Below, piece by piece: positions 1 to 64,000 of a DNA stretch of 64,000 nucleotides (position 1 is the stretch's first letter; every line of letters starts with the position of its first letter). The stretch covers positions 31,848 to 95,847 of the forward strand of contig JAJYNO010000024.1 of NCBI GenBank assembly GCA_021786295.1, in the 5' to 3' direction. This stretch comes from a bacterium. GTDB taxonomy: Bacteria; Elusimicrobiota; Elusimicrobia; Elusimicrobiales; UBA9959. The notes below the pieces were generated by a model. The model had not been told where the DNA came from. It made no database searches and saw only the letters and a program-made list of their open reading frames with translations. The position numbers and the translations under genes are program-made.

Positions 1-480
1 TTGGCGCACGAGGCGGGGCTCAGGACCAACGCCACGATGCTCTATAACCATATAGAGAAGCCTGCCGACATCGTAGACCACATGTCGCGCCTGCGCTCCC
101 TCCAGGCGGAGACCGGCGGCTTCAAGACCTTCGTGCCGCTGGCCTACCACGACGGGAACACCGCCGTCAGGGCCCGCCGCCGGGTTCCCACCGGCTTCGA
201 CGAAATACGGCTCTACGCGACGGCCCGCGTCTTCCTGCACAACATCCCGCACATAAAGGCCCTGTGGATGTACGTAGGGGAGAAGATGGCTCAGCTGCTG
301 CTGAACTTCGGAGTGGACGATTTTTCCGGCACTTACTCGGGCGAGCGCGTGGTGCACGCGGCCGGCGCCCCCACCGCGGACCGCGGTTCCGAGGCCTACC
401 TGCGCGCGCTCATAAAGAACGCCGGTTTCAGGCCGGTGCGCGTTAACGCCTCCTACGAGCGCACCGGGAGGCGCGCATGA
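1..480 (+). CDS. Radical-SAM futalosine-pathway enzyme, MqnE/MqnC family, C-terminal part (5' end outside window)
   Basis: Translation is paralogous to the C-terminal half of the 1283-2356 radical SAM protein. Stop overlaps the mqnA start (ATGA at 477-480). Adjacency to mqnA hints at MqnE, but that is inference only. Confidence 0.7.
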   Translation: MAHEAGLRTNATMLYNHIEKPADIVDHMSRLRSLQAETGGFKTFVPLAYHDGNTAVRARRRVPTGFDEIRLYATARVFLHNIPHIKALWMYVGEKMAQLLLNFGVDDFSGTYSGERVVHAAGAPTADRGSEAYLRALIKNAGFRPVRVNASYERTGRRA

Positions 481-1286
481 AGCTGGGACAGATAGCCTAT
501 CTCAACTGCTACCCGTTCTATTACCATATGCTGGAGCGAAACCCGCTGCCAGGCGTGGAAATGTTCCCCCGCCTGCCTTCCGAGCTCAACCGCCTGATGG
601 CCGAGCGCAAGCTGGACCTGAGCCCGGTCTCGGCCGCGGCCTACGCGGACCTGGCGGACTCCGCCGCGCTGCTGCCGGAGTTCTGCATAGGCTCCAAGGG
701 ACCGGTGGGTTCCGTCGCGCTCATCGGCAATGTCCCGATAGAGGAGCTTTCCGGCAGGAAGCTGGCCCTGACCTCGGCCTCGCGCACCTCCGTGACGCTG
801 CTGAAGATAATCCTGAAGAAGTTCTACGGCGTCGAGCCGGAATACGCGCGGTCGGGCCCGGCCCCGAGCCTGCGAGAATACGACGCCGCGGCGGTGATAG
901 GCGACCACGCCATGACTCCGGAGGCCGACAACGCGCCTTACCGCTACGACCTGGGAGAGCTGTGGCTCGCGAAGACGGGGCGACCGGTGGTCTTCGCGGT
1001 CTTCGCCGCCGGGAAAACGGCCGCGGCGGCGGCCCCGGAGGCTTTCAGGGCGGCTGTCGCCTCCTATAAGGCCTCGCTGCGCTGCCTGGCCGAAGAACGC
1101 CGGGCGCTGGTGGCCGCCGCAGAGCGCGCCTACCCCTCCGTCACCTGCGACGTGGACGCCTATTTCTCCGGCCTGCGCTACGATTTCACTGACGAGATGA
1201 AGGACGCGCTCAGTTTCTACCTCGCGGCCGGCGCGGAGCTGGGCCTGCTGAAGGAAGTGAAGGAACTGGAGTTCCTGGAACTATGA
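477..1286 (+). CDS. mqnA: Chorismate dehydratase MqnA (futalosine pathway)
   Basis: 269 aa. N-terminus MKLGQIAYLNCYPFYY and overall periplasmic-binding-like MqnA/DUF178 pattern. Embedded between mqn genes with 4-nt overlaps on both sides. Confidence 0.8.
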   Translation: MKLGQIAYLNCYPFYYHMLERNPLPGVEMFPRLPSELNRLMAERKLDLSPVSAAAYADLADSAALLPEFCIGSKGPVGSVALIGNVPIEELSGRKLALTSASRTSVTLLKIILKKFYGVEPEYARSGPAPSLREYDAAAVIGDHAMTPEADNAPYRYDLGELWLAKTGRPVVFAVFAAGKTAAAAAPEAFRAAVASYKASLRCLAEERRALVAAAERAYPSVTCDVDAYFSGLRYDFTDEMKDALSFYLAAGAELGLLKEVKELEFLEL

Positions 1287-2356
1287 CCGCCGCCCTCAAA
1301 AAGAAGATCTTCGCCGGAAAGCGAATAACCCCCGCGGAGGCCCTGTCGCTGTTCTCGTGGGACCTGCTGGAGCTGGGCGGGGCCGCCGACTTCCGCCGCA
1401 GGCTGGTACACCCGCAGAACACCGTCGGTTTCATCCTGGACCGCATTATAAATTTCACCAATATCTGCGAGGCCTGCTGTTCTTTCTGCGCCTTCCACTC
1501 GCGCGCGGCCCTGCCGCCGTACGAGCTGAGCGTAAAAGAGATCCTGCACAAGACCGGCGAGCTGGCCGCCATGGGCGGCAGCCAGGTAATGCTGCAGGGC
1601 GGCCTGCATCCGGACCACGGCATAGAACATTATGCCGGCCTGCTGAAGGCCGTTAAGAAGAAGTACCCTGGTATCGCTTTACATTCCTTTTCTCCCAGCG
1701 AGCTCGTGCACGCGGCTAAGAAGAGCCGCCTGCCGCTGGACGAGGCTTTAATTCGGCTGAAGGCGGCGGGGCTGGCCTCCATGCCCGGCGCTTCCGACCT
1801 GCTGGTGGACCGGATCCGCTCCAAAGTGAGCCCCCGCAAGATAACCACGGCGCAGTGGGAGGAGGTCATGCGCGCGCTTGCCCGCCACGGGCTGCCTTCT
1901 TCCGCCACGATGACCTACGGCATGGGAGAGACCCTGCGCGAGCGCGTGAAACACCTGGAAGTGGTGCGCCGCACGCAGGACGCCACCGGCATCATCCGCG
2001 CCTTCATCCCTTGGTCCTTCTCTCCGGGCAACACTAGACTTCCGGACATCGTCCCCGCCACCGGAGTGGATTACCTGAAGATAGTGGCCGTCTCGCGCAT
2101 CTTCCTGGACAACGTGCGCTACATACAGGCCGGCTGGCTCACGGAAGGGCTGAAGCTGGCACAGGTCGCTCTGGCCATGGGAGCCAACGACATGGGCGGC
2201 GTGCTGACCGAGGAGAGAGTGGTGAAGGCCACCGGCTCCGGCGCCAGGGCCTGCGCCGAAGAGTTCATAGACCTGATAAAGAACGCCGGCCGCGCGCCGG
2301 TGCTGCGCGATTCCGCCTACCGCGTCATAGACCGCCGCCCATGGAGGAAAAAATGA
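1283..2356 (+). CDS. Radical-SAM futalosine-pathway enzyme (MqnC/MqnE family; position next to mqnD suggests MqnC)
   Basis: 357 aa. CX3CX2C radical SAM motif in NICEACCSFCAF. CofH/MqnC/MqnE-like C-terminal region (GANDMGGVLTEE). Confidence 0.8.
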   Translation: MTAALKKKIFAGKRITPAEALSLFSWDLLELGGAADFRRRLVHPQNTVGFILDRIINFTNICEACCSFCAFHSRAALPPYELSVKEILHKTGELAAMGGSQVMLQGGLHPDHGIEHYAGLLKAVKKKYPGIALHSFSPSELVHAAKKSRLPLDEALIRLKAAGLASMPGASDLLVDRIRSKVSPRKITTAQWEEVMRALARHGLPSSATMTYGMGETLRERVKHLEVVRRTQDATGIIRAFIPWSFSPGNTRLPDIVPATGVDYLKIVAVSRIFLDNVRYIQAGWLTEGLKLAQVALAMGANDMGGVLTEERVVKATGSGARACAEEFIDLIKNAGRAPVLRDSAYRVIDRRPWRKK

Positions 2357-3147
2357 CGGAGCTTTCCCTCGCCTTCTCGCCCTGCCCCAACGACACCTTC
2401 ATCTTCCACGCCCTGCTGCACGGTCTGGTCGGCGACGGCAGCTACGGCTTCAAGCCCTTCATAGACGACGTGGAGACGCTGAACACCGCCGCTTTCGAGA
2501 AGCGCTTCCAGGTGACCAAGCTCTCCGCCGGCGCGTGGCTGCGGCTCAAGGACGACTACGAACTGCTGGACTCCGGCGGAGCGCTCGGCTTCGGCTGCGG
2601 GCCGCTCGTAGTGGCCGCCGCCGGCAAAAAGCTGACCCCGGAGTCGCGCATAGCGGTGCCGGGCCTCAACACCACGGCCCTGATGCTCTTCAAAGGCTGG
2701 AACCCGGCGCTTAAGAACCTCGCCGAGGAGCGCTTCGACCGGATCATGCCGGGGATACGCGACGGAAAGTACGACGCCGGGCTGGTCATCCACGAGGGCC
2801 GCTTCATCTACAAGGACTTCGGCTGCGAGAAGCTGGCCGACCTGGGCGAGTGGTGGGAGAAAGAGACCGGCTGCCCGGTGCCGCTGGGCTGCATAGCGGT
2901 AAGGAAGGACGCCGGCACGATAAAGCACGCGCCGGCCATAGACAAACTGATCCGGGAATCGGTGAAGCACGCTTTCGCCCACCCGGAAAAACCGCGCGAG
3001 TTCATCCGCGCCAACGCCCCTGGCATGAGCGACGCCGTCACGGACGCGCACATCAAGCTCTACGTCAACGATTTCTCGGTCTCGATGGGCGAGAAAGGCC
3101 GCGAGGCCTTCCGCCTGCTGGAGAAAAAATGCGCCGCGGCCCTGTAG
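2341..3147 (+). CDS. mqnD: 1,4-dihydroxy-6-naphthoate synthase MqnD
   Basis: 268 aa. N-terminal LSLAFSPCPNDTFIFHAL motif typical of MqnD. Alternative start ATG 2353 would form an ATGA overlap with the upstream stop. Confidence 0.8.
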   Translation: MEEKMTELSLAFSPCPNDTFIFHALLHGLVGDGSYGFKPFIDDVETLNTAAFEKRFQVTKLSAGAWLRLKDDYELLDSGGALGFGCGPLVVAAAGKKLTPESRIAVPGLNTTALMLFKGWNPALKNLAEERFDRIMPGIRDGKYDAGLVIHEGRFIYKDFGCEKLADLGEWWEKETGCPVPLGCIAVRKDAGTIKHAPAIDKLIRESVKHAFAHPEKPREFIRANAPGMSDAVTDAHIKLYVNDFSVSMGEKGREAFRLLEKKCAAAL

Positions 3148-3743
3148 CCCTGCTTTTCGCCACGCTGCCGGAGGCTGAGCCTTTCATAAAAGGCCTCAAA
3201 CTCAAAAGGACCGTCTCCGCTCCGTTCCCGGTATACAAAGGCCGCGGCCTGGCCCTGGTCCTTTCCGGCATAGGCAAGGCCGACGCCGCCATGGCGGCGG
3301 CCTGGACCTGCGAAAGGCTCTCCCCCCGCGTGCTGGTCAATCTCGGCGCGGCCGGCGCTGTCGGAAAGAAGCTGGATCCCGGGGACTGCCTTCAGATCTC
3401 GCGCGCGGTAGAGCCGGACAGACCCGGCCTCAGGACAGGGGCCCCCCGCGAGCATTTCCCGGAAGCGCTAAAAGGATTCAGGAACGCGGTAATAGCCACT
3501 CAGGACCGGCCGATCCTGTCAGCCGCCGACAGGCGCCGCCTGCTCCGGCTGGCGGACCTGGCCGACATGGAGACCTCCGCCTTCATCCAGGCCTGCCGCA
3601 GGTTCGGCCGAAGCTGTTTCGCCTTCAAGTTCGTAACGGACGCACCCGGCCATTCCTCGGGCGAGGACATCGTGCGCGGCATCCGGAAGCACAGGGACTC
3701 CTTCTTCAGTTTCTTCCTCTCCGCCGTCCTCCCCTCTCTCTAA
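3129..3743 (+). CDS. mqnB: Futalosine hydrolase / nucleosidase-family protein MqnB
   Basis: 204 aa from the internal ATG of track ORF 2850-3743 (the upstream part overlaps mqnD out of frame). PNP/MTAN-type fold motif LVLSGIGKADAAMAAAW. Last gene of the mqn cluster. Confidence 0.7.
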   Translation: MRRGPVALLFATLPEAEPFIKGLKLKRTVSAPFPVYKGRGLALVLSGIGKADAAMAAAWTCERLSPRVLVNLGAAGAVGKKLDPGDCLQISRAVEPDRPGLRTGAPREHFPEALKGFRNAVIATQDRPILSAADRRRLLRLADLADMETSAFIQACRRFGRSCFAFKFVTDAPGHSSGEDIVRGIRKHRDSFFSFFLSAVLPSL

Positions 3744-3749
3744 AAAGGT

Positions 3750-3850
3750 AAAAAGGGGGACAGGCTACTTTTTTACCTCAAAAAAGTCTTTGAATCACAA
3801 GAACAATTTTGAGTCCAAAGAAGCGAAAAAAGTAGCCTGTCCCCCTTTTT
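3750..3850. repeat. 101-bp AT-rich element bounded by perfect 25-bp inverted repeats (long hairpin / MITE-like)
   Basis: 3750-3774 AAAAAGGGGGACAGGCTACTTTTTT is the exact reverse complement of 3826-3850. An inner 7-bp pair is CTCAAAA 3777-3783 with TTTTGAG 3807-3813. Confidence 0.6.
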
Positions 3851-3860
3851 TGACAATAAA

Positions 3861-3895
3861 GAACGGCGCGGGGTGAGCCGCGCCGTTCTTTTTTT
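3861..3895 (+). terminator. Rho-independent terminator between convergent mqnB and protease genes
   Basis: 11-bp stem GAACGGCGCGG 3861-3871 with CCGCGCCGTTC 3878-3888, followed by a T7 run at 3889-3895. Confidence 0.7.
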
Positions 3896-3913
3896 GCCGT
3901 TTAAGGCTTGAAC

Positions 3914-4906
3914 TTAGTTCCAGGCCTTCGTGCCGTCGAACATCGGGGCGACGCGCTGCCAGGTCTTCTCGCTCTGGGCCAGGGCGGAGGGGGCCTTCAT
4001 GCCGCCGTCGCTGTAGGCGATGGTGCTCAGGCCGAAGTCGGTCTGGGAGCTTCCGACCTCGGAATACGAGATGCGGAAGAAGCCGTTCTCGCCCCAGTTG
4101 GGACCCCAGCTGTTCTTCACGATGAAGTACTGGCCCTTGTCGTTGTAGCCGACCAGCAGTATACCGTGACCGCCCAGCTTCTTGCCGGAGGTGTAGGAGT
4201 ACACGCCGGACTTGTAGTGCATGAAGTCCTCATACACCATCATCGCGGTGGGCAGGGGGCCGTACTGGTTCAGAGCGGCTTTAAGGTCGTTGACGCTCTG
4301 GTTTATGGAACCCCAGTCGGCCACTTTGTAGGCCTCGCTCTGCCAACCCTGGGCGGCATCGGAGCAGGTCCCGTCGGTAGCCGTGTAGGGATAGTCCGAC
4401 TCCGGAGGCAGACCGGTGCTCTTTATGAAGCTGGCGTCCAGCTGGCCGCCCTGGCAGGAGCCCGCGCCGCTGCAGGAGATCATGACCTGCTCGGAGAGGT
4501 CCAGGTCCTGGCCGGGCATGTTCTGAGTGCGAAGCACGTAGGCCTCAAGGCCGCCGGTCATCGCGAAGGCCCAGCAGGAGCCGCACTGGCCCTGGTCCCT
4601 GGCCGGGGTGACGAAGTCGCCGCCGTGATTGCGCCAGTCGAGGGACGCCGGGAGCCTGCCCGACCGGGACAGGGATATCGGGGGAGCCTTTATAGGCTGG
4701 AAGTTCAGGCCGACGTAGTACTTCCAGTTGGCCGGGTTGGCGGAAACACTGGTCTCGCCGGCTACCCACTTGGCGCCGGTGCGCTGTATGGCTTCCTGCA
4801 CCTGGCTGATCTGGTCCTTTACGTTCCCCCTGAGGGCCTGCTGACCAAAAGAAGGCCCGGCGGCCAACAGGGCCGCGATCGCGATCAAGCTCTTCATTTT
4901 TACCAT
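3914..4906 (-). CDS. Secreted papain-family (C1A) cysteine protease
   Basis: 330 aa. Signal peptide MVKMKSLIAIAALLAAGPSFG. Catalytic Cys in QGQCGSCWAF, His in GGHGILLVGY, Asn region VKNSWGPNWGENGF. AGGAGG lies 4 nt upstream of the ATG. Confidence 0.85.
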   Translation of the reverse strand: MVKMKSLIAIAALLAAGPSFGQQALRGNVKDQISQVQEAIQRTGAKWVAGETSVSANPANWKYYVGLNFQPIKAPPISLSRSGRLPASLDWRNHGGDFVTPARDQGQCGSCWAFAMTGGLEAYVLRTQNMPGQDLDLSEQVMISCSGAGSCQGGQLDASFIKSTGLPPESDYPYTATDGTCSDAAQGWQSEAYKVADWGSINQSVNDLKAALNQYGPLPTAMMVYEDFMHYKSGVYSYTSGKKLGGHGILLVGYNDKGQYFIVKNSWGPNWGENGFFRISYSEVGSSQTDFGLSTIAYSDGGMKAPSALAQSEKTWQRVAPMFDGTKAWN

Positions 4907-4996
4907 CTATCCTCCTGCTGTCTTAGCCGCCTGAGGGATCTTTGTTGAGAGAAACAGCGTCGCAAAGTCCGGGACGGGCGTGTATTGACTATGGTC

Positions 4997-5026
4997 AATA
5001 TACCTTAATTATGGCAGGCAATTCAA
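4997..5026 (-). promoter_or_regulatory. Candidate sigma70 promoter of the protease gene with overlapping palindrome
   Basis: Minus strand reads TTGAAT (5026-5021), 18-nt spacer, TATATT (5002-4997). Palindrome TATTGAC-N4-GTCAATA at 4983-5000 overlaps the -10. Confidence 0.4.
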
Positions 5027-5094
5027 CCTCCGCACAAGGCTGAAGGGCCCATTCCGTTCTGGGCCATAGGACCTATGACGAAAGTCAAGCCGCT

Positions 5095-6015
5095 TTATTT
5101 TATGGAAAGGGCGTCCACGTACTTGTCGTAGCGAGCTCTTATCTCGGAGGAGGAAAGCGAGCCCACGCGCTTGACGCTGAAATCCTCCACGCTGAAGGAG
5201 GACATGACGGTCCCGTAGGACATGGCCCTGCGCAGCGCGTCGAAATCGCGCCAGTCGCCGGCGCTTGCCAAGTAGCCCATAAAGCCGCCGGCGAAAGTGT
5301 CGCCCGCGCCGGTGGGGTCCACCACCTTCTCTATGGGATGGGCCGGGATGGAAAGGACCTGTCTGCCGTAGAAGAGCATGGCGCCGCTGTCGCCGCGCTT
5401 GACCACTATTCCGCTGGGCCCCATCTTCAGTATCTTCCTGGCGGCCGTCATCAGGTTGTATTCGCGCGTGAGCTGGCGGGCCTCCTCCTCGTTGACGAAG
5501 AGCAGGTCCACGTCCCTGAGCAGCTTCACCAGCGAGGCTCTTTTGAGGCTGATCCAGTAGTTCATCGTGTCGCAGGCCACCAGCCTGGGACCGGCCATCT
5601 GGGAAAGCACCCCGCGCTGCAGGTCAGGGTCTATGTTGGCCAGGAACAGGACGCCGCAGCGGGCATGGTCCCCGTTGAGCTTCGGATTGAAATGCCGGAA
5701 GACGTTCAGCTCGGTGGCTATGGTCCGGGCGTTCTTGAAGTCCCGGTCATAGCGCCCCTTCCAATGGAAGGTCCTGCCAGGCATTACCTCCAGGCCGTCC
5801 AGGCAGATGTTGCGCCGCTTGAGGAAGCGCTTGAAGGGGACCGGGAAGTCCTCCCCTACCACGCCCACGACCTTTACCGGGGAGAACCGGGAGGCGGAAA
5901 TGGAGAAATGGACGGCCGAGCCGCCCAAGGCCCGTTTGGTGCTGCCGTGTATCGTGCTGACCGAATCCAGGGCCACCGAGCCCACTACCAGGATGGTGTT
6001 CTTCATAAGAGGCAC
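5095..6015 (-). CDS. PfkB-family carbohydrate/nucleoside kinase
   Basis: 306 aa. N-terminal GSVALD and C-terminal DPTGAGDTFAGGF PfkB signatures. GTG start at 6015; alternative ATG at 6006. Confidence 0.8.
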   Translation of the reverse strand: MPLMKNTILVVGSVALDSVSTIHGSTKRALGGSAVHFSISASRFSPVKVVGVVGEDFPVPFKRFLKRRNICLDGLEVMPGRTFHWKGRYDRDFKNARTIATELNVFRHFNPKLNGDHARCGVLFLANIDPDLQRGVLSQMAGPRLVACDTMNYWISLKRASLVKLLRDVDLLFVNEEEARQLTREYNLMTAARKILKMGPSGIVVKRGDSGAMLFYGRQVLSIPAHPIEKVVDPTGAGDTFAGGFMGYLASAGDWRDFDALRRAMSYGTVMSSFSVEDFSVKRVGSLSSSEIRARYDKYVDALSIK

Positions 6016-6106
6016 CGCTTTAAAAGAGATTAAAGCCCCGCCGGGAGCTTCAGGCTATGATACAAAAATTACGGCGGCGATGGGGCGGCGGGGAATACCG
6101 GGGGCC

Positions 6107-6811
6107 CTACATGGAGGCTTCCGCTTCCCCGCTCTCTATGAGTTCCAGCACCCTGGCGGCCACCTGGTCCGCCGTGTCCACTCCCGGAGCGGCCTTGCCG
6201 TCGGCGCGGCTGTCGGCCGCGTCGCCGCCGACGGCGTTCACGCCGAAGCGCGTGGCCGTCATCCTGGGGTGCATCACGCTTACGACTATGCCGTCCTTTT
6301 CCAGCTCCCTGCGCGAGGTGAGCGAGACGGCGTTCAGCGCGTACTTGGTGGAAGCGTAGGCGGAAAGGCCCGGGAAATAGTTCTTGGAGACCATGGAGCT
6401 GACGTTCACTATGCGCCCCCCGCCGGCTGCGCGCATAGCCGGGATGACCCGCTGCATCAGGTCCACCACCGCGAAGAGGTTGAGCTCCATGACCTCGCGG
6501 TAGGCCTTCAAGGGCACTCTCTCCAGCGGGCCGTAGATCCCCTGCCCGGCGTTGTTGACCAGGATGTCCAGCCGGCCGTACTGGCCCAGGACCGCGTCCA
6601 CGAGGGCCTTTATCTCGCCAGGGCTGCGCAGGTCCGCGCGCCGGGCGGTGGCTCCGGGGATCCCGGCGGCGGCCTTCCGCAGCTTCTCTTCCGAACGGGC
6701 GGCCAGCGTAACCAGGGCCCCGGCCGCGCCCAGCCCGCGGGCGACGGCCAGGCCTATGCCCTCCGAAGCCCCGGTCACCAGCGCCGTCTTTCCCCTGAAA
6801 TCGTAGGGCAT
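6107..6811 (-). CDS. Short-chain dehydrogenase/reductase (SDR)
   Basis: Start moved to MPYDFRGKTALVTGASEGIG (ATG at 6811, 2 nt after the upstream stop). TGxxxGIG cofactor motif and YxxxK (YASTKYAL). Confidence 0.85.
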   Translation of the reverse strand: MPYDFRGKTALVTGASEGIGLAVARGLGAAGALVTLAARSEEKLRKAAAGIPGATARRADLRSPGEIKALVDAVLGQYGRLDILVNNAGQGIYGPLERVPLKAYREVMELNLFAVVDLMQRVIPAMRAAGGGRIVNVSSMVSKNYFPGLSAYASTKYALNAVSLTSRRELEKDGIVVSVMHPRMTATRFGVNAVGGDAADSRADGKAAPGVDTADQVAARVLELIESGEAEASM

Positions 6812-6813
6812 GT

Positions 6814-7434
6814 TCAGACAGCCGCCTTTTCCCGGTTCTCCTGCGCGGGCCTGCGAAGCGCTTCCATGGTCTCGCGCACTATCAGGTCGGCCCACTCCCG
6901 CCGCAGCTCGGTGGTCGGGGCCGGCAGAGTGCGGTGCTCTATGCCGAACTCCCCGAGCAGGGCGTTCAGCCTGTCGTAGATGTCCTGCTGGAACTCGCGG
7001 CTCTGCGCGTCCCGGATGCCGTCGTCCACCAGCTCCCCGACCATCGGCAGCTTGTAGATCACGTCGTACGGAAAGGCCTCGGCGTAGCCCTTCAGGAACT
7101 CGCGCAGCATCCTGTTCTCCCCGCAGCGGCGCTCCAGGTAGACCAGGTTATCGAAGACGCTGCGGTCGCAGACCACCACCTGGTAGTGGCGCAGCGTGCC
7201 GCGGAGCTCCTCGGTGATGTGCTGCATCATGATGTACATCTGCGCCGGCAGCGTCGTGGTTTCGTTTATCGGGATGCCCTGCTCGAAGGCGGCGGCCGCT
7301 ATCTCGGAAAAGACCTTGACCTTGAGCCCCCTCTTCTTCAGTTCGGCCGCCACCTCGTAGCAGAGCGTGGTCTTGCCTGTGCCGTGGGTCGAGATGAGGG
7401 AGATCTTGTATGGACGCTTTCTGGTATGGGACAT
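6814..7434 (-). CDS. P-loop ATPase (AAA_28/NadR-kinase-like), function unknown
   Basis: 206 aa. Walker A STHGTGKTT. Tightly coupled to the downstream SDR. Confidence 0.6.
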   Translation of the reverse strand: MSHTRKRPYKISLISTHGTGKTTLCYEVAAELKKRGLKVKVFSEIAAAAFEQGIPINETTTLPAQMYIMMQHITEELRGTLRHYQVVVCDRSVFDNLVYLERRCGENRMLREFLKGYAEAFPYDVIYKLPMVGELVDDGIRDAQSREFQQDIYDRLNALLGEFGIEHRTLPAPTTELRREWADLIVRETMEALRRPAQENREKAAV

Positions 7435-7534
7435 TTTGGACTCCGGGCTCCGCGATTTCCCTTATACTACACTTTTTGGCCGCGCCGGCAAAATCCCCCG
7501 GCGTAGGCCGGGCCGCGCCACTGCCGCGGCCGGG

Positions 7535-7564
7535 TTGGATATGCGCGGGATTATATTTTAGAAT
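7535..7564 (+). promoter_or_regulatory. Candidate promoter for the 7633 gene
   Basis: TTGGAT 7535-7540, 18-nt spacer, TAGAAT 7559-7564. AAGGAG Shine-Dalgarno lies before ATG 7633. Confidence 0.4.
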
Positions 7565-7632
7565 GGGTTAAGCCCGGCACTAAAAATGTTCCGGCTTTTC
7601 ATCAGGGGAACCGTGAAAGTAAGGAGAGCATT

Positions 7633-8133
7633 ATGATAAAAGGACTGACTGCGTGTTTACTGGCTGCCGCCGCGGGGCTGGCGCTGGCCCTGCCGGCCGC
7701 GGCGAAAGACCGCGGGAGGGAACCCCTCGGCGAATGCAGGACGGTGGCGAACTACAGGGTGGTCTTCACTATGACCGCAGGGGTGCTGGAGAGCTCCGGG
7801 ACGGTCCTGACGGCCCAGAACGGGGAAGGCGAATTCGCCGCCGGAGGCAGCACGGCCCTGCGCAACGGCGAGGCGAACGGGAAGCCTTTCTTCGAATTGA
7901 AGGATTTCGCCAGCTCCGCCAGTTTCCGGGTCTACGGGAACTCGGGACGGGAAGGGGACCTGGTCCTGGAGTGCAGGCTGTCGCTCAAGGGACCGGTTTC
8001 GGCTTCCGGCCCCGGGACCCTGGAAGAAGAACTGAGTTTCCACGGCACGGTGGCGGTCACGCCCGGCAAACAGGTCGTGCTGACGGACGGCCCGTCCGGG
8101 CGGATAGCGGTAACGGTGTTCCAGGCGGACTGA
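7633..8133 (+). CDS. Hypothetical secreted protein
   Basis: 166 aa. Signal peptide MIKGLTACLLAAAAGLALALPAAA. Good SD. No family recognised. Confidence 0.55.
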   Translation: MIKGLTACLLAAAAGLALALPAAAKDRGREPLGECRTVANYRVVFTMTAGVLESSGTVLTAQNGEGEFAAGGSTALRNGEANGKPFFELKDFASSASFRVYGNSGREGDLVLECRLSLKGPVSASGPGTLEEELSFHGTVAVTPGKQVVLTDGPSGRIAVTVFQAD

Positions 8134-8227
8134 CGGCGGGCGAGGCGGGCTGTTCCGGCCCGCCGCCCCTGAACTGCGGGCGGCATAAGCGCGCCCAGCG
8201 GCTGTCCGCACCTCAAAAGGAGTCAGT

Positions 8228-8695
8228 ATGGCAAGAAAGAATAAATTCGGCGTCTGGGGGCTGGCCCTCGCCATAGCGGCGCTGATAGGCATAACGGCGA
8301 TACAGGCCGGCCTGATCGGAGACCTGCGTACAGACCCGGACCTCATGAGGGAGCTTCGGATAAGGCTGCTCAGCGACTATCTGCCTGACGGAGGCGGGCC
8401 TCTCAAGAACCTCCTCGCCACAGGAGCCGGAGAGGACGCCTTCAATATGGCGGCCGCCTCCGCCGGGGTTTCTTTGGATATACGTGAACTTAAGGCCGGC
8501 CAGCCGGTCTTCGGCGGCTCGGGCAGGTACACCCGCAGCGGGGTCCTGGAGGTAAGCTTCCTGCTGACGAAAAACGGCAAGGTTCTGGAGGACAGGACCA
8601 ATTATTACGGCTACTACTACATCCCGAGCAGGTCGGAATGGGAAATAAGAGAACGTTCCTCTAAGATCTTCTACTACCTCAGCTTCCTCGTATAA
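8228..8695 (+). CDS. Hypothetical membrane-anchored protein
   Basis: 155 aa. N-terminal TM helix (FGVWGLALAIAALIGITAI). AAGGAG SD before the ATG. No family recognised. Confidence 0.5.
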   Translation: MARKNKFGVWGLALAIAALIGITAIQAGLIGDLRTDPDLMRELRIRLLSDYLPDGGGPLKNLLATGAGEDAFNMAAASAGVSLDIRELKAGQPVFGGSGRYTRSGVLEVSFLLTKNGKVLEDRTNYYGYYYIPSRSEWEIRERSSKIFYYLSFLV

Positions 8696-8736
8696 ACTCC
8701 CGGAGCCTGGAGTTTGCGGCGAAGCTTACCCGCATA

Positions 8737-9816
8737 TCAGCGGGACAGCAGCCCGGCTATCCCCAGGTGGCCGCGGAAGAGCGCCACGGCCGCGAGCAGC
8801 AGGACCAGCAGCAGCGCGGCCGCCACGGCGCTCCTGTAGCTGGTCCCGCCTGGCGGCGGAGGCAGCATCAGGTTCTCCTCGTGACTGGCCACGTAATCGG
8901 CGTAGATGTCGCAGGCGGAGATGACGTAGACCGGGTGAAGGAAGAGCATTATGGCTCCGACGGCCGCGACCAGGGGCACCCCTGCCCAGAAATAGAACTT
9001 GAAGATGCCCTGCTCCACCGGGGCATGGAAATTGACCAGACGCGGGAAGGCGATGAAGAAGCAGATGGTGCCTATGTAGGTCCCCACGCCGATGATCCAG
9101 CACAACGCCGAATAGCCCGCCCGCAGGATGGCCACGTCGGCGAACCTGTCGTGCACAAGCCCGACGGAGCGCTTGCCGGCGTCCAAAAGGCCGCGGCCGG
9201 TCACCAGCGCGGGCAGTATGCCTATGGTGGCGAGCTTCCAGGCGTAGTAGAGCGGCTCGGCCATGACCCTCTCTATCGTGCCGCTGCCGTTCTTTTTGGG
9301 CAGGCGGTCCAGGATGCGGTTCACGGTCCACCAGCCGTCTATCCACTGGAAGATCCAGATGGGCCAGGCCTCCGGCAGCACTATCCTCAGGCATTTGAGG
9401 ATGGTGGATCCCTGGCCCTGCCGGTTGAGGAAGTGCACCGCGCCCATGCAGCCGTTCAGCAGACCCAGCGGGAAGGCGACCGCGCCCACCACGATGAAAG
9501 ACCAGGCGAAGAGTATCAGGTCCGCTATCGGGGAGCCGTGCTGGCTGCCGGCGTCGTGCCAGACCGAAGGGGGGATCCATCCTATCATCCTCACCCACAG
9601 GAAATAGCCGGCGGCTATGCAGGCCCACTGCAGCAGAGCGAAGGTCAGTATTTCCTTTTCCAGAAAGGCGAGTTTGACGCTGAACTTGGCGCGCTTCCAG
9701 AAGCCGGAGAAGCCTGTGCCCAGCGAAGGCCGCCATTCCGACATGCTGGTGACTCCGTAAACGCCGCTTTTCACGTCGGCCATGGCGTCGAAATACGGTT
9801 TGAAGAATAGGGCCAT
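8737..9816 (-). CDS. Uncharacterised polytopic inner-membrane protein
   Basis: Multiple hydrophobic helices, Trp-rich loops. I prefer ATG 9816 (MALFFKPYF) because the track GTG start (9864) lies in the loop of a terminator hairpin, with an in-frame TGA 4 codons upstream. Confidence 0.6.
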   Translation of the reverse strand: MALFFKPYFDAMADVKSGVYGVTSMSEWRPSLGTGFSGFWKRAKFSVKLAFLEKEILTFALLQWACIAAGYFLWVRMIGWIPPSVWHDAGSQHGSPIADLILFAWSFIVVGAVAFPLGLLNGCMGAVHFLNRQGQGSTILKCLRIVLPEAWPIWIFQWIDGWWTVNRILDRLPKKNGSGTIERVMAEPLYYAWKLATIGILPALVTGRGLLDAGKRSVGLVHDRFADVAILRAGYSALCWIIGVGTYIGTICFFIAFPRLVNFHAPVEQGIFKFYFWAGVPLVAAVGAIMLFLHPVYVISACDIYADYVASHEENLMLPPPPGGTSYRSAVAAALLLVLLLAAVALFRGHLGIAGLLSR

Positions 9817-9840
9817 CGCGACAATGATACAAAATTGGGC

Positions 9841-9873
9841 AAAAAGCGAGAGCCCCCGAAACACGGGGGCTCT
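9841..9873 (-). terminator. Intrinsic terminator/attenuator hairpin immediately upstream of the membrane-protein gene
   Basis: Minus strand reads AGAGCCCCC-GTGTTTC-GGGGGCTCT followed by CGCTTTTT. 9-bp GC-rich stem. Confidence 0.6.
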
Positions 9874-10163
9874 TCACTCCGGCGCAGGCCGGACACCGCA
9901 TTGGGGGCGGCCGGGGGACCGACGGGGCTCAAAACGCCGCCGAAGGGCCGGAACGCCCGCCCGGGCCGTGGCGACCTCGCCGCGGGACGGGGACCCGGGG
10001 GACCGCATGCCTACGCACTGCCAGCGGGCCGGGGAAAGCGCCGGGGCCGGGGCAACCCCCGAACCGACCGAACAAGCACACTGCACCGGGCCCCGCACCG
10101 CTGCCAGACCAGACCGCACCGCGGGACCCTCGACGAACCGGCGCTGTAAAAAGATCGGACTGC
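9874..10163 (-). ncRNA. Candidate structured leader / sRNA (class unknown) between a consensus promoter and a terminator
   Basis: About 290 nt, very GC-rich. All frames give only Arg/Pro/Gly-rich ORFs. Bracketed by the promoter at 10170-10198 and the terminator at 9841-9873. Confidence 0.35.
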
Positions 10164-10169
10164 AAATCT

Positions 10170-10198
10170 AATATAACAGACGCCCTTTGACTTGTCAA
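10170..10198 (-). promoter_or_regulatory. Near-consensus sigma70 promoter
   Basis: Minus strand reads TTGACA (10198-10193), exactly 17 nt, TATATT (10175-10170), inside an AT-rich patch. Confidence 0.6.
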
Positions 10199-10263
10199 GA
10201 CCCATAAAGGGCCTATGGCGATATTTTTTCAGCGGCGGATCTTTTACGTCGGAGGAGGGCGGC

Positions 10264-11181
10264 TCAATATCTGGCCAGGGCCGTCTTGTAGTATTTCCAG
10301 AGCGCGGCGGAGGAATGGGTGGGCTGGCCGTACGGGCTGCCAGGCAGGGAAGCCCAGGTCCCGTTCAGCCTCTTGAGCGCCGCCGTGAAATTGGCGTACA
10401 CGTCCGACTTCTCTACGGCCTTGTAGGCGCCGGCGCGGCGGATTATCTCCATCACGGCCTTCTCCTGGCTGGGCGGCGTGAAGTCCGCCAGGCCGAGGCT
10501 GCGGGCCAGCGAATCCCAGGTAGAAGAAAGGAACTGGTAGCGGCCGGCCGCGTCCGAGCACAGGTGCCCGGAGCAGATCCTCTTGCGCGGATGATCGGCG
10601 TAGCTGCTGAAGGTCACGAAGGTGAAGATGTAGTCGTAGTGCTCGTTGACCCCTTCCGCGTAGGCGAGCGTGTCCAGGAAGGCCCGGACGTTCCTGGGCA
10701 GCTCCCAGGCGCCCCCCGCGGAGCTGGCCGAGACGTCGGCCATGTTCACGTAGCCTTTCCGAAGTCCGCAGCCAGGGAGCGGATCGGCCAAACGGACTAT
10801 CACATAGTCCCCCTCGAAACCGGGCCTGCCGGCGGTCCTGTAAACGGTATTTGCGGCCAGGGCGCAGCCTCCGGCCGCGCCGGCGGCCGCCGCAAGATAA
10901 GCCTGCTCTTTGCCGGTCCTGAAAAAATCTCCGGCGGGAACCGCGCCCCTGCTGATGTTCCCGTCCGGCCATTTGAAGCCCGGGTTGTCGTTATCGGGCG
11001 GAAGGTACTGCCTGGCCTCCGTGAAGCCGACGGCCGCCGGGGGCGTGGCCGCCGGGGGAAGAGGCGCGGAGACGCCGTTTCCGGAGCCGGCCTGGTCCAG
11101 CAGGTCGCCGAAAGCCTGGGCCGAGGCCAGCGTCGGGGCGGCCAGCAGCAGGGCGAGCAGGGCGGCTTCCATCCTCTTCAT
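10264..11181 (-). CDS. Secreted GH104 (phage lambda R-like) lytic transglycosylase
   Basis: Start at MKRMEAALLALLLAAPTLASA (alternative ATG 11199). C-terminal LDTLAYAEGV...AAGRYQFLSSTW matches the GH104 catalytic region. The track ORF to 11991 is a spurious extension over marC. Confidence 0.75.
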   Translation of the reverse strand: MKRMEAALLALLLAAPTLASAQAFGDLLDQAGSGNGVSAPLPPAATPPAAVGFTEARQYLPPDNDNPGFKWPDGNISRGAVPAGDFFRTGKEQAYLAAAAGAAGGCALAANTVYRTAGRPGFEGDYVIVRLADPLPGCGLRKGYVNMADVSASSAGGAWELPRNVRAFLDTLAYAEGVNEHYDYIFTFVTFSSYADHPRKRICSGHLCSDAAGRYQFLSSTWDSLARSLGLADFTPPSQEKAVMEIIRRAGAYKAVEKSDVYANFTAALKRLNGTWASLPGSPYGQPTHSSAALWKYYKTALARY

Positions 11182-11288
11182 GCCTATATTATTGCGCATG
11201 GGCCCGGAATGCGCAAGGGCGTCTGGCCCCCCGGTCAATAGGCCCAAAGACCCAGACCGCGACCGAAAGGAAAGCCGGGGCGGGAATA

Positions 11289-11888
11289 TCAGGAAACCAG
11301 GAACTTTTTTATGCCGGTCATGACCATCTGCACGGAGATGGTCACGAGGATCATGCCCATCAGTTTCTCCATCGCCAGCAGGCCGCGCTGGCCCAGCAGG
11401 CGAGAAAGCCAGCCGGAAAAGCCGGCCAGGATGACGGCGTTGATAAGCCAGGCCGCGCCCACCACTCCCGCCCAGAACCAGAGGCGGCCGGGGTCGCGCA
11501 TCGAGAAGAGCAGCACCATGGTCAGGGTGGAGGGCCCTGCCACCAGCGGGATGGCCAGCGGCACGATGAAAGGCTCTCCCTCCGGGCTCTCGGCCAGGTT
11601 GTGGCCCGGATTCGGGAAGATCATCTGCATCGCTATAAGAAAAAGCACGATGCCCCCGGCCACCGCCATCGCCGTGAGGTCCAGCGCCAGCGCCGACACC
11701 AGGTACTTGCCGAACAGCAGGAAGAACGCCATGATGCCCAGCGCTATGGACAACTCTCGCAGTATCACCGCCCGGCGGCGGTCTTCGGAGACGTTCTTCA
11801 GCGCGCTCATGAACAGCGGCATGTTGCCGAGCGGGTCCATCACCAGCGTCAGCGTAAAAACGGCCGTCACGAAAAGCGTCAGGTCCAT
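11289..11888 (-). CDS. MarC-family (UPF0056) integral membrane protein
   Basis: 199 aa. N-terminal VMDPLGNMPLF motif and six hydrophobic segments. Confidence 0.85.
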   Translation of the reverse strand: MDLTLFVTAVFTLTLVMDPLGNMPLFMSALKNVSEDRRRAVILRELSIALGIMAFFLLFGKYLVSALALDLTAMAVAGGIVLFLIAMQMIFPNPGHNLAESPEGEPFIVPLAIPLVAGPSTLTMVLLFSMRDPGRLWFWAGVVGAAWLINAVILAGFSGWLSRLLGQRGLLAMEKLMGMILVTISVQMVMTGIKKFLVS

Positions 11889-11894
11889 GTCTAA

Positions 11895-11903
11895 ATTCTA
11901 GCA
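11895..11903 (-). promoter_or_regulatory. Extended -10 element TGcTAGAAT, 6 nt before the marC-family ATG (possible leaderless mRNA)
   Basis: Minus strand reads TTTTGCTAGAATTTAGAC-ATG. The 15-mer is nearly identical to the one upstream of nfu (43206-43220). Confidence 0.4.
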
Positions 11904-11904
11904 A

Positions 11905-11940
11905 AAGAAAGCGGCCGGGGAGGCTCTCCCCGGCCGCTTT
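11905..11940 (-). terminator. Rho-independent terminator of gyrA
   Basis: Minus strand reads AAAGCGGCCGGGGAG-AGC-CTCCCCGGCCGCTTT followed by CTTTTG. Confidence 0.75.
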
Positions 11941-11956
11941 TCCCCGCGCACCGCCG

Positions 11957-14458
11957 CTATTTCTTCTCTTCGGCGGGCTTGGCCTCGTCACCGTCGTCGA
12001 CCACGGGTTCGACGCTGGCGATGCGGTCTCCCTCTTCCAGGCGCACCAGGCGCACGCCCTGGGTGTTGCGGCTGATCACGCGCAGGTCCTTGCAGGGCAT
12101 GCGGATGATCTTGCCCTTCTCGGTCATGACCATCAGGTCGTCCTTGTTCTCGACGAGGTAGATGCCCACCACAGCGCCGTTGCGGTCCGTCGCCTTGATG
12201 GTGATGACGCCGGAGCCGCCGCGGTGCTGGTGGCGGTACTCGTCGAGGTCGGTGCGCTTGCCGTAGCCGTTGACGCAGACCGTCAGCAGCGTCTTCCTGG
12301 TCTTCGGCTCCGCCACTTCCATGCCGATGACCTGGTCGTCGTCGTCCAGCCGGATGCCGCGCACGCCCATCGCGCCGCGGCCCATGCTGCGCACGTCGCC
12401 CTCGTTGAAGCGGATGCTCATGCCGTCGCGGGTGCCGATGATGATCTCGTGGTTGCCCGCGGTCTGGGCCACGCTGGTCAGGATGTCGCCGTCCTCGAGG
12501 CCGATCGCGATGATGCCGCTGCGGCGGATGTTGGCGAAGTCGGAGATAGGGGTCTTCTTGATGTTGCCCTTGCGGGTGCACATCACTATGAAGCTCTCCT
12601 TGCCCTTGGCCTCCTCGAAGGATTCGACCGCGAGCACCGAGGTGACCTTCTCGTCCTTCACCTGCAGCAGGTTCACTATCGCCTTGCCGCGGGACGTGCG
12701 GTTGCCCTCGGGGATCTCGTAGCCCTTCAGCGCGTACACCTTGCCGCGCGTGGTGAACATCAGGATCGTCGCGTGGCTCGACGTCACGAAGAGCTTCTCG
12801 ATGAAGTCCTCTTCCTTGACCTCGGAGCCGATGATGCCCTTGCCGCCCCTGCCCTGCACCTTGTAGGTGTCGGCCGGGATGCGCTTGATGTAGCCGCCGT
12901 GGCTCATCGTGATGACGACCTTCTCCTCCGGGATCAGGTCCTCGATGTCGAGCTCCGCGGCCTCGCCGGTGATGTCGGTAGAGCGCTTGTCGCCGTACTT
13001 CTCCTTCATCTCCTTGAGCTCGTCGACGATGATCTTCAGCACCTTCTTCGGGTCGGCCAGGATGGCCTTGAGCTCCGCGATCAGCTTCATCAGCGCGCGG
13101 TGCTCCTCCTCTATGTCGCCGACCTCCAGGCGGGTGAGCTGGTGCAGGCGCATGTCGAGGATGGCCTGGGCCTGGATGTCCGACAGCGCGAACTTCGCCA
13201 TCAGCTTGCCCTTGGCCTCCAGCGCGTCCTTGGATTTCTTTATGATCTCGACGACCGCGTCGATGTTCTGCAGGGCTATCAGGTAGCCTTCCAGGATGTG
13301 GGCGCGGGCGAGGGCCTTCTTCAGGTCGTACTTGGTGCGGTTCACCACCATCAGGCGGCGGTGGCGCACGTACTGCTGCATGACCTCCTTGACGGGCAGC
13401 ACGCGCGGGCGGCCGTCCACGATGGCGAGCATGATGACGCCGAACGTGGTCTCCATCTGCGTGTGCTTGAAGAGCTGGTTCAGCACCACCTGCGCGTTGC
13501 CGTCGCGCTTGACCTCGATGACGATGCGCATGCCGCGGCGGTCCGACTCGTCGCGGATGTCGGAGATGTCCGGGATCTTCTTTTCCTTGACGAGCTCGGC
13601 GATGGTCTCTATCAGCGCCGACTTATTGACCTGGTAGGGGATCTCGGTGACGATGATCGCCTCGCGGTTGCCCTTGATCTCCTCGATCTCGGTGCGGGCC
13701 TGGATCTTGATCGAGCCCCGGCCGGTCTCGAAGTAGTCCAGGATGCCCTTGCGGCCGCGGATGATGCCGCCGGTCGGGAAGTCGGGACCCTTCAGTATCT
13801 TGACCAGTTCCTTGGTCGCGAGGTCCGGGTTGTCGATGACGGCGATCGTCGCGTCGCAGACCTCGGCGAGGTTGTGCGTGGGGATGTTGGTGGCCATGCC
13901 GACGGCGATGCCTGAGGAGCCGTTGACGAGCAGGTTCGGCAGCTTCGCCGGCAGCACGGAGGGCTCGGTCAGCGAGCCGTCGTAGTTGGGCACCCACTTC
14001 ACCGTCTCCTTCTCGATGTCGGCCAGCAGCTCGCCGGCTATGCCCGACAGGCGGGCCTCGGTGTAGCGCATGGCCGCGGCGGGGTCGCCGTCGACCGAGC
14101 CGAAGTTGCCCTGCCCGTCCACCAGCGTGTAGCGCAGCGAGAACTCCTGCGCCATGCGCACCAGCGTGTCGTAGATCGCGGCGTCGCCGTGCGGGTGGTA
14201 CTTGCCCATCACGTCGCCGACGATGCGGGCCGACTTCTTGAAGGGCTTGTTGTGCTGCAGGCCCATGTCGTCCATCGTGTAGAGCACGCGGCGGTGCACG
14301 GGCTTGAGGCCGTCGCGCACGTCGGGCAGCGCGCGGCCCACGATGACGCTCATCGAGTAGTCTATGTACGAGGACTTCATCTCCTCGCTGATGTCGCGGT
14401 CAACGATGTTGAGGAACATGCTGTCCTGCTTCGGTGTAGGTTCTTTGTGCTCTGTCAT
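11957..14458 (-). CDS. gyrA: DNA gyrase subunit A
   Basis: 833 aa. N-terminal [17 protein letters not shown] and [10 protein letters not shown] active-site region. C-terminal pinwheel repeats. Confidence 0.97.
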
Positions 14459-14476
14459 TTTTTCCGTGCTCCGTTA

Positions 14477-16957
<2,481 letters not shown>

Positions 16958-16991
16958 TTAACCCGCGTCCCCCGGGGGCGCGGCTCCTTTT

Positions 16992-17297
16992 TCAGATCTT
17001 AGCGGCCGGCCTTATAGCCCTTATCCACGGCCGCTTGAAGTACTTGTTCAACCCTTTCACCAGCACCGAACTGCGCAGGGACAGCTCGCTGGCCGCGGCC
17101 GCGGAGGAGGGTTTCACTACCAGCGCGCCCTTGTCCACCCCGAGCAGCACGCAGTGCTCTCCGAGCCGGCCCAGTTCCTTCTTCCAGACCGCGTCCAGCA
17201 CGCCAAGCCTGTCCAGGTCCGCTCCGCCCAGCAGCCTCCGGGAGGAGCAGATGGCGTCGGCCTTGCGCCAGTTCTGGCTTTTCCTGGAAAGGAACAT
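16992..17297 (-). CDS. DUF721/DciA-like protein
   Basis: 101 aa. Small basic protein in the canonical dnaN-(recF)-DUF721-gyrB position. Pattern LVVKPSSAAAASELSL typical of DUF721. Confidence 0.65.
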   Translation of the reverse strand: MFLSRKSQNWRKADAICSSRRLLGGADLDRLGVLDAVWKKELGRLGEHCVLLGVDKGALVVKPSSAAAASELSLRSSVLVKGLNKYFKRPWIRAIRPAAKI

Positions 17298-17316
17298 CCG
17301 GCCGCCTGGTCAGGCT

Positions 17317-18435
17317 CTAGGCCTGGGTGCGCAGGGGCATCACGATGTACAGCAGCCCCTCCTGCCCCTTCAGCCTCAGCAGCGCCGGCGTGGACGGGGA
17401 AGTGAACTCGGCCAAAACCTCGCCCGACCCCGCGGCCTTCAGGATATCCAGAATGAACTTCGGATTGAAGCTTATCTGGAATTCCTTTCCGTCGTAATCC
17501 GCCTCTATCTCGTCCTCGAAATCCATGCTCTGCGAGGCGGAGTTAACCACCAGCGCGCCCTTCCTGAAGGTGTATTTCACGGCGCCCGAGCGCTCGCTGG
17601 AACAGATTGCCGCGCGCTTGGTGACGGCCGTCAGTTTCTCCGCGCTCAGCGCAGCTTCCATCTCGTGGCTCTTCGGGATGATCTGCTCGTAGGCGGGAAA
17701 GTTCCCCTCCACCAGCCGGGAGATGAAAACCGTCCTGCCCAGCCTGAAGCCTATCTGGTTGGAGGAAAGCCCGACCGTCACCTCCTCTTCGTCCTTAACC
17801 CCGGAGGCCTTTATGAAGCGGGACAGCTCTCCCAGTATCTTGGAGGGAACTATGACCTTGAACTCCTTCTTGGCCTTGACCTTCCTGGTAGAGGAGACGG
17901 CCAGGCGGCGGCCGTCCGTGGCCACCAGGAAGAAAGTGTCCTTTTCGAACTTCCACAGCAGGCCGTTCAGGAAGTGCCTGTCGTCCTCGGTGGAGGCTGA
18001 GAAGATCGTGCCGTTTATCATGTCGGCCAGCAATTTCGCCGGCACCTTGAACGAGTTGCTCTCGTCCAGGTCCGGGATTACCGGGTAATCGTTCTTCGGG
18101 GCGCCGCCCAGCTTGAAGCGGGACTTGCCGCTGAGAATGGAGATCCTGTTGTTCTCGTCAACGGCGATGTTGACGGAGGAATCCTCCCCCAGGTTCTGCA
18201 CTATTTCCATGAACTTCTTTATCGGGACCGTTATGCTGCCTTCACCCTTTATCTCGACAGGGATATGGTGTTTTATAGCCATCTCCAGGTCCGTGAAGAC
18301 CACCTTCACGCCCTTGTCCTCTGTCTCCATCAGGAAGTTCTGGAGTATGGGGATCGTTCCGGTCTTGGAAGAGACGCCAGCCTGGATGGTCTGGATCCCT
18401 TTTATCAGGGTTTCGCGATTACTGTTGATTTTCAT
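17317..18435 (-). CDS. dnaN: DNA polymerase III beta sliding clamp
   Basis: 372 aa. Three-domain clamp pattern, directly downstream of dnaA. Confidence 0.95.
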   Translation of the reverse strand: MKINSNRETLIKGIQTIQAGVSSKTGTIPILQNFLMETEDKGVKVVFTDLEMAIKHHIPVEIKGEGSITVPIKKFMEIVQNLGEDSSVNIAVDENNRISILSGKSRFKLGGAPKNDYPVIPDLDESNSFKVPAKLLADMINGTIFSASTEDDRHFLNGLLWKFEKDTFFLVATDGRRLAVSSTRKVKAKKEFKVIVPSKILGELSRFIKASGVKDEEEVTVGLSSNQIGFRLGRTVFISRLVEGNFPAYEQIIPKSHEMEAALSAEKLTAVTKRAAICSSERSGAVKYTFRKGALVVNSASQSMDFEDEIEADYDGKEFQISFNPKFILDILKAAGSGEVLAEFTSPSTPALLRLKGQEGLLYIVMPLRTQA

Positions 18436-18558
18436 CTTTATAGTCCTCTATAAGATAGCTGTTCATAGTGTCAGAGCTGTGAAGATCATAGGGGAAAGTT
18501 ATTAACAGCTTATCCGATTTTACTGACAGTCCTGACAACGGCAGGCGTTTTGCGCCTT

Positions 18559-19911
18559 TCAGCTCTTGTTATTAACAGCCTTTATCTTCGTTATTATCTG
18601 GTTCAGCGTTTCGTTGAAATAGGGGTCCGTCTGCACCATCTGGCCGATCTTGTTCTTGGCGTACATGACGGTGGCGTGGTCCTTGCCGAAGGCCTCCCCT
18701 ATGTCCGTCAGGGAAAGATCGGTCATGGTGCCGGCCAGGTACATCGCCACCTGCCGCGGGAAAGCGATGTTCTCGCTGCGCTTCTTCGAGTTCATTTCCC
18801 TGAGCTCTACGCTGTACTTCTCCGCGACCACGTTCTTTATCTGTTCTATCGTCACTTTCCGGTCTTCCAGGTCGTGGTCGCTGATGTGGTCCTTTATTAT
18901 TTCCTTGACCGCGTCTATGGAGGGCTGTATCCGCATGTTGGTGCAGAAGTTCCCCACCGTGATCAGGCAGCCCTCCAGCTCCCTGATGTTCTTTTTGACG
19001 TTCTCCGCGATGAAGGTTATGACGTCGTCGGGGATATCGTACTTGTGGTGTTCCCTCTTCTGGCGCAGTATCGCCACTCGCGTCTCGAAATCGGGGATCT
19101 TGATGTCCGCCACCACCCCGGAAAGGAAGCGGGAGATCAGGCGCTGGCCCAGGGCGAGTTCGCGCGGCGGGCGGTCCGACGTTACCACGATCTGCTTCTT
19201 CGATTCGAACAGAGAGTTGAACGTGTAGAAGAACTCCTCTTCGCTGCGCTCCTTGTCCACGAGGAACTGGATGTCGTCGAGCAGCAGGCAGTCCAGCCTG
19301 CGGTACTTGCTGCGGAACTGCTCGGTGGCCCCGCCGCGCACCGCGTCGATGTACTCGTTGACGAAGTTCTCGCTGGCCGTGTAGAGGATGCGGGCCGAAG
19401 CGTTCTTCTTCAGTATGCCGTGGGCTATGGCGTGCAGCAGATGGGTCTTGCCGAGGCCCGGGGGGCTGTAGATGAAGTACGGGTTGGCCTGGCCCGGGGT
19501 CTTGGCCACTCCCTCCGCGGAGGCGAAAGCGAAGCGGTTGGAGGTGCCCATGATGAAGGTTTCGAAGGTGTAGTTCGGATTGAAGGAATAGTAGTTGGCC
19601 GGCAGGGCTATGGCGGCAGGCGCGGCCTTGGACTGCGGGGGCGGCTCCGTGGGAGCCAGCGACATGGAATAGGTTATCTTGAGGTTCCTGCCGGTGAATT
19701 CCGCCAGCAGCGAAACGATCTTTTCCTCGTAGCGCTGCTTTACCGTGTTGTAGATTATGGAGTCCGGAACCTCCAGCTTGAGAGTGTCCCCTTCTATAAA
19801 AAGAGGCTTTATTGGGCGCACCCAGAGGTCCACGGTCCCGGAGCCTATCTCGGCGTCCAGTTTCTGAAGCACTTTCTGCCAGGTATCCTTGATATCGGTT
19901 AAGTTATCCAC
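18559..19911 (-). CDS. dnaA: Chromosomal replication initiator DnaA
   Basis: 450 aa. Walker A GLGKTHLLHAI. C-terminal DNA-binding helix (DHATVMYA). GTG start codon. Confidence 0.97.
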   Translation of the reverse strand: MDNLTDIKDTWQKVLQKLDAEIGSGTVDLWVRPIKPLFIEGDTLKLEVPDSIIYNTVKQRYEEKIVSLLAEFTGRNLKITYSMSLAPTEPPPQSKAAPAAIALPANYYSFNPNYTFETFIMGTSNRFAFASAEGVAKTPGQANPYFIYSPPGLGKTHLLHAIAHGILKKNASARILYTASENFVNEYIDAVRGGATEQFRSKYRRLDCLLLDDIQFLVDKERSEEEFFYTFNSLFESKKQIVVTSDRPPRELALGQRLISRFLSGVVADIKIPDFETRVAILRQKREHHKYDIPDDVITFIAENVKKNIRELEGCLITVGNFCTNMRIQPSIDAVKEIIKDHISDHDLEDRKVTIEQIKNVVAEKYSVELREMNSKKRSENIAFPRQVAMYLAGTMTDLSLTDIGEAFGKDHATVMYAKNKIGQMVQTDPYFNETLNQIITKIKAVNNKS

Positions 19912-19923
19912 AAGTTATCCACA
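19904..19923. promoter_or_regulatory. Two tandem perfect DnaA boxes TTATCCACA
   Basis: 19904-19912 and 19915-19923, 11-bp periodicity. The first overlaps the dnaA GTG start (19909-19911). Confidence 0.8.
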
Positions 19924-20101
19924 ACTGTTAATAGATTTTTGTGCCACCTTAAAAACTCTTGTTTTATATGCTTTTTTTGTGTTGATAACTTTTTTCAGAA
20001 CCGCAATTTCCAGCGGTTATGATCAAAAAACGTTGCTAAAAGATGAACAAAGAGACCTTTTTGTCCGTTTAAAAAAGGCCTTTTCTACAAGGATATCTAT
20101 A

Positions 20102-20130
20102 ATATTATATATTTCCAAGCCTTAAGTCAA
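20102..20130 (-). promoter_or_regulatory. Candidate dnaA promoter
   Basis: Minus strand reads TTGACT (20130-20125), 17 nt, TAATAT (20107-20102). Confidence 0.45.
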
Positions 20131-20143
20131 CGCCTGGAAAGAT

Positions 20144-20169
20144 AAAAAAGCGCCCGAAGGCGCTTTTTT
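20144..20169. terminator. Bidirectional terminator downstream of tldD
   Basis: AAAAAAGCGCC-CGAA-GGCGCTTTTTT, symmetric A/T runs. Confidence 0.75.
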
Positions 20170-20191
20170 ATGCGGAGGAGACTGGAAGTTC

Positions 20192-21637
20192 TTAGCCCTT
20201 TACTCCCACTCTGACCTTGCGGAAGCGCGCCGGACTTGAGGCGTGGCACATCATGGCCCGCTGGCCGGGCTGCCCTTTGCCGCAGTTGGAAACGCCCCAC
20301 AGGCGCCATTCCTGAGGGCCTGCGATGCCGTCGCAGGAGCCCCAGAACTCCGGGGTGATGCCCTGATACCTGGGGTTCTTTACCATGCGGCCTTTTTTGC
20401 CGTTCTTGATCTCCCAGCCTATCTCGCAGCCGAACTGGAAGTTAAGGCGTTTCTGGTCTATGCTCCAGGAGGTGTTGTTCTCCATCATTATCCCGTCCTT
20501 TATTCCGGAGACGAGCTCTTCGGTGGAGGAATTTCCCGGCATCAGGCTCAGGTTGCAGATGCGGGTTATAGGGATGTTTGAATAGCCGTCGGCGCGGCTG
20601 CAGCCCCGGGAGCGCTCCTGTCCTACGCGGCCGCAGAACTCGCGGTTGGTCATGTAACCGGAAAGGACGCCGTCCTTAACTATATACCAGCGCTGCGCCT
20701 TCACGCCGTCGTCGTCGTAGCCGGCCGTGGCCAGGCCGCCGGGCAGCGTGGCGTCCGCCACCAGGTTGACGAGTGGAGAGCCGTAGCGGAACTTCCCCAG
20801 CTTCTCCGTAGTGGCGAAGCTGGACCCGGCGTACGACTCCTCGTAGCCGAGCACGCGGTCCAGCTCCGAGGCGTGGCCCACGCTCTCGTGAATCTGCAGC
20901 GCCAGCTGGTTGCCGGAAATGATCAGGTCCTTCACGCCGGAGGGACAGACGGGGGCCTTCAGCAGCGCCACGGCCTCGTCGCGCACGCGCTCAGCGTGGT
21001 CGGCCAGGTGCATGGCCTCTATGATCTCCCAGCCCCCGCCCAGCATCTGGCCGCTGTGCGAGGAGGGATAGCCGCGCAGCTGCGACTCGCCGTTCTCCAC
21101 CGCGGTGGCCGAGATCGAGGCGCCGGAGTTCAGCAGCACCTGCTCTATGCGCGACCCTTCGGTGGTCAGGTGCCACTGGTGCTCGCGGATGAACTCCATC
21201 TCCGCCTCGGAGACCTTTATCTTCCTGTCCGCGCGCAGCGTCCTGTCCAGGGAGAGCAGCAGGTCCAGCTTTTCCTGCACCGGAACCGCGAAAGGGTCCT
21301 TCTGGAAAGGCGTCTGCCAGATGTCGGTGTAGGCGGGCTCATGCGCCAGGCGCACTTTTCCGCGCATCAGCAGGCCGCTGGCCTTCGCGATGGCTATGGC
21401 TTTCAGGGTCGTTTCCTTAACGGCGCGCTCCGTCATTTCGCTGCCGGAGGCGAAGCCCCAGGCGCCCTTGTAAAGCACGCGCACGCCGTAGCCGATCGTG
21501 GTCTCGTCGGTGAGGGCGCTTATCTCCCCCGTCTTCACGGCCAGGGCCTGGGCGCGCTGCTCCACCACGCGGATGTCGCCGAAGTCTACCTTGTACTTGT
21601 CCGCCACTTCTATCGCTTTAGAGGCTAGTTTGAACAT
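20192..21637 (-). CDS. tldD: TldD metalloprotease
   Basis: 481 aa. HESVGHASELD (HExxxH) motif. Paired with pmbA. Confidence 0.9.
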   Translation of the reverse strand: MFKLASKAIEVADKYKVDFGDIRVVEQRAQALAVKTGEISALTDETTIGYGVRVLYKGAWGFASGSEMTERAVKETTLKAIAIAKASGLLMRGKVRLAHEPAYTDIWQTPFQKDPFAVPVQEKLDLLLSLDRTLRADRKIKVSEAEMEFIREHQWHLTTEGSRIEQVLLNSGASISATAVENGESQLRGYPSSHSGQMLGGGWEIIEAMHLADHAERVRDEAVALLKAPVCPSGVKDLIISGNQLALQIHESVGHASELDRVLGYEESYAGSSFATTEKLGKFRYGSPLVNLVADATLPGGLATAGYDDDGVKAQRWYIVKDGVLSGYMTNREFCGRVGQERSRGCSRADGYSNIPITRICNLSLMPGNSSTEELVSGIKDGIMMENNTSWSIDQKRLNFQFGCEIGWEIKNGKKGRMVKNPRYQGITPEFWGSCDGIAGPQEWRLWGVSNCGKGQPGQRAMMCHASSPARFRKVRVGVKG

Positions 21638-21647
21638 GTTATTTACC

Positions 21648-22973
21648 TTAGAATCTAGTGACCGAAGAGAAGTTGAAGCCTGACAGGCGCATGGGCGGGC
21701 AGGAGACGTTCCCCCAGACGGGCACCAGTTCGGCCTCGGAGCCTATGGCCTCTATGCTGGCGAAAGCTTCCACCATGCTCTGCGTGAAGCGCATGTTCTT
21801 TATCGGGAAGGCCACCCTGCCGTTCTCTATCATGAACGTGCCGTTGCGCGTCATGCCGGTCATCTCCATGGTCTCCGGTTTGAGCAGGTTGGTGTAGTGG
21901 AACTGCGTCACCAGTATGCCTCGCTCGGTGCCCTTTATCAGGTCCTGAAGGGAGTCCTTGCCCGGCTTCACGGCGAGGTTTATCGCCAGCGGGCCGAAAT
22001 AACTCGGCTGGGGCAGCGCGTGGCCGGTGGGGGGCGTCTTCGCTTTTTTTGCGGTCCTGCGGTCGTGCACCACGGCCTTGAGCACGCCGTTCTCGACAAG
22101 CGTAACCTTGGAGCGCGGCTGGCCTTCGAAGTCGAACGGCATGCCAGGGGCCGCTCCCAGGAAGTCGTCCTCCAGGGTCAGCAGCGGGCTCAGGACCCGC
22201 TTTCCCAGCTTGCCGCAGACGAAGGAGCGGCCCTCGTTGTAGAACTGTCCGCCGAAACTATAGGCGTTCATGTAGGAGAGCAGGTCCGCGGCGGCCTGCG
22301 GCTCCAGGACCACGGTGTATCTGCCGGGCTTCGGGTCGCGCGGCCTGCGGCTGGCGGCGGCCTTGGCGCGCGCGGTCTCGTTGAGGCGCCCGAAGTCTAT
22401 GCCCTCCGCGTCGTGAGAGGTCTGTTCGGCCCAGCCGGAGCCGTCGTGGTCGGTGACCGTGACGCTGTGCGTAACGAAACTTTCCCGCCAGCGGGCGAAG
22501 AGCCCCAGGTTGTTGGCTATCAGCAGCTCGGAGCAGCCGTTGTCCACGGTCCCGCAGGCCGTCTGGCCGGCTTTTACGCACGCGCGGGCCAGCTCGGCGG
22601 CCTTTTCTGCGCGGAAGACCGGCGTCAGCTCCGCCGTGGCCCTGTCGTAGAGGTCCTTGCCGGCTTGCAGCGGCCTGGGCTTCGCCAGCGGCAGCAGCTC
22701 CGGGTCCTTTTTCTGTTTTTTAAGTATCTCCAAGCCGGAGCTTATCGCCCTTTTCAGGGAGGCGTCGTCGGCCTGGTTGAAGCTGACCTTGGCGGAGCGC
22801 CCCCCGTCCAGAAGGCGCACGGAGAAGTCCCGTGACGACGAGGAGACGTTCTGCGAGATGACGTTGTCGGCGAAGCGGGTCAGGGCCGAATCCCGGCTCC
22901 CGACGGTCACCTCGCACTGGACCCTCCCGGCCAGGCGGAAGATCTTCTCTATGGCGGAGTCTGGTTTGTTCAT
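21648..22973 (-). CDS. pmbA: PmbA/TldE protease partner
   Basis: 441 aa. TldD/PmbA family without the HExxxH motif. Immediately upstream of tldD. Confidence 0.85.
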   Translation of the reverse strand: MNKPDSAIEKIFRLAGRVQCEVTVGSRDSALTRFADNVISQNVSSSSRDFSVRLLDGGRSAKVSFNQADDASLKRAISSGLEILKKQKKDPELLPLAKPRPLQAGKDLYDRATAELTPVFRAEKAAELARACVKAGQTACGTVDNGCSELLIANNLGLFARWRESFVTHSVTVTDHDGSGWAEQTSHDAEGIDFGRLNETARAKAAASRRPRDPKPGRYTVVLEPQAAADLLSYMNAYSFGGQFYNEGRSFVCGKLGKRVLSPLLTLEDDFLGAAPGMPFDFEGQPRSKVTLVENGVLKAVVHDRRTAKKAKTPPTGHALPQPSYFGPLAINLAVKPGKDSLQDLIKGTERGILVTQFHYTNLLKPETMEMTGMTRNGTFMIENGRVAFPIKNMRFTQSMVEAFASIEAIGSEAELVPVWGNVSCPPMRLSGFNFSSVTRF

Positions 22974-23021
22974 AAACGGAAAGGACCCTCCCGGGGCGCC
23001 GTAAAAGAAGCGGAGCGCTCC

Positions 23022-23774
23022 TCAACTCTGCGGTTTGTCGGTCTGCGGCAGCTCGCCGGTCTCGGCGTGTTTCTGGCGGCGGTGATGTTTCTTCTGCTCC
23101 TGGGCCGGGGCCTCGGCTTGCGGCTGGGCGCGCTGTTCCTGGAAGATCGGAGGCAGCGTCTCCTTCGACTCCATCCATTTGAGCAGCGAGTCCTCCCCGG
23201 TCACGGAATAGGTCTCCGGGGTGTTCACCACGTTAAGCTTGTTGCGGCGCGCCCTCTCGGCCAGCGTCTCGGCGCTCTTGCCGTGCGAGAAACCGGGCGC
23301 CTCGAAGATCTTCAGGTTGGGCTGGGTCAGTCCCACCAGGTAGTAGGTCCCGTCGGTGTTCGCGCCAATGGCCACGGTCTTGTCGTTGACCGAATCGAAG
23401 GCCTGGTAGATCCACTCGCTCTTGAGCTCCGGCGACAGATGGTTCATCAGCACGGCCTTCTTGGCCCCGGTGAAGAAGGCCAGCTTCACGGCGTCCTGCA
23501 GGCGTTCCTCGAAATTGTGCCTCTTCACCTCGAGGAAGCCGGGGTCCTCGGGGTCCAGCCAGGTGAGGTCCGGGTGGCGCAGCGACTTGGCGTAGGAGAT
23601 GATCAGTATGGCTTCGCTGAAGCCCTTGGCCAGTTTGTAGGCGGCCGCCAGCAGGTCGCTGTTGACGTGGGCCGCGCGTTCTGGACCGAAGGCGGTCTTG
23701 AGCTCGCTGCTTATCCTGTCGGCCTCGGGCGGGTCCACTAGCAGGATGATGCTGTTGTCTCTGTTCTTTGCCAT
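23022..23774 (-). CDS. DUF2064-family (TIGR04282-like) protein with low-complexity C-terminal tail
   Basis: 250 aa. DGTYYLVGL motif resembling the DUF2064 DGGYYLIGL. Gln/Lys/His-rich tail. Confidence 0.55.
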   Translation of the reverse strand: MAKNRDNSIILLVDPPEADRISSELKTAFGPERAAHVNSDLLAAAYKLAKGFSEAILIISYAKSLRHPDLTWLDPEDPGFLEVKRHNFEERLQDAVKLAFFTGAKKAVLMNHLSPELKSEWIYQAFDSVNDKTVAIGANTDGTYYLVGLTQPNLKIFEAPGFSHGKSAETLAERARRNKLNVVNTPETYSVTGEDSLLKWMESKETLPPIFQEQRAQPQAEAPAQEQKKHHRRQKHAETGELPQTDKPQS

Positions 23775-23849
23775 AGTCGCCGTGCTTTGAGCCGGATACG
23801 GAAGTATATTATACTAAATGGGTCCGCCTAAATAACCTGGCGGGCGCCT

Positions 23850-24998
23850 ATGCCCGAAGAGAAAAAGCCGGTCATCGTCTACGGCGGGAGCTTCGATCCT
23901 CCGCACAGGGGTCACGCAGCGCTGGCCGCCGCCGCGCTCCGGCAGCTCGACCCCGCCTTCTTCTATTTCGTCCCCGGCTTCCGCACGCCCTTCAAGGATT
24001 TCCTGCCCGTGCCCTACGGCGCCAGGGCCGCCATGCTCGGGGCCGCGATGGAAGAGGAGGGCTTCGGCGGCGACGCGAGGATAAGGATCAGTCCCTTCGA
24101 GGCGCAGCGGCGGCGCGTGGTCTACACCTGGGAGACGCTCTCGCATTTCAGGCGGCTGCACCCGCGCTCGAAGATCTTCTTCCTTATGGGTTCCGACTGC
24201 CTGGAGGGTTTTCCCCGCTGGCGCAGGCCGGGCCTGATACTCAGGAGCGCGCGCCTGCTGGTGGGCCCGAGGCCCGGGCATGAGGCCGTGCCGGGCGGGG
24301 TCCCCTTCGCGCGCCTGGCGGGGAGCTTTCCCGAGGCCGATTCCACCGGGATCCGGGCGCGGCTTTTCCTGGGCGGGCGCCCGGCGCAGCTGCGGCGCTC
24401 CGTGCTGGAACTGCTGGAAAAAAGGTCCTTTTATCTGTCCCGGGAAAGGGAGCTCCTGAGGGAGTTGCTCTCCCCCCGGCGCTACGAGCACTCTCTGCTG
24501 ACCGCCGAACTGGCTCTGGAACTGGCCGGACGCGCCGGCGTGCCGCAGCGCCAGGCGGCGCTGGCCGCGCTGCTGCACGACTGCGCCAGGGACCTGCCTC
24601 TCCCGGCGCAGCGGCGCCTCTGTCCAAAGGGCGTCCCGCTGCGCGGGGAGGTCTTCAGGGAAGCGCCGCTGCTCGCCCACGTGTGGGCGGGCGCGGAGCT
24701 GGCCAGGAAGAGGTTCTCGGTGAGGGACCCGGAGGTGCTGGAGGCCGTAAGGCTCCACGCCACGGGCGCGCCCGGGATGGGCGCGCTGGCGCGGCTGGTC
24801 TACATAAGCGACCTGGCTAACCGCGGCCGCTCCTTCCCGGAGGCCCGGCTGGTCCGCAGGCTGGCCTTGCTGGACCCGGAGGCGGCTTTCCGGGCGGCCA
24901 ATTATGTTAAACTTGTCTATGCGTTCTCCGCGGGCGGCTGGGTCCACCCGCTGAGCGTGGCGCTATGGAACAGTCTCCGGGAAGAAAAGAAAGGCTGA
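23850..24998 (+). CDS. nadD: Fusion: nicotinate-nucleotide adenylyltransferase NadD plus YqeK-type HD phosphohydrolase
   Basis: 382 aa. N-terminal GGSFDPPHRGH. The C-terminal half has HD-domain motifs (RYEHS, LLHDCARD). Confidence 0.85.
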   Translation: MPEEKKPVIVYGGSFDPPHRGHAALAAAALRQLDPAFFYFVPGFRTPFKDFLPVPYGARAAMLGAAMEEEGFGGDARIRISPFEAQRRRVVYTWETLSHFRRLHPRSKIFFLMGSDCLEGFPRWRRPGLILRSARLLVGPRPGHEAVPGGVPFARLAGSFPEADSTGIRARLFLGGRPAQLRRSVLELLEKRSFYLSRERELLRELLSPRRYEHSLLTAELALELAGRAGVPQRQAALAALLHDCARDLPLPAQRRLCPKGVPLRGEVFREAPLLAHVWAGAELARKRFSVRDPEVLEAVRLHATGAPGMGALARLVYISDLANRGRSFPEARLVRRLALLDPEAAFRAANYVKLVYAFSAGGWVHPLSVALWNSLREEKKG

Positions 24999-25801
24999 TG
25001 CTGGCGGCCGGTCTGGCGCTCGCCCTGGCGGCGGCGGCCTGGCAGTATCTTTCGCCGGCCTCCGGGGAGATCATGTCCGGCCGCGACGTGCGGCTGGCCC
25101 TGCTGGGGCCGGAGTCATCGGCGCTTCTGGTCTACCATCCGTTTTCCGGTACGGTGAACGCCTTTACCGACAGGCGCCGCCCGCGCCGCAAGGCCAAGCC
25201 CGCCGACAGGGCCTCTGAACTGGCCGGCGCCGCCGGAGCAGGCGGGGGCGGGGTCTTTTACGTGGAACTTTCCACGGCCCCCGACCTGAACGTCCTCTGG
25301 AGCGCGCTCAACGGCTGGAGGCGGGACCCCAGGCTGCTGCTCTCGGCCGCGGCGTGGGCCCGCGGGCTCAAAGCCTCCGGGAGGACGGACCTCTCCTCTT
25401 TCGACCTTTTTTCCGTTTTTTCGGAATTTTCCGGACTGGGCTCCTCGGATTTCATACTGACCGACCTGCGGCGCGGAACGGAGCAGGACGGAGAGGCGGT
25501 GGACGATTCTCGCCTGCCGATGGTGGAGGTCCTGAACGCCTCCGGGAAGGACGGCCTGGCGGGCCTGGCCGCCAAATATCTGAGGGAGAACGGTTTCGAC
25601 GTTATCTCGGTCGGCAACACTGCCAAGCAGAAGCGGACGGCGGTCTTCGGCTTTTCCGAGGACGCCTCGGCGGCGCTCGCCCTGCGCGCCGCGCTCGGCC
25701 TGGACGAGCTGGAGATACGCCTCAGGCCGACGCACAGCAGCGTGGCGGCGGCGGAGGCGGTGCTGGGCGAAGATTTCGACGCGGGCAGGCTCAAGAAATA
25801 A
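24998..25801 (+). CDS. LytR_C-domain membrane-anchored protein
   Basis: C-terminal VEVLNASGKDGLAGLAAKYLRENGFDV. The ATG at 24998 gives a TGATG overlap with nadD. The track start 24965 is the alternative. Confidence 0.6.
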   Translation: MLAAGLALALAAAAWQYLSPASGEIMSGRDVRLALLGPESSALLVYHPFSGTVNAFTDRRRPRRKAKPADRASELAGAAGAGGGGVFYVELSTAPDLNVLWSALNGWRRDPRLLLSAAAWARGLKASGRTDLSSFDLFSVFSEFSGLGSSDFILTDLRRGTEQDGEAVDDSRLPMVEVLNASGKDGLAGLAAKYLRENGFDVISVGNTAKQKRTAVFGFSEDASAALALRAALGLDELEIRLRPTHSSVAAAEAVLGEDFDAGRLKK

Positions 25802-25815
25802 GGGGAGGGTTTCCT

Positions 25816-26886
25816 ATGGACATGGTCACGATCCTTAAGACGGCCGTTCAACAGGGCGCCAGCGACATACACATCAGCGTCGGCAAGCCTCCGCTGATGC
25901 GCCGCAGCGGCGAAATAGTCCCGGTCGCCGAGGGCATTCCGCCTCTGACGGCGGAGCAGACCAAGGCGCTGATCTACTCCGCGCTTTACGACGAGCAGAG
26001 GGCCAGGTTCGAGAAGGACTGGGAGCTGGACAGTTCCTTCGCCGTCACCGGCGTGTCCCGGTTCCGCCTGAACGTGCTGGCCGCGCGCAACGGCGTGGAG
26101 GCCGTGATGCGCGTGATCCCTTCGGTCATCCCCACCCCGGAACAGCTCGGCCTGATGCCCTCCATCGTCAACTTCTCCGAGCTGCCCAAGGGCATGGTGC
26201 TGGTCACGGGCCCGACGGGCTCCGGCAAGTCCACCACGCTGGCGGCGCTGATCAATTTGGTCAACCAGAAGAAGAAAAAGCACATCCTGACGATAGAGGA
26301 CCCGATAGAGTTCACGTACGAGGCCAGCGCCTGCGTAGTGCGCCAGCGCGAGGTGGGCCAGCACACGCGCAGCTTCAACAACGCCCTGCGCGCCGCGCTG
26401 CGCGAGGACCCCAACGTGATCCTGGTCGGCGAGATGCGCGACCTGGAGACCATACAGCTGACGATCACCGCGGCCGAGACCGGCCACCTGACGTTCGCGA
26501 CGCTGCACACGCAGGACGCGGCCTCCACGGTGGACCGCATCATAGACGTGTTCCCGCCGCACCAGCAGGAGCAGGTGCGCGTGCAGCTGGCCTCGTCGCT
26601 GCAGGGCGTCGTGTCGCAGATCCTGCTGCCGCGCAAGGACGGCCGCGGCCGCGTGGCCGCGCGCGAGGTCATGATCATGACGCCGGCCATAGCCAACCTG
26701 ATCCGCGAGGGCAAGACGCACATGATCTACAGCGCGATCGAGACCGGCGCCAAGTTCGGCATGATCCCGATGGACCGCGCGCTGGCGATGCTGGTAAAGC
26801 AGAACCTGGTGGACTACGGCGTGGCCGCCGCCAAGGCGCACGACCCGGAGGGCTTCCAGAAGCTCTGCAGTCCCGCGGGCGTTTAA
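25816..26886 (+). CDS. pilT: Type IV pilus retraction ATPase PilT
   Basis: 356 aa from MDMVTILKTAVQQGASDIHI. Walker A GPTGSGKST. AAGGGGAGG SD. The track ORF from 25354 is an out-of-context extension. Confidence 0.9.
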   Translation: MDMVTILKTAVQQGASDIHISVGKPPLMRRSGEIVPVAEGIPPLTAEQTKALIYSALYDEQRARFEKDWELDSSFAVTGVSRFRLNVLAARNGVEAVMRVIPSVIPTPEQLGLMPSIVNFSELPKGMVLVTGPTGSGKSTTLAALINLVNQKKKKHILTIEDPIEFTYEASACVVRQREVGQHTRSFNNALRAALREDPNVILVGEMRDLETIQLTITAAETGHLTFATLHTQDAASTVDRIIDVFPPHQQEQVRVQLASSLQGVVSQILLPRKDGRGRVAAREVMIMTPAIANLIREGKTHMIYSAIETGAKFGMIPMDRALAMLVKQNLVDYGVAAAKAHDPEGFQKLCSPAGV

Positions 26887-26895
26887 GGGGGGGCC

Positions 26896-27780
26896 ATGTC
26901 CGAGATAGACGAACTGAGGGAAATGCCGCTGTTCCGCGGCCTCTCCGACGCGATGCTGGGGGAGTTCTCCGGCTACTTCAAGCAGAGCTCCTACGCGGCC
27001 GGGGACGTGATCTTCAGGGAAAAGGAGCGGGGCGGCTCGCTCTTCATCATCGTGTCCGGCGAGGTGGTGATAGAGAAGGCGCTGGACGCCGAGGGGGCCA
27101 GTTTCAAGACCCTGGCCATACTTTCCCCAGGGGATTTTTTCGGCGAGATGGCCGTGATAGAGGGACAGCCGCGCTTCGCGCAGGCCCGCGCCTCGGCCGA
27201 CGCCGCCCTCTACGAGGTGGAGCGGACCCAGTTCTTCGCCTTCATAAAGGAGCATCCGGAGACCGGCATCGGCATCTTCAGCGGCATCATGCGCACGCTG
27301 ATGCGCCGCCTGCAGCATACCTCCAGCGAGCTGACGATGCTCTACGACCTCAGCCGGCTGCTGATGCTGCTGCACAAGTCGCCGGGCGAGTTCTTCGCCA
27401 AGGTCATGGACGAGGCCCGCATCTACCTGGAGGGCGACTGGAACGTGAAGGGCTACGTCTACAACGTTTTCAACGAGGAGTACGAAGAGGTCTACTCGCG
27501 CGACGCCTTCCCCAGGCAGGCGGAGGCCGCCGTGCCGGTGAAGCCCGAGGGCGGGTGGAAGGACGACAGCACCTACGTGATGCTCTGCGCCGCGGAAGGC
27601 AAGAACCTGGCCTGCGCCGTGCTGGAGAGGAAGGAGAAGCTCCCGCCGGTGGAGAAGAATAACCTGTCCACCATATTTACTACAATATCCTCCATCGCCG
27701 GCTCGGCGATGATCAACATCGGGCACCAGGCGGAGGCCGCCATGCTCGAGAAGCTCAGGAAGAGCAAGAACACCATATGA
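26896..27780 (+). CDS. Cyclic-nucleotide-binding domain protein with uncharacterised C-terminal domain
   Basis: 294 aa. cNMP-binding pattern FFGEMAVIEGQPRFAQARA. About 150 aa C-terminal region without a recognised family. Confidence 0.75.
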   Translation: MSEIDELREMPLFRGLSDAMLGEFSGYFKQSSYAAGDVIFREKERGGSLFIIVSGEVVIEKALDAEGASFKTLAILSPGDFFGEMAVIEGQPRFAQARASADAALYEVERTQFFAFIKEHPETGIGIFSGIMRTLMRRLQHTSSELTMLYDLSRLLMLLHKSPGEFFAKVMDEARIYLEGDWNVKGYVYNVFNEEYEEVYSRDAFPRQAEAAVPVKPEGGWKDDSTYVMLCAAEGKNLACAVLERKEKLPPVEKNNLSTIFTTISSIAGSAMINIGHQAEAAMLEKLRKSKNTI

Positions 27781-28262
27781 CCGATAACAGGAACAAGTTC
27801 AGGAAAATAGCCGTGGCCGCGGCGCGCATAGGCGACGCCAAGAAGGCCGAACCGGTGGCCGTCTACGACCTGGCCGGTACCTCCCCGCTGGCGGACTACG
27901 CCGTGCTGATGATGGTGGAGTCCGCCCCTCAGCTGGAGGCCGTGGAAGAGGACATCGTCCACAAGCTCAAGCAGGAAGGGGTCTTCTGCCTGCACAAGGA
28001 CGGCATGCGCTCGCGCAGCTGGAAGGTGCTGGACTACGGCGGCACGCTGGTGCACATCTACGACACCAAGGCCGCCGAATTCTACGCGATAGACAAGGTC
28101 TACGCGGGCTGCAAGCAGGTGCAGTGGGAAGAGAAGCCCGCTCCCGCGCCCAAGGAACCTGCCGTTAAGAAGGCCGCGCGCAAGCCGGCCGCTAAAAAGC
28201 CCGCGGCCAGGAAAACCGCCGCGAAGAAACCCGCGGCCAAGAAGACCTCCAAGAAAAAGTAA
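27777..28262 (+). CDS. rsfS: Ribosomal silencing factor RsfS with Lys/Ala-rich C-terminal tail
   Basis: 161 aa. RsfS core (LADYAVLMMVES...WKVLDYGGTLVHIY). Tail KKAARKPAAKKPAARKTAAKKPAAKKTSKKK. Confidence 0.85.
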   Translation: MTDNRNKFRKIAVAAARIGDAKKAEPVAVYDLAGTSPLADYAVLMMVESAPQLEAVEEDIVHKLKQEGVFCLHKDGMRSRSWKVLDYGGTLVHIYDTKAAEFYAIDKVYAGCKQVQWEEKPAPAPKEPAVKKAARKPAAKKPAARKTAAKKPAAKKTSKKK

Positions 28263-29869
28263 TGAAGCTCTCCACCCTCGAAGCCGACCTCAAGAGCCGG
28301 GCCAAGGCGGCCTTTTCCCTGGACGACGCCGCGCTGGCCGCTTTCGCGCTGTCCGCCCCGCCGCCGCATATCAAGGCCGACGCGTCCATAGCCTGGCCCA
28401 TCTCGGCCGCTAAGCTGCTGAAGAAGGCGCCGCTCAAGATCGCCGAGGAACTGAAGGCCGCTTTCGGCGCTGAGCTGGACCCGCAGGCCGTGGCGCCCGG
28501 CTTCGTGAACATCAAGCTTTCCAACGCCATGCTGTTCGAGGCGCTGAAGAAGCTGGGCGATCCGGACTGCTTCAAGCGGCCGGACTACGCCGGGGAAAAG
28601 ATTAATCTGGAGTTCGTATCCGCCAACCCTACGGGGCCGCTGCACCTGGCCAGCGGCCGGGCAGCTACTATGGGAGACAGCCTCGCCCGCATCTGGCGCG
28701 CTTTGGGCGCCGAGGTCTCGGAGGAATACTACATAAACGACGCCGGCCGGCAGGTGGTTATGCTGGGCCTGTCGCTGAAGGCGCGCCTGGAGGGCAAGGA
28801 GCCCCCGGAGGGCGGCTACCAGGGCGAATATCTTAAGGACATGGCCGCCGCCATGCCGAAGGAAGCCTCCGGCTGGACGGACAAGCAGTTCTCCGAATAC
28901 GCCGTCGCTGAGATGCTGAAGCTGCACAAGGCCGACATGAAGGCCTTCGGGGTGAATTTCGACCGCTGGTTCCGCGAGAGCGAGCTGCACGCGGCTAACG
29001 CATCGGAGAAGGCGCTGGCCGCGCTGAAAGAGCGCGGCATGACTTACGAGAAGGAGGGCGCCGTCTGGCTGGGCACCTCCTCCGTGATGGAATCTGACGA
29101 CAAGGACCGCGTGCTGGTGAAGTCCGACGGCAAGCCCTCATATTTCCTCAACGATATCGCTTACCACCAGGACAAGTTCGCCCGCGGCTTCACCAAGGTG
29201 ATAGACATCTGGGGCGCGGACCATCACGGCCACGTTCCGCGCATGGAGGCCGCCGTGGAGGCCCTCGGCATGCCCAAGGCTGCCTTCAAGGTGATCATAC
29301 ACCAGCAGGTGTTCCTGCTGCGCGGCGAGGAGATCATCAAGATGTCCAAGCGCGCCGGCGACTTCATCCCGCTGCGCGGCCTGGTGGACGACGTGGGCCC
29401 GGACGCCTGCCGCTTCTTCTTCGCCTCGCGCGGCCCCAACACGCATCTGAACTTCGACGTGGAACTGGCCAAGAAGCAGTCCAACGAGAACCCGGTCTAC
29501 TACGTGCAGTACGTGCACGCGCGCATCGCGTCCATCTTCGACAACGCCAGGGAGAAGGGCGTGGACCCGGCGGCGGCTTTCGACGAGGGCAAGGTCGTGA
29601 TCAACGACCAGGAGCGCGCGCTGATGCTGAAGCTGCTGTGGCTGGAGAAGGCCCTGGCGGACTCCGTGCGCGACAACTCCCCCCACCACCTGACCACGTA
29701 CCTGACGGAGCTGGCGGCCCTGTTCCACTCCTTCTACGACCAGCACAAGGTGCTGGACCCGGACAACAAGGAGACCAGCGCCTACCGCCTGTTCCTGCTC
29801 AAGCACGTCCAGGCCGTCATCGCCAAGGGCCTCGACCTCCTGGGAGTTTCCGCCCCCCAGCGCATGTAA
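28262..29869 (+). CDS. argS: Arginine--tRNA ligase
   Basis: 535 aa. ANPTGPLHLASGR (HIGH-type) and KMSKRAG motifs. Confidence 0.95.
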   Translation: MKLSTLEADLKSRAKAAFSLDDAALAAFALSAPPPHIKADASIAWPISAAKLLKKAPLKIAEELKAAFGAELDPQAVAPGFVNIKLSNAMLFEALKKLGDPDCFKRPDYAGEKINLEFVSANPTGPLHLASGRAATMGDSLARIWRALGAEVSEEYYINDAGRQVVMLGLSLKARLEGKEPPEGGYQGEYLKDMAAAMPKEASGWTDKQFSEYAVAEMLKLHKADMKAFGVNFDRWFRESELHAANASEKALAALKERGMTYEKEGAVWLGTSSVMESDDKDRVLVKSDGKPSYFLNDIAYHQDKFARGFTKVIDIWGADHHGHVPRMEAAVEALGMPKAAFKVIIHQQVFLLRGEEIIKMSKRAGDFIPLRGLVDDVGPDACRFFFASRGPNTHLNFDVELAKKQSNENPVYYVQYVHARIASIFDNAREKGVDPAAAFDEGKVVINDQERALMLKLLWLEKALADSVRDNSPHHLTTYLTELAALFHSFYDQHKVLDPDNKETSAYRLFLLKHVQAVIAKGLDLLGVSAPQRM

Positions 29870-29887
29870 GGGCCCAACAGCGGAAAA

Positions 29888-29921
29888 AGGAAACCGCCTC
29901 CCAAAGAGGCGGTTTTTCTTT
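29888..29921 (+). terminator. Rho-independent terminator of argS
   Basis: AAACCGCCTC-CCAAA-GAGGCGGTTT followed by TTCTTT. Confidence 0.8.
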
Positions 29922-29954
29922 ATTCGGTTCTCAACCTAAAACTTCAGTTCCGCG

Positions 29955-30160
29955 GGTGGAGCGAAGCGACACAATATAGCAGTATCCGCGAGAAGCCCAG
30001 TCGGGGCTTACCGCGCGGGACAGAACGCAAAACACGCTCAGGCACACCGTGCCCTCGCTCGGTACTCGCCCCCCGCGCTTATGCAAGCGGGGGGCTCGAC
30101 GACGGTTTTGCTAACCTGTCCCCCGCGGTCTCCCCTCCAACTTCGCCTTCGCTCTATTCC
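29955..30160. ncRNA. Candidate structured RNA of unknown class (strand unresolved)
   Basis: Nested complementary segments: 29959-66/30147-54, 30011-23/30116-28, 30027-33/30105-11. Local hairpins at 29993-30009, 30041-53 and 30068-95. No plausible ORF. Confidence 0.3.
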
Positions 30161-30185
30161 GGGGATGCAGTACTTAATTTCTCCG

Positions 30186-30821
30186 TTAACTGCCAGCATG
30201 AATGAGGGCGTAAAGCGCCTGAAGAGCCGGCAGCAGCCGTTCCCTGGAGATCCCGCCGGGCATGGAATGCCGGGGCATCACCAGCCGGGCCCTTCCGGGG
30301 GAGCCGGGCTTCAGTTCCAGCAGCAGAAAACCGTCGTCGGGGAGGGAGAAAAGACGGCGCAGCTGCTCCTTCACTTCCGGCGCGGAGAGCCAGGCGCGCG
30401 CCAGCTCTTCGTCGGAAGAAGAAAGGCGCACTAACTTGTCGATGTCCGGGTCGCCGGCCGTAAAAGTCCCGAAAGGCCAGAGGCCCAGCGCCACGCCGCT
30501 TCTGAGAGAATCTTTCCGGACAACGCGCAGGGCCGCCCTGAGCGCGGGAGACTCAAGGCATATACCCACCATATCGGGGCCGGTGTTGTATCTGCTGGTC
30601 GAATAGGGGGTTATGGTCAGAGGGCAGTCTTTATAGCTGCCGCGGAAAGACGGGTAAGACAGCAGTCCCCCCCTGGCCAACTCCCCCGACAGGAAGGTAG
30701 GCAGGGCCTCCAGGACCGCCCGGTAGTCGGCGAGCTCTCCGGAATGCATGATCCACACAAAACCTATCACCAGTACGTTTATAGCTATTACGATAAGCGT
30801 GACGATAAGAGTGGTGCCCAT
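30186..30821 (-). CDS. Hypothetical membrane-anchored protein
   Basis: 211 aa. N-terminal TM helix (LIVTLIVIAINVLVIGFVWI). No family recognised. Follows nuoN. Confidence 0.5.
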   Translation of the reverse strand: MGTTLIVTLIVIAINVLVIGFVWIMHSGELADYRAVLEALPTFLSGELARGGLLSYPSFRGSYKDCPLTITPYSTSRYNTGPDMVGICLESPALRAALRVVRKDSLRSGVALGLWPFGTFTAGDPDIDKLVRLSSSDEELARAWLSAPEVKEQLRRLFSLPDDGFLLLELKPGSPGRARLVMPRHSMPGGISRERLLPALQALYALIHAGS

Positions 30822-30900
30822 AGTGGTTAGGGGACGTTCATATCAGGAATCAACGTCCCCTTCCGCCTTCCGGAAGTTAGGAAGATAGGAAGCAGCGTCC

Positions 30901-32325
30901 CTAGTGGGGGAAGAAGGCGCGGCCGATGTTGGTGGTGACGGCGATGACGGGGCCGGGGAAGAGGCCCAGGACCAGCATGGCCGCCACCGAGATCGCCAGG
31001 GCCGCCTTTATCGTCGCCGGGACGCGGACCTCGCGCGCGTCCTTCTTGCCCTCGAAGATGTACATGCGCTTCAGTATCGCCAGATAATAGTACAGCGAAA
31101 CGGTGCTGTTGAGCGCCGCCGCTATCACCAGCCAGGCGTAGCCCTGCTGCATGGAGGCGTAGAACAGGTAGAACTTCCCGATAAAACCCGCCAGCGGCGG
31201 AATACCCGCCAGCGACAGCAGCGCCGTCAGGAACACCAGCGCCAGCACCGGCTCCCTGCGCGCCAGCCCGTTGTAGTCCTCGAGATCGTCCGAACCCGCG
31301 GAATGCGCGAAGGCCGCCGCCACGCCGAAGGCCGCCATGTTGGAGACCGCGTAGACCAGCAGGTAGAAAACCACCGAGCTGATGCCCGCCTCGGACGCGC
31401 CGACGAAACCCACCAGGATGTAGCCCGCCTGCGAGATAGTTGAATAGGCCAGGAAACGCTTGACGTTCTTCTGCGGTATGGCCATCAGGTTGCCCGCCGT
31501 CATCGTCACCAGAGCCAGGACGGAGAGCAGCGGCACCCAGATGCCCGAGAGCGCCGCCAGCATCACCGGGAACAGCCGTATCGCGAACACGAAGCCGGCC
31601 GCCTTGGAGGCCACCGAAATGAAGGCCGCCACGGGTGTCGGCGCGCCCTGGTAGACGTCCGGCGTCCAGACGTGCATCGGCACCACCGAGAGCTTGAAGG
31701 CCACGCCCAGCAGCGTAAGTATCATGCCGGTCATGAGGGCCGGGGCGTGGTTGCCGGCGGCCGCGATCTTTATGACGTCAACGTACGTGGTGCCGGCCAG
31801 GCCGTAGATCAGGCTGAGGCCGTAGAGCAGTATCCCCGACGAGGACGCGCCCAGTATCAGGTACTTCAGGCCCGCCTCGGTGGAGAGGTCGTCGTTCTTG
31901 TAGAAGGCCGCCAGCGCGAAGAGGCTGGTTGTCGCCAGCTCCAGCCCGACGTAGAGCGTTATCAGCTCCTTGGAGGACACCAGGAGGCACAGGCCCAGCA
32001 CGGACGAGGCCAGCAGCGTGTAGTAGGCCCCGGCGAACTTCCCCTCCGTCTTCAGCGAGCCCAGGGAGATCAGGCCGGTGAGGACGGCGGAGACGAAGAT
32101 CACGATCTTGGAGAAGCGCGAGAGCCCGTCGGCGATGTAGGTGCCTATCATCAGCGCGCCGGTGGAGGTGTCGGCGAGGGTCCAGGCCAGCAGGCCGGCC
32201 ATCAGCAGCGTGAAAGTCCAGCCGGTGGCCTTCTTGCCCGCGCCCAGGATGTCCATCAGCAGGAGCAGCGTTATGCCGCCCGCCAGGAGCAGCTCCGTCG
32301 ACATCAGGTGGAAGGAGGACCACAT
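30901..32325 (-). CDS. nuoN: NADH-quinone oxidoreductase subunit N
   Basis: 474 aa polytopic antiporter-like subunit, last in the nuo operon. Confidence 0.9.
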   Translation of the reverse strand: MWSSFHLMSTELLLAGGITLLLLMDILGAGKKATGWTFTLLMAGLLAWTLADTSTGALMIGTYIADGLSRFSKIVIFVSAVLTGLISLGSLKTEGKFAGAYYTLLASSVLGLCLLVSSKELITLYVGLELATTSLFALAAFYKNDDLSTEAGLKYLILGASSSGILLYGLSLIYGLAGTTYVDVIKIAAAGNHAPALMTGMILTLLGVAFKLSVVPMHVWTPDVYQGAPTPVAAFISVASKAAGFVFAIRLFPVMLAALSGIWVPLLSVLALVTMTAGNLMAIPQKNVKRFLAYSTISQAGYILVGFVGASEAGISSVVFYLLVYAVSNMAAFGVAAAFAHSAGSDDLEDYNGLARREPVLALVFLTALLSLAGIPPLAGFIGKFYLFYASMQQGYAWLVIAAALNSTVSLYYYLAILKRMYIFEGKKDAREVRVPATIKAALAISVAAMLVLGLFPGPVIAVTTNIGRAFFPH

Positions 32326-32326
32326 A

Positions 32327-33817
32327 TCAGGCGGCCCCCAGTTTGAGCGCTATCGGCAGCACGGAGGAATGGATGACGTTCATGATATAGTAGGGGTAGA
32401 AGCCCACGGCGAGGATGAACAGCATCAGCAGCGAGAGCGCGGCCAGTTCGGCGGCGTTGGCGTCCTTGAGCAGCGCCAGGTGCGGGTTCAGCGGGCCGAA
32501 GAAGGCCGTCTGCACCAGCTTGAGCACGTAGAAGGCCGTTATCACTATGCCGGTTATCGCTATCACCGTGAGGACCGGGTAGGTCTTGAAGGCCCCCAGA
32601 AAAACGGTTATCTCGGCCACGAAGCCCGACGTGCCAGGCAGCCCCAGCGAGGTCAGGCCGGTCAGCACGAAGAACGCCGCCAGCGCGGGCATCACCTTGG
32701 CCAACCCCCCCATCTCGGTGACGATGCGCGTGTGCGCGCGGCCGTAGACCATGCCCACAAGGCCGAAGAAGAGCCCCGTCATCACGCCGTGCGAGAACAT
32801 CTGCAGCACCGCGCCGGAGAAGGCCACGGAGTTCATGGCAGCTATGCCCAGCAGCACTATGCCCATGTGCGAGACCGAGGAATAGGCCACGATGAACTTG
32901 AGGTCGCGCTGGGCCACCGCGCCGAGCGAGCCGTAGACTATGTTCACGAGCGTCAGCAGCGCCACCACCGGCAGCCAGAACTTGGCGCCGGCGGGCAGCA
33001 GCCAGACCGCCACGACCAGGCAGCCGTAGGCGCCCAGCTTCATCAGCACGCCCGCGTGCAGCATGGAGACCGCGGTCGGCGCGGAGGCGTGGCCGTCCGG
33101 GGACCAGGTATGGAAAGGCCAGAGCGCCGCCAGTATGCCGAAGCCGACGAAGAAGACCGGGAAGAACGTTATCTGGAACGAGCGCGAGAACGTGGCGTTC
33201 AGGAGCAGGTCCATGTCGAACGTGCGCAGGCCGGAGGCGAAGTAGAGGCCCAGCAGGCCCGCCACTATCAGCGCGCTGCCGGCCATCAGGTAGAGCGTCA
33301 GCTTCATCGCCGAGCTCTCCTTCGGGCCGGTGCCCCAGATGCCTATCAGCAGGTACATCGGCAGCACGGCGATCTCGTAGAACAGGAAGAACAGGAACAG
33401 GTTGTAGGCCATGAACACGCCGAACACTCCGGTGGTCAGCGTCAAGAGCAGGATGAAGAACTCCTTGGTGCGCTCCTCCACCCCCCAGGAGGCCAGCACG
33501 CCGGCGAGGATGATCACGCCTGTCAGCAGCACCAGCGTGACGTTGATGCCGGTGACGGCCATGAAGTAGCTCACGCCCAGCGCGGGGATCCACGCCGCCC
33601 GCTCCACGAACTGGAAGCCGCCGGCGTGGTAGTCGTAGGCGAAGAAGAGCAGCAGGGACAGCACGAAGGCCGCGGCCGAGAAGAGCAGCGACACGGTCTT
33701 TATGGCCTTCTTGTTCTCGCCGGGGATGAGGGCTATGACGGCTACGGCGGCCAGCGGCAGCAGGTAGATGATGGTGAGTATCGGCAGCGAGTTGAAGAGG
33801 GCGCGTATCGCGGTCAT
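32327..33817 (-). CDS. nuoM: NADH-quinone oxidoreductase subunit M
   Basis: 496 aa from MTAIRALFNS (ATGA overlap with the nuoL stop). Antiporter-like. Confidence 0.9.
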   Translation of the reverse strand: MTAIRALFNSLPILTIIYLLPLAAVAVIALIPGENKKAIKTVSLLFSAAAFVLSLLLFFAYDYHAGGFQFVERAAWIPALGVSYFMAVTGINVTLVLLTGVIILAGVLASWGVEERTKEFFILLLTLTTGVFGVFMAYNLFLFFLFYEIAVLPMYLLIGIWGTGPKESSAMKLTLYLMAGSALIVAGLLGLYFASGLRTFDMDLLLNATFSRSFQITFFPVFFVGFGILAALWPFHTWSPDGHASAPTAVSMLHAGVLMKLGAYGCLVVAVWLLPAGAKFWLPVVALLTLVNIVYGSLGAVAQRDLKFIVAYSSVSHMGIVLLGIAAMNSVAFSGAVLQMFSHGVMTGLFFGLVGMVYGRAHTRIVTEMGGLAKVMPALAAFFVLTGLTSLGLPGTSGFVAEITVFLGAFKTYPVLTVIAITGIVITAFYVLKLVQTAFFGPLNPHLALLKDANAAELAALSLLMLFILAVGFYPYYIMNVIHSSVLPIALKLGAA

Positions 33818-35700
33818 TTCAGCAGCCCTCCGAAGCCGAAGAGGTCCGGGTGGAACCAGGCTGAGGCCAGCAGTATCACGGCCATGCCGCCGAAGACCGC
33901 CAGCGCGTAGGACTGCACCGTGCCGGGCACCGTGCGGCGCAGCCCGTCGCCGCCGCGGCGCACGCCCAGGCCGGTCGCCATGACGAGCCCGTCCACCGCG
34001 CGCCTGTCGAACCACTTGACGGCGGCGGTGAGGACGAAGAAGACGTTGCGGATGAAGAACATATAGATCTCGTCCACGTAGTACTTGTTCCTCAGCAGGG
34101 AGTAGAGCGGGCCGGCCGCGGCCTTGAGCGAAGCGGCCGAGAGGGCCTTGCGGGAGTAGACCAGCCAGGCCAGCAGTATGCCTGAGACGGCCACGGCGGA
34201 GGAGGTGAGCGCTATGCCCGTGTTCAGACCGGCGCGCTCGGGCTCGCCGAAGTAGAGGAAGGAGGCGATGTTATGCGCGTGCGGCAGCGCGGCGAGGCCG
34301 GAGAAGACGGAGAAGAAGGCCAGCACCATGAGCGGCACGGTCATCACGGCGGGGGATTCGTGCGCGTGCTCCGACTTCTCGCCCGGCGCGCCGGCGAAGG
34401 TGACGAAGTAGAGGCGGAACATGTAGAAGGCGGTCATGAAAGCGGCGGCCACGGCGGCGAGGTAGAGCCCGGTGTGCCCGCCAGCCTTCAGCACGGAGAA
34501 GATCTCGTCCTTGGACCAGAAGCCGGAGAACGGGAAGATGCCCGAGATCGCCAGCGAGGCTATCAGCATGGTTATCGACGTCACCGGCATCTTCTTGTGC
34601 AGCCCGCCGGTCTGCCAGATGTCGTTGGTGTGCACGGCGTGGATCACGGAGCCCGCGCCGAGGAACAGCAGCGCCTTGAAGAAGGCGTGCGTGGCCAGGT
34701 GGAACAGGCCGGCCGTGTAGCCGCCGGCGCCGAGGGCCAGTATCATGTACCCCAGCTGGGAGAGCGTGGAATAGGCGAGGATGCGCTTGATGTCGTCCTG
34801 CACCAGCGCTATGGAGGCGGCGAACACCGCCGTGAAGCCGCCGATGTAGGCTATGACGGTCATGGCCTCGGGCGAGGCGGAGAAGACGGCGAAGAGCCTG
34901 GCCACCATGAACACGCCGGCCGCCACCATGGTGGCCGCGTGGATCAGCGCGGAGACCGGGGTGGGGCCCTCCATGGCGTCAGGCAGCCAGACGTGCAGCG
35001 GGAACTGCGCGGACTTGCCCAGCGCGCCGCAGAAGAGCAAGAGCGCTATCAGCGTCATCCTGGCGGGCGGCACGGCGCCGGAGCTAACGAAGGCTATGAC
35101 TCCGGAGAAATCGAAGGTCCCGGCCGCGTAGGCCAGCAGCAGGATGCCCAGCAGGAAGCCGAAGTCCCCCACGCGGTTCACCACGAAGGCCTTCTTGGCC
35201 GCGGCGGCCGCGGAGGGCTTGTCGTACCAGAAGCCTATCAGCAGGTACGACGAGAGGCCCACCAGCTCCCAGAAGATGTAGAGCTGCATCAGGTTGTCGG
35301 CCACCACGATGCCCAGCATGGAGAACGTGAACAGCGACAGGAACGAGAAGAACTTGGAGAAGCCGGAGTCGCCGCGCATGTAGCCTATGGAGTAGACCTG
35401 CACCAGCAGCGAGATGAAAGTGACAATGAACAGCATCAGCGCGGTGAGCTGGTTCACCAGCACGCCCATGTGCAGGTTGACGAAGGCCAGCTGCAGCCAC
35501 TCCGCGCGGACCGCGTGGACGGCGGGCGCGGTCAGCTCCGCGTACAGGACGGCGCAGGAAAGGGCGAAGGCGGCGGCCGTGCCGGCTATGGACGTCAGGG
35601 CGGCGCCCATGGGGCGGCGGCGGGCGAAGGCCGTTACGGCCAGGAAGGCCGCGAACGGCAGGGCGGGTATCAGCGCGGCCAGCAGGCTTATCTTGTCCAT
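33814..35700 (-). CDS. nuoL: NADH-quinone oxidoreductase subunit L
   Basis: 628 aa antiporter-like subunit with a C-terminal extension. Confidence 0.9.
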   Translation of the reverse strand: MDKISLLAALIPALPFAAFLAVTAFARRRPMGAALTSIAGTAAAFALSCAVLYAELTAPAVHAVRAEWLQLAFVNLHMGVLVNQLTALMLFIVTFISLLVQVYSIGYMRGDSGFSKFFSFLSLFTFSMLGIVVADNLMQLYIFWELVGLSSYLLIGFWYDKPSAAAAAKKAFVVNRVGDFGFLLGILLLAYAAGTFDFSGVIAFVSSGAVPPARMTLIALLLFCGALGKSAQFPLHVWLPDAMEGPTPVSALIHAATMVAAGVFMVARLFAVFSASPEAMTVIAYIGGFTAVFAASIALVQDDIKRILAYSTLSQLGYMILALGAGGYTAGLFHLATHAFFKALLFLGAGSVIHAVHTNDIWQTGGLHKKMPVTSITMLIASLAISGIFPFSGFWSKDEIFSVLKAGGHTGLYLAAVAAAFMTAFYMFRLYFVTFAGAPGEKSEHAHESPAVMTVPLMVLAFFSVFSGLAALPHAHNIASFLYFGEPERAGLNTGIALTSSAVAVSGILLAWLVYSRKALSAASLKAAAGPLYSLLRNKYYVDEIYMFFIRNVFFVLTAAVKWFDRRAVDGLVMATGLGVRRGGDGLRRTVPGTVQSYALAVFGGMAVILLASAWFHPDLFGFGGLLK

Positions 35701-35704
35701 GTCC

Positions 35705-36013
35705 TTACCATTTCATCAGTTTCATCTCTTCCGAGTTCACCGTCTGACGGCTGCGGTAGATCGCCAGGATTATCGCCAGGCCCAGCACGCTCTCGGCGGC
35801 GGCCACGGCTATTATGAAGATGGCGAACATCTCCCCGTGCGCGAACCCCGGCTCCTGGAAGCGGGAGAAGGCCACCATGTTGATGTTGACGGCGTTGAAG
35901 ATCAGCTCGGTGGACATCAGCAGCGCTATCGCGTTGCGGCGCGTCATTACGCCGTAGAGCCCCACGCAGAACAGCGCGGCGCCGAGCACGAGATAATGGG
36001 TGAGAGTTATCAT
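35705..36013 (-). CDS. nuoK: NADH-quinone oxidoreductase subunit K
   Basis: 102 aa, three TM helices. Confidence 0.9.
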   Translation of the reverse strand: MITLTHYLVLGAALFCVGLYGVMTRRNAIALLMSTELIFNAVNINMVAFSRFQEPGFAHGEMFAIFIIAVAAAESVLGLAIILAIYRSRQTVNSEEMKLMKW

Positions 36014-36507
36014 TTCTCGTCCTTGGCTATTATGGCTATGGCGCCTATCAGCGCGGCCAGCAGCAGCACCGAGACGGCCTCGAACGGTATCACGAAATCG
36101 GAAAGGATGTGGCTGCCGATGGCCGCGGCGTCAGTGCCCGCGCCGTAGGAATGCGCGAACGGCGCGCCCCAGTCGGTCCTCAGTATCGCGTTGGTCAGCA
36201 GCCCGCCGGAAGCCAGCACGGTCAGCAGGGCCGGCAGCGTCCTGCGGCCGGTCCCGGCCGCTCCGGCGCCGGTGATGTGCTTGGTCATGCTGATGACGAA
36301 GATGGAGAGGACCACTACCGCGCCGACGTAGAGCAGGATCTGCAGGCCGGCCAGGAAATAGGAGCCCAGCAGCGCGAACACGGCGGCCACGCCGAACAGC
36401 GAGAACGCCAGGTACAGCGCGCTGTGGAAGACGTTCTTCACGGTCACCGTCAGCACGGCGGCTATGAGTATGGAGGCTGCGAAGGTGTAAAAAAGGAACT
36501 GCTGCAT
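36010..36507 (-). CDS. nuoJ: NADH-quinone oxidoreductase subunit J
   Basis: 165 aa from MQQFLFYTF. TGATG overlap with the nuoI stop. Confidence 0.85.
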   Translation of the reverse strand: MQQFLFYTFAASILIAAVLTVTVKNVFHSALYLAFSLFGVAAVFALLGSYFLAGLQILLYVGAVVVLSIFVISMTKHITGAGAAGTGRRTLPALLTVLASGGLLTNAILRTDWGAPFAHSYGAGTDAAAIGSHILSDFVIPFEAVSVLLLAALIGAIAIIAKDEK

Positions 36508-37001
36508 CAGGAGGGCTCCTCCCCTTTGAACTTGGAGAGCCACCAGGAGAGCTTACTGCCCTTCAGTTCGTGGTTCTCCGCGGCCAGGTCGGCGTCCAGG
36601 CTTTCCCTGTCACGCGTCCCCGTCTCGTACTCGTCGGACATGATGATGGCGGCGAAAGGGCAGGCCTCCACGCAGAGGTTGCAGTACATGCAGTTCCCGG
36701 ACCTGTAGAGGTATTTCGCCGCGCGCGGTTTCGGCTTGCCGTCCTCGCCGACGGCCTTCGTTATCTCTAGCGAGCCGTTGGGGCAGGCCTTCGCGCAGAG
36801 CAGGCAGGCGGTGCAGCGGTTGGCCCCCGTGGCCGGGTCGACGGGCATGACCAGCCGGCCGCGCGCGCGCAGCGGCAGCGCCGGCTTCTCCTCCGGGTAC
36901 TGGAGGGTTATCGGCTTCCTGAAGCAGTGCTTCAGCGTCACGCCGAGCCCGGCGCAGAGGCTTTTTATGCCGTCGTAGATCTCAGAGAGGTATCCGGTCA
37001 T
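36507..37001 (-). CDS. nuoI: NADH-quinone oxidoreductase subunit I (2x[4Fe-4S])
   Basis: 164 aa. CTACLLCAKACP and CMYCNLCVEACP motifs. Confidence 0.9.
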   Translation of the reverse strand: MTGYLSEIYDGIKSLCAGLGVTLKHCFRKPITLQYPEEKPALPLRARGRLVMPVDPATGANRCTACLLCAKACPNGSLEITKAVGEDGKPKPRAAKYLYRSGNCMYCNLCVEACPFAAIIMSDEYETGTRDRESLDADLAAENHELKGSKLSWWLSKFKGEEPS

Positions 37002-37002
37002 C

Positions 37003-38061
37003 TTAAAGCAGCTTCATCGCCGCCGCCGAAAGCAGCAGGTTGGCCAGCGCTATCGGCAGCAGATATTTCCACGAGAACTGCATCAGCTGGTCCACGCGGA
37101 TGCGCGGGAACGTCCAGCGCGCCCAGCAGAGCAGCGTTATCACGAAATAGGTCTTCAAAAGGAACCAGACCACGGGCGGCAGGAACGGGCCTTCCCAGCC
37201 GCCCAGGAACAGGCTGACCGCTATAGCCGAGGTCAGGAACAGGTTGGTGTATTCGGCCAGGAAGAAGAGCGAGAACTTCATCGCCGAGTACTCGGTGTTG
37301 AAGCCGGCCACCAGCTCGGACTCCGCCTCCGGCAGGTCGAACGGGGCGCGGTTGACCTCGGCGTTGCCGGCTATCAGGAAGATGACGAACGCGACCGGCT
37401 GCATGAACGCGAACCAGCCGTAGCCGGCCTGCGCGTCCACGATAGCCCCCATGCGCATCGAGCCGGTCAGCATGACGACCGGCAGGATCGCCAGCATCAT
37501 GGGGACCTCGTAACTCACCATCTGCGCCGCCGAGCGCAGGCCGCCGATCAGCGAGTACTTGTTGTTGGAGCCCCAGCCCGCCGACAGGATGCCGATGACG
37601 GACAGGCCGCTGATGGCCAGGATGTAGAGGATGCCGATGTTCAGGTCTCCGGCTATCAGCCCGTCGCCGAACGGGATGACCAGGAACACGGCGAAGGCCG
37701 GGATGAAGACCAGCAGCGGCGCCAGCCAGAAGGCCAGCGGGTCTATGCCGCGCGGGTTTAGGTCCTCCTTGGAAAGCAGCTTCAGCGTGTCGGCCAGCGT
37801 CTGCAGCAGGCCGAACGGGCCCACGCGGTTTGGGCCTTTCCTGAGCTGCATCAGCGCGGCTATCTTGCGGTCGAACCAGATGATGAAGAGCGCGTTGACC
37901 GTGATGAAGCCCGAGACCGCGGCCGCTATGGCCAGCTGGAAGAGCAGGTCCAGGACGGAGGACGGCAGGCCGCGCGCGGCCCACAGGGCGTGCGCCTTCG
38001 CGGCGAACGCCGCCAGCGGCGCGGCTGGGGCGTAAAGCAGTTCCTTCAGCGGGAGCGTCAC
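37003..38061 (-). CDS. nuoH: NADH-quinone oxidoreductase subunit H
   Basis: 352 aa. GTG start overlapping the nuoD stop (GTGA). MQLRKGPNRVGPFGLLQ motif. The track ORF to 38931 is a spurious extension. Confidence 0.9.
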   Translation of the reverse strand: MTLPLKELLYAPAAPLAAFAAKAHALWAARGLPSSVLDLLFQLAIAAAVSGFITVNALFIIWFDRKIAALMQLRKGPNRVGPFGLLQTLADTLKLLSKEDLNPRGIDPLAFWLAPLLVFIPAFAVFLVIPFGDGLIAGDLNIGILYILAISGLSVIGILSAGWGSNNKYSLIGGLRSAAQMVSYEVPMMLAILPVVMLTGSMRMGAIVDAQAGYGWFAFMQPVAFVIFLIAGNAEVNRAPFDLPEAESELVAGFNTEYSAMKFSLFFLAEYTNLFLTSAIAVSLFLGGWEGPFLPPVVWFLLKTYFVITLLCWARWTFPRIRVDQLMQFSWKYLLPIALANLLLSAAAMKLL

Positions 38062-39185
38062 CTGTCTATCTCCGGTATCACGAGGTCCAGGCTGCCCATG
38101 ATCGCAATGATATCGGCGATGTTGCAGCCGACGGCTATCTCCCTGAGCACGCTGAGGTTGGAAAACGACGGGCTCCTGAACTTTACGCGGTACGGCCTCT
38201 CCGTGCCGTCGCTGACCACCCAGGCGCCGAACTCGCCGCGCGGCGACTCCACGCGGGCGTAGGCCTCGCCTGGGGCGGGCTTCAGGACGCGCGGCACCTT
38301 GGCCGAGACTTCGCCGGCGGGCAGCGCCGCGGCGGCCTGGCGCAGTATCTTCGCGGATTCGCGCATCTCGTCCATGCGCACCTTCAGGCGGGACCAGGTG
38401 TCGCGCCCCTCGGAAACTGGGACGCGGAAATCGAACTTGCCGTAGACCGAGTAGGGCGCGGTCCTGCGCAGGTCCCAGGCGGGGCCGGAGCCGCGCAGCG
38501 AGGGGCCGGTCACGCCGTAGTTCACGGCGAGTTCCGGGTCGAGCACGCCCACGCCCCTGGTCCTGGCCGTCAGTATGACGTTGTCTATCAGCAGCGCCTC
38601 GTACTCGTCCACCTTCTTCTCGAACGACGAGAGGAAGCGGGAGAGCCCCGGCAGGAAATCCTTCGGCAGGTCGTTCCTGAAGCCGCCTATGCGCAGCGCG
38701 TTGTGCGTCAGGCGGCCGCCGGTGGCCGCCTCCACCAGCGCGATGATCTCCTCGCGCTCGCGGAAGGCGTAGAAGATGGGCGTCAGCGCGCCCACGTCCA
38801 TGCCGAAGGCGGAGTACCACAGCAGGTGGCTCATGACGCGGTTGAGTTCGGCCAGGATCACTCGGATGTATTCGGCCCGCTCCGGCACCTGTATGCCGCA
38901 GAGCTTTTCCACGGCCAGCACGTAGGCCCATTCCAGGTTCACGGCGCCCAGGTAGTCCAGCCGGTCCAGGTAGGGCACTATCGCCGGGTAGGTCCTGTTC
39001 TCGCAGAGCTTCTCCACGCCGGAGTGGATGTAGCCCACGTCCGGGAACACGTCCTTGACCAGTTCCCCCTCAAGCTTGAGCACGACCCGCAGCACGCCGT
39101 GGGTCGACGGGTGCTGGGGGCCCATGTTCAGGATGTATTCCTTGTTGGAGAGCTTTTCCAGCTCAAAGGGGGCTTGTACGGGCAT
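38058..39185 (-). CDS. nuoD: NADH-quinone oxidoreductase subunit D
   Basis: 375 aa from MPVQAPFELE. NMGPQHPSTHGVLR motif. Confidence 0.9.
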   Translation of the reverse strand: MPVQAPFELEKLSNKEYILNMGPQHPSTHGVLRVVLKLEGELVKDVFPDVGYIHSGVEKLCENRTYPAIVPYLDRLDYLGAVNLEWAYVLAVEKLCGIQVPERAEYIRVILAELNRVMSHLLWYSAFGMDVGALTPIFYAFREREEIIALVEAATGGRLTHNALRIGGFRNDLPKDFLPGLSRFLSSFEKKVDEYEALLIDNVILTARTRGVGVLDPELAVNYGVTGPSLRGSGPAWDLRRTAPYSVYGKFDFRVPVSEGRDTWSRLKVRMDEMRESAKILRQAAAALPAGEVSAKVPRVLKPAPGEAYARVESPRGEFGAWVVSDGTERPYRVKFRSPSFSNLSVLREIAVGCNIADIIAIMGSLDLVIPEIDR

Positions 39186-39193
39186 CGGCCGGC

Positions 39194-39649
39194 TCAGACC
39201 GCGGGCAGCGGCGTCATCTCCTCGTGCTTGAAATCCTTGCGCAGCGGCGCTTCCACGCCGTCTGGCAGCAGCAGCTTCCCGGGGCAGGGGTGGCCGGAGA
39301 ACTCCACGCCGAACATCTCCGCCGTCTCGCGCTCGTGCCATTCGGCCGTCCTGAAGATGCCGCTGACGGAGGGCGCGGAAGGGTTGGCGCGGTCCAGGCG
39401 CGTCCTAACGGAAGCGTCGGTCCTGGAGACGTAGGAGAAGAGGCGGTAGACCAGCTCTATCAGGTTCTCCGACGGAAGGTCCTTCGCCGTGACGAAGCTG
39501 AGGTGGCCGAAGCCGGACTTCTTGAGGGCGGCCAGGATGCCGGGGACCTCTTTGGCGGGCGCGAGGACGTCCAGCACCGAATCCGGCCCCACGGACCCGG
39601 AGGCGCCGGGCACCCTGTTCATGTCGCCGAGTATCTCTGAAGTGTTCAC
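39194..39649 (-). CDS. nuoC: NADH-quinone oxidoreductase subunit C
   Basis: [19 protein letters not shown] motif. GTG 39649 overlaps the nuoB stop (GTGA). Alternative ATG at 39622. Confidence 0.8.
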
Positions 39650-40161
39650 GCTGCCTCCGCGGTGAATTTGGATTGTTTTATCTTTTTCTGCAGTTTCAGC
39701 ATGCCGTCCAGCAGGGCCTCGGGCCTCGGCGGACAGCCGGGGACGTAGATGTCCACGGGAACTATCTTGTCCGCGCCCTTGACCACCGAATAGGTGTCGT
39801 AGGCGAACGGACCTCCGGAGATGGCGCAGGAGCCCATGGCTATCACGTACTTGGGTTCCGCCATCTGCGCGTAGAGGCGCCTGACGAGCGGGACCATCTT
39901 CGTCGTGACCGTGCCGGCTACTATCATCAGGTCCGCGCGGCGCGGGGAGGCCGCCGGCACCTCGAAGCCGAAGCGCGCCCAGTCGTAGCGGGCCGCGCCC
40001 GCGGCCATCATTTCCATCGCGCAGCAGCGCAGGCCGAAGGTCAGGGTCCACAATGCGTTGGCGCGGCCGGCGTTGATAGCCCACTCGGCCGCGGCCAGAA
40101 CCACCGGCGCTCCCGGGACTTTCCTGACCAGCCTTTCGTCCAGGCCGTCCGTCAGTCCCAT
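39646..40161 (-). CDS. nuoB: NADH-quinone oxidoreductase subunit B
   Basis: 171 aa from [24 protein letters not shown] and PGCPPRPE cluster-N2 motifs. Confidence 0.9.
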
Positions 40162-40514
40162 TTCAGTTCCCCCTTCTTCCAGGCGTAAGCCAGGCCCAGC
40201 AGCAGTATGGCTATAAAAATTAGCACCTCTATGAACGGTGCGAGCCCCTCGAGGGACCCGTAGACCACCGCCCACGGCAGCAGGAAAGCGGCCTCTACGG
40301 CGAAGACCACGTACATGACGGCGAAGACGTAGAAGCGCAGACTGTAGCGCACGCGGGCCTCGCCTATCGGGTCCAGGCCGCACTCGTAAGTGGTCAGTCT
40401 CTCGGCGCTCTTGCCGCGCGGCATGAGCAGATAATTGGACGCCACTCCGCCTATCACGAAGATGTGGGCGAAGGCGAGGAAGACCAGCAGTGTTCCGTAT
40501 TCCATGTATGACAA
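40152..40514 (-). CDS. nuoA: NADH-quinone oxidoreductase subunit A
   Basis: 120 aa, three TM helices. First gene of the operon. Confidence 0.9.
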
Positions 40515-40744
40515 GGCTCAAAAACCGCGGCGCGCCGGCCCCGCCCGCCCGGGCGTTCCTGACCGGGAAGCGCCGGGAGCGGATAAATATTTTCTCAAAA
40601 TTGGAGGGTTTTTGTCAATATTAGGGCCGGTTCCCGGGCTGCGGTGCGGTCTTTGCGCGCGAAGCGGGTCATATTCCGCGGCGGGCGCGGCCCGCCAGGG
40701 CATAAAGAAGTAGAATTACGGAGGAGCTGAAGCGGGAAACAGGA

Positions 40745-41278
40745 ATGGACGAAAAGGGACTGCTGCGTCGCATAGCCGCCGGGGAGAAGGAGTTCTTCGG
40801 CGAACTGGTGCTGCGCCACCAGGACTTCATCTTCAACGCCGTGCGGAACTTCGTCAGGCTGGAGGAGGAGGCGCGCGACATTACGCAGGACGTCTTCCTG
40901 AAGGCTTACGAGAACATGGACAAGTTCCGCGGCGAGTCCAAGTTCTCTTCCTGGCTCTACCGCATAGCCTACAACCTGAGCGTCAACTGGTCGGAGAGGC
41001 GGCGCGGGCGCGAGACGCAGCTGGACGATTCCTTCGCCGACACCGTTCCGGACGACGCCGGGTCCGCGGACGAGCAGTTCGACCGGGCGTTGGTTCTCTC
41101 GCGGATAAAGGAGGTGATAGCGGAGCTGCCGGGCAAGTACAGCGTGGTGCTCAAGCTCTATTACTTCGAGGACCGCTCCTACCAGGAGATAGCGGACACG
41201 CTGGGGATACCGCTGAACACCGTGAAGATACAGCTGCTGCGCGCCAGGGGACTGGTGAGGAAAAAACTGGATTTCTGA
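40745..41278 (+). CDS. ECF (sigma-70 family) RNA polymerase sigma factor
   Basis: 177 aa. Region 2 (DITQDVFLKAY, FSSWLYRIAYN) and region 4 (SYQEIADTLGIPLNTVK). Confidence 0.85.
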   Translation: MDEKGLLRRIAAGEKEFFGELVLRHQDFIFNAVRNFVRLEEEARDITQDVFLKAYENMDKFRGESKFSSWLYRIAYNLSVNWSERRRGRETQLDDSFADTVPDDAGSADEQFDRALVLSRIKEVIAELPGKYSVVLKLYYFEDRSYQEIADTLGIPLNTVKIQLLRARGLVRKKLDF

Positions 41279-41360
41279 GAACGGGTGAAACATTTTCCCG
41301 GTCCGCGTGTCATATGGAGTGACGGGCCCTGGAAGGGCCCGGGAGAACAAGGGAGAAAAT

Positions 41361-42278
41361 ATGATCAAAGGTCTGATAAAACTTTCGCTTCTGACGGCCC
41401 TCGTGGTCGGCTTGATCCTGCTGATGCAGCGCGTGGGGCCGCTCAGCCCGGATACCCGCGTGATGCTCAAATACCTGGGTCTGGGTTCGCTGGGCCTGGC
41501 CGCGCTGGGCATGATCTCGCTGACCGCGATAGCCCTGACCGCGATAGTGATGGGGCTCTCCTTCGCCAAGGGCGTGGGCGGCTGGTCGGCCAGGCGCAAG
41601 GAGCGTTCCGGGCGCGGCGGGGCTTTCGTGGCGGATATCGTGGGCGGGGCGATCCGCGGCGCCGCCGGCGCGGCGGGAGAGGCCTATTCGCCTTCCTCCC
41701 CGCGCAAGGTGGAGCTCTCGCTCGAGAACTACGCCTTCCCCGGCTTCAGGATAAAGACGATGAGCGGCGACCTGATCCTGACCGGGCACGAGGAGCCCGG
41801 CGCGAAGGCGACGGTGGAGATACTGGAGAAGGAGGAGGGCGACGCCGAGGCCTGTTTCGAGGACGGCGAGATAAAGCTGAGGACGAAGAGCGGCAGGAAG
41901 GCGCTGATAGGCGACGCCACGGTGCTGCTGCCGGCCAGGCTGGCGAGCCTCTCCGCCGAGAGCGTGAACGGCGACATAGCGATAAGCGGCTTCCTCACCG
42001 AGGCCCCGTCCTTCTTCAAGGGCGTGAACGGGGACATCTCGGTCACCGCGCTCAAGAACGGCAGCGAGGTCGGGGTGAAGACCGTCAGCGGAGACGTGGA
42101 GGTGAGGGACTCGCAGTTCGCCTCGCTGCTGGCCCAGAGCATCAGCGGCGACGTGACCGTGGAGGGTTCCTCCGCCGAGAACGCCGTGATAAAGACCGTC
42201 AGCGGCGACATAGACTGCTCCGGCAGCAGCATAAGGAATCCCACGATAAAGACCGTAAGCGGCGCCGTCAGCCGGTAG
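41361..42278 (+). CDS. Membrane protein with C-terminal DUF4097-like repeat domain (possible anti-sigma partner)
   Basis: Start at MIKGLIKLS (GGGAGAA SD). Two to three TM helices. Repeated xSGDIxV/NGDIxI strands (GDIAISG, NGDISV, SGDVEV, SGDVTV, SGDIDC). Confidence 0.65.
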   Translation: MIKGLIKLSLLTALVVGLILLMQRVGPLSPDTRVMLKYLGLGSLGLAALGMISLTAIALTAIVMGLSFAKGVGGWSARRKERSGRGGAFVADIVGGAIRGAAGAAGEAYSPSSPRKVELSLENYAFPGFRIKTMSGDLILTGHEEPGAKATVEILEKEEGDAEACFEDGEIKLRTKSGRKALIGDATVLLPARLASLSAESVNGDIAISGFLTEAPSFFKGVNGDISVTALKNGSEVGVKTVSGDVEVRDSQFASLLAQSISGDVTVEGSSAENAVIKTVSGDIDCSGSSIRNPTIKTVSGAVSR

Positions 42279-42290
42279 CGGTCCGGGGAG

Positions 42291-42776
42291 TTATTTCTTC
42301 GCGGCGGTGAGGGCGGCCAGGAACAGGTAGTCTGAAAGGCGGTTCAGGTAGACGGCTGCGTTCTTTTCCTTCAGTTCCCAGGCCAGGATCTCGCAGGTCC
42401 TGGTCCGCGAGCGGGCCAGGTGGGCCAGGGCTTCCGTCTCGTTCGCCCCGGGCAGGACGAACTTTTTCGGGGGTTTTACCGCTTCGGAAAGTTCCTCTAT
42501 CAGCCGCTCCAGGGCCTTCGTCTCCGCGGAGAGGCAGGCCCCGGAGCCGGCTATCGCTCCTGAGGCCTTCACCAGACCGGCCTGCGCCGAGGCGAGCCCG
42601 GCGCGCAGCCGCCTGGCCCGCAGACCGGTCCTCAGCAGGCCGATCATGGCCGACAGTTCGTCCAGCAGTGCGTTGAGCTTGACGCGGCGGTGCGTCTTCG
42701 GGACGCGGCGCCCGCCCAGCAGGTCGGTAAAGCCGAGGTCGCCGGTTCCGATGGACGGTTTGAAATGCGCCGGCAT
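42291..42776 (-). CDS. PduO-type ATP:cob(I)alamin adenosyltransferase
   Basis: 161 aa. TGDLGFTDLLGG N-terminal motif and YLNRLSDYLF C-terminal motif. Confidence 0.8.
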   Translation of the reverse strand: MPAHFKPSIGTGDLGFTDLLGGRRVPKTHRRVKLNALLDELSAMIGLLRTGLRARRLRAGLASAQAGLVKASGAIAGSGACLSAETKALERLIEELSEAVKPPKKFVLPGANETEALAHLARSRTRTCEILAWELKEKNAAVYLNRLSDYLFLAALTAAKK

Positions 42777-43138
42777 CAGGGTTTGAACTTCTTTATCTTT
42801 TCCAGCACGAAATCGGCCAGCCTGCGCGGCATCCCGGCGGCGGCCTCCTCGAACCTCCTCGCGGTGGGGGCCGGGTCGAAGAGTCCGTCTGCCACCAGCA
42901 CGGGTGAAGCCTTGTGGGTCCCGGAGTTCTCTCCGTCGTCCACCCCGGAGTGGCGGTAGCCGTTCTTCTTCGTCCAGGTGAGGGCGCGCTGGTAGTATTG
43001 CAGATCGTAGCAGAGCTGGAAGCCCCAGACCGAGTCGTCAGGCTCCAGCCAGATTATCAGGTCGAAGTAGTCGTCCGTGAACCAGCGCCGCTTCGGTTCG
43101 CCGGCTATCTGCCTGACGTTTTCTGCTTCGCGAAGCAT
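42776..43138 (-). CDS. Hypothetical protein (no family recognised), coupled to the adenosyltransferase
   Basis: 120 aa. Its stop overlaps the downstream ATG by 1 nt. Composition looks coding (Trp/Tyr/Asp-rich). Confidence 0.5.
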   Translation of the reverse strand: MLREAENVRQIAGEPKRRWFTDDYFDLIIWLEPDDSVWGFQLCYDLQYYQRALTWTKKNGYRHSGVDDGENSGTHKASPVLVADGLFDPAPTARRFEEAAAGMPRRLADFVLEKIKKFKP

Positions 43139-43205
43139 AATCCAGATTCTACCACTTTCAAGCCAGGCGCGGCTGCCGCCCCTTGAACGGGGCTTGAAGC
43201 CGGCG

Positions 43206-43214
43206 TGCTATAAT
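43206..43214 (+). promoter_or_regulatory. Extended -10 promoter element TGcTATAAT for nfu
   Basis: GTGCTATAATTTAGAC, followed by a leader with an AAGGAG SD before ATG 43242. Confidence 0.45.
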
Positions 43215-43241
43215 TTAGACTGGTTCCCTAAGGAGACTATC

Positions 43242-43466
43242 ATGAAAGACAAGGTTGAAAAAGCTATCTCCAAGATCAGGCCCATGCTGGCGGCCGACGG
43301 GGGCTCCGTGGAACTGGTCAAGGTCGACGAGGCAAAGGGCATAGTCACCGTGCGCCTGACCGGCGCCTGCGGCAGCTGCCCGTACTCCACGATGACGCTG
43401 AAGAACGTCGTGGAGCGCATGATACGCGAAGAGGTCCCCGAAGTAAAGGAAGTGGCGGTAGGCTGA
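43242..43466 (+). CDS. NifU C-terminal domain (Nfu-type) Fe-S assembly protein
   Basis: 74 aa. GGSVELV...GACGSCPYSTMTLK motif. Confidence 0.85.
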   Translation: MKDKVEKAISKIRPMLAADGGSVELVKVDEAKGIVTVRLTGACGSCPYSTMTLKNVVERMIREEVPEVKEVAVG

Positions 43467-43488
43467 CCTTCCGCGGGGGAGCGGCGCT

Positions 43489-44298
43489 ATGGCGCTGATA
43501 AACCTCCACAACCATTCCAGCTACTCCGACGGTACGCTGGACCCCGGCGCGCTGGCGCGAGAGGCGGCCCGCGCCGGGCTCGCCTACTTTTCCCTGACGG
43601 ACCACGACGCCACCGGCGGCTGGGCCGAGATGGGCCCCGCCCTGAAGCGCGAAGGGATCGCCTACTGCTACGGCGTGGAGATCAGCACCAGCCTGCACGA
43701 GAACCTGCATATACTGGGCTACGGCATCGATCCGGAAGACCCCGTCCTGGCCGCCAGGCTGGCGGAGTTCCGCGGCCGCCGCGCCGCCCGCATAAAGAAG
43801 ATACTGGACCTGCTGCGCGGTCTGGGCATCGGTATAGCTTTCGAAGAGCTTCCGGTGCCGGAGGGGAGGACCGTCGGCCGCCCGCATATAGCCGACCTGC
43901 TGCGCAGGCGCGGCCTGGTCAACAGCCGCTCGCAGGCCTTCAGGCGCTATCTGGCCCCCGGAGCGCCGGCCTACGTGGAGCCCAACGGCCCCTCGGTGGA
44001 GGAGGCCATCCGCGCTGTCAGGGAGGCCGGTGGCAGGGCCGTGCTGGCCCACCCGGGCGTGGTGGCGAAGGTGCTGGACCTGCCCGCCTGGAAGGAGGCC
44101 GGGCTGGGGGGCATAGAGGCCTTCTACCCGGCCCATACCGGGGCGGCCACGCGCGAGTTCCTCTCGCTGGCCGCGCGCCACGGCCTGTTCGTCACCGCGG
44201 GGATAGACTACCACGGCCCCGGCTCTGAGCGCGACAAGATGACAGGCTTCGAGTACTCCGACGAATATTTTTCCGAGGTGAAGAAGGCCTTCGTATGA
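43489..44298 (+). CDS. PHP-domain metal-dependent phosphoesterase (TrpH/YciV-like)
   Basis: 269 aa. N-terminal INLHNHSSYSDG. AHPG motif. Confidence 0.8.
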   Translation: MALINLHNHSSYSDGTLDPGALAREAARAGLAYFSLTDHDATGGWAEMGPALKREGIAYCYGVEISTSLHENLHILGYGIDPEDPVLAARLAEFRGRRAARIKKILDLLRGLGIGIAFEELPVPEGRTVGRPHIADLLRRRGLVNSRSQAFRRYLAPGAPAYVEPNGPSVEEAIRAVREAGGRAVLAHPGVVAKVLDLPAWKEAGLGGIEAFYPAHTGAATREFLSLAARHGLFVTAGIDYHGPGSERDKMTGFEYSDEYFSEVKKAFV

Positions 44299-45017
44299 GG
44301 ATAATAGCCCACCGCGGCGCCTCCGGCTACGCCCCGGAGAACACGCTTAAAGCTTTCAGTCTTGCAGTCGGGATGGGGGCCTCGGATTTCGAGTTCGACG
44401 TGCACCGCACTAAGGACGGCGTGCTGGTGGTCCACCACGACTACGACCTGAAGCGCACGGCCGGCAGCGAGGCCAGGATAGCCGATCTCGCTTACTCCGA
44501 ACTGCGGAAGTTAAACGTCGCGGCCCATTTCGCGCCAGATCCGTCCTTCCAGGCCGCGCCCTCCCTGGAGGCGGTCCTGGACGAGATAGGCCCGGCTGCG
44601 GGGCTGCTGAACCTGGAGGTAAAGAACGACGGCAACGTCTACCCGGGCATAGAGGAGCAGCTGCTGGCCTTCCTCGAAGAGCGCGCCGGTCTGAGGCAAA
44701 AGTCGCTGATCTCCAGCTTCGACCACGGCACGCTGAGGCGCTTCAGGGCCCTTTCCCCGGACCTGCGGCTGGGCTATCTGGGCCACGGCCTCAGCACCGT
44801 GCTGCTGGCGCCGGCGCTGGGCTGGGCCAGGGCCGTCAAGGCCGTCAATTTCCACATGGCGCTGCGTATAGCGTTCAGGGCCAACGTGGCCCTGATCCGG
44901 AAGGCGGGCTTCAACGTCTTCGTCTATACGGTCAACGGGAGGGAGGACGCGCTGCGCATGCGCGAGTTCGGGGTGGACGGCATCTTCACCAATTACCCGG
45001 ATATAATGGAAAAATGA
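44295..45017 (+). CDS. Glycerophosphodiester phosphodiesterase
   Basis: 240 aa. IIAHRGASGYAPENT and EFDVHRTKDG motifs. Confidence 0.85.
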   Translation: MRIIAHRGASGYAPENTLKAFSLAVGMGASDFEFDVHRTKDGVLVVHHDYDLKRTAGSEARIADLAYSELRKLNVAAHFAPDPSFQAAPSLEAVLDEIGPAAGLLNLEVKNDGNVYPGIEEQLLAFLEERAGLRQKSLISSFDHGTLRRFRALSPDLRLGYLGHGLSTVLLAPALGWARAVKAVNFHMALRIAFRANVALIRKAGFNVFVYTVNGREDALRMREFGVDGIFTNYPDIMEK

Positions 45018-46027
45018 CCATGGAAAAGACGCTTTCCGAAGAGATCGCCAGGCTTATGTCGCTCGGGCTGCACCGCCGCTGCGCCGAAGGCGCGCTGAAC
45101 TCCGTAGCCGCGCTGACGCTGGAGATAAACCGGCTCAAGAAGGAGCGCAACGCCGTGATCTGCGCCCACGTCTACCAGACCCCGGACATCATTCTCGGTG
45201 TCGGGGACTTCGTGGGCGACTCCTACAAACTTGCCGACGACTGCCGGAAGACGGACGCGGACGAGATAATCTTCTGCGGCGTGCACTTCATGGCGGAGAC
45301 CGCAAAGATCCTGAACCCCTCCAAGAAGGTCTATGTCCCCTCGGAGAGGGCGGGCTGCTCGCTCTCCGAGTCCATCACGGGCGAGGACGTGCGCGGGCTG
45401 AAGGCGCAGCACCCGGGGGTGCCCGTCGTCACCTACATCAATACCTCCGCCGAGGTGAAGGCCGAATCCGACTGCATCGTCACCAGCGCCAACGCGGAGA
45501 AGATACTGAAGAAGATCTACGCGGAGCACGAGAAGGTCATCTTCATCCCCGACCAGTTCATGGGCAGGAACCTGGCCAAGGCGCTGGGCAGGACGCCTGG
45601 CAAGGACATCGTCCTCTGGAACGGGACCTGCATAGTGCACGAGCGCTTCAGCCCGGAACTGATAAGGATGTACCGCGGGAAATACCCGGGCCTGGCGGTG
45701 CTGGCTCACGCGGAATGCCCGGAAGAGCTGATAGCGGCGGTGGACTTCATGGGCGGCACCGGGGACATGATGCGCTACGTCGAGAGCACCAACGCCTCCG
45801 CCTACCTGCTGGTGACCGAGTGCGGTTTCGGCGAGCTGGCCAAGCTGCGCTTCCCGGAGAAGAACTTTATAGCGATGTGCCGGCTCTGCCCGTACATGAA
45901 GTCGATCACGCTGAACAGCGTCCTCTCGCTGCTCAAGGACCCTTCCCCCAAAGAGGTCGCGGTCCCGGCGGACATAGCCGCCCGCGCGAAGAAGGCCATA
46001 GACAGGATGTTCGAGCTGGCTCAATAA
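45014..46027 (+). CDS. nadA: Quinolinate synthase
   Basis: 337 aa. AVICAHVYQ, FCGVHFMAETAKIL, and a conserved Cys in CPYMK. Confidence 0.9.
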   Translation: MTMEKTLSEEIARLMSLGLHRRCAEGALNSVAALTLEINRLKKERNAVICAHVYQTPDIILGVGDFVGDSYKLADDCRKTDADEIIFCGVHFMAETAKILNPSKKVYVPSERAGCSLSESITGEDVRGLKAQHPGVPVVTYINTSAEVKAESDCIVTSANAEKILKKIYAEHEKVIFIPDQFMGRNLAKALGRTPGKDIVLWNGTCIVHERFSPELIRMYRGKYPGLAVLAHAECPEELIAAVDFMGGTGDMMRYVESTNASAYLLVTECGFGELAKLRFPEKNFIAMCRLCPYMKSITLNSVLSLLKDPSPKEVAVPADIAARAKKAIDRMFELAQ

Positions 46028-46077
46028 CCGGCCTCCGGGCCCTTGCCGTCTCCAGCGGCCGGGGCTATAATATCCCC

Positions 46078-47553
46078 GTGGGTATCAACGCCGCCAGAAC
46101 GCTGCTGGCCCTGCTGCTGGCCGCAGCGCCGGCCCTAGCCGCCGGGGGGAACGCCTCCCCGCTGGAGCAGTTGCGCGCCGTCTCCGGCCCTTCGCGGCCG
46201 TCCCCGGACGATTCCGCCTGCCGCCTGGGCCAGACCCCGCCCTGCGCGGGGGAGGCCGCCGAGGCCGCGCTGGCCCATGACGAGTGGCTGAAGGCGGACA
46301 AGCTCTACGCCCCGGGGACCTTCACGCCGCCGTCGCAGAAGCGCATAGACTCGGCCCCCAGCTACGACGTGATGTTCCAGTGCTTCCACTGGTTCGCGGA
46401 CAATTACTGGCTGCACGAGGACGGCGGCTGGTGGGGCGTGATAGCCGCGCACGCCGACGACCTGAAGAAGGCCGGCGTCACGATGGTCTGGTTCCCCCCC
46501 GCCGGCATAGGGAGCTATTACCAGCGTTCGTATTACAACCTGCATTCGCAGTGGGGCACGCGAGGGGGGCTGGAGAAGGCGATAGCCGCCATGCACAGGG
46601 ACGGCATAAAAGTGCTGGCGGACGCGGTGCTCAACCACAGGAGCGGCCGCGACGGCTGGGCGGACTTCTACAGCCCCGACTGGCCGACCACCGTGGTGGT
46701 GCAGAACGATTCCTGGCCGGGAATTCCAGGGGAACCCGACAACGGCAAAAGCCCGAACTACTCGGAGGGGATGCTCGACCCCGGCTCGCGCAATCTCGAC
46801 CACAGGAACCCGCAGGTGATGCGCGACCAGATAGTCTTCCTGCGCTGGCTGCGCTATACGCTGGGCTACGACGGCTGGCGCTACGATTTCGTCAACGGCT
46901 ACGCGCCGGCTCACGTGGGGGAGTTCAACGAGGCCACGCAGCCGGTGTTCAGCGTCGGCGAGTACTGGCAGCGCGACCGGCAGACGATAGTGAACTGGAT
47001 GGACGGGACGGACGGCTCTGCCGGCAAGGCGGACGCGTCCTCCGCCTTCGACTACCCGACGCACTTCAATTTGCAGGACGCGATAGCCTCCGACGACTAC
47101 GCGGGTCTGGACGACAACGGCAAGCCGTCGGGCATCATCGGCTGGTGGCCGATGAAGGCGGTCACGTTCGTGGAGAACCACGACACCGCCCCGCGCGACC
47201 CGAACTTCGTCTTTACCGAAGACTACAAGGACCAGCGGATGACGGCCTACGCCTACATCATGACACACCCGGGCATCCCGTGCGTGTTCTGGCCGCATTT
47301 CTTCGACTGGGGGCAAAGCTACCAGGACCAGATCGTAAAACTGATCTCCATCCGCAAGGCGGCCGGCATTAATTCCGTGAGCCCGGTGAGCGTGGTGGCC
47401 GCCGGTAAAGGGCTTTACGCGGCGCTGACTACTGGCGACAGGCAGGAGGTGGCGGTGAAGCTTGGCTCCTCCTGGGCCTGGAACCCGCCGGGCGCCGGCT
47501 GGTCCATGGCGGCCAGCGGCCCCAACTACGCCGTCTGGACCCGCCCGAAGTAG
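46078..47553 (+). CDS. Secreted GH13 alpha-amylase
   Basis: GTG start then signal peptide (ARTLLALLLAAAPALAA). GH13 regions DAVLNHR, GWRYDFVNGY, FVENHDT. The track ORF from 45715 overlaps nadA out of frame. Confidence 0.85.
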   Translation: MGINAARTLLALLLAAAPALAAGGNASPLEQLRAVSGPSRPSPDDSACRLGQTPPCAGEAAEAALAHDEWLKADKLYAPGTFTPPSQKRIDSAPSYDVMFQCFHWFADNYWLHEDGGWWGVIAAHADDLKKAGVTMVWFPPAGIGSYYQRSYYNLHSQWGTRGGLEKAIAAMHRDGIKVLADAVLNHRSGRDGWADFYSPDWPTTVVVQNDSWPGIPGEPDNGKSPNYSEGMLDPGSRNLDHRNPQVMRDQIVFLRWLRYTLGYDGWRYDFVNGYAPAHVGEFNEATQPVFSVGEYWQRDRQTIVNWMDGTDGSAGKADASSAFDYPTHFNLQDAIASDDYAGLDDNGKPSGIIGWWPMKAVTFVENHDTAPRDPNFVFTEDYKDQRMTAYAYIMTHPGIPCVFWPHFFDWGQSYQDQIVKLISIRKAAGINSVSPVSVVAAGKGLYAALTTGDRQEVAVKLGSSWAWNPPGAGWSMAASGPNYAVWTRPK

Positions 47554-47575
47554 CACCCCTGTTACTAAAACAATG

Positions 47576-47600
47576 AGCCCCGCGCCTACGGGGCTTTTTT
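47576..47600 (+). terminator. Terminator between convergent amylase and icd
   Basis: AGCCCC-GCGCCTAC-GGGGCT followed by TTTTT. Confidence 0.7.
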
Positions 47601-47687
47601 ACTTCCGTTCCCAGCTTCGGGTTGTCGTTCCGCAGGATGCGAAGTCGGCGGCTGTCCTGGGGTTCTTGTTTGCGGGCTGGTCGCGCG

Positions 47688-49937
<2,250 letters not shown>

Positions 49938-49957
49938 TTAAGTCTTTTTCCTAAGGC

Positions 49958-51787
49958 TCAGAGGTCCGTCATGTAGGCTATCTCGTCGTACGGGGTGCGG
50001 TACATGGGCTGCTTCAGGCGCTTCTGGTCGAAGATATGCCCGAAGAGGCCGATGCTGCGGCCCACCACGAACAGCGCGTTGAGGCAGCCCATCTTAACGA
50101 TGTCGTCTATCTCCTGCGCCGTGAACGAGCCGGTGCTCGACAGCATGTCCACGAAGGAGATGCCGATGCAGCCGTCCACGTTGAGTATCAGATTGCCCTT
50201 CTTGGCGGTGGTCAGCTTCTCCACCTCCAGCGCGTAGTCCAGCAGCGTCGTCTTCTTGAAGTTCTTCCTGCAGAAGCCTTTAAGCTGCGTGACGCGCATG
50301 TCGGGGTTGGTCACGCTCTTCACCCTGTGGCCGATGCCGGGGACCGGGATGCCCTTCTTCTTCATGTCCTTAATGAACTGCTCGGGCGTCAGCCCGGCGT
50401 CATAGGCGCGCTTGAACTCCTGCGCCGCGCCGTCTATGGCTCCGCCGAAGCGCGGCCCTATGGTCAGCAGGCCCGAGACCAGGCTGGAGATGATGTCCTT
50501 GCCGGCGCGGGCGGTCACAATCGCGTTGTGCGCGCCGCTCACGGCCGGGCCGTGGTCCGCCGTCAGCATCAGCGCGGTCTCGAGGAACTTCCTGCCGTAT
50601 TCGGGCAGCTCGCGCTTGAACCACAGCAGGCCTATCACGCCGCCGATGCCCATGTTGCTGGAAAGCACCTTGGAGATCGGGATGTTCAGGTACTCGAGCT
50701 CTTCCTTCTTCTCGTTGGAGATGGTGTTGATGAAGGTGGTGGCCTTGCGGATCTTGCCTTCTTTCAGCGCCTGGGCGAAGTCCATCGGCAGGGCGGGGGC
50801 CTCCACCTCGGCGGCGGGCTTTATGACGCCCTTCTTCACCAGCTTGTTGTAGGTCTCGTTGACCAGCACGCCGTAGTCGTTGAAGGAGTCCGGCACCAGC
50901 GCGCCGGCCTCTTTCAGGGCCTGGTTCTTGGCCTGCGCGGTCTCCAGCGCGGAGCCGGCCTTGGCGCCCGCGTGGCCGAACTGCACGCCCGCGGGGAACA
51001 TGGTGGAGCAGGTGCCGGTCACCCAGATGACGAGAGGCTTAGTTATCTTACCCGCCTTCAGGGCCTCGACGATGCGCAGCTCCTCGGTGCCGCCTATCTC
51101 GCCCAGCGCCACTATCATCTTTACGGCCGGGATGGCCTCGTAGCGCAGGATATGGTCGAGCAGCGTCGAGCCGGGGTAGGCGTCGCCGCCTATCGCTATG
51201 CCCTCGTAAAGGCCGTCCGTGTTGCGGGCGATGATGTTGTAGCACTCGTTGGACAGGCCGCCGGACTTGGAGACGAAACCCACGGAGCCGGGCCTGTGCA
51301 GCTTCGACTCCACGATATTGTCGTAGGTGCCGGCGGTATTGGCTATCTTGAAGCAGCCGGCCTTGATGCCGCCGACGGTGGCGGGGCCGATGACCATCTT
51401 GTCGAGCTTCCTCGCGGTGGCGGCGAGCTGGCGCGCGCGGCGTTCCGGCACGCCTTCGGCGATGACGGCCACGGTGCGGATGTTCGGGTGGTTCAGCGCT
51501 TCCATCGAGCTGTCGAAAGCGGAGCGGAACGAGGCGAAGTTCACTACCACGTCGGCCTTGGGGTGCTTGGCGGCGGCCGTGGCGAAGTCGCCGTACATCG
51601 GCAGCAGCACCTCGCCCTTGCCGAAGAAGACCTTGTGGTAGCCTTCGCTGCCGGGGTTCACTATCGCGGCCACCGACGGGACCTTGCGCCCGCAGGCGTA
51701 GTCGAAATCCAGCATGCGCTGGATCGCGTTGACGTGGTAGCCGTAGACTATCGCGGTGGTATCCTTGGTGAAAAGCTCGGGTTTCAT
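49958..51787 (-). CDS. aclA: ATP-citrate lyase alpha subunit
   Basis: 609 aa from MKPELFTKDT. CoA-ligase domain with phospho-His loop QFGHAGAKAGS. Citrate-synthase-like C-terminus. TAATG overlap with aclB. Confidence 0.9.
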   Translation of the reverse strand: MKPELFTKDTTAIVYGYHVNAIQRMLDFDYACGRKVPSVAAIVNPGSEGYHKVFFGKGEVLLPMYGDFATAAAKHPKADVVVNFASFRSAFDSSMEALNHPNIRTVAVIAEGVPERRARQLAATARKLDKMVIGPATVGGIKAGCFKIANTAGTYDNIVESKLHRPGSVGFVSKSGGLSNECYNIIARNTDGLYEGIAIGGDAYPGSTLLDHILRYEAIPAVKMIVALGEIGGTEELRIVEALKAGKITKPLVIWVTGTCSTMFPAGVQFGHAGAKAGSALETAQAKNQALKEAGALVPDSFNDYGVLVNETYNKLVKKGVIKPAAEVEAPALPMDFAQALKEGKIRKATTFINTISNEKKEELEYLNIPISKVLSSNMGIGGVIGLLWFKRELPEYGRKFLETALMLTADHGPAVSGAHNAIVTARAGKDIISSLVSGLLTIGPRFGGAIDGAAQEFKRAYDAGLTPEQFIKDMKKKGIPVPGIGHRVKSVTNPDMRVTQLKGFCRKNFKKTTLLDYALEVEKLTTAKKGNLILNVDGCIGISFVDMLSSTGSFTAQEIDDIVKMGCLNALFVVGRSIGLFGHIFDQKRLKQPMYRTPYDEIAYMTDL

Positions 51788-53091
51788 TATTTCCTCCCTC
51801 CCGCCTTGGCCGGCTGTTTTTTGGCCGGGGCCGGTTTGAGCGCCATGGAGACCACGGCGGTCATATGCGTCTCGGGGCCGTAGACCTCTATCGGCACGCC
51901 CAGCGTCTCGCCGAGCCTGCGCATGTTGGAGAGGCCCTCCTTGTAGTTGGGGCCGCCGCGCCGCACGTAGATCTTCACTTTGTTGTCCACGAGCTGCTTC
52001 TTGTACTCGGTCAGGGCCTTGATGATGCCCTTGAAGGTCTTGGCCACGTCGGTGAAGTTGGCTATGCCGCCGCCGATGATGAGCACCTTGCCGCGGGCGT
52101 CCTTCTTGCGGGTCATCAGGTCGAGGACGGTCTTCGCGTACTGGTAGGTGTCCTCCTCGGAGGGGTCGCCGGAGTACTCGCCGTAGTTGGCCAGCTCCCT
52201 GGAGAAGCCGAGGTCGCAGACGGTGTCCGCGTAGATCACGGAGGCGCCGCCGCCGGCCACCATGTTCCAGACGCGGCCCTCGGGGTTGAGGATCGTGAGC
52301 TTGAGGCTGGCACCCGTCTTCTCGTCTATGGAGCGGATGAACATCTCCTCCTTCGTGTGCTTCTGGCCGAAGGAGGACGGGAACTCGAGGTCGCCCCAGA
52401 CCTTCGTGCACTCGAAGGCCGCGGTGTCGTCCACGCGGGCCACGAGGTCCAGCGGCACGATGTCGTCGCCGTTGAAGGTGAACGGGTTGATCTCCAGGTA
52501 GGTGAAGTGCCCTTCCGCGTATACCTTGTAGAGGGCGCGGACGAACTCCTCTATCTGCGCCTTGCGCTTGCCGAAGTCCGGCAGGTTCAGTTCCACCTCG
52601 TCTATCGAGGCCAGTATCGGGACATTGGTCTCCTTGACCTTGTCCCAGTTCTCCTCGACGTGGATGCCGCCTTTCCCGGAGAGGTATATCGTGTCGAAGT
52701 CGCGGAAGGCCTTTATGGCCACGTAGCATTCCTCGGCGTCCTCGGAGTGGGGCGTGAACGGCTCGATCAGGAAGGTGTGCAGCTCGCCGGCGGTCTTGCC
52801 CACGGTCACGGTCTTGCCCATGCGCTCGCTTATCCACTTCCACGTGTCCTGCCAGTCCTTGTTGAGGCTGAGCAGGCCGTGCTTGCCGCGTTTGCCGAAG
52901 AGCTGGTCGGGTTTGGCCACCAGCTTTTCCTTGAGCAGCCACGGGTGGTCCTTCACGAGCTTCTTCGGGTCGGTGTCGCGGCGCACCAGCGCGAGCTTCG
53001 CGGCCCTTCCCCTGAAGGACGGCAGGCTCCTGGCCAGCCCGTCGAAAAGTATCTTCTTGCCTTCGTATTCCCTGATGCCTTTCTGTGCCAT
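51787..53091 (-). CDS. aclB: ATP-citrate lyase beta subunit (ATP-grasp)
   Basis: 434 aa. MAQKGIREYEGKKIL N-terminus, succinyl-CoA-synthetase-beta-like. Confidence 0.9.
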   Translation of the reverse strand: MAQKGIREYEGKKILFDGLARSLPSFRGRAAKLALVRRDTDPKKLVKDHPWLLKEKLVAKPDQLFGKRGKHGLLSLNKDWQDTWKWISERMGKTVTVGKTAGELHTFLIEPFTPHSEDAEECYVAIKAFRDFDTIYLSGKGGIHVEENWDKVKETNVPILASIDEVELNLPDFGKRKAQIEEFVRALYKVYAEGHFTYLEINPFTFNGDDIVPLDLVARVDDTAAFECTKVWGDLEFPSSFGQKHTKEEMFIRSIDEKTGASLKLTILNPEGRVWNMVAGGGASVIYADTVCDLGFSRELANYGEYSGDPSEEDTYQYAKTVLDLMTRKKDARGKVLIIGGGIANFTDVAKTFKGIIKALTEYKKQLVDNKVKIYVRRGGPNYKEGLSNMRRLGETLGVPIEVYGPETHMTAVVSMALKPAPAKKQPAKAGGRK

Positions 53092-53092
53092 G

Positions 53093-55030
53093 TTATTTCC
53101 CCTTGTTGCCGGAGGTGGTGTGGTTCAGGAGGCCGCCCGCGGCCAGTATGGCCCGCTGGCGGTCGGAGCAGCCGCAGCCGCACTCTATCCTGTCTCCGGT
53201 GCGCTCATTCGTAACAAATATCGGCTTGCCGGCCAGGTAATCCTCCCGCCAGTTCCGGCAGGAGAGCCTGTCGCCCTTCTCTATCCTGTCGTAGTCAGCC
53301 GGGTCCTTGAAGGTCAGCGGGGCTATGCCGAAGTTGACCAGGTTGGCGGCGTGGATGCGCTCGAAAGACTTGGCGATCACGGCCTTCACGCCGAGGTACA
53401 TCGGGCACATCGCCGCGTGCTCGCGGCTCGAGCCCTGCCCGTAAGACTCGCCGGCCACTATGATGTTGTGCGACTTGCTCCGCAGGCAGCGCTCGGGGAA
53501 GGTGCTGTCCACATGCTCGAAGACGAACTCCGCGTACTTCGGCACGTTGGAGCGGTACTTGAGGCGCGCGCCGGCCGGCATGATGTGGTCGGTGGTGATC
53601 TTGTCGCCGACCTTTATCATTACCTCGCCGCCCAGGGCCTCGGGCATCTTCCCGTTCCTCGGGGGTTCGCCGATGTTGGGGCCGCGGAAAACCTCGGTCT
53701 TCTTCAGCGCGGCGGTCGGCTTGACGAACATCGTGTCGTCCGCGAGGAACTCGGACGGTTCCTTAACTTCCGGGTAGTCCATGGCGGCCTTGCGTGGGTC
53801 GGTGAACTTTCCGTTCACGGCGGCGAGCGCGGCCACCTCGGGGCTCACCAGGTAGACCTGCGCGTCCTTCGTGCCGCTGCGGGCCTCGAAGTTGCGGTTG
53901 GAGGTGCGCAGGCTGACGCCGCCGCTCTTCGGGGAGAAGTGGTTGCCTATGCAGAAGCCGCAGGCGCTCTCCATGATGCGGGCGCCGGCGCCTATCATGT
54001 CGGCGAGGGCCCCGTTGCGGGCGAGCATCTGCAGTACCTGGCGCGAGCCGGGCGCTATGGCCAGCGTCAGGCCGGGGATGACGGTCCTGCCCTTAAGAAT
54101 AGCGGCCACGGTCATCATGTCGCGGAACGAGGAGTTGGTGCAGGAGCCGATGCACACCTGGTCCACCGGCATGCCGGCCAGCTCGGAGACCTGCTTTATG
54201 TTGCCGGGGCTGTGCGGCGCCGCGGCCAGCGGTTCCAGCGAGGAGAGGTCTATATCTATGACGCGGTCGTACTCCGCGCCCTCGTCGGCCTTCAGCTCTA
54301 TCCAGTCGGCCTCGCGGTCCTGCGCCTTCAGGAACTTCTTGGTGACGGAGTCTGAGGGGAAGATGGAGCAGGTCACGCCCATCTCCGCGCCCATGTTGGC
54401 GATAGTGGCGCGCTGGGGGACGGAGAGGGTCCTGACGCCGGGGCCGCCGTACTCCAGCATCACGCCGACGTTGCCTTTCGTGGTGAGTGTTTCCAGCATC
54501 TTCAGGACCACGTCCTTGGCGGTCACCCAGGGCTTCAGCTCGCCGGTGAGGTTCACCTGGTAGACCTTCGGGCAGACGGTGTAGAAGTTGCCGCCGCCCA
54601 TCGCCACGGCCACGTCCAGGCCGCCGGCGCCGATGGCTATCTGGCCGATGCCGCCGCCCGTCGGGGTGTGGGAGTCGGAGCCGAGCAGCGTGGTCCCGGG
54701 CTTGCCGAAGCGCTCCAGGTGCACCTGGTGGCAGATGCCGTTGCCGGGCCTGGAGAAGACCACGCCGTAACGCGCGGCCACGGTGCGCAGGTAGCGGTGG
54801 TCGTCGGCGTTCTCGAAGCCGACCTGCACCGTGTTGTGGTCGACGTAGGAGACGGAGAGGTCGGTCTTTATCTCCTTGAGGCCCATCGCCTCGAACTGCA
54901 GGTAGGCCATCGTGCCGGTGGCGTCCTGCGTGAGGGTCTGGTCTATGCGGATGCCGATCTCGCTGCCTTTTACGAAGTCGCCTTCTTTGAGGTGGGCGGT
55001 AAGGATCTTTTCCACGATGTTCTGTCGCAT
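53093..55030 (-). CDS. Aconitate hydratase (about 645 aa type)
   Basis: Start at MRQNIVEKIL. IRIDQTLTQDATGT, GSDSHTPTGG, IGSCTNSS and ESCGFCIG Fe-S ligand regions. Confidence 0.9.
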   Translation of the reverse strand: MRQNIVEKILTAHLKEGDFVKGSEIGIRIDQTLTQDATGTMAYLQFEAMGLKEIKTDLSVSYVDHNTVQVGFENADDHRYLRTVAARYGVVFSRPGNGICHQVHLERFGKPGTTLLGSDSHTPTGGGIGQIAIGAGGLDVAVAMGGGNFYTVCPKVYQVNLTGELKPWVTAKDVVLKMLETLTTKGNVGVMLEYGGPGVRTLSVPQRATIANMGAEMGVTCSIFPSDSVTKKFLKAQDREADWIELKADEGAEYDRVIDIDLSSLEPLAAAPHSPGNIKQVSELAGMPVDQVCIGSCTNSSFRDMMTVAAILKGRTVIPGLTLAIAPGSRQVLQMLARNGALADMIGAGARIMESACGFCIGNHFSPKSGGVSLRTSNRNFEARSGTKDAQVYLVSPEVAALAAVNGKFTDPRKAAMDYPEVKEPSEFLADDTMFVKPTAALKKTEVFRGPNIGEPPRNGKMPEALGGEVMIKVGDKITTDHIMPAGARLKYRSNVPKYAEFVFEHVDSTFPERCLRSKSHNIIVAGESYGQGSSREHAAMCPMYLGVKAVIAKSFERIHAANLVNFGIAPLTFKDPADYDRIEKGDRLSCRNWREDYLAGKPIFVTNERTGDRIECGCGCSDRQRAILAAGGLLNHTTSGNKGK

Positions 55031-55163
55031 GAGGGGCTCCTTGGGCGGCGCCGCGGCGGAACCGCGGGCCTCGCATATATATTCTGTCAAAAAAACCCGC
55101 GCCGGCATTTGACTAAAGGCAATGTCGGCCGGATCGGGGCCCTGCCGGATTTAATAGAATAGC

Positions 55164-56216
55164 GTGATGGCCTCTTCTTCCCTGAAGCCCGATATACGGG
55201 ACTTCACCCGCCCCGAACTGGAGGCGCGGCTCGCCGCGCTGGGGGAGAAGCCGTCGCACGCCGCCGCCGTGTTCTCCCTGCTGTACCGGAAAGGGGCGGC
55301 TTCCTTCGGGGAGATGGGAGAACTGCCGCCCAGGGTGCCGGCGGCGCTGGCCGGCGCCTTCTTCCTGTCCCCGTTCAAGGCGCCGCTCAGAAGGCTCGTC
55401 TCCCGGGACGGCACGGCCCGGCTGCTTTTCGCCTTCGGCGGCGATCCGGCCGAGGCGGTGGTGCTGCCCGGCAAGGGGCGCCTCTCCGCCTGCCTCTCGT
55501 CGCAGTCCGGGTGCGCCTGCGGCTGCGCCTTCTGCGCCACAGGCCGCCTGGGGCTCGCGCGCAGCCTGGCGCCGTCGGAGATAACCGCCCAGTTCGCCGC
55601 CTGCCTGGCCGAGGCCGGCGGGCGGCTGGACAGCCTGGTCTTCATGGGCATGGGCGAGCCGTTCCTGAACTGGGAGAACGTGAAGAAGGCGATACTTATA
55701 CTTTCCGACGGCCGCGGCCACCATTTTTCGCAGGGGAAGATGACGGTCTCCACAGTGGGCGTCATTCCCGTTATAGAGGAGCTGGCCTCGTCGCCGCTCA
55801 AGGTAAAGCTGGCGGTCTCCCTGGTCACGGCCGACCCGGATCTCAGGGCCCGCCTTGTGCCGATGGAGACCCGCTACCCGGCGGCGAAGGTCATGGAGGC
55901 GGTCCGGCGCTACTGCCGGGCCAGGGGCGCGCAGGTCTTCCTCGAATACATAGTCTTCGACGGGGTAAACGACTCCCCGGAGGACGCGCGGAAGCTGCTG
56001 GCGCTGATGAAAGGCGCGGACTGCCGCCTGAACCTGATCCCCTACAATCCGCCCGGAGGCGGGGCCGGGGTAACTCCGCGCGCCAAGCTGTTCCAGAAGA
56101 CGATGATGGCGGCGGGGGTGCGCACCTACCTGAGGCTGGAGAAAGGCTCCGACATAGCCGCGGCCTGCGGCCAGCTGGCCGCCGCCGAGGCCTCCAGGCA
56201 GCCTGCCGGGGACTGA
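55164..56216 (+). CDS. rlmN: 23S rRNA/tRNA (adenine-C2) methyltransferase RlmN (radical SAM)
   Basis: 350 aa. CACGCAFC radical SAM motif. GMGEPFLNWENV. Start GTG 55164 or ATG 55167. Confidence 0.9.
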   Translation: MMASSSLKPDIRDFTRPELEARLAALGEKPSHAAAVFSLLYRKGAASFGEMGELPPRVPAALAGAFFLSPFKAPLRRLVSRDGTARLLFAFGGDPAEAVVLPGKGRLSACLSSQSGCACGCAFCATGRLGLARSLAPSEITAQFAACLAEAGGRLDSLVFMGMGEPFLNWENVKKAILILSDGRGHHFSQGKMTVSTVGVIPVIEELASSPLKVKLAVSLVTADPDLRARLVPMETRYPAAKVMEAVRRYCRARGAQVFLEYIVFDGVNDSPEDARKLLALMKGADCRLNLIPYNPPGGGAGVTPRAKLFQKTMMAAGVRTYLRLEKGSDIAAACGQLAAAEASRQPAGD

Positions 56217-56220
56217 CACG

Positions 56221-56967
56221 TTATCCTTTGACCGCCAGGCAGATCAGGCGGCTGTGCTTCTCCCGGGGCGGGGCGCCGCCGTAGCCGCTCCAGAATTTCA
56301 GCGGCTTAAGACCGGCCCGCGCGAGCGCTCCGGAAAGGCGTTTTCTGTCGTAGAGCCGGCAGAAGAAGGTCCGTGTCCGCGCCGGTCCCCCCTTCTTCGG
56401 CAGCCGTATCCAGGTGTCGTGCGCGCCGTCGGCGGTCAGCTCCGAGCCGGTCAGCAGGAAATGGTCGCCCATGTCTTCCCACCAGCGCGGCCGGAAGGAC
56501 TTCCGCACGTACTCGGCGTTCACCAGCTCTATGAGGAAAAGGCCGCCCGGCTTCAGGGCCCTTGCGACGCCTTTCAGGGTCCTCAGGTCGTCGGAGAACT
56601 TCAGGAAATAGCCGAAACTGGTGAAGAGATTGACGGCGGCGTCGAACTCTCCGCTGAACTTCAGTTCGCGCATGTCCCCGCGCGCCAGCCGCAGCGCCAC
56701 GCGCGCCTTCTTCGCCCGCGCGGCCGCTTCGCGCAGGTATTCGCCGGAGTAATCGTAGCCGGTCACGGCCAGGCCTTTTTTGGCGAACTCGACGGCGTGC
56801 CTGCCGGGCCCGCAGCAGAGGTCCAGCAGCGAGGCGCCTTTTTTTAGTTTCAGCCGCCGCATTATGAAAGCGGCCTCGGCGGCGGCCCTTCGCAAGGCCT
56901 CTCCGGAAGCGGGATTGTAGAAGGAATTCCTGAAGAAAGACTTGTGCCAGTCCGCCCGCGCCCTCAT
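56221..56967 (-). CDS. Class I SAM-dependent methyltransferase
   Basis: 248 aa from MRARADWH. SAM motif LLDLCCGPGRH. ATGA overlap with the upstream GNAT gene. Confidence 0.8.
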   Translation of the reverse strand: MRARADWHKSFFRNSFYNPASGEALRRAAAEAAFIMRRLKLKKGASLLDLCCGPGRHAVEFAKKGLAVTGYDYSGEYLREAAARAKKARVALRLARGDMRELKFSGEFDAAVNLFTSFGYFLKFSDDLRTLKGVARALKPGGLFLIELVNAEYVRKSFRPRWWEDMGDHFLLTGSELTADGAHDTWIRLPKKGGPARTRTFFCRLYDRKRLSGALARAGLKPLKFWSGYGGAPPREKHSRLICLAVKG

Positions 56968-57452
56968 TCCCGGCGCGGCCCGGCCTTGACCAGGTTCCTG
57001 TAGACGCCGGGTTCTGAGCCGTCTATGACCACGGCGCCGGCCGTTTTCCTGAAGAAATCCACCGGGCCCGCCCAGCCGATGACCGCGTAGCCGTAGCCGG
57101 CGTCCCGCATGGCCTCCAGGGCGCGCAGCAGCAGCGCCGTGCCCAGGCCGGTCTTGTGCGCGCTTTTGTCCACTCCGATGGGCCCGAAAAAGCCCTTCAG
57201 GGTGGCGTCGTAGCAGGCGAAGCCCAGCAGCTTCTTGTCCTTGACCGCCACGAAGCAGGAGACCGGCTGGGAGGACATGGCCACGTCGCACTCCGAGGCC
57301 CAGGAGCGGGAGAACTCCTTCTCCGCCCATTCCACGACCGCGTGCTTTTCCGGGCCTATCGCGCGGCGTATCTCCACGCCCGCTGCCCGCAGCTTCTCCA
57401 GGTGCGGGGCCGAAGAGGGGAGCTCATAGAGCTTTACAAGCAGGTCGGACAT
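56964..57452 (-). CDS. GNAT-family N-acetyltransferase
   Basis: 162 aa from MSDLLVKLYE. Acetyl-CoA motif HKTGLGTALLLRALEAMRDAGY. Confidence 0.8.
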   Translation of the reverse strand: MSDLLVKLYELPSSAPHLEKLRAAGVEIRRAIGPEKHAVVEWAEKEFSRSWASECDVAMSSQPVSCFVAVKDKKLLGFACYDATLKGFFGPIGVDKSAHKTGLGTALLLRALEAMRDAGYGYAVIGWAGPVDFFRKTAGAVVIDGSEPGVYRNLVKAGPRRE

Positions 57453-58165
57453 CACTGGCCTCCGTTGGGCTGCTGCCCGGCCTGGCCGGCAGGGGGCTCC
57501 TGGTAGTCCAGCGGCTTGGCCGGCTCCAGCTTCGCCGCCGCGCCCGCGGGGGCGCGAGCTCCGCTTGCGGCCCCGCCCTTTTTCCCGTAGCGGCCTTTTT
57601 TCTGCTTCCTGGTCTTCCTGACTATGGGGTTCGCGTTGCGGTCGAGCTTGTAGACGGCGGCGCCGTCCACGTCGGAGAACTTGTACGCGGAGGCCTTCTT
57701 GCGGGCGGCCTTTCCGGCCGTCTTCTTCCGGGTCCACGGCTTCCCCCGGGTCTTTTTGTGGCTGGGCCGCTCCTTCTTCTTGGCGGACGGTTTCCTTTTG
57801 TGCGCGGAAGGACCTGTTATCGGGTTCCCGTTGCGGTCGAGCTTGTAGACGGCGGCGCCGTCCACGTCGGAGAACTTGTACGCGGAGGCGGGCCCGCCGG
57901 CCTTTTTCTTTTTTTTCCGGAAGGCCTTCTTGCCGGCTCTTTTCCAGGTCTTTTTAACGGCTTTCTTCGGGGCCGGTTTTTTCTCGGGCGCCGCTTTCTG
58001 GGGTTGGGGCTTACTGTCCTTGGTCCCGCCCGGCGCCCGCTGCGAGGCCGCCGCGCCGCCGGTTCCGTCGTCCGAAAGCGTTCCCATGGTCAGTACGGCC
58101 CCCGCCCGCGGGCATAGCGCGGCGGCCAGCGACAGGGTCAGCAGCAGGGGAAAGGCGTTCCTCAT
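57452..58165 (-). CDS. Secreted, extremely Lys/Arg-rich protein with two internal repeats (function unknown)
   Basis: 237 aa from MRNAFPLLLTLSLAAALCP (signal peptide). Two copies of ASAYKFSDVDGAAVYKLDRN 65 aa apart. Overlaps the folD stop (ATGA) and the GNAT start (TGATG). Confidence 0.6.
   Translation of the reverse strand: MRNAFPLLLTLSLAAALCPRAGAVLTMGTLSDDGTGGAAASQRAPGGTKDSKPQPQKAAPEKKPAPKKAVKKTWKRAGKKAFRKKKKKAGGPASAYKFSDVDGAAVYKLDRNGNPITGPSAHKRKPSAKKKERPSHKKTRGKPWTRKKTAGKAARKKASAYKFSDVDGAAVYKLDRNANPIVRKTRKQKKGRYGKKGGAASGARAPAGAAAKLEPAKPLDYQEPPAGQAGQQPNGGQ
57634..57694. repeat. 61-bp perfect direct repeat, copy 1 (intragenic)
   Basis: Identical to 57829-57889. Spacing is 195 bp, which equals 65 codons. 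Confidence 0.9.
57829..57889. repeat. 61-bp perfect direct repeat, copy 2 (intragenic)
   Basis: Identical to 57634-57694. Confidence 0.9.
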
Positions 58166-59061
58166 GTCAGTATTATACCGCCTTTTCCGGCCTTCGGGGC
58201 CAGTTCGGCGGCCCTGACCGTGGCCTCCAGCAGGCAGGCCAGCGTGACCGGGCCCACCCCGCCGGGCACGGGGGAAACGGCCGCCGCCGTCCCCTTCAGG
58301 TCCTCGAAGTCGGCGTCGCCGCACATCCTTCCGTTCTCGTCGAAATTGGTGCCGACGTCTATCACGGCGGCCCCGGCCGGCAGCAGTTCCCTCTTGAGCC
58401 ACCTCGCCTTGCCGGCCGCCGTTATGACCAGGTCCGCCGAGCGGAAGACCCCGGCGATGTTCCCGGTGCGGGTGTGGCAGACCGTAACGGTGGCGTCCAG
58501 CGCGGTCAGCATGTGCGCCAGCGGCCTGCCCACCACCGCCGAGCGGCCGGCCACGGCTATGTTCATTCCGGCCGGGTCGATATTGTGGAAGCGCATCAGC
58601 CGGATCACGGCCAGCGCGGTGCAGGGCACGAAGAAGCCGCCGTTCTCTATCTCGGAGAACCTCTTGGAGATGAAGAGCCTGCCCATGTTCATCGTGGAGA
58701 GGCCGTCCACGTCCTTGGCGGCGGGGACCGCGTCCCAGGTTTCCAGCGTCTCGAAACCGTCCGGCAGCGGGCGCTCTATCATCAGCGCGTCGTACGCCGG
58801 GTCGGCGCCGATCCTGGCCAGCAGCGTCTTGAAGGCCGGGTAGCCCTCCTCGGGCTTCGGAGCGAAGAGTTTGACCTGGATGCCCAGCTTCTCGCAGGCG
58901 GCTATCTTGCGCTTCACGTAGACGGCCGAAGGGGAGTCCTCGAAGTAGTTCACGATGGCCAGCGAGGGGGGCCTTCCCAGGCGGGCCCTGACGGCCTCTA
59001 TACGCGGAGGCAGAGCCCCGAGGATCCCGGCAGAAAGAGTCTTTCCTTCAAGTATGCGCAT
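58162..59061 (-). CDS. folD: Bifunctional methylenetetrahydrofolate dehydrogenase/cyclohydrolase
   Basis: 299 aa. VVGRSAVVGRPLAHML and PVPGGVGPVT motifs. Confidence 0.92.
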   Translation of the reverse strand: MRILEGKTLSAGILGALPPRIEAVRARLGRPPSLAIVNYFEDSPSAVYVKRKIAACEKLGIQVKLFAPKPEEGYPAFKTLLARIGADPAYDALMIERPLPDGFETLETWDAVPAAKDVDGLSTMNMGRLFISKRFSEIENGGFFVPCTALAVIRLMRFHNIDPAGMNIAVAGRSAVVGRPLAHMLTALDATVTVCHTRTGNIAGVFRSADLVITAAGKARWLKRELLPAGAAVIDVGTNFDENGRMCGDADFEDLKGTAAAVSPVPGGVGPVTLACLLEATVRAAELAPKAGKGGIILT

Positions 59062-59072
59062 AGCGAAATGAT

Positions 59073-59103
59073 AATAAAAAAGGGCGGCTTTTTAAAGCCG
59101 CCC
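59073..59103 (-). terminator. Rho-independent terminator of the 59129-59656 gene
   Basis: Minus strand reads GGGCGGCTTT-AA-AAAGCCGCCC followed by TTTTTTATT. Confidence 0.7.
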
Positions 59104-59128
59104 TCCCGGTCCGGCCGGAGCCGCCTGG

Positions 59129-59656
59129 TCAGTTCGCGTCCTCCGCGTAAAGCGAGCCGCTGAGCGTGCCGGAGCCGCTGAGGCTGAAGTAGCCCGAGGT
59201 CGGCCACCCGCTCACCGAAACGCTGCCGGTGACGTTGACGGAGCCAACCGGCTTCCCGTCACGGTAGAGCGTCACGAAGACGCTGGGGTTGACGGTCTGG
59301 AAGACGTACTGGTTGGGCTTCACCCAGGCGGAGACCGAGGTGTTGATGTAGGTGCTGTTGCTGGTTATCTGTCCCGTGGCGTCGCGGAACGTGGCCCAGC
59401 CGGTGAGGTTCACCGTCGTGAAGCCGCCGTCGCTGCCGGGCATCCAGCCGCTGCCGTTCAGCGTGACGTAGGCCGAGACCTGCACGTACTGGCCGCCCCT
59501 GGCCTTGGCCGGGCGGGTGGGGGCCGGGACTGGCGCCGGAGTTTCCCCGCGGGCGGCCAGCTGCTTGGCGAACGACGCGCCGGGGAAAGCGGGTTCCGCG
59601 GCGTAAAGACCGGCCGTCAGGAAAGAGCAGAGCGCGGTCAGGAATATCTTTTTCAT
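59129..59656 (-). CDS. Hypothetical secreted protein
   Basis: 175 aa from MKKIFLTALCSFLTAGLYA (GGAGG SD 5 nt upstream). Ser/Gly/Thr/Val-rich, probably beta-rich. Confidence 0.55.
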   Translation of the reverse strand: MKKIFLTALCSFLTAGLYAAEPAFPGASFAKQLAARGETPAPVPAPTRPAKARGGQYVQVSAYVTLNGSGWMPGSDGGFTTVNLTGWATFRDATGQITSNSTYINTSVSAWVKPNQYVFQTVNPSVFVTLYRDGKPVGSVNVTGSVSVSGWPTSGYFSLSGSGTLSGSLYAEDAN

Positions 59657-59768
59657 GGTACCCTCCATAATACGGATTATACAAAACCGGCGGCCGGGTT
59701 TTACCTGGCCCGCGGCACTTTTGATATAGTATCAGGAAGGCGGGCGCCTGGCCCGCGGAGAGGACAAC

Positions 59769-61865
59769 ATGGAAAGGATAACCGCACATCCCGTTCTCCA
59801 GCCGGAGGAACGGAAAACAGTGAAATTCACTTTCGACGGACGGCCCTGCGAGGCGCTGGAGGGAGAGATGATCTCCAGCGCGCTGTTCGCCAACGGCATA
59901 AAGATCTTCAGCCGCCACAAGAAGGACGGAGCGCCGCAGGGCATCTTCTGCGCCAACGGGCAGTGCGCGCAATGCTCCGTGATCGCCGACGGGCTTACCG
60001 TGAAGTCCTGCGTGACCGCGGTGCGCGAAGGCATGGCCGTGGAGACGCTCAGGGGCGAGGCGCGCCTGCCGCGCACGGCCTGCGTGCAGGAGTTCGGCCG
60101 CGTGGAGGAACTTGACGTTGACGCGCTGATCATAGGCGGCGGCCCGTCGGGGCTGGCCGCCGCGGCCGAGCTGGGCAAGCTGGGCGTCAGCACGCTGATC
60201 ATAGACGACAAGGACCGCTTCGGCGGCAAGCTGGTGCTTCAGACGCACAAGTTCTTCGGCTCGGTGGAGGACTGCTTCGCCGGCACGCGCGGCGTGGACA
60301 TCGCCGGGAAGCTGGAGGAACAGCTTAAGGAATACCCGTCGGTGAAGGCCTGGGAGAACGCCACCTGCCTGGCGATATTCTCGGATAAGAAGGTAGGCGT
60401 GCTGCGCGGCGACCGGTACTGCCTGGTGCGCCCCCAGGCCGTCATAAGCGCCACCGGCGCGCGCGAGAAATCCCTGGCCTTCCCCGGCAACACGCTGCCC
60501 GGGGTCTACGGCGCGGGCGCCTTCCAGACGCTGGTCAACCGGGACCTGGTGCGGCCCGCGGAACGGCTTTTCATCGTCGGAGGCGGCAACGTGGGCCTGA
60601 TAGCGGCCTACCACGCGCTGCAGGCCGGCATACAGGTGGTCGGCCTCATAGAGGCCATGCCGAAATGCGGCGGCTACAAGGTGCACGAGGACAAGATACG
60701 CCGCCTCGGCGTGCCGGTGCTCACGCGCCACACCATAGTGCGCGCCGATGGCAAAGAGCAGCTCGAAAGCGTCACAATAGCCGAGGTGGACGAGAAGTTC
60801 GAGGTGAAGCCCGGCACCGGGAAGACCTTCAGGGCCGACACGCTGTTGATAGCGGTGGGGCTCTCCTCCGTGGACGAGTTCCACGCTCAGGCGAAGGAGG
60901 CCGGCATGCAGGCCTTCGTCTGCGGCGACGCCGAGGAGATAGCCGAGGCCTCGGCCGCGATGTTCAGCGGCAAGATCACCGCGCACAAGGTGCTGAAGGC
61001 CCTCGGCGTGATGGCCGCGCCGGTGCCCGAGTTCTGGTTCGAACGGCTCGAAGTGCTGAAGTCCCGCCCCGGGAACACCTGGCCCGTGGAAAATAAAACC
61101 CACGACAAGCCGGTCTACCCGGTGCTGCATTGCCGGCAGGAGATCCCCTGCAACCCGTGCGTGACCGTCTGCCCCAAGAAGTCCATCAAGCTCTCCGGAG
61201 AGAGCATCATGAGCGTGCCGAAGTTCGACGGGGAGTGCATAGGCTGCTACAAGTGCCTGCTGATCTGCCCAGGGCTGGCCATCACGATAGTGGACCGCCG
61301 CCGGGACCCGGCCAACCCGTCGGTGGCCATCCCGTTCGAGATAGGCCGCGGCCTGGTGAAGAAGGGCGACAGGGTGCGCCTGACCGCCCGCGAAGGCGGG
61401 GACCTGGGCGAGGCCGAGGTGCTGGACGTCAAGGACTTCAAGGCCGAGAACACGATGATAGTCGTAGTGAAGGCGGGGCCGGAGACCGCGGACCGCGCGG
61501 TCTCGCTGAGGCTGTACCCGGAGGAGGCCGGCGTGAAGGCCGCCGCGGACCTGGCGAAGGCCGACGACGAGACCGTTGTCTGCCGCTGCGAGCGCGTCAG
61601 CCTGGGCGAGATACGCCGGGCCATACGCTCGGGAGTGCGCGACCTCAACCAGCTCAAGGCCGTCACGCGCGCCGGCATGGGCGCCTGCGGCTCCAAGACC
61701 TGCTCGGTCATGCTGACGAACGTCTTCCGCAGCGAGGGCGTGGACCCCAGGGAGGTCACGCCGTTCACCCGGCGGCCGCTGTTCGTGGAGGCGCCGCTCG
61801 GAGTCTTCTCCGGCGTGAAATGCCGGACCGAGGCCGAGGATAAGGCCGGTTGGAGCGACTTTTAA
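59769..61865 (+). CDS. Multidomain Fe-S flavoprotein (HcnA+HcnB / opine oxidase A / proline dehydrogenase alpha-like)
   Basis: 698 aa. N-terminal 2Fe-2S (CANGQCAQCSV). FAD/NAD fold (DALIIGGGPSGLAAA; IVGGGNVGL). Two 4Fe-4S motifs (CNPCVTVCP, CIGCYKCLLICP). BFD-like 2Fe-2S (CRCERV...CGSKTC). Confidence 0.8.
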   Translation: MERITAHPVLQPEERKTVKFTFDGRPCEALEGEMISSALFANGIKIFSRHKKDGAPQGIFCANGQCAQCSVIADGLTVKSCVTAVREGMAVETLRGEARLPRTACVQEFGRVEELDVDALIIGGGPSGLAAAAELGKLGVSTLIIDDKDRFGGKLVLQTHKFFGSVEDCFAGTRGVDIAGKLEEQLKEYPSVKAWENATCLAIFSDKKVGVLRGDRYCLVRPQAVISATGAREKSLAFPGNTLPGVYGAGAFQTLVNRDLVRPAERLFIVGGGNVGLIAAYHALQAGIQVVGLIEAMPKCGGYKVHEDKIRRLGVPVLTRHTIVRADGKEQLESVTIAEVDEKFEVKPGTGKTFRADTLLIAVGLSSVDEFHAQAKEAGMQAFVCGDAEEIAEASAAMFSGKITAHKVLKALGVMAAPVPEFWFERLEVLKSRPGNTWPVENKTHDKPVYPVLHCRQEIPCNPCVTVCPKKSIKLSGESIMSVPKFDGECIGCYKCLLICPGLAITIVDRRRDPANPSVAIPFEIGRGLVKKGDRVRLTAREGGDLGEAEVLDVKDFKAENTMIVVVKAGPETADRAVSLRLYPEEAGVKAAADLAKADDETVVCRCERVSLGEIRRAIRSGVRDLNQLKAVTRAGMGACGSKTCSVMLTNVFRSEGVDPREVTPFTRRPLFVEAPLGVFSGVKCRTEAEDKAGWSDF

Positions 61866-61875
61866 AGGGATATCT

Positions 61876-63033
61876 ATGACCGAGAAGGATTACGACGTCG
61901 TCATCATAGGGGCCGGCAGCATAGGTACGCCGCTGGCCATGGCGCTGGCGGAGAGGAAGCTCAGGACGCTGGTGCTGGAAAAGGAAGCCTCCCCGGGCCA
62001 GGGCCAGAACAAGTGCGCCATAGGCGGCGTGCGCGCCACGCATTCCGACGGCTCCAAGATAAAGGCCTGCCTGCGCAGCCTCAAGGTCTTCTCCACTTGG
62101 AAAGAGAAGCACGGCGACGATATCGGCTGGATCAGGGGGGGCTACCTCTTCCCGGTATACACCGAGGGCGACGAGGCGGTCCTGAAGGAGCTGCTGAAGG
62201 TGCAGAAGGGCTTCGGCCTGAACATAGACTGGGTAGACCCGGAGCGGGTGAGGAAGCTGGTGCCGGGAATAGCGGAGAAGGACCTGCGCGGCGGCACGTA
62301 TTCCCCGGACGACGGGTCGGCCTCGCCGCTGCTGTCCGTCAACGCCTTCTACCGCCGCGCCGTAAAGCTCGGCGCGGAGTTCCGCTTCAAGGAGCCCGTA
62401 AAGGAGATAACGACAGAGAACGGGGAGGTCAGGGGCGTGCTCACGGCCCGGGCCCGCTACCGGGCGCGTTTCGTGGTCAACGCGGCCGGCGCGGAGGCCG
62501 CCGAGGTGTCGGAGCTGGCCGGAGTGAAGGCGCCGGTCAACCCGGATTGCCACGAGGCTGGCATAACGGAGCCCGCGGAGCGCTTCTTCGAGCCGATGGT
62601 GGTGGACATCCGCCCGGGAGACAAGTCCAAGAACTACTATTTCTACCAGAACTGGGAGGGGCAGATAGTGTTCTGCATGACGCCGCAGCCCCCCCTCTGG
62701 GGCCGCGACCGCCGCTCCACCTCGGAGTTCCTGCCGGAGATTTCCCGCCGCATGATCAACCTGCTGCCCGGCCTTTCCAACCTGCGGGTGCGGCGCACCT
62801 GGCGCGGACTGTATCCGATGACCCCCGACGGCTTCCCGGTAGTGGATTTCCCGCCCGCAGTGAAGGGCTACGTGCTGGCCGTGGGCATGTGCGGGCAGGG
62901 CTTCATGCTGGGGCCGGGCCTTGGCGAGGCGCTGGCGGCCCATATAGCCGGCTCCCCTTCCGCGGAGGACCGCGAGATCCTGGCGGGCTTCGGCCTCGCG
63001 CGCAGCTTCTCCGGCCAGGAAAAGCTGAAATAG
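61876..63033 (+). CDS. FAD-dependent oxidoreductase, DAO family (HcnC / sarcosine oxidase beta / opine oxidase B-like)
   Basis: 385 aa. YDVVIIGAGSIGTPLAMALA dinucleotide-binding motif. Confidence 0.85.
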   Translation: MTEKDYDVVIIGAGSIGTPLAMALAERKLRTLVLEKEASPGQGQNKCAIGGVRATHSDGSKIKACLRSLKVFSTWKEKHGDDIGWIRGGYLFPVYTEGDEAVLKELLKVQKGFGLNIDWVDPERVRKLVPGIAEKDLRGGTYSPDDGSASPLLSVNAFYRRAVKLGAEFRFKEPVKEITTENGEVRGVLTARARYRARFVVNAAGAEAAEVSELAGVKAPVNPDCHEAGITEPAERFFEPMVVDIRPGDKSKNYYFYQNWEGQIVFCMTPQPPLWGRDRRSTSEFLPEISRRMINLLPGLSNLRVRRTWRGLYPMTPDGFPVVDFPPAVKGYVLAVGMCGQGFMLGPGLGEALAAHIAGSPSAEDREILAGFGLARSFSGQEKLK

Positions 63034-63088
63034 CCCCGCCGGCCGCGCCGGCGCCCTTCTGGCCCCGGCCCCCGCGTATCAAGGTATA

Positions 63089-63117
63089 TTGACCCTGCGG
63101 TCAGTATGGTGTATACT
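63089..63117 (+). promoter_or_regulatory. Candidate sigma70 promoter with overlapping palindromic operator, upstream of the TolC-like gene
   Basis: TTGACC 63089-63094, 17 nt, TATACT 63112-63117. Inverted repeat ATATTGACC (63086-94) / GGTCAGTAT (63099-107), 1 mismatch. Confidence 0.55.
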
Positions 63118-63180
63118 TACCGCTAGGTAAAAAACAGGAGGGGCGGGCGCAATAAAACCACCTGCCCGGGCGTTATACTG

Positions 63181-64000
63181 ATGATGAAAAAACTACCACT
63201 TACCGCGTTGGCGCTGCTGGCGACGGCGTCGCTGGCGGCCGCCGCGCCGGAGCCGCCGCTGGAGCTCACCTGGCAGGACTGCGTGGCGGCGGCCGTGCAG
63301 AACAATCCCGCCCTGAAGGCGCAGAAAGCCACGGTGGAACAGTACAAGTATCTCTACCAGGCCGGCTTCAACGCCTATCTGCCCTCGGTCGACATCTCGC
63401 ATTCCGTCACCAGGAGCGGGGCGCAGCTCTCCTCTCCTTACGACAGGGTCAGCACGTCCCTGTCGGCCAGCCAGGACCTGCTTAACCTGAAGTCCCTCTC
63501 CTCTATAAGGAGCGCCAAGCTGGCTTACGAGAAGGCCGACGCGGACTACCGGGCGGAGTCCGCCAGTCTCCGCCAGACCCTCTACACCGCGTTCATCAAC
63601 CTGGTCTACGCGCAGGACAATCTGGCCACCCAGAAGAAGATCCTGGTCATAAGGCAGAACAATTCCCAGCTGGTCGCGCTGGACTACGAGAGCGGCACCG
63701 AGTCCAAGGGCAACATGCTCTATTCCCAGGCGCTGACCCAGCTCTCCAGCTCCAGCGTCAGGCAGGCGGGGCGCAGCCTGGACAGCGCGCGCCTGGACCT
63801 GCTCAGCGCCATGGGCTACTCCGATTACCGGCCTATAGTCGCCAAGGCCGACCTGACGGCCCCCGACTACACGCTGGACACCTCCGGCCTGAAAGACCTG
63901 GTGGAGAAGGTCCCGCAGATAGAATCCCAGGAGAAGAGCCTTGAAAGCCTGAAGGAAAAGATGCTCAGCGCCAAGTACGACCTTTATCCGACCCTTATGG
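63181..64000 (+). CDS. TolC-family outer-membrane efflux protein, 5' part (continues beyond window; not in ORF track)
   Basis: Own translation: MMKKLPLTALALLATASLAAA signal, then LTWQDCVAAAVQNNPALKAQKATVEQ...YLPSVD. Heptad-like coiled-coil region typical of OEP family. Open frame to the window end. Confidence 0.8.
   Translation, partial: MMKKLPLTALALLATASLAAAAPEPPLELTWQDCVAAAVQNNPALKAQKATVEQYKYLYQAGFNAYLPSVDISHSVTRSGAQLSSPYDRVSTSLSASQDLLNLKSLSSIRSAKLAYEKADADYRAESASLRQTLYTAFINLVYAQDNLATQKKILVIRQNNSQLVALDYESGTESKGNMLYSQALTQLSSSSVRQAGRSLDSARLDLLSAMGYSDYRPIVAKADLTAPDYTLDTSGLKDLVEKVPQIESQEKSLESLKEKMLSAKYDLYPTLM

What the first reader, a model, noticed from the sequence alone, without database searches (positions are those of the whole stretch)
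9816..10198. Near-consensus promoter, ~290-nt GC-rich non-coding leader and terminator ahead of an unknown membrane protein (riboswitch/attenuator or sRNA candidate)
Seen in sequence: the minus strand carries TTGACA, exactly 17 nt, then TATATT (10198-10170) in an AT-rich patch just after the GH104 gene stop. Transcription from there enters about 290 nt (about 10163 to 9874). By my rough count of sampled stretches this is about three quarters G+C, much richer than other intergenic regions here, which are AT-rich. All six frames yield only Arg/Pro/Gly-rich ORFs. The stretch ends in a 9-bp GC hairpin followed by GCTTTTT (9873-9841), 25 nt before the first ATG (9816) of an uncharacterised polytopic membrane protein. 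The track GTG start (9864) lies in the hairpin loop, with an in-frame TGA 4 codons upstream. Inference: without another promoter, the membrane protein is expressed only by terminator read-through. That is the classic riboswitch or attenuator architecture. Alternatively the unit is a stand-alone ~320-nt sRNA. I could not match it by eye to a known riboswitch class.
Basis: partly seen in the sequence, partly recalled or inferred. Interest (0 to 1): 0.7.

Follow-up and report, generated by a model that had tools for sequence, protein, structure and literature searches.

The report
New adenine-poor small RNA gene
The GC-rich "leader" is a free-standing, strongly promoted small RNA gene of a family absent from Rfam, found in about 50 Elusimicrobia-type contigs; it has almost no adenines, carries a variable array of CGGU repeats, and is not a riboswitch for the membrane protein next to it.

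Summary
The minus strand carries TTGACA-17-TATATT with a TG extension (10198-10170), about 320 nt of 71-82% G+C sequence, and a strong intrinsic terminator (9877-9841).

The riboswitch/attenuator reading fails. The same promoter-RNA-terminator unit occurs in about 50 distinct contigs. Its downstream genes fall into 36 clusters among 46 loci, and some are convergent. In five close relatives, two other genes separate it from the membrane-protein gene.

Length differences among close relatives are not multiples of 3. Covariation supports helix P1, a nested 3' domain, a pre-terminator hairpin and an extended terminator stem.

There is no Rfam match for the window or for 17 other members, and no literature match.

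Two features are unusual:
- The core is only 1-10% A, against 18% for the strand.
- A G/U-rich insert of 37-173 nt inside P1 carries YGGU repeats spaced 5-6 nt, with copy number varying between close relatives.

Function is unknown. My best guess, at about 0.3, is an abundant trans-acting RNA that binds protein through the repeat array.

The parts
10221..10254 (-). Conserved block CTCCGACGTAAAAG and an A-tract upstream of the -35; possibly an UP-element-like region of the promoter
   Evidence: The sequence CTCCGACGT(A/G)AAAAA plus an A/T run recurs just upstream of the -35 in L002, L003, L005, L006 and L022. Its function is inferred, not tested.
10170..10198 (-). Sigma-70-type promoter: -35 TTGACA (10198-10193) lying inside the inverted repeat TTGAC-AA-GTCAA (10198-10187), a 17-nt spacer, and a TG-extended -10 TATATT (10175-10170)
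   Evidence: It is invariant in eight relatives that were found without using the promoter as a query.
9841..10163 (-). The sRNA transcript, about 323 nt. The predicted start is G at 10163 and the 3' end falls in the U-run at 9845-9841
   Evidence: The 5' end aligns with GYAGUCC, 7 nt after the -10, in all family members. The boundaries are predicted; no transcript data were available.
10146..10163 (-). Conserved 5' motif (window GCAGUCCGAUCUUUUUAC; family GUAGUCCUGNUCUYU). Its core resembles a BoxA antitermination box
   Evidence: Position-specific counts are. 33 of 50 members lie within 3 mismatches of GYTCTTTAANA, against about 5 in shuffles, but the AANA half is not conserved. The consensus is taken from PMC5725501.
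10138..10145 (-). Helix P1, 5' strand (AGCGCCGG)
   Evidence: It pairs with 10044-10037. Compensatory variants occur in relatives, and 6 of 8 pairs changed on both sides, with 0 of 500 shuffles as high.
10088..10129 (-). Hairpin P2 (GGGUCCCGC / GCGGGGCCC) enclosing the repeat loop GGUGCGGUCUGGUCUGGCAGCGGU (10120-10097)
   Evidence: In relatives the corresponding insert is expanded to as much as 173 nt, with up to 25 GGU.
10049..10060 (-). Hairpin P3 (GGGG-GUUG-CCCC), followed by GGCC
   Evidence: It is conserved just 5' of the P1 3' strand in most members.
10037..10044 (-). Helix P1, 3' strand (CCGGCGCU)
9968..10036 (-). Middle domain of G+C-rich hairpins. It is shortened or absent in the shortest family members
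   Evidence: RNAalifold on eight relatives and the alignment of 3' parts. The structure here is only weakly tested.
9905..9958 (-). Nested 3' domain: Ha (GGGCG 9958-9954 with C-GCCC 9909-9905), Hb (CCGG 9951-9948 with CCGG 9914-9911) and an inner hairpin
   Evidence: Covariance model R1 and alignment A5: in this helix group 8 of 9 pairs changed on both sides and 93% of cells are paired.
9878..9893 (-). Hairpin Hd (UCCGGC-CUGC-GCCGGA)
   Evidence: The closing pair varies as U-A 23 / C-G 13 / U-G 4. 3 of 4 pairs changed on both sides.
9841..9877 (-). Intrinsic terminator with an extended stem (GUGAAGAGCCCCCG ... CGGGGGCUCUCGC) and a U-run at 9845-9841
   Evidence: GUG/CGC changes to UUG/CAA in relatives, and one pair reads G-C 20 / A-U 9 / U-A 9.
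9824..9829 (-). TATCAT, a -10-like hexamer 7 nt before ATG 9816; possibly the membrane-protein gene's own promoter, giving a leaderless or near-leaderless mRNA
   Evidence: Sequence. TATCAT also follows the terminator in L001, L003, L005, L006 and L114. This is inference only, and there is no good -35.
8737..9816 (-). Neighbouring gene for an uncharacterised 359-aa membrane protein. It is not part of the RNA unit
   Evidence: No Pfam or NCBIfam family matches. Homologues were found in 23 genome loci titled as Elusimicrobia.
10264..11241 (-). Upstream neighbouring gene for a secreted lambda-lysozyme-like (GH104-type) protein
   Evidence: Matches 1am7/3d3d at E = 2e-24. The same gene family lies upstream of the RNA in 13 loci.

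Best explanation
Window 10198-9841 (minus strand) is a complete, free-standing gene for a structured small RNA of about 323 nt. The RNA belongs to a family that Rfam 15 does not contain and that I could not find in the literature. The family members come from contigs resembling GC-rich Elusimicrobia.

How it is built, as shown here: a near-consensus, TG-extended sigma-70 promoter starts transcription at about 10163. The RNA opens with a conserved 15-nt motif. Helix P1 then closes a G/U-rich domain that holds the variable YGGU-repeat array and hairpin P3. After that come several G+C-rich hairpins, a nested 3' domain, a short hairpin and a long intrinsic terminator, where transcription ends.

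How it probably works, by inference: it is made in large amounts and acts in trans rather than on the adjacent gene. The array of CGGU/GCGGU units recurs every 5-6 nt and expands and contracts between close relatives, while the helices around it stay fixed. I think this array is a multivalent binding platform that titrates or scaffolds an unidentified RNA-binding protein, in the way CsrB/RsmZ titrate CsrA or the trp leader wraps TRAP.

The near absence of adenine would keep the RNA free of start and stop codons, of Shine-Dalgarno-like GGA sequences, and of A-rich sites recognised by nucleases or Hfq. The conserved 5' motif may be a BoxA-like element that protects this untranslated transcript from Rho.

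Confidence is about 0.9 for 'stand-alone structured sRNA gene, not a leader', and about 0.3 for 'protein-binding repeat platform'.
For: **The unit is conserved as a whole**
- blastn and nhmmer find it in 7 of 23 relatives' loci, with promoter and terminator intact.
- A metagenome scan with the promoter word, followed by profile, composition and terminator filters, gave 52 copies, 50 of them unique, 202-596 nt long.
- Model R1 recovers all of them at E from 1e-24 to 1e-5. It finds nothing better than E about 1e-3 in the control loci, and nothing in the 16 genome loci that lack the unit.

**It is not tied to the downstream gene**
- Downstream genes form 36 clusters among 46 loci, some convergent, while upstream genes fall into 3 main clusters.

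**It is non-coding**
- Close relatives measure 345, 356 and 376 nt.

**It is structured**
- P1: 6 of 8 pairs have compensatory changes, for example GCACCGG/CCGGUGC, GAGCCUG/CAGGCUC, GCUCCGG/CCGGAGC and GCGUCG/CGACGC.
- 3' domain: 94.2% of cells are paired. 17 of 29 pairs changed on both sides, against 7.0 in shuffles (0 of 500 as high). The covariation score is 0.221, against at most 0.05 when partners are slid.

**Composition**
- A makes up 1-10% of the core (window 11 of 263), against 18.3% for the window strand.

**The repeat array**
- GGU is 1.76-fold enriched. Spacings of 5 and 6 nt occur 155 and 105 times, against about 19 each expected. GCGGU is the commonest 5-mer.
- Isolated GG is preceded by C in 71% of cases and followed by U in 79%.
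- The insert inside P1 is 45% G and 25% C, with 10.4 GGU per 100 nt against 4.4 elsewhere. Its length ranges from 37 to 173 nt.
- GGU count tracks G-minus-C excess (rho 0.69), so expansions of the array are not matched by a C-rich partner strand.
- GGA is depleted to 0.38-fold.

**Not a known family**
- No Rfam family matches.
Against: - There are no expression data, so the ends and abundance of the transcript are predicted only.
- No candidate binding protein was identified, and no RNA-binding protein gene is consistently linked to the RNA.
- The repeats are partly self-complementary through G-C and G-U pairs, for example CCGCGGUUGCG/UGCGGUUGCGG. They may therefore form wobble-rich helices rather than a single-stranded platform.
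- Repeat expansion could be neutral slippage in a tolerant loop.
- The MFE of the whole RNA is not better than that of shuffled sequences (z = -0.93).
- The metagenome set was collected with an exact promoter word, so it is biased towards one promoter type, and promoter conservation within that set is circular.
- The P1 mini-alignment was cut around the complementary strands, and alignment A5 is fitted to the model. Both lean towards the proposed structures.
Confidence: 0.4

Rival explanations
1. Riboswitch or transcription attenuator: the RNA is the 5' leader of the membrane-protein mRNA, and a ligand or factor controls read-through of the terminator at 9877-9841.
For: In the window and in L001 the unit directly precedes the membrane-protein gene on the same strand. 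In the window only 25 nt separate the U-run from the ATG, and no strong promoter lies between them.
Against: - The unit is separated from that gene by two other genes in L002, L003, L005, L006 and L022.
- It precedes unrelated or convergent genes elsewhere: 36 clusters among 46 loci.
- 16 genomes with the membrane protein lack the unit within 4 kb.
- The terminator stem is conserved and covaries as a plain terminator, and no conserved alternative pairing was found.
- No Rfam aptamer matches.
- A -10-like TATCAT precedes the ATG.
Confidence: 0.05
2. A base-pairing regulatory sRNA: the conserved 5' end (GUAGUCCUGNUCUYU, which contains the anti-Shine-Dalgarno-like UCCU) or the C-rich loops pair with mRNAs. 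The structured body provides stability.
For: - The first 15 nt are the most conserved unpaired stretch.
- Seeds at the 5' end followed by an intrinsic terminator are typical of trans-acting sRNAs. This point rests on general knowledge.
- C-rich unpaired motifs are plentiful.
Against: - At 200-450 nt with several covarying helices, the RNA is atypically large for a seed-type sRNA.
- The window holds no complementary target longer than 9 nt, apart from the RNA gene's own opposite strand. That test has low power.
- The idea does not explain the repeat array or the A depletion.
Confidence: 0.2
3. A 6S- or Ms1-like RNA that binds RNA polymerase and tunes global transcription.
For: It is a stand-alone RNA with a strong promoter, seen once in each locus, and its size matches Ms1 at about 300 nt. 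No 6S RNA was detected in the sequences held.
Against: - No Rfam 6S or Ms1 hit, even at E up to 10 for the window region and up to 5 for 17 further members.
- The covariation-supported architecture is a 5' domain closed by P1, followed by a series of hairpins. It is not one long rod with a central bubble formed by pairing of the 5' and 3' ends.
- Length ranges from 202 to 596 nt.
Confidence: 0.1
4. The G/U repeats act through structure rather than through a protein. They would form G-quadruplexes or long wobble-rich helices, for example as a cation or temperature sensor or as a driver of RNA self-association.
For: GG tracts spaced 5-6 nt apart fit a two-tetrad G4 pattern. The repeats can also pair with one another through G-C and G-U pairs.
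Against: [quoted passage not shown]
- The strong preference for C before GG and U after it (71% and 79%) is more than a quadruplex needs.
- GGG runs are few.
Confidence: 0.1
5. The interval encodes a small protein made only from A-free codons (Gly, Arg, Pro, Ala, Val, Cys, Trp, Leu, Ser, Phe).
For: With almost no A there are no stop codons, so long ORFs are open in several frames.
Against: - Length differences among close relatives are not multiples of 3 (345, 356 and 376 nt), and the variable insert ranges from 37 to 173 nt.
- There is no conserved start codon or ribosome-binding site.
- Conservation follows base pairing, including G-U pairs.
Confidence: 0.02

Closest known systems
CsrB/RsmY/RsmZ-type protein-sponge sRNAs
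   Same: It is a stand-alone, strongly transcribed sRNA with an intrinsic terminator. It carries many copies of one short motif, and the copy number varies between relatives while the scaffold is kept.
   Different: The motif is YGGU/GCGGU rather than A(N)GGA, and GGA is in fact depleted to 0.38-fold. The repeats are packed at 5-6 nt intervals in one domain rather than one per hairpin loop. No CsrA link was shown, there is no Rfam hit, and A is extremely depleted.
TRAP-binding trp leader RNA of Bacillus (GAG/UAG triplets separated by 2-3 nt)
   Same: Triplet repeats recur every 5-6 nt, in a run of 5 to about 25 copies.
   Different: The triplet is different (GGU). The RNA is a free-standing gene rather than a leader, the copy number is not fixed, and no TRAP homologue was sought or found. 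The resemblance rests on recalled knowledge of TRAP sites.
6S RNA and mycobacterial Ms1
   Same: It is a free-standing RNA behind a near-consensus promoter, seen once in each locus held. Its abundance is predicted, not measured. Its size is similar to Ms1.
   Different: It does not have the rod-with-central-bubble architecture, and no Rfam match was found.
BoxA (NusB/NusE) antitermination boxes of rRNA operons, the suhB leader and CRISPR arrays
   Same: A G-N-U-C-U-Y-U core sits at a fixed place 9-15 nt from the start of a long untranslated transcript, behind an rRNA-like strong promoter. BoxA is known to protect non-coding transcripts from Rho (PMC7665894).
   Different: The AANA half of GYTCTTTAANA is not conserved. 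Position 2 is A in 26 of 49 members, whereas the consensus has C or U there. The BoxA of this clade's own rRNA operons is unknown, because none of the sequences held carries rRNA.

Membership tests
Riboswitch / transcription-attenuation leader | The element sits upstream of the same gene or functional class of genes across species | tested here: not met
   Downstream genes fall into 36 clusters among 46 loci. Some are convergent, and in 5 close relatives two genes are inserted before the membrane-protein gene.
Riboswitch / transcription-attenuation leader | A conserved alternative pairing (antiterminator) competes with the terminator | tested here: inconclusive
   The terminator covaries as a simple extended hairpin. 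The 5' GNUCUYU could pair with GAAGAGC, but the variable N is not compensated. No systematic search for alternative folds was done.
Riboswitch / transcription-attenuation leader | The aptamer belongs to a described class | tested here: not met
   No Rfam hit at E up to 10 in 9500-10500, none at gathering score in the window, and none consistent across 17 members.
Stand-alone bacterial sRNA gene | It has its own promoter and its own intrinsic terminator, conserved together as a unit | tested here: met
Stand-alone bacterial sRNA gene | A discrete transcript is detected | not testable with these tools
   No transcriptome data were available.
Structured non-coding RNA | Base pairs are maintained by compensatory changes | tested here: met
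   P1 has 6 of 8 pairs changed on both sides. The 3' domain has 17 of 29 such pairs, with 0 of 500 shuffles as high and low scores for slid controls. Caveat: both alignments were fitted or cut with the proposed structure in mind.
6S RNA | Match to the Rfam 6S models | tested here: not met
6S RNA | A single long irregular hairpin with a large central bubble, closed by pairing of the 5' and 3' ends | tested here: not met
   The supported helices form a 5' domain closed by P1, followed by serial hairpins.
6S RNA | Binds RNA polymerase holoenzyme and templates product RNA (pRNA) | not testable with these tools
   This is a biochemical property.
CsrB/Rsm sponge RNAs | Multiple GGA motifs, mostly in hairpin loops | tested here: not met
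   GGA occurs at 0.38 of the expected rate.
CsrB/Rsm sponge RNAs | A multivalent array of one short motif with variable copy number | tested here: met
   The motif is YGGU. There are 9-38 GGU per RNA, and the insert ranges from 37 to 173 nt. This supports 'works like', not membership.
BoxA antitermination element | Match to the consensus GYTCTTTAANA (gamma-proteobacterial) near the 5' end of the transcript | tested here: inconclusive
   The core GNUCUYU is invariant in position. 33 of 50 members have at most 3 mismatches, against about 5 in shuffles. The 3' half is not conserved (consensus).
BoxA antitermination element | The same box is present in the rRNA leader of the same clade, and it binds NusB/NusE | not testable with these tools
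TRAP-type wrap-around RNA | Triplet repeats separated by 2-3 nt spacers | tested here: met
   GGU spacings of 5 and 6 nt occur 155 and 105 times, against about 19 each expected.
TRAP-type wrap-around RNA | GAG/UAG triplets, and an MtrB (TRAP) protein encoded in the genome | tested here: not met
   The triplet is GGU and A is nearly absent. The presence of TRAP was not tested.

The most novel reading that the evidence does not exclude
The RNA is the titrating or scaffold partner of an unknown oligomeric RNA-binding protein that reads CGGU repeats spaced 5-6 nt apart. That would make it the core of a global post-transcriptional control system in Elusimicrobia, analogous to Csr/Rsm or TRAP but built from different parts. 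Near-total avoidance of adenine would then be a design feature that keeps the RNA away from ribosomes, from nucleases that cut at A, and from Hfq/CsrA-type binders.
Probability: 0.25. Interest if true: 0.8.

Novelty: new variant of a known kind. Interest (0 to 1): 0.6.

Why it matters
Elusimicrobia are almost entirely uncultured, and in these searches their non-coding RNAs were essentially absent from Rfam. In about 193 kb of related contigs searched against Rfam, only a TPP riboswitch and a DUF3800-V RNA were recognised.

This family has a strong conserved promoter, several covarying helices and a wide spread across contigs. It is therefore probably an abundant RNA with a housekeeping or global regulatory role.

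Two of its properties have no parallel that I know of among described bacterial RNAs: a core of 200-400 nt that is almost free of adenine, and a rapidly changing array of CGGU repeats inside a fixed scaffold. If the array binds a protein, it would define a new sponge or scaffold system. If it does not, the adenine avoidance still needs an explanation.

For annotation, the result removes a false riboswitch candidate. It also corrects the membrane-protein start to ATG 9816, rather than the GTG inside the terminator loop.

Tried and rejected
- **Rfam and ARAGORN.** Rfam was run at gathering score on the window, in E-value mode on 9500-10500, and in E-value mode on 17 other members. Nothing relevant came up. 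ARAGORN found no tRNA or tmRNA.
- **Single-sequence folding.** The energy is no better than for shuffles (z = -0.93), so it is uninformative for such G+C-rich sequence.
- **Global alignment.** A MAFFT plus RNAalifold run on all 50 full-length RNAs was too noisy because of the variable insert. I replaced it with domain-wise alignments and a covariance model.
- **Coding reading.** Rejected on frame-breaking length differences.
- **Target search.** A search for mRNA targets of the 5' end within the window found only 9-mers at chance level.
- **rRNA leader comparison.** I looked for an rRNA operon in all sequence held, to compare its BoxA. None was present.
- **Source contig.** An exact look-up of the 375-aa protein found nothing on record.
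- **Literature.** Searches for Elusimicrobia non-coding RNAs found nothing. Searches for GGU-repeat binders found nothing bacterial, only eukaryotic GGU-binding proteins.
- **Protein families.** Pfam and NCBIfam gave no family for either flanking gene. Only the PDB search identified the lysozyme domain.
- **Other transcripts with the same promoter word.** These were checked against Rfam without result, apart from a TPP riboswitch elsewhere in L078.
Full report
**1. Checking the observation**

The minus strand reads TTGACA (10198-10193), then 17 nt, then TATATT (10175-10170), with TG before the -10. It is the only perfect TTGACA-N17-TATANT in the 64-kb window. Only 0.09 matches with up to one mismatch are expected by chance.

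Downstream, G+C is 0.71-0.82 in 100-nt windows, against 0.43-0.55 in the flanks. The strand is also strikingly poor in A.

A stem of 10 pairs at 9873-9849 is followed by CGCUUUUUG. ATG 9816 lies 25 nt after the U-run. The annotated GTG 9864 sits in the hairpin loop, with an in-frame TGA four codons upstream. Homologues of the membrane protein align from residues 1-8 of the ATG-9816 product.

The upstream gene ends in a phage-lambda-lysozyme-like domain (1am7, E = 2e-24).

**2. Known families**

Rfam 15 gives nothing at gathering score in the whole window. In E-value mode on 9500-10500 it gives only terminator-like noise with E above 0.9. ARAGORN finds no tRNA or tmRNA. The minimum free energy is no better than that of shuffled sequence (z = -0.93), as expected for sequence this rich in G+C.

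**3. Relatives**

Homologues of the membrane protein were found in 23 genome loci whose record titles name Elusimicrobia, Elusimicrobiales or Elusimicrobiaceae MAGs. blastn and nhmmer with the intergenic region recover the whole unit (promoter, RNA and terminator) in seven of them.

Only L001 has the unit directly before the membrane-protein gene, as in the window. In L002, L003, L005, L006 and L022 it lies about 2.8 kb upstream. The intervening genes are either a TldD/PmbA-like pair or a convergent sulfatase-like pair.

The promoter word CTTGACAAGTCAA-N7-CTGNTATA is invariant in these eight sequences, so I used it to scan metagenome contigs. Of the 120 contigs returned, those that carry the same RNA separate cleanly from the rest by composition. 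Their bodies have at most 11% A, 62-78% G+C and a terminator, while the others have more than 13% A.

This gives 52 copies, 50 of them unique, with lengths of 202-452 nt plus one of 596 nt.

**4. Leader or free-standing gene**

Crude gene calls around the 50 copies show that downstream genes fall into 36 clusters among 46 loci, on either strand. Upstream genes fall into three main clusters: lysozyme-like (13 loci), a protein of about 280 aa resembling a polysaccharide deacetylase (9), and RecQ-like (5). The last two labels come from reading the sequences, not from a database search.

The gene calls are rough and a few are spurious antisense ORFs. The real cases I checked by sequence (sulfatase-like, TldD-like, TPR protein, ATPase) are clearly unrelated to one another.

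Sixteen genome loci with the membrane protein have neither the promoter word nor a match to model R1. After the terminator, downstream genes commonly show their own -10-like or complete promoters. In the window, TATCAT (9829-9824) lies 7 nt before ATG 9816, and the same hexamer follows the terminator in L001, L003, L005, L006 and L114.

The riboswitch/attenuator reading is therefore not supported.

**5. Non-coding and structured**

Close relatives differ in length by amounts that are not multiples of three (345, 356 and 376 nt).

*Helix P1.* In the window, AGCGCCGG at 10145-10138 pairs with CCGGCGCU at 10044-10037. P1 sits at a fixed place: after the 5' motif on one side, and between a GGGG...CCCC hairpin plus GGCC and GGUUUCCCC on the other.

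Relatives carry compensated variants: GCACCGG/CCGGUGC, UGAGCCUG/CAGGCUCG, UGCUCCGG/CCGGAGCG and GCGUCG/CGACGC. On a 27-sequence alignment, 6 of 8 pairs changed on both sides. No shuffle out of 500 reached that, and slid controls score 0.03-0.08 against 0.226. The caveat is that the constructs were cut around the complementary strands.

*The 3' part.* I built a covariance model, R1 (135 positions, 29 pairs), from a 24-sequence alignment. It recovers every family member at E from 1e-24 to 1e-5. The best hit in a control locus has E about 1e-3.

On the 50-sequence model alignment:
- 94.2% of cells are paired.
- 17 of 29 pairs changed on both sides, against 7.0 in shuffles (0 of 500 as high).
- The covariation score is 0.221, against at most 0.05 for slid partners.

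The supported helices are a nested pair (Ha/Hb, 9958-9905), the hairpin UCCGGC-CUGC-GCCGGA (9893-9878), and a terminator stem that extends into GUGAAGAGC...GCUCUCGC. In relatives GUG/CGC changes to UUG/CAA. Many pairs are G-U, which fixes the minus strand as the functional one.

**6. Unusual features**

*(a) Adenine is almost absent from the core.* Examples are 4 of 316 nt in L005, 5 of 337 in L001 and 11 of 263 in the window. Across the family the range is 1-10%, while the window strand as a whole is 18.3% A. The A's that remain cluster in the first 25 nt or so and just before the terminator.

*(b) Helix P1 encloses an insert of 37-173 nt.* It is 45% G, 25% C, 26% U and 4% A, and carries 10.4 GGU per 100 nt against 4.4 elsewhere.
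- GGU is 1.76-fold enriched. Successive GGUs lie 5 or 6 nt apart 155 and 105 times, against about 19 each expected.
- GCGGU and UGCGGU are the commonest 5-mer and 6-mer. GGA is depleted to 0.38-fold.
- An isolated GG is preceded by C in 71% of cases and followed by U in 79%, so the unit is YGGU.
- Copy number changes between close relatives: 11, 14 and 18 GGU in the inserts of L003, L006 and L005. It correlates with G excess (rho 0.69), so expansions are not matched by a C-rich partner strand.
- In the window the repeats (GGUGCGGUCUGGUCUGGCAGCGGU, 10120-10097) form the loop of hairpin P2, GGGUCCCGC/GCGGGGCCC.
- The repeats can also pair with each other through G-C and G-U pairs, so whether they are single-stranded remains open.

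*(c) The first 15 nt are conserved (GUAGUCCUGNUCUYU).* The core GNUCUYU resembles BoxA (GYTCTTTAANA; PMC5725501). 33 of 50 members lie within three mismatches, against about 5 in shuffles. However, the AANA half is not conserved, and no rRNA leader of this clade was available for comparison. BoxA is known to protect long untranslated transcripts such as CRISPR arrays from Rho, and its consensus drifts between phyla (PMC7665894). This remains a lead, not a finding.

**7. Mechanism**

Shown here: the interval is a complete promoter-to-terminator unit. It is conserved as a unit, structured, non-coding, and independent of the downstream gene.

Inferred: the RNA is made abundantly and acts in trans. 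The feature that evolves fastest, inside an otherwise fixed scaffold, is a multivalent array of one short sequence-specific motif. This is the pattern seen in RNAs that titrate or wrap proteins. CsrB/RsmZ do so with GGA motifs, and the TRAP-binding leader does so with triplets every 5-6 nt.

I therefore favour a protein-binding platform, at about 0.3. Avoiding A would remove start and stop codons, Shine-Dalgarno-like GGA sequences and A-rich binding or cleavage sites. This last point is conjecture.

The rivals are:
- a base-pairing sRNA that uses the conserved 5' end (0.2);
- a 6S/Ms1-like RNA polymerase binder (0.1), which the helix architecture does not fit;
- a structure-only role for the repeats (0.1). 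Two-tetrad RNA quadruplexes are generally unstable on their own (PMC11602125), and the C/U preferences around GG go beyond what a quadruplex requires;
- an attenuator (0.05);
- a coding region (0.02).

**8. Novelty**

There is no Rfam match for the window or for 17 further members, and three searches of the paper library found nothing. The family is a new one within a familiar category, the stand-alone structured bacterial sRNA. Its composition and repeat architecture have no parallel I know of among described families.

**Limits of this work**
- There are no expression data.
- The metagenome set was collected through an exact promoter word and the scan was truncated. The family is probably larger, and promoter conservation within that set is circular.
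- The taxonomy of the metagenome contigs was not checked.
- The middle domain (10036-9968) is only weakly tested.

Noticed in passing
L026, L032, L041, L057, L067, L087, L109 (downstream of the promoter word; positions): The same promoter word, CTTGACAAGTCAA-N7-CTGNTATA, heads a conserved hairpin leader (ACUUUGCCCUGAAC...GUGUCAGGGRAAGUU). The leader precedes a protein of about 310-345 aa that is N-terminally anchored and rich in Ser, Gly and Ala. These contigs range from about 30% to 55% G+C. None of the four of these loci that were searched against Rfam gave a hit.
   Followed up: partly
L039, L076, L127, also L100 and L126 (downstream of the promoter word): An element of about 90 nt (GGACGYCRGC...CUCCCCGAAnnnGGGGAAGCG) ends in its own terminator and sits upstream of a gene resembling glutamate formimidoyltransferase/cyclodeaminase. 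It looks like a riboswitch or attenuator candidate. L039, L076, L126 and L127 gave no Rfam hit at gathering score; L100 was not searched.
   Followed up: partly
window 10187-10198; all loci: The -35 hexamer lies inside an inverted repeat, TTGAC-AA-GTCAA. The repeat is invariant in relatives that were found without using it as a query. It occurs once in the 64-kb window (0.08 expected), yet it heads at least four different conserved transcripts in other contigs. It may be an operator for a shared regulator, or an extended -35.
   Followed up: partly
window 9816-9840: TATCAT (9829-9824) lies 7 nt before ATG 9816, and no Shine-Dalgarno sequence is present. The membrane-protein mRNA may therefore be leaderless. 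The same TATCAT follows the sRNA terminator in L001, L003, L005, L006 and L114, even though the downstream gene differs.
   Followed up: partly
L002, L022 versus L003, L005, L006 (about 1240-4000 in locus coordinates): Different two-gene cassettes occupy the same position between the sRNA terminator and the membrane-protein gene. One is a convergent sulfatase-like pair and the other a TldD/PmbA-like pair. The site just after the sRNA seems prone to rearrangement.
   Followed up: no
L119 and L128, about 45 nt after the sRNA: A partial second copy of the terminator's 3' arm (GGGGGCUCUCUCAUUG) follows the RNA.
   Followed up: no
window 63089-63117 (+): This is the second near-consensus promoter in the window (TTGACC-17-TATACT). 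It lies ahead of a gene whose product starts MMKKLPLTALALL..., which looks like a TolC-type outer-membrane protein.
   Followed up: partly
L135 1505-1601 (+); L078 12451-12568 (-): These are the only two Rfam matches at gathering score in about 193 kb of related contigs: a DUF3800-V RNA (56.3 bits) and a TPP riboswitch (78.3 bits). Neither is connected with the sRNA.
   Followed up: no
window 9862-9864: The GTG start given for the membrane protein lies in the loop of the sRNA terminator. Homologues support ATG 9816 as the real start, so that GTG start is probably 16 codons too long.
   Followed up: yes

Follow-up and report, generated by a model that had tools for sequence, protein, structure and literature searches.

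The structured intergenic region downstream of argS in the Elusimicrobiales genome studied here harbors a member of an interspersed repeat family. Within the window, that is, the whole stretch of 64,000 nucleotides that we analyzed, we attribute positions 29986-30140 to a solo copy of a repeat of about 150 nt from Elusimicrobia, which would behave as a selfish, non-autonomous element and be kept for the fold of a single strand. We assign this reading a probability of roughly 60%.

The region is bounded by the stop codon of argS on one side and by that of a convergent ORF on the other. The argS gene (28262-29869, + strand) codes for a 535-aa ArgRS with DALR, tRNA-synt_1d and Arg_tRNA_synt_N domains, and its product shares 75-79% identity with proteins from Elusimicrobia and Elusimicrobiales MAGs. 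The convergent ORF (30186-30821, - strand) codes for a 211-aa protein with an N-terminal TM helix and no Pfam match, and is a called gene in GCA_027372175.1. An identical protein is encoded on contig DAHXJO010000004.1 of that assembly and in four other assemblies. On DAHXJO010000004.1, this gene closes a same-strand run of nuoJ/K/L/M/N-like genes. Hence, the order on the minus strand is the nuo-like operon, the 211-aa ORF as its last gene, the structured region and then a shared terminator. The terminator is a bidirectional intrinsic one located outside the repeat (29889-29917), with a 12-bp stem and a T-run in either strand, which allows it to serve argS on the + strand and the convergent nuo-like operon on the - strand. 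From this gene order, the transcript of the nuo-like operon must cross the repeat before reaching the terminator. Many other copies of the family also adjoin terminators. The GC3 of the 211-aa ORF is 0.73, compared with 0.86-0.93 in the neighboring genes, and the ORF may thus be a later addition to the operon. No sigma-70-like site was detected in 29600-30500.

The original prediction had described nested complementary segments in this region and read them as a multi-branch fold rather than spacer DNA. All of these segments are indeed present, and the fold proved to be real, as it is more stable than shuffled sequences and its core helices carry strong compensatory changes. When the 264 nt of 29922-30185 are folded as RNA, the predicted energies are -111.1 kcal/mol on the + strand (z -4.8) and -118.7 kcal/mol on the - strand (z -4.0), with no shuffle as good on either strand. 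The 150-nt core reaches z -5.7 (+) and -4.6 (-) as RNA, with at most one shuffle as good, and -6.8 (+) and -5.9 (-) with DNA parameters, with no shuffle as good. The repeat unit, a type A copy on the - strand if oriented by the strand that the family evidence favors as folded, is modeled as a closed Y/T-shaped structure in which a long closing stem (P0-P1-P2) opens at a three-way junction from which two hairpins project. The + strand served to build the covariance model. In these coordinates, P0 pairs GGGG (30003-06) with CCCC (30132-35), P1 pairs 30010-23 with 30116-29 (93% complementary), and P2 pairs GCAAAAC (30027-33) with GTTTTGC (30105-11). The P3 hairpin (30041-53) consists of GGCAC (30041-45), the loop ACC and GTGCC (30049-53), and the P4 hairpin (30068-95) has a 9-bp stem formed by GCCCCCCGC (30068-76) and GCGGGGGGC (30087-95) around the loop GCTTATGCAA. 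An extension specific to type A, CCGCGAGAAGCCCAGTC (29986-30002, + strand), lies outside the closing helix. Pairing of the P3 loop with the P3-P4 junction as a pseudoknot was considered and rejected because the junction partner is not conserved among the copies inspected.

Comparison across the family corrects two points of the prediction. The outermost stem, GAGCGAAG (29959-66) with CTTCGCTC (30147-54), is complementary at 8/8 positions and the 5' hairpin AAGCCC/GGGCTT is present around 29993-30009, but neither is conserved in the family, whose closing helix is the GGGG/CCCC pairing of P0. The argument for the + strand that had been drawn from the G-U pairs of that stem does not hold across the family, where the evidence points to the minus strand. 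The absence of any known RNA class was borne out by a search of Rfam 15, which returned nothing at the gathering score across the whole 64-kb window; at E<=10 on 29800-30300, only weak chance matches to the terminator appeared, and these left the core uncovered.

The family became apparent from related genomes. Among 80 related loci examined downstream of argS, homologues of the structured region could be recognized behind the argS terminator of two other Elusimicrobia MAGs, L008, with 84% over 167 nt, and L065, with 79% over 107 nt. A second copy in L008 is inverted and diverged. A hand-checked alignment of four sequences revealed compensatory changes in every core helix, involving 16 of the 35 predicted pairs. 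A covariance model (R1) retrieved two further copies, both in L025. The window copy scored 164.9 bits with R1 and 142.1 bits with the R2 model, and it is the only credible copy in the 64 kb by blastn and by R2 cmsearch with filters off. A pattern scan of metagenomes (CACACCGTG, 18-34 nt, GCTTAYGYAAGC) matched at least 120 stretches, and cmsearch on the stretches listed brought the family to at least about 158 non-overlapping copies in Elusimicrobia MAGs and metagenome contigs. The conserved unit measures 140-175 nt and comprises five helices, P0-P4. The hairpin tips, CAC-ACC-GTG and GC-GCTTAYGCAA-GC, are near-invariant; this is partly so by construction, since the scan pattern fixes both loop motifs. 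The bias is mitigated by the 20 copies that lie outside the scan pattern, 18 of which still carry CACACCGTG.

We then quantified pairing in 123 clean copies, in an alignment that was fitted to the model and therefore leans towards the model structure and inflates the figures somewhat: 89.4% of the pair cells are standard, versus 66.0% in column shuffles and 38-53% when partners are slid by 1-3 columns. Changes on both sides occur in 35 of 39 pairs of these copies, and double-change cells number 1011 against 301 expected. The slid controls and the hand-checked four-sequence alignment point in the same direction as these figures. By helix, P0 (helix 1) is 93% paired with changes on both sides in 4/4 pairs; the 14 pairs of P1 (helix 2) all show compensatory changes and are 92% paired; P2 (helix 3) is 89% paired and 7/7 pairs covary (AU to GC); and P3 (helix 4) is 95.5% paired, with covariation in its outer 2 pairs and a near-invariant CAC-ACC-GTG. 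Altogether, these data show that pairing, and not sequence, is what the family conserves.

No similarity was found in plasmid records, blastn gave no match in 5,426 E. coli genomes (20,395 records, which carry ERIC copies), and the one pattern match in viral contigs was not confirmed by the covariance model. A scan for the motifs as 11-12-mers with 2 mismatches returned noise that carried no information. In the literature searched, we found no paper describing a REP, a MITE or a structured ncRNA in Elusimicrobia, and as far as that literature shows, this family of about 150 nt is previously undescribed.

The original prediction had favored an RNA gene or a structured 3' UTR, and had anticipated that multiple copies would instead indicate a REP/MITE-type repeat. 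The latter is what we found: more than 150 family copies sit in unrelated intergenic contexts, which contradicts an RNA gene confined to this locus, and the 3' UTR survives only in a passive sense. The same data make it extremely improbable that the region is a single-locus RNA gene or a dedicated 3' UTR structure of argS or nuo. Such a reading would account for the stable fold and for the presence of a copy after argS in three genomes, but it is contradicted by the copies in unrelated contexts, by related genomes in which argS lacks the repeat, and by the gene downstream of the repeat, which differs in 3/3 argS-linked cases. An independent small-RNA gene is not supported by the sequence either: no sigma-70-like site was detected in 29600-30500, and around 91 singleton copies no promoter or terminator stands at a fixed distance. 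Neither a -10-like box nor a T-run keeps a set position in the flanks of these singletons, whichever flank and orientation are considered.

Several observations document the dispersal of the family. Contigs may carry several copies, with four within 6 kb in L188 and three each in L139, L153 and L103. Copies that are 98% and 96.7% identical sit in unrelated flanks. Moreover, many contigs end inside the element. L202 (which ends at base 6172) and L203 (which ends at base 2766) are independent assemblies of the window locus 29991-30140 that break off within P2 and P3 of the repeat. Apart from these breaks, five assemblies are 100% identical at this locus. As the window itself holds one copy, the multi-copy status of this genome is deduced from its relatives and from these assembly breaks. 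An empty site is available in L011, where the argS terminator is followed directly by a promoter-like motif of an ECF sigma gene (CTTTTTA|GTGAAACATT). At this type of junction, L065 carries a 151-nt unit exactly at that point and L008 carries a doublet. In this single comparison of filled and empty sites, the boundaries are exact and no target base is duplicated, which shows that the unit is an insertion relative to the empty site.

The junction between the argS terminator and the ECF sigma gene appears to be an insertion hot spot. In L047 (3695-3790), the same junction contains an unrelated 22-bp perfect inverted repeat (GGGGACGTTCTTAACTATCGGA ... TCCGATAGTTAAGAACGTCCCC). The motif GTGAAAC-N16-(C)GTGTCAT, which three Elusimicrobia MAGs conserve upstream of the ECF sigma-factor gene (L011 4655-4690, L065 4812-4845, L008 5002-5035), looks, from its sequence, like an autoregulated ECF promoter. 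The window contains yet another palindrome at 3743-3850, a 25-bp perfect inverted repeat (AAAAAGGGGGACAGGCTACTTTTTT / AAAAAAGTAGCCTGTCCCCCTTTTT) with an AT-rich loop of about 52 nt, located between convergent ORFs and followed by an intrinsic terminator (3858-3895). Judging by these features, it resembles a hairpin MITE of another family.

All of the copies listed are intergenic according to a crude GC3-based gene call. Among singletons with both neighbors within 300 nt, co-directional contexts are split 12:14 by orientation, and convergent sites outnumber divergent ones by 14:2 (p=0.004). Hence, the copies avoid divergent-promoter regions. Neither a recurrent neighbor family nor a linked transposase or HUH gene was found among 441 flanking ORFs. 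Similarly, tblastn with IS200 and IS608 TnpA (Y1) probes, which is a weak test, gave no match in the 1.5 Mb around the copies. Between some of the wider-spaced inverted pairs, there are only small hypothetical membrane or secreted ORFs.

The boundaries of the copies bear on the possibility of a classical DDE-type MITE, such as a Tn3-derived TIME. True MITEs are flanked by target duplications (e.g., TA or TTTAT) and carry inverted repeats matched by a transposase. The repeat does have inverted-repeat termini (P0-P2), and, by eye only, its outer ~39 bp look like the IR of the Tn3 family (GGGG-N15-GGAACGMAAAAC-ACGCTC versus GGGG-N14-GAACGAAAAC-TCACGTTAAG). However, no direct repeats of 4-9 bp exceeded the shuffled background in 138 copies at boundary offsets of 0-30, and there is none at the L065/L011 site. 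The sequence of P1 varies between copies whereas its complementarity is maintained, something that a transposase binding duplex DNA would not need, and the internal hairpins covary too. Moreover, type B ends start with GGCGG, the GGGG of type A is preceded by 17 conserved nt, plasmid records show no similarity, and there is neither a transposase nearby nor any sign of an autonomous partner among the flanking ORFs. We therefore consider a DDE-type MITE very unlikely. A Tn3-type inverted-repeat identity was rejected on the absent duplication, the variable ends and the lack of a plasmid match, and membership among classical MITEs is rejected by the lack of a duplication and by ends that vary from copy to copy with covariation. 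Outside the unit, the flanks contain about 0.02-0.08 bit of information per position, although one subfamily of eight copies is often preceded by TGAT, TGAA or TGAC.

Most copies are singletons. When copies are adjacent (gaps of -6 to 69 nt), they are inverted in at least 14 cases, with one polarity in which the 3' ends in model orientation face each other, and only two tandem cases were observed. Subtypes can be told apart. Type A, which includes the window copy and L008a, has an CCGCGAGAWGCNNAGTC extension before GGGG and ends in CCCC-TCC; this extension recurs in L008a, L146, L137, L090, L121, L143, L136, L173 and others. Type B has the ends GGCGG...CCGCC. In addition, one subfamily has a further stem at its ends, GCCGGCGG/CCGCCGGC, in which one variant is compensatory. 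Doublets mostly combine different subtypes with different P1 sequences, and one A-spacer-B doublet with the same spacer is found at two loci with different flanks (L146 and L123).

Partial copies also occur. In several loci, 5' fragments of 26-70 nt immediately precede a full copy and share its orientation (L111 7423-7450, L109 1275-1298, L177 about 2400-2429, L086 12019-12078, L095 14562-14589, L100, and both sides in L123). Nested insertion with deletion and template switching are both possible origins of these fragments. Extra hairpins are present in L139, L123, L146 and L025, and in some copies an additional internal hairpin contains GTGTCGCTTCGCTCCAC. In the window, this 17-mer occurs once as an exact match on the - strand (29956-29972), in the left arm of the outermost stem, and it resembles the P3-junction segment of the repeat. 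As an exact 15-17-mer, GTGTCGCTTCGCTCC(AC), it also lies inside or beside copies in L139 (3709-3723), L123 (9826-9840), L171 (485-499) and L100 (183-197), and may represent a partial internal duplication or the decayed fragment of a partner copy.

The mismatch spectrum of the 123-copy alignment informs both on the strand that folds and on the nature of the folded molecule. On the modeled strand (+ in the window), its 4687 cells include 4114 Watson-Crick, 74 G.U, 82 A.C, 351 C.U or U.C, and 24 A.G or G.A combinations. In typical RNA families, G.U is commoner than A.C. Here, neither strand shows an excess of G.U over A.C, which fits pairing in DNA. The mismatches are also strongly strand-asymmetric. 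At the center of P4, 96 copies have a tandem T.C/C.T mismatch on the +-type strand, which corresponds to 5'-GA/3'-AG on the opposite strand; P4 is fully Watson-Crick in only 20 copies, including that of the window. This opposite-strand arrangement is the sheared tandem G.A motif, which RNA and DNA can both form stably. The opposite, minus-type strand folds more stably in 126 of 132 copies, which is partly an effect of its G-richness, and its unpaired regions are purine-rich. The mismatch asymmetry, the tandem G.A of P4 and the greater stability favor the minus strand, which is most likely the folded strand in this window, and the folded molecule is probably single-stranded DNA rather than RNA. 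Among 67 singletons, with the window also considered, the favored strand shows a weak bias towards the strand that is C-rich in its surroundings and has negative GC skew (42:25 overall; 23:8 for |skew|>0.03). Such a bias may reflect replication orientation or gene-strand composition, and it is not predicted by a simple model of ssDNA in the lagging-strand template.

A functional RNA is one alternative reading. The repeat would then be a structured RNA produced from the minus-type strand and multiplied because it is useful, either as a cis-acting 3'-UTR or intergenic element (a stabiliser, a processing site or a protein-binding site) or as an sRNA processed from read-through transcripts. The very strong covariation in all helices, the near-invariant hairpin loops, the purine-rich unpaired regions and the strand-specific purine-purine (G.A) mismatches, with a tandem sheared-GA-type motif in P4 that is typical of RNA, would all fit such a role, as would the preference of the copies for gene 3' ends and the position of the window element, sense to the nuo-like operon and before its terminator. 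On the other hand, no conserved promoter or terminator is found on either side in either orientation, Rfam has no match, and G.U pairs are no commoner than A.C (74 vs 82). The 12:14 split shows that orientation is random with respect to co-directional genes, so transcription would yield the wrong strand for about half of them. The insertion relative to the empty site, the truncated copies and the assembly breaks are likewise repeat-like. On balance, we regard a functional RNA as rather unlikely.

The similar wobble and A.C counts have a further possible explanation, as this symmetry is expected if both strands or a duplex palindrome matter. The repeat could serve the host as a DNA element in the manner of BIMEs, being either cruciform-prone or bound by a protein (gyrase, a nucleoid protein, or a replication or recombination factor). 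The palindromic motifs CACNNNGTG and GCTTNNNNAAGC could, from their sequence, bind dimeric proteins, and the copies between convergent genes would suit such a function. However, the conserved tandem T.C/C.T mismatch and the C-versus-G asymmetry point to one folded strand. Moreover, near-identical copies at unrelated loci, nested or truncated copies and the indel at the argS site look selfish, and the density of copies is low and irregular, with one in 64 kb here and four in 6 kb elsewhere. A host-serving element of this kind thus seems quite improbable to us.

Compared with known systems, the repeat is closest in concept to REP/REPIN sequences, and we would best describe it as a REPIN/ERIC-like structured repeat. 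REPINs are extragenic sequences kept for hairpin formation with compensatory changes, organized as inverted doublets with singlets as possible remnants (PMC3116915). The repeat is likewise extragenic, multi-copy, palindromic and selected for its hairpins, makes no target duplication, and occurs in clusters, in partial copies and in inverted doublets with a short spacer. In contrast, a REP is a palindrome of 20-40 nt, whereas the repeat has about 150 nt, a three-way junction and two conserved tips, so that the unit is branched and four to five times the size of a REPIN. The partners of a doublet fold on themselves and not on each other, unlike in REPINs. Furthermore, REP/REPIN sequences reach hundreds per genome, while the repeat appears to be present in tens per genome, and, unlike in the REP/RAYT pairing, the Y1 probes revealed no RAYT in the 1.5 Mb surrounding the copies.

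Other small repeats share part of these features. ERIC is an imperfect palindrome of more than 120 bp, present in tens of copies, intergenic, often transcribed and found in either orientation. It is unusually conserved across species, and variants with insertions at fixed internal sites are known. The repeat is similar to ERIC/IRU in size, copy number and cross-species conservation, and its extra-hairpin copies can be compared with the ERIC insertion variants. It differs in having no sequence similarity, in being branched where ERIC is rod-like, and in belonging to a different phylum; membership in ERIC was rejected by the lack of a blastn match in the E. coli records mentioned above. The bcr1 repeats of Bacillus cereus, the Correia elements of Neisseria and the pneumococcal BOX and RUP elements are small non-coding structured repeats near gene ends that are co-transcribed, and the repeat is like them in being small, interspersed, non-coding and stable in its predicted structure. 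It departs from the true MITEs of this group in lacking their target duplication. Integron attC sites, which carry R''/R' core sites (GTTRRRY) and separate promoterless cassettes in arrays of one orientation, were also considered and rejected, as adjacent copies are inverted and not direct, the ends lack GTTRRRY, and the contexts are those of ordinary housekeeping genes.

A last group of systems concerns the substrates of HUH enzymes, namely IS200/IS605 ends, single-strand origins of RCR plasmids and parvovirus ITRs, which function only as a single DNA strand folded into T/Y-shaped or subterminal hairpins. The conserved hairpin tips and the lack of a target duplication are shared by the repeat. 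In addition, the GAGC-type repeats of the AAV ITR presumably resemble the GAGCGAG and GAGCG junction motifs on the minus strand of the repeat. Unlike these substrates, the copies are chromosomal and dispersed, and neither a linked Rep or TnpA gene nor a nick site or a conserved tetranucleotide in the flanks was found. A PATE derived from IS200/IS605 would be expected to make no duplication, to have a fixed tetra- or pentanucleotide 5' of the insertion and to be biased in strand with respect to replication. The repeat makes no duplication, its flank information is near zero apart from the eight-copy subfamily that often follows TGAT, TGAA or TGAC, and its GC-skew bias is weak.

Taken together, the reading that we prefer is that the family spreads as non-autonomous selfish DNA and would be selected in the form of one folded strand. 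This strand is most likely ssDNA, given that wobbles are tolerated no better than A.C mismatches. This fold would be recognized by a putative protein encoded elsewhere in the genome, for which an enzyme of the HUH/RAYT type is our best guess since no target duplication is made. The window copy would occupy a safe site between convergent transcription units, and its transcription, as a stretch of nuo-like 3' UTR ahead of the shared terminator, would be passive. Its stable fold could incidentally protect the 3' end of the nuo-like mRNA, but no demonstrable function belongs to this copy itself. More tentatively, and as a possibility to which we give less credit, the family may define a new class of structured elements, either as the substrate of a new duplication-free mobilization system in Elusimicrobia or as a new multi-copy structured RNA. 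The first version would imply a Y/T-shaped ssDNA with invariant tips recognized by a putative HUH-like or other enzyme, and the second a trans-acting RNA transcribed from the minus-type strand.

Recognizing 29986-30140 as a repeat copy guards against the annotation of a conspicuous fold with strong covariation as a new RNA gene or as a regulatory element of argS or nuo. It also adds a repeat family with a working covariance model, found neither in Rfam nor in the literature searched, to a poorly studied and mostly uncultured phylum. Repeats of this kind break metagenome assemblies and point to terminator-adjacent hot spots of insertion. Should the mobilizing enzyme be found, the host-element relationship of the REPIN/RAYT type would extend to a much larger, branched substrate.
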